Shown here: in pieces, positions 1-10,227 of the stretch
How positions within the stretch are numbered: position 1 is the first letter of the stretch
Layout of the letters: each line of letters opens with the position of its first letter
Assembly (NCBI GenBank): GCA_964388035.1
Contig: CAYLZE010000117.1
Span: 4,894-15,120, forward strand
Reading direction: 5' to 3'
Length of the DNA: 10,227 nt
Source of the DNA: an uncultured archaeon
Lineage (GTDB): Archaea; Asgardarchaeota; Lokiarchaeia; Sigyniarchaeales; SOKP01
The notes under the pieces: generated by a model
Told to the model about the DNA's origin: nothing
Seen by the model: only the letters and a program-made list of their open reading frames with translations
The model's database searches: none
Translations under genes and position numbers: made by a program

Positions 1-52
1 TAAAAAGGAAGAAGTAAAAAGGAAGAAGTAAAAAGGAAGAAGTAAAAAGGAA
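1..52. repeat. Perfect 14-bp tandem repeat (TAAAAAGGAAGAAG x3 plus a 10-bp partial copy), probably continuing left of the window
   Basis: Identical units at 1-14, 15-28 and 29-42, partial TAAAAAGGAA at 43-52. No spacers. Unit length is not a multiple of 3. Confidence 0.95.
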
Positions 53-115
53 TTAAAAAAAATTAATGGTTTAAAAATTGGTTTTATATTAACATTCTTG
101 ATGTTTGTTATGAAA

Positions 116-793
116 TTATTTATTATCTAATTCATCTGCCTCAACTGACACATATGAAAGCAGTTTATCGATTGCCTCGGCTTTCTTATTGATATTAGGA
201 ACTGTTTTTAGACTTATTACATTTCCTTTCCCTAAAACGATGGTAAGTGACCCTGCTCTCAAGCTGAAATACTCGAATACATCCGGAATTTCTTTTAAGA
301 TATGAATATTTTGAGCGGGAAATCTTTCAGCAGAGGCAAAAATGCCCTTCTTATGATAGATTTCATTCCGCTCTATTTTCCAGTAGTCAAAATAGTTTCC
401 GATAATAACTATAGCTAAGATTATCGCTAAAATTAAAGTAATTAACAAGTAAAAAGCTGCAGGAAGGGCTAAATCCAACGAAATCCCCGGAGTTGATGGA
501 ATTGTAACATTAGGCAATACAAGAAAAACCACCAGCAAAATGATGACTACTATTGCCAAAAGAAGTACAAAAAACCTAGTTGAGGAAAAATCAAAGGCTA
601 TGACAAATAGATTTGCAAAGAAAACAATGAACCAGATATAACCAAAAATGCTATTCGGAGTTATGAATAGTTCGATGATCCATAGAATTAACGAAGTAAA
701 GATTAGGGGGTAGAAAAAGATAACTTTTGGGTAGCTTCTTAGTATAATCTCTTCGGTATACTTACCAGATTTTTTAGATTTTTTACTCGACAT
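116..793 (-). CDS. Membrane protein with about 4 TM helices and a C-terminal bacterial PH-like (bPH_2/YdbS-like) domain
   Basis: Basic N-terminus, then four hydrophobic segments (VIFFYPLIFTSLILWII, IFGYIWFIVFFANLFVIAF, FFVLLLAIVVIILLVVFLVL, AAFYLLITLILAIILAIVII). The soluble tail YWKIERNEIYHKKGIF...PDVFEYFSLRAGSLTI...ISLKTVPNINKKAEAIDKLL follows the bPH pattern. ATG at 793 is preferred over GTG at 802 because GAGTGA (804-799) sits 5 nt upstream. The gene call is solid and the PH assignment is moderate. Confidence 0.75.
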   Translation of the reverse strand: MSSKKSKKSGKYTEEIILRSYPKVIFFYPLIFTSLILWIIELFITPNSIFGYIWFIVFFANLFVIAFDFSSTRFFVLLLAIVVIILLVVFLVLPNVTIPSTPGISLDLALPAAFYLLITLILAIILAIVIIGNYFDYWKIERNEIYHKKGIFASAERFPAQNIHILKEIPDVFEYFSLRAGSLTIVLGKGNVISLKTVPNINKKAEAIDKLLSYVSVEADELDNK

Positions 794-953
794 ACCTATC
801 ACTCATTAGTTTTATAGTATTTTATTTTTATAGCAAATAACACATTTCTTATAACAATATATATAAAATGAGTTTTTAAAACTTTGGCAAAAAATCACTA
901 AAAAATAAACAGCAGACCCCTATCTTTATTAATGTATTTCATGTTATAATCCG

Positions 954-969
954 TTTAAAACGTTTTAAA
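954..969. promoter_or_regulatory. Perfect 16-bp palindrome TTTAAAACGTTTTAAA in the divergent intergenic region; possible bidirectional BRE/TATA or TF site
   Basis: The sequence equals its reverse complement and reads AAAACG-TTTTAAA on both strands. Function is inferred, and the AT-rich context makes chance occurrence possible. Confidence 0.3.
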
Positions 970-1247
970 GAAACTGAAGATAATTGTTTTTTGTATTCCT
1001 TTAATATTTACTGAATTCTTAAGCGAGAGTAATCTTAACAATGGAAATTTTTAAATGAAAATTAGGGTAAAATTCGATAAAGAAATAGTGTTCAGAGAAT
1101 AAGTAAATATTAGAGATTGAAAACCATGGATTACTCCAAAAATTCATCCAGATTATAGATTCAAGAAATCTGATTCTTTCTCTTGTCAAGACTAACCAAG
1201 AGAGATTAATCCTCGAAAAATTCTTAAGGTTTTTTGACATTAAGTGC

Positions 1248-3980
1248 TTGAGAATGTTTGACCTAGAAGATTTTCAACAATATCCTTCGCTAATCCCAAT
1301 TATAAAAAAGTTAGAAAAAGTCATAAACAAGCAAAATAACTCAAAAATAGTAAAAGAATTAAACAAATTAGAAGAATTAATTAAAGAAAAAGACTTACAG
1401 ATTCCAATCTCATACATTTTAAGTTTGGTTGTTGAAAATTATCCGGATACCCTTTCAGAAGCTCTTCTTCAAAAAGTGGTTCCCTTTTTAGAAAATAAGA
1501 ATGAAAAATTAAGAATTAATACTATATTGATAATTGGGTTTTTCTCGCTTCATGATTCAGAACAAGGCAAGAAATATTTTCCTTTATTATTTAAATTTTT
1601 AAATGACTCTTCAGAAGATGTGAGGATTAACATTCACTATTTTTTGGGAGAATTGGTAAAAAAAGATATTTATAATGAGCTCTTGGATGAAAAAACTATT
1701 ATAAATTCTCTCATGAGCGAATCAAACTTAGAAAACATTAATGCTTTATTTTCTTTATTACAAAAACTCACTTCATTAAATTTTAAAAACCTATTGCTTG
1801 TAAAAAAAAGATTACAAGAATTAAGCCCTCAATTTTTAAAAGACAATCGCTTAGGTAATCAAACGAATTTTATTCCAGTTATAAATAGATTTTTTCCATT
1901 ATTAGGCAAATTAGATTTAAATAAATTAAGTTCTGAAGAATTAAATAAGCAACTTGAAAACTATTTCTTAATGTCAAGAATTGAATTCCATCTAAATGAG
2001 AAGGAGGGAAGAAATTTCCAAGAATTTTATTCGGAATTTAAAAGGACCGTCATTGAAAATGATATCATTTACAATTTTTTCCCATATAAAGAGAGAGGTA
2101 TTACAGTTTTTTTACAATTCGAAAAAAATAAACTTTTAGAATTTTTTGAAGAAAATAATAAGATTTCTCAGCAGGAATTATTAGATACTTTCTCAATAAT
2201 TCAGAACACGAAAGAATTAAAATCGTTCATTATTAGATTAATCAAATTAAGCTTCATTAAGGGGTATTACTCAGATTTAGGATATTTTTACCCACATAAT
2301 TTTATTAAAAAAGAATTGACGGCTACATATTATAATGATGGAATGATAAATTTTAATGATTTCAATTACCTACCTAAAAAGTATGTAATGGAAATTTTTA
2401 AAGAAATTCTTCTTGAAAAGAAAGATAAAGTACTCATGGGCAAAGATCAGGATATACTTTATTCACTCGGAAGAATACAGAAACAAATTAACTCAGAAGC
2501 ACCGAAAGTAAGTTGTATTGATCTTCAAGACTATAGAAATAAATTGACAGATAGCGATTTTATTAATTTGATAAAAAATTTACCACAAGGTTATTTAACA
2601 AAATATCATAAGGGTACTAACTGGTTAACGAATCTAGGAAAATTGAAAATTGAACAAGAAATTAATAATTCTAAATTAATCGGGTTTTTTGATTTCCCCC
2701 GTGCTGCTAATAAATTAGGAATTCAGGCTCTATTATTATTAGATATTTTTGATCTCATTGTGGATAAAAGAAGCGGAATTTATGATAAAAAGGGGGAAAT
2801 ATTCTACTATACAAAATATTTGAATCAGAAAATACAGGAAATTAAATTTATTTCCTTGGAGGAAGAAAGAAAAATCCGAATTAAAACGCTAGCTGATGAT
2901 TTAAATATTAATGAGGGACAACTTACTAATCAAATCGATGAAAATTTGCAGCTTATCGGGCAAGAAATTAAGAATAGGGATCAAATCAAAATCAGCGAAT
3001 ATCTTGAGAAAACGGGGATGGATCGATCTAAATTCTTAGACTTTATCGACGGGTTGGAGATCAAATATCTGATAAAGGGAGATTTATTGATCATAAGTGA
3101 ACGGAAGATTAAAGAGGCCGAGGCCGAAATTAAAGATGATATAATTAAAAAATCTGAGATTTTAAACTCCATTTCTTTTAAAGATTTCGATATCAGCTCA
3201 GAATACGCAAAAGAATTAATCGAATCATTAATCAAGGAGCAAAGATTAAGAGGAATCTTTTCAAAAGGTGAGGATGAAGAAATATATTTCACGGAACGAG
3301 GAATAGAAAAATTGATGATAGAAAATAATTTCCTTTTCTCTTTCCGCGACCTTTTTCCGGGGAAAGAACTTTCAGATGAAGAAATAAATATATTAAAAGA
3401 CACGATGGGTAGACTTCAAGGCAAAAAACTTTTAAAAGGGAACTTTAATGAACAAGAGTTATCTTTTTCAAGTAATGATATTTTATTCGCTAATGATTAT
3501 AACTCTTATCTTTTTCAGTTTCAAAAACTCACGAATAATTATATACAGATATTTAACAGAGAGTTCGAAAAAATTAAAGGAGTATTAATCAAGAAAGATC
3601 AGACCATTTTCCCTCAAGAAATTAAGAAAATTCAAGACATTATTGATGGAATGAATGAAAAAGTAATAAGGTGGAGAAATAATTTGGATTCTTTCATTAA
3701 TAATGCATCAAAAAAATTATTAAAAGCTCAAGGCATGACTCTAAAAAGAATGCGTTCCTTTTCTTCCGTTGAAGAAAAGAAAGAGATTAAGGTCTTTAAA
3801 GAGGATGCCGATGTAAGAGATTTAATGGATGATTTCACGTTATGGGTGAAAATATTTAACAATATAGAACTTAAATATGCGAATGTCATATTTTATCAAA
3901 AAAGATTGATTACTAATCCCGGAGATAAGGATTTAAAAGAGAAGTATAACGCGCTTTTAGACGAATTATACATGGAATAA
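1248..3980 (+). CDS. Large HEAT-repeat plus tandem winged-helix (PCI/UFL1/DDRGK-like) protein with a helical C-terminus; function unknown
   Basis: 910-codon ORF (TTG at 1248, or ATG at 1254). HEAT-type repeats at aa ~70-140 ([51 protein letters not shown]). From aa ~292-742 there are recurring ~55-65 aa units ending in 'Lxxxxx(I/L)xG + beta-hairpin + aromatic' ([76 protein letters not shown]). The gene is near certain and the domain call is about 0.65. Confidence 0.7.
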   Translation: [910 protein letters not shown]

Positions 3981-4009
3981 TAAGACAGTAAGTCTTCTCT
4001 ATATTGGAA

Positions 4010-4303
4010 TTAATCGGGAGGAATTTTTTTATTTTTAATGTCATCTAGATATTTTGGAACATCAATTTTATCCAACCTGTTAATTTTGTAATTCATGGGT
4101 GAGTGGGTTCCATTTTTTTCTAATATGCCTTCAGCTTCAAGATACTTCAGAGCTCTCCAAATGAAATTAATTTTTGAACGATTGCTTGATTTAACATTAT
4201 TACATCTCCTTATTCGTTTTGTATTTACTACAAAAACTGAATTATCGATTAATTTATTAATTACATCAAGAGTCTCTTCTAAATTTTTGAGAAAGAAATC
4301 CAT
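4010..4303 (-). CDS. Small basic hypothetical protein, probable winged-helix DNA-binding fold
   Basis: 97 aa from ATG 4303 (TTG 4309 is an alternative). SKINFIWRALKYLEAEGILEKNGTHSPMNYKI fits a recognition helix, then 'L..L...G.L', then a wing hairpin. Convergent with the 910-aa gene across a 29-bp gap, with an upstream BRE/TATA candidate. Confidence 0.7.
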   Translation of the reverse strand: MDFFLKNLEETLDVINKLIDNSVFVVNTKRIRRCNNVKSSNRSKINFIWRALKYLEAEGILEKNGTHSPMNYKINRLDKIDVPKYLDDIKNKKIPPD

Positions 4304-4413
4304 TGTCAAAACGTACCTTTATAAATTGAATTTAAGGGGGTAACCAATAAAAGTATGGACTAAATGAAATGAAATTTTATTTACTACTTTCTAAATCTTA
4401 TTATTCACATTAA

Positions 4414-4429
4414 TTTATAAACTTTTTTT
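4414..4429 (-). promoter_or_regulatory. Candidate archaeal BRE + TATA box for the small winged-helix gene
   Basis: The minus strand reads AAAAAAAG-TTTATAAA: a purine-rich BRE directly followed by a TTTAWAWA TATA consensus, about 110 nt upstream of ATG 4303. Confidence 0.4.
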
Positions 4430-4599
4430 AGTTGAAAGAAAAAATTTCCCAAAACATGATTTGATAATGTCATTGTACCAATTCAGTGATATTGTAAAAA
4501 TTTTAACAAGAGAATTTAAATTTAAAAAGTAATTTTTAAGATATGAGTTTGTAGGTATTGTCAAAATAAAGTAAATTAAAAGGGTTGTATAATCAATGA

Positions 4600-6204
4600 C
4601 TAATGCCTGAAAACTCTTTTTTTACAAAATACTAAAGCACAATTCAATTCATTTGCCTTCTTGATAATCAGATCATCCCTGATTGATCCTCCAGGATTGA
4701 TAATTGCTTTTGCCCCCGCTTGTACTGCAGCTTCTAATCCATCTGGAAAGGGAAAAAAGGAATCAGTTCCCATTAAAGAATTTTTCAGGGCATCTTCATG
4801 CCCAAATTCTTTCGCTTTCTGAATAGCTAATTTAACCACGTGAACGCGGCTCTGTTGCCCGGCGCCTATTCCGATGGTATAGATCCCTGTATTATAAGTT
4901 TGTACGAAGGCCGCAGAATTTGATTTTGCCCATTTTGATACTTTATAAGCAAAAATTAATGCTTCTTTTTCTTCTTCATTCACATTTCTATTGCTTACAA
5001 CATTCCACTCTTTAATGACCGGCTTACTATCATATTCTTGTAGAAGAACTCCTCCAAGCACGCTTTTCAACTCTAAATCTTTATATATTTCTTCTTTTTT
5101 AGATAGAAAATCACCAAATTCTAGAACTATTAGATTTTTTTTAGTACGAAGAATTTCCAATGCGTTTTTCTCAAAAGAAGGTGCCATGATCACCTCTAAA
5201 AAGATATTTTCTTGGTTAACGATGAAGTCTGCAACTTCTTCTGTAAGCATTTTATTAAATCCCCAAATTCCCCCAAATGCAGATAAAGGATCTGTACTGA
5301 AAGCTTTTTTCATCGCCGTTAATTGACTAGTATTATCAGTTGCAATCCCGTTTGGAGAGGTATGTTTCAAGATAGCACATGTTTGCTGATTGCTATCAAA
5401 ATCTATTAAAATTTGAATACAAGAATCTATATCCAAATAATTATTATAGGAAATCTCTTTTCCATTTAATTTTACAAAATCATACAATCCATATTTTGCG
5501 GATAAATCGCGGTAAATTGCAGCTTGTTGATCCCAATTTTCTCCATATCTTGTATCCGCAATTTTCTGATAGGTTTTGATAATGTAATTTCCAAATTTTT
5601 CTGCGGGATAATAATAAGTTTTAAGATAATTCGCAATTGCTGCGTTATAATCAGTCATGAGGGCAAAAACTTCAATGGCTAAATCGGCTCTTAATTTATC
5701 AGAGACTTTTCCTGCGTTTTGTCTCAATTCTTCTATAATAATCGAATAATGCTTGCTATTGGGAACAACTACCACATTAGGATAATTTTTAGCTGCAGCT
5801 CTAATCATGGTAGGACCCCCGATATCTATCATTTCCAGTGCATCCTCAAGTCTTATATTCGGGCGTGCTATTACTTCCTTAAAGGGATAAAGATTGCATA
5901 CAACCATATCAATGGGGGGTATATTAAAAGTTGCAGCATCCTTGAGATCCTTTTCTAAATTTCTGCGATATAATATCCCACCTTCAATTTTAGGATGTAA
6001 TGTTTTAACTCTTCCATCAAACATTTCAGGAGATCGAGTATATTCCGAGATTTTGATATAAGGAATCCCATTTTTTTCTAATATATTTCCCGTACCACCG
6101 GTAGAAAGTAATTCTATTCTAAATTCCTCCACGAGTGATTTGGCAAGATCTATCACGCCCGTCTTATCATACACGCTAATAATAGCTCTCTCTATTTTTT
6201 TCAT
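4600..6204 (-). CDS. purH: Bifunctional AICAR formyltransferase / IMP cyclohydrolase
   Basis: Hallmark motifs RAIISVYDKTG, LSTGGT, PEMFDGRVKTLHPKIEGGIL, VVCNLYPF, IDIGGPTMIRAAAKN, RYGEN, GKEISYNNYLD, catalytic KH (ILKHTSP), KSN, GAGQQSRV, DSFFPFPDG, PGGSIRD and terminal RVFRH. ATG 6204 is preferred because GAGG (6214-6211) lies upstream. TTG 6210 is the alternative. Confidence 0.97.
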   Translation of the reverse strand: MKKIERAIISVYDKTGVIDLAKSLVEEFRIELLSTGGTGNILEKNGIPYIKISEYTRSPEMFDGRVKTLHPKIEGGILYRRNLEKDLKDAATFNIPPIDMVVCNLYPFKEVIARPNIRLEDALEMIDIGGPTMIRAAAKNYPNVVVVPNSKHYSIIIEELRQNAGKVSDKLRADLAIEVFALMTDYNAAIANYLKTYYYPAEKFGNYIIKTYQKIADTRYGENWDQQAAIYRDLSAKYGLYDFVKLNGKEISYNNYLDIDSCIQILIDFDSNQQTCAILKHTSPNGIATDNTSQLTAMKKAFSTDPLSAFGGIWGFNKMLTEEVADFIVNQENIFLEVIMAPSFEKNALEILRTKKNLIVLEFGDFLSKKEEIYKDLELKSVLGGVLLQEYDSKPVIKEWNVVSNRNVNEEEKEALIFAYKVSKWAKSNSAAFVQTYNTGIYTIGIGAGQQSRVHVVKLAIQKAKEFGHEDALKNSLMGTDSFFPFPDGLEAAVQAGAKAIINPGGSIRDDLIIKKANELNCALVFCKKRVFRH

Positions 6205-6398
6205 GTTCAACCTCTTTGATAAGATAAATTAATAGTAGATTAGCATCCAATTTATACAAGAAATAATAAATTTAGATATAGTAAAAAGATTCTTAATTGC
6301 TATTTAATAACCACGAAGAAGATTTTTAATGATTCTAAAAGCGAATTTAAAATGAAATAGAAATTTTTATTTCTGGCATGGAATTAAGACAACGATTA

Positions 6399-7865
6399 TT
6401 AATCTCTTACAAGATCATGCGGTTTTTCTTCATTATATCCTACCACGGAAATAAATCCAATATCAGCATTCTTCATTTCTTCAATAGTTTTTGCCCCTGC
6501 ATAAATCATACCATTCATTAAACCTTCCTTTAAAGATAACATGACACCAGAAACATCGCCGACGAATGGAACGTAATCAGATACTCCTTCAGGGAGCATT
6601 TTTGACCCTTCGATATATCTATCGGCCACGTATCCAGAAGTGCGAGCTTCTTTGCTTCCCATACCACGATATATTTTTACTTTTCTGCCTTGAATAGTAT
6701 CCACATATCCCGGACTCTCTGTACAACCCGCAAAAAAGTGTCCTGACATGATGAGATCGGCACCAGCTGTAATTGCTTTTGGTAAATCACCGGGATTTTT
6801 GAATCCTCCATCAGCAATCAAAGTCATATTCGGATTATAATCATGAATCGCATCTGCAACTTGGGATGTAGCAAAGAGCGTAGGAGCTCCAACTCCGGTC
6901 TGTATTGATGTAGTACAGATGGACCCCGAACCCATACCCACTTTTAATCCCACGAATTTTTTCTCAATGAAATCGCATTTAGTTATTAAATGTTCTGCTG
7001 CTTTATAAGTACCAATATTTCCCAATACGAAATCGGATTCTAAAAGATTCATTAGTTTCTCAGTTCCTTTAATGTCTTGTTCCTTGAAAAAATCTGCCAC
7101 GTCTATAAAGAAAAAATCAACGTACTTATCAATTTCTTTTAATTTATTCTGCGCTTCCAAAGATTCGGGAAATTTAGGAGATAATGCTAATGCACATAAT
7201 AGGTGACCTTCTTCATCTTTTGAAGCTAAAGGAAAGTCAGGAGTTAAATCTTTTTTGGTAATTAATCCCTTTAAGTAGCCTTCTTTATTAATAATAGGTA
7301 GTTTTTCGACGCGATTTTGAAATAATATATCTAAAGCTTCTTCACGAGAAGCACCAGGTAATATTGAAATTACCTCTTTCGTCATGAAATCTTTAACCCT
7401 TCCATTTTTAAGGTTACTATCCATGAAAGGGATGTCTCTTCTAGTACAGATTCCACACACTCTATTATCATTATTTATAACCACAAGCCCACTGATTCCG
7501 TACGTCTCCATAATGTATTTTGCCTTAACAATAGGCTCCTCCAGATTTATTGTGGCTACATCCTCGATTACAAATGAGCGTGCTCTTTTTACCATTTTAA
7601 CCATTTCTAATTGGCGATCAAAGGAACAATTACGATGAATCACTCCCAGACCCCCCAATAGAGCCATTCTGATCGCCATGAGTTCCTCGGTTACCGAATC
7701 CATTGCTGCGGATAAGATTGGAATATTTAAAGTATATTTACCTAATTTAGATGAGATATCAACATCATTAGGGTTGAAGTATGTGTAATTGGGAAAAATT
7801 AAAATATCATCAAATGTCGCAATAAGCTCTTCATGGTGAAATTTTTTTCTAAATTTATCTGACAA
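6399..7865 (-). CDS. guaB: Inosine-5'-monophosphate dehydrogenase with CBS pair
   Basis: TFDDILIFP, IPILSAAMDSVTE, GGLGVIHRN, two CBS domains (GICTRRDI; VEKLPII...GLITKKD), catalytic Cys loop KVGMGSGSICTT, IADGG, FAGCTESPG, YRGMGS, flap RY dyad (ADRY), PEGV. TTG start is supported by the RBS GGTGATC at 7877-7871. Confidence 0.93.
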   Translation of the reverse strand: MSDKFRKKFHHEELIATFDDILIFPNYTYFNPNDVDISSKLGKYTLNIPILSAAMDSVTEELMAIRMALLGGLGVIHRNCSFDRQLEMVKMVKRARSFVIEDVATINLEEPIVKAKYIMETYGISGLVVINNDNRVCGICTRRDIPFMDSNLKNGRVKDFMTKEVISILPGASREEALDILFQNRVEKLPIINKEGYLKGLITKKDLTPDFPLASKDEEGHLLCALALSPKFPESLEAQNKLKEIDKYVDFFFIDVADFFKEQDIKGTEKLMNLLESDFVLGNIGTYKAAEHLITKCDFIEKKFVGLKVGMGSGSICTTSIQTGVGAPTLFATSQVADAIHDYNPNMTLIADGGFKNPGDLPKAITAGADLIMSGHFFAGCTESPGYVDTIQGRKVKIYRGMGSKEARTSGYVADRYIEGSKMLPEGVSDYVPFVGDVSGVMLSLKEGLMNGMIYAGAKTIEEMKNADIGFISVVGYNEEKPHDLVRD

Positions 7866-7870
7866 CGCAT

Positions 7871-7877
7871 GATCACC
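7871..7877 (-). promoter_or_regulatory. Shine-Dalgarno site (GGTGATC) of guaB
   Basis: Complementary to the conserved 16S 3' end GAUCACC and correctly spaced before TTG 7865. Confidence 0.65.
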
Positions 7878-7925
7878 GTTTTTATTTAAAATATAAATAA
7901 TAGAGATTAATAATAAGAATTAAAA

Positions 7926-7976
7926 TATAGTTATGAATTCATAATTATAAGATAAGCCCATTAATAAAATTTACGA
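7926..7976 (-). promoter_or_regulatory. Candidate guaB promoter (BRE/TATA at 7976-7961) with a downstream 24-bp near-perfect palindrome (7926-7949)
   Basis: The minus strand reads CGTAAAT-TTTATTAA. The palindrome TATAGTTATGAATTCATAATTATA has 11 of 12 pairs matched and a perfect 14-bp core at 7931-7944. Confidence 0.4.
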
Positions 7977-8002
7977 TTTTTCCAAAATCACGTTTCAGTT
8001 AA

Positions 8003-9166
8003 TTATTTGAACTCTGATGAGACTTCAATGCCCCTCTTCTTCAATTCCTCTACAAAGTATGTTCCTGGTACGGCTTTTTCAACTGGGATTGCACCTTTCG
8101 GTATTTTATTTTGTGCCATCATTTCTGCTACAATCGCAGCGTCCCATCCCGTAGTCCTTTCCATGGCAGTGAAACCCGTGGAATCATCATAAAAATCCAT
8201 TAAATTTACAACTACCGCCATTTCTTTACCGTTCTTCTTACCGGTACATTTTATTTTAATGACGACTAGATCTTTTTCTCCCGGAATCACCACTTTTGGT
8301 TCGAAAAGTGCATGAAATACATCTCTTGGAACGATTTCTTTATCTCCTATTTTTAAGGGAGTGAGATCCCATAATCCTAAATCCCAGTATGCTTTTAATT
8401 GGCTAAAATGGCCGGGGTATCTCACAGTTTTGTTTTGATACGTTTTTAATTTCCCTTCAAAGGTCCAAGGAGCAGTGGATGTTCCCCCTCCTGTAGTGAA
8501 CGCTTCTAATTTACCAACTGGTTCGGGGAATTCTACTTCCTCCAATTCTTCCATGGGTTGAACTTCCACGAGTTTTCCTTCTCTAATAAAGACGGAAGGC
8601 TCTGCATATTCGTTTGTTAATCCTTCAATATTGAAGGTTAAAAGATAATTAAAAGGTGGCTTGGGGTTTTGAGGAAGTCCCCCATCCCACATGAATACAT
8701 CTTGAGGCTGATCTAGTAAACTCATCGCATACACGCATAGAGTTGTGCCTAATCCAGGCACCTGTCCGCAATCAGGAACAATACTAATTCCCGCTTTTTT
8801 AGCTTCAGAATCCCGTTTAAGCTGCTCTTTTACTATATCGGTATTTCCCCCCAAATCACACATTGAGGCACCCGCTTCAATGGCACATTGAGTCAATCCG
8901 AAATTATTATAATAAGGAACTGCACTTAGAAACGCATCAATTCCTCGAAGAAGTTTTGTCGTTTCTTTTTGATTTTTAACATTGATTTTCTGAGGGATTG
9001 CAATTTGTTTATTTAATAATGAATTGACCCTTTTTGTTGCAGACTTGGCATTTTCCCAATTTAAATCCGCAATAATGATTTTCTCCGCCTCCCCCCATTT
9101 ACCCATATCATATGCTGCCGCAGTACCCTGTCTTCCGGCTCCTAATACGGCATAGCTATAAGTCAT
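8003..9166 (-). CDS. Saccharopine dehydrogenase / lysine 6-dehydrogenase family NAD(P)-dependent oxidoreductase
   Basis: Rossmann VLGAGRQG...IIIAD, SAVPYYNN, CDLGGN, VPDCGQVPGL, GGLPQNPKPPFNY..TFNIEGLTNEY, LEAFTTGGGTST, NKTVRYPGH, TGFTAMERTTGW. RBS AGGTGA at 9181-9176. The exact substrate cannot be determined from sequence. Confidence 0.9.
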   Translation of the reverse strand: MTYSYAVLGAGRQGTAAAYDMGKWGEAEKIIIADLNWENAKSATKRVNSLLNKQIAIPQKINVKNQKETTKLLRGIDAFLSAVPYYNNFGLTQCAIEAGASMCDLGGNTDIVKEQLKRDSEAKKAGISIVPDCGQVPGLGTTLCVYAMSLLDQPQDVFMWDGGLPQNPKPPFNYLLTFNIEGLTNEYAEPSVFIREGKLVEVQPMEELEEVEFPEPVGKLEAFTTGGGTSTAPWTFEGKLKTYQNKTVRYPGHFSQLKAYWDLGLWDLTPLKIGDKEIVPRDVFHALFEPKVVIPGEKDLVVIKIKCTGKKNGKEMAVVVNLMDFYDDSTGFTAMERTTGWDAAIVAEMMAQNKIPKGAIPVEKAVPGTYFVEELKKRGIEVSSEFK

Positions 9167-9175
9167 GATTAAAGT

Positions 9176-9181
9176 TCACCT
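9176..9181 (-). promoter_or_regulatory. Shine-Dalgarno site (AGGTGA) of the dehydrogenase gene
   Basis: AGGTGA lies 9 nt upstream of ATG 9166. Confidence 0.6.
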
Positions 9182-9330
9182 ATAATACTTATTCATCTAC
9201 TTGTAAATTATTGAAAATTAAAATTTTTTTAAATTTTTTAAATATAACAATCTTTTTATTAGAATTTAGAATGCTGCAAATTCTTTAAAAATGATTAAAA
9301 ATAAAATCCCATTATTTGTGAGGAAACAAT

Positions 9331-10227
9331 TCACATGTGAGTTAAGTTTTTACGAGGCAAGTTAATGATTCGCGGGTCGTTAAGATAGTAATCTAAAGTC
9401 TCTAGGAAGGATTCTCTATCTTCCTTGATATTGGAAGACTCAATAGAGCAATAATTCGACACGTGATCGTTGAAGACTTGAGAAGTAACGTTCGGACCTA
9501 AATTTGCTATAATATCCCTTTCTTCTTTCAAGCAATCAACTGGTTTTAATAACATGAATTTTTTACTTTTATAATCTTCCCATAAAGGCGTATTAGGTAA
9601 GATATTCAATGTCCTAAATCGGAAAATAGTGGGATTAATTTCTGTTAATACCCTTGCCGTCTCTTTCACGTGATCTTCAGAAAGTTCATAACTTCCTAAC
9701 CCCAAAATAATATATAATGAAAGCTTTATCCCAGCTTTTAATACTCTCTTTCCTGCCGTTATCATAGATTCTGCGTTGGTTCCTTTCTTCATTATTCGTA
9801 ATATCTTATTAGAGCCACTTTCCAAGCCCATGTATACGATATTAAGTCCAGCTTCGGATAATAATTTCAACTCCCCATCTGATTTTCTTAATATATCTAA
9901 TGCTTTTGCATAACAGCTAATTCTCGGAACATATTTTAATTTTTCTCTCACGTACTTTAAAATTTTTACTAAATATTCTGTTGGAGCCGAAGTGGGATTT
10001 CCTCCTGTAAGAAATACGGGATATCCATGATAATTTCTCTCTGCATAACTATCTATATCTCTCAATACATCCTCCAATGGTCTAATGGCATATTCTTGAA
10101 TTACACCATACACTCCACCATAGGTCCCACAAAAACGGCAGCGATTCCAAGAACACCCGCCTGTCACGGGAATCAACACGGAATATGCTTCAATTGGGGG
10201 TCTTATTATTATTTGTTCCGGGGGAAC
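9331..10227 (-). CDS. Radical SAM protein of the 'RPPxEAxS...GCSxNxCxFC' family; 5' end lies beyond the window
   Basis: The frame stays open from the track's GTG at 10179 to the window edge, adding VPPEQIIIRPPIEAYS, which carries the family's RPPxEA motif. Cluster motif CSWNRCRFC, VFLTGGNP, VYMGLESGS, MKKG, IILGLG, NDHVSNY. Confidence 0.9.
   Translation of the reverse strand, partial: VPPEQIIIRPPIEAYSVLIPVTGGCSWNRCRFCGTYGGVYGVIQEYAIRPLEDVLRDIDSYAERNYHGYPVFLTGGNPTSAPTEYLVKILKYVREKLKYVPRISCYAKALDILRKSDGELKLLSEAGLNIVYMGLESGSNKILRIMKKGTNAESMITAGKRVLKAGIKLSLYIILGLGSYELSEDHVKETARVLTEINPTIFRFRTLNILPNTPLWEDYKSKKFMLLKPVDCLKEERDIIANLGPNVTSQVFNDHVSNYCSIESSNIKEDRESFLETLDYYLNDPRIINLPRKNLTHM

Follow-up and report, generated by a model that had tools for sequence, protein, structure and literature searches.

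A HEAT-fused protein of Asgard archaea carries a distant homologue of the UFL1-DDRGK1 winged-helix array

Described winged-helix scaffolds and the window protein

Ribosome UFMylation was long held to be purely eukaryotic. Its UFL1/UFBP1 pair consists of seven PCI-like winged-helix (WH) domains followed by a helix stack (PMC9627666, PMC10937380). That UFL1 and DDRGK1 (UFBP1) derived from Asgard archaea has already been published, in one sentence of the literature; the protein described here, a HEAT-fused paralogue, has no such earlier description. It is encoded in the window, the whole stretch of 10,227 nucleotides that was analysed.

UFL1 plus DDRGK1/UFBP1 (PDB 8qfc, 8ohd, 8b9x, 8c0d; PF09743, PF09756) gave the best structural match to the window protein. 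Common to both are a chain of PCI-like WH domains, a backbone built from their first helices, and a helix stack after the chain. The window protein is one chain, whereas UFL1-DDRGK1 is two, and it lacks the split pWH/pWH' domain. It has eight units (seven WH domains and one wingless unit) against seven in the pair. UFL1-DDRGK1 has a membrane anchor, which the single-chain protein would lack. Where UFL1 has its UFC1-binding N-terminal helix, the window protein carries a HEAT/ARM domain followed by an alpha/beta unit, and nothing like the long N-terminal helix of DDRGK1/UFBP1 stands ahead of WH1 in the model. The C-terminal helices span about 160 aa against about 270 in UFL1, whose C-terminal domain covers residues 515-786 in 8qfc, with no detectable similarity between them.

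A further counterpart exists in the same organisms. The Asgard "PCI domain-containing / DUF2042" family (P0122, G000 contig 7, about 789 aa), a better UFL1/DDRGK1 relative encoded on another contig of the same genome, is also a single chain that bridges the DDRGK1-to-UFL1 junction. It differs in the zinc ribbons at its N-terminus, in the number of its WH domains, which is five, and in its beta-sandwich and Vps28-C-like tail; unlike the window protein, it is recognized directly by the PCI, DDRGK and UFL1 models of Pfam. Its conservation is far higher, with 66-85% identity among members versus 37-51% in the HEAT-fused family.

Among proteins with other functions, the PCI domains of CSN4/CSN2, the Rpn lid subunits and eIF3a superposed on single WH domains, chiefly on WH6 (for the CSN4 WH, Z 8-9.4, rmsd 1.8 Å, 22-24% identity). 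These proteins share with the window protein a helical repeat domain upstream of the WH; however, they have one WH after the solenoid, through which they assemble into a horseshoe, whereas the window protein has eight consecutive units. The C-terminal four-WH array of SelB, which contacts RNA and the ribosome, was a secondary and much weaker structural match (Foldseek E about 4e-3); the window protein has neither the GTPase domain of SelB nor a sequence link to it.

Gene, family and domain layout

The whole gene occupies positions 1254..3980 of the + strand and encodes 908 aa plus a stop codon. The ORF finder had started at the TTG at 1248, giving ORF 1248-3980 (+) and a 910-aa numbering; the starts of homologues agree with the ATG at 1254, which is likely the start codon. 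Residue numbers below follow the 908-aa protein, and those of the preliminary description, whose segment 2121-3473 corresponds to residues 292-742 of ORF 1248-3980, are higher by two. The searches returned over 120 homologues, each about 908-911 aa long. All are annotated as "hypothetical", and Pfam misses most members of the family. Within the same GTDB family, 67 of 68 genomes matched a profile of the array, as did all seven genomes of the sister family; most carry a single whole copy, and second matches look mostly like pieces of one gene split between contigs. By this profile search the HEAT-fused family is near-universal within one Asgard order, and no member was detected in the remainder of the Asgard phylum sample.

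AlphaFold2 modelled the whole protein confidently, with a pLDDT of 84.7. Because ARM/HEAT matches dominated the VIA-align result for the whole model, the array was also folded alone (pLDDT 88.9, pTM 0.65). The modelled order was an ARM/HEAT domain, an alpha/beta unit, seven WH domains with one wingless helix-turn-helix (HTH), and a C-terminal helix stack, all coordinates being on the + strand. The N-terminal ARM/HEAT solenoid (aa 1-237; 1254..1964) had weak Pfam Cnd1/HEAT matches, below threshold in the window protein (weak Cnd1 matches occurred in 36 of 41 family members), a profile match to the archaeal HEAT protein 2db0_A in the PDB (E 1.8e-4), and VIA Z scores of 15-16 to HspBP1 and the beta-catenin ARM repeats. 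Foldseek with the whole model also matched the HEAT regions of Scc2 and Integrator. The small alpha/beta unit ahead of the array (aa 238-290; 1965..2123) was seen in the AlphaFold2 models.

The array begins with WH1 (aa 291-347; 2124..2294), WH2 (aa 348-404; 2295..2465), WH3 (aa 405-459; 2466..2630) and WH4 (aa 460-519; 2631..2810), the last being among the strongest units by sequence signal. The models and hhalign then place the first two helices of a wingless three-helix HTH (aa 520-553; 2811..2912), whose third helix (554-573) doubles as helix 1 of WH5 (aa 554-613; 2913..3092). Its counterpart in the hhalign alignment to the PF09743-positive Asgard family is that family's fifth WH. WH5 matched the DDRGK1 WH fold with Z 7.3-7.6, a likeness of fold only. 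WH6 (aa 614-680; 3093..3293) is the most canonical PCI-like WH, and WH7 (aa 681-740; 3294..3473) was recognized from the model and from unit-by-unit hhalign. The preliminary description had divided the array into eight WH-like units, with boundaries that agree with the modelled domains to within a few residues; seven of the eight proved to be true winged helices, and the fifth (524-565) is an incomplete one.

Seven units of the array share one fold in the AlphaFold2 models. In unit-by-unit hhalign, WH6-WH7 (about 80%) and WH2-WH6 (about 66%) were also related in sequence, and the remaining pairs were alike in fold only. The WH repeat exceeds chance.

In the whole-protein model, four long helices at the C-terminus (aa 745-908; 3486..3977) form a stack. 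Searches with Pfam, hhalign and Atlas features found no relative of these helices: the UFL1 C-terminal families PF23659/PF25870 had no Pfam match among 27 members, hhalign did not align the helices with the Asgard paralogue's Vps28-like tail, and the sole Atlas feature match, 0.79, was at chance level. Foldseek alignments of the whole model to UFL1 spanned 659-775 columns.

Relationship of the array to UFL1 and DDRGK1

Structural comparison placed UFL1 and DDRGK1 ahead of all other families. In Foldseek against the PDB, five UFL1 or UFL1-DDRGK1 chains ranked on top for the array, among them 8qfc_B (E 5.5e-10, 453 columns), 8ohd_A (4.5e-9), 9gy4_E (2.4e-7) and 8b9x (5.6e-7); the next families were RPC82 (E 3.7e-4) and then SelB, and the whole-protein model gave the same leading matches. 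VIA-align, a method independent of Foldseek that was run on 48,161 representative chains, also ranked the UFL1-DDRGK1 chimera 8b9x_B first, with Z 10.0 and 234/255 residues over WH1-WH4; the runner-up matches at Z 8.1 were single PCI WH domains. A shape search of the ESM Atlas returned, in order, an Asgard PCI/PF09743/PF09756 cluster, two eukaryotic UFL1 clusters and SelB, with TM-scores of 0.29-0.34 for eukaryotic UFL1 and 0.28 for the SelB clusters. The models, Foldseek and VIA all showed a contiguous array of PCI-like WH domains with a helical backbone, as in UFL1. Identity to UFL1 was 10-13%, and the multi-domain superposition was loose (rmsd 7.6-7.8 Å over four domains, TM-scores ≤0.4). 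The proposal of the preliminary description that the array is UFL1-like was thus borne out: UFL1/DDRGK1 outranked the WH domains of SelB, ESCRT-II, RPC82, CSN and transcription factors, and the match was colinear over several domains.

At the sequence level, the Pfam comparison that the same description had suggested turned out negative for the window protein itself, which stayed below threshold for PF09743, PF09756 and PF01399, both whole and as the array alone; for the PCI model, E was 0.66 for the array, and two of 27 members reached E 7e-4. Three distant orthologues with the same HEAT-array-tail architecture passed PF09743 (E3_UFM1_ligase; cut-off 23.2 bits) with 36.8, 32.8 and 26.8 bits, and the genome search added passing family members in G213 and G089. 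The family therefore touches the UFL1 model, and this member does not. PF09743 matches are spread more widely over the phylum than the HEAT-fused family, and within the order of the window they belong mostly to the PCI/DUF2042 family. A profile of the orthologues, searched against 177,635 PDB sequences, placed the DDRGK1-UFL1 chimera at the top (E 1e-4), followed by UFL1 (E 0.011). With a profile of the close family, neither the PDB sequences nor a set of 1.84 billion representative proteins gave a UFL1 match, and across Pfam, NCBIfam, the PDB and those representatives the protein and its close family matched only HEAT-type proteins and family members.

The array is also linked to the PF09743/PF09756-positive Asgard family. 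In hhalign it matched that family with 93.6% probability and E 2.1e-7 over 235 colinear columns; reversed and column-shuffled controls scored ≤25 versus 60 for the real pair, and WH4 matched WH-d of that family at 88-92%. We conclude that the array is a real but distant homologue of the UFL1 plus DDRGK1/UFBP1 tandem PCI-like WH array, and that the window protein is a divergent paralogue of the better conserved Asgard protein that matches both the DDRGK and the UFL1 models of Pfam.

For the register of the array on UFL1/DDRGK1, three tests agreed: VIA against the UFL1-DDRGK1 chimera, the Pfam match of orthologue P0315, which maps to residues 375-563 of the window protein, and hhalign taken together with the positions of the Pfam matches in the Asgard paralogue. 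They favour a register in which WH1 corresponds to WH1' of DDRGK1/UFBP1, WH2 to the composite WH, and WH3-WH4 to UFL1 WH1-WH2; WH2 is thus a complete WH at the place where UFBP1-UFL1 has the composite pWH'-pWH. Shifted registers also occurred, in an alternative hhalign alignment (71%) and in two orthologues that match PF09743 out of step, and a weak HMMER match of the array was displaced by one unit. The seven WH domains were not equated one-to-one, as an exact mapping, with UFBP1 WH1', the composite WH and UFL1 WH1-5, because there are eight units and repeats admit shifted registers. Three peptides that the preliminary description had paired with human UFL1 lie at the residues it gave (656-671, 347-375 and 422-445); the proposed pairings would imply a register other than that favoured by the three tests.

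Genomic context and possible function

UFM1, UFC1, UFSP and CDK5RAP3 had no Pfam match in the genome, which is 96.7% complete, and PF03671 (UFM1) had none among 301 Asgard genomes. This Pfam negative is weak, because a 2026 study based on structure models reported divergent Ufm1-like proteins from nine Asgard clades (PMC12962969). The genome carries three E1-E2 cassettes and ubiquitin-like genes, and its three E2s are encoded on contigs 42, 38 and 13; its ThiF-type E1-like genes number seven. Five loci were compared (the window, L008-L011, L013) and showed vertical synteny only. The neighbours were a HAD hydrolase gene upstream in most loci, a small convergent ORF, purH and an IMPDH gene; of these, purH, IMPDH and HAD are uninformative on function. 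Near the gene, the five loci held no Ubl, E1, E2, ribosomal or translocon gene and no SMC or kleisin gene.

Taken together, these results probably describe a scaffold protein with a UFL1/DDRGK1-related WH array, a paralogue of the PCI/DUF2042 family that would act as an elongated adaptor. The gene product would be a non-enzymatic scaffold of Lokiarchaeal-type Asgard archaea, its WH "helical backbone" stretched out on a large partner, while further proteins would be brought in by the HEAT domain and the C-terminal helices, with no need for canonical UFM1 or UFC1. By analogy with UFL1 the large partner might be the large ribosomal subunit, a suggestion we hold to be rather doubtful.

We consider it unlikely that the protein is instead a generic tandem array of PCI-like or other WH domains, serving in a complex of another kind (lid/CSN/eIF3-like or ESCRT-II-like) or binding nucleic acid as SelB does, and that its likeness to UFL1 arises because UFL1 is the only long PCI-like WH array in structure databases. 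Such an array would fit the finding that WH6 alone matches the PCI domains of CSN4, CSN2, Rpn subunits and eIF3a as well as anything, the nearness of the SelB and UFL1 TM-scores in the Atlas, and unit-to-unit sequence similarity that is not limited to one register. Against it, UFL1 chains were at least three orders of magnitude ahead of SelB, RPC82, STK19 and ESCRT-II in Foldseek, the Pfam model that orthologues pass is specific to UFL1 rather than to SelB or ESCRT-II, the orthologue profile put UFL1/DDRGK1 first among PDB sequences, and the protein as a whole lacks a basic character (pI 6.0; 4.9 for WH5-7). That near-neutral charge also bears on a chromatin or DNA-organising factor in which winged helices that bind DNA would be joined to a HEAT module like that of condensin. 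The widespread weak Cnd1 matches, the Foldseek matches to Scc2 and Integrator, and the frequency of DNA binding among WH domains would suit such a factor; but the Cnd1 matches are sub-threshold in the window protein and typical of any HEAT repeat, its WH domains belong to the PCI type, whose contacts are mostly with proteins, and neither SMC nor kleisin genes lie nearby. We regard this possibility as extremely improbable.

A working scaffold-type E3 of an Asgard Ubl pathway would position an E2 that carries either ubiquitin or a divergent Ufm1-like protein on its substrate, for instance the ribosome. Homology to the UFL1/DDRGK1 ligase core, the E1-E2 cassettes and ubiquitin-like genes, and the reported Asgard Ufm1-like proteins speak for such an enzyme, which we nonetheless judge very unlikely: Pfam found no UFM1, UFC1, UFSP or CDK5RAP3, the E2-binding helix alpha-1 of UFL1 is missing, with the HEAT domain in its place, and none of the five loci compared has a Ubl, E1 or E2 gene linked to it. 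With the same Pfam result and the lack of a UFC1-binding helix, the proto-UFMylation role that the preliminary description had offered as a candidate is not supported.

Under the preferred reading as a UFL1/DDRGK1-related scaffold, the UFL1-type WH scaffold gave rise to single-chain architectures of at least two kinds as it diversified among Lokiarchaeal archaea. Both have an ordinary complete winged helix where eukaryotic UFL1 and DDRGK1 meet, and they thereby supply a concrete model for the origin of the two-protein ligase. More speculatively, and with little confidence, the two may be single-chain UFL1-DDRGK1 scaffolds of which the HEAT-fused one would be a ribosome-docking or quality-control adaptor, working without canonical UFM1 or with divergent Asgard Ufm1-like proteins, and a living relative of the pre-eukaryotic precursor whose fission inside one winged helix gave UFL1 and DDRGK1. 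They are two defined proteins with which a role of the scaffold before UFM1 can be probed, be it ribosome handling, ubiquitin-like conjugation or something else, and orthologues are probably present in cultured strains.

Architecture of the window protein

The tandem winged-helix (WH) array is part of a single long gene, for which the ORF finder gave 1248–3980 (+). The ATG at 1254, a start that agrees with those of homologues, gives a 908-aa product. In the 910-aa numbering of the preliminary description, nucleotides 2121–3473 correspond to residues 292–742, and the three peptides quoted there were found at the positions assigned to them.

The whole protein was modeled confidently with AlphaFold2 on a 41-sequence alignment (pLDDT 84.7), and the array was also folded alone (pLDDT 88.9, pTM 0.65). 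In the 908-aa numbering, the model contains an ARM/HEAT solenoid (aa 1–237), a small alpha/beta unit (238–290), the winged helices WH1 (291–347), WH2 (348–404), WH3 (405–459), WH4 (460–519), WH5 (554–613), WH6 (614–680), and WH7 (681–740), and four long C-terminal helices (745–904), for which no relatives were detectable. A wingless three-helix HTH begins at aa 520, and its last helix (554–573) is also helix 1 of WH5. The boundaries of the eight repeat units proposed earlier agreed with the model within a few residues, but the fifth unit falls short of a complete winged helix. Only some units resembled one another in sequence; unit-versus-unit hhalign gave probabilities of ~80% for WH6–WH7 and ~66% for WH2–WH6.

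The predicted pI is 6.0 overall, 8.95 for WH1–4, and 4.9 for WH5–7; because the protein is near neutral overall, general nucleic-acid binding is not suggested. The HEAT domain (1254–1964, +) matched PDB 2db0_A, a stand-alone archaeal HEAT protein of 253 aa, almost end to end (E 1.8e-4).

Structural likeness to UFL1/DDRGK1

When the whole model was compared with the PDB by Foldseek, ranks 1–4 went to chains of human UFL1 and to the UFL1-DDRGK1 chimera, with 659–775 columns aligned. For the array alone, the top five were UFL1 (8qfc_B, 8ohd_A, and 9gy4_E) and the chimera 8b9x, with E values of 5.5e-10 over 453 columns for 8qfc_B and 5.6e-7 for 8b9x; RPC82, TFIIIC, CSN4, SelB, STK19, cullins, and Vps25 came next, after a gap of three orders of magnitude in E value. 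VIA-align, which is independent of Foldseek, placed 8b9x first among 48,161 representative chains (Z 10.0, rmsd 7.6 Å), with 234 of 255 residues aligned across WH1–WH4. At Z about 8 or lower, every other row was a single WH domain, in most cases a PCI domain from a CSN, lid, or eIF3 subunit. An ESM Atlas shape search ranked first an Asgard cluster with PCI, PF09743, and PF09756 (TM by query 0.40), followed by two eukaryotic UFL1 clusters (0.34 and 0.29) and then SelB (0.28). UFL1/DDRGK1 therefore led in four structure searches, and generic WH families did not rank at or above them. Because the superpositions were loose and array–UFL1 identity was only 10–13%, structure alone would also be compatible with convergence among tandem WH arrays. 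Unlike UFL1, the window protein has neither the E2-binding helix alpha-1 nor a split pWH.

Sequence links and register of the array

The window protein itself gave no match to the Pfam UFL1, DDRGK, or PCI models suggested for checking the preliminary description, and a profile of its close family did not reach UFL1 among PDB sequences. A link was found through a paralogue encoded by the same genome, P0122 (789 aa; contig 7, 51027–53396, +; L001:817–3186), for which three Pfam models score above their cut-offs: PCI at 78 bits, DDRGK at 55, and E3_UFM1_ligase at 54. Members of its highly conserved family (66–85% identity) are annotated as "PCI domain-containing" or "DUF2042", and P0122 consists of N-terminal zinc ribbons, five PCI-like WH domains, a beta-sandwich, and a Vps28-C-like tail. 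The array aligned with this family by hhalign at 93.6% probability (E 2.1e-7) over 235 colinear columns, with a score of 60 versus 25 or less for reversed and twelve column-shuffled controls.

Distant orthologues share the length, HEAT matches, and array position of the window protein. When seven were scanned as arrays, three passed PF09743 (cut-off 23.2 bits): P0315 at 36.8 bits (E 4.6e-9), P0256 at 32.8, and P0259 at 26.8. The genome-wide PF09743 search also matched the orthologue in two genomes, G213 and G089. This signal is fragile, since the match was not listed at E 0.01 for full-length P0315. When a profile of twelve distant orthologues was run on the full set of 177,635 distinct PDB sequences, the DDRGK1-UFL1 chimera headed the list (E 1e-4), with UFL1 in second place (E 0.011) and DDRGK1 in fourth.

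UFL1/UFBP1 (UFBP1 being DDRGK1) comprises seven PCI-like WH domains, namely WH1', a composite WH, and WH1–5; first helices of the WH domains make the backbone, a stack of helices follows the array, and nearly all the WH domains contact the 60S subunit (PMC9627666, PMC10937380). In P0122, the DDRGK model (profile 102–181) stops where the UFL1 model (24–234) starts, inside one winged helix; P0122 is thus colinear with the DDRGK1 C-terminus joined to the UFL1 N-terminus. WH2 fell at this junction in three tests: hhalign of the array with the P0122 family, the PF09743 match of P0315, which maps to window-protein residues 375–563 (WH2 helix 3 to the wingless HTH), and the VIA comparison, in which the chimera's four WH domains align with WH1–WH4. 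The favored register equates WH1 with UFBP1 WH1', WH2 with the composite pWH'-pWH, and WH3–WH4 with UFL1 WH1–WH2; shifted registers also scored, as repeats would predict, and it is therefore not proven.

The tandem WH array described earlier is confirmed, and structure and sequence independently support the view that it is UFL1-like. Because the protein fails the Pfam model and lacks the split pWH and the alpha-1 helix, it is strictly speaking no member of the UFL1 family; it is best described as a Lokiarchaeal paralogue of the UFL1/DDRGK1 scaffold, made as a single chain and fused to a HEAT domain. The match to 2db0_A hints that the HEAT module was gained by fusion. Scaffolds of this type were already known, and what is new here is the single-chain HEAT-fused variant; no description of the HEAT-array-tail architecture was found in the literature, so it is apparently undescribed. 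By analogy, the protein might act in proto-UFMylation or bind ribosomes, as had been proposed.

Distribution, UFM1 pathway genes, and gene surroundings

Homologues form >120 clusters, almost all of 903–920 aa with 38–51% full-length identity, and all are annotated as "hypothetical". All come from Asgard metagenome bins labeled Promethearchaeota or Lokiarchaeota, with some Hod-, Hermod-, Thor-, and Heimdall- labels. Against 1.84 billion representative proteins, the array HMMER profile gave 71 matches, every one a family member or fragment. Among 301 sampled genomes of the phylum, it matched 67 of 68 in the same GTDB family, 7 of 7 in a sister family of the order, 0 of 2 in other families of the class, and 0 of 223 in the rest of the phylum, where more divergent relatives could escape detection. 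The gene is therefore near-universal in one order, and genomes mostly carry a single whole copy. Matches to the Pfam UFL1 model were more widely spread in the phylum than this gene.

UFM1, UFC1, UFSP2, and C53 were reported as confined to eukaryotes (Picchianti et al.), and a structure-based 2026 study described homologues of Ufm1 from nine clades of Asgard archaea (PMC12962969). A check for pathway genes with Pfam found no UFM1, UFC1, UFSP, or CDK5RAP3 in the 96.7% complete genome. The UFM1 model PF03671 matched nothing in 301 Asgard genomes; it is thus blind to the published divergent Ufm1-like proteins, and its negative result is weak evidence. Seven ThiF-type E1-like genes occur in the genome alongside three E2 genes and two ubiquitin-like matches; they make up three E1-E2 cassettes (contigs 42, 38, and 13), all of them away from the window-protein gene. 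A UQ_con (E2) match at G000:C38:34206–34655 (+; 80.6 bits), neighboring a ThiF E1-like gene (C38:35762–36982), contains one in-frame TAG; the gene may be broken, the TAG a sequencing error, or the stop recoded.

The window is AT-rich (GC 26–40%) and has no tRNA genes; its minus strand carries purH, IMPDH, a saccharopine dehydrogenase-like gene, and a radical SAM gene. Gene conservation around the orthologues (loci L008–L011 and L013 compared) reflects vertical synteny only. ORFs of 228 and 73 aa lie upstream of the gene at 116–802 (−) and 1019–1240 (−), with no family match save a weak Yip1-like one; related loci have a HAD hydrolase (+) at this place, so the upstream side was rearranged in this genome. 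A conserved ORF at 4010–4309 (−; 93–99 aa) is convergent to and abuts the 3' end of the gene, and its product is basic and WH-like (KINFIWRALKYLE...GIL), with no Pfam family. Its counterparts occur in L008–L011, overlapping the gene by 4 bases in L008, and are missing from the sister-family locus L013. Outside the window, a few kb upstream of the orthologues, related loci encode a conserved actin-fold protein of ~505–525 aa with C-terminal zinc-ribbon matches (L008:4805–6322, L009:2909–4423, L010:836–2413, and L011:2832–4352, all −).
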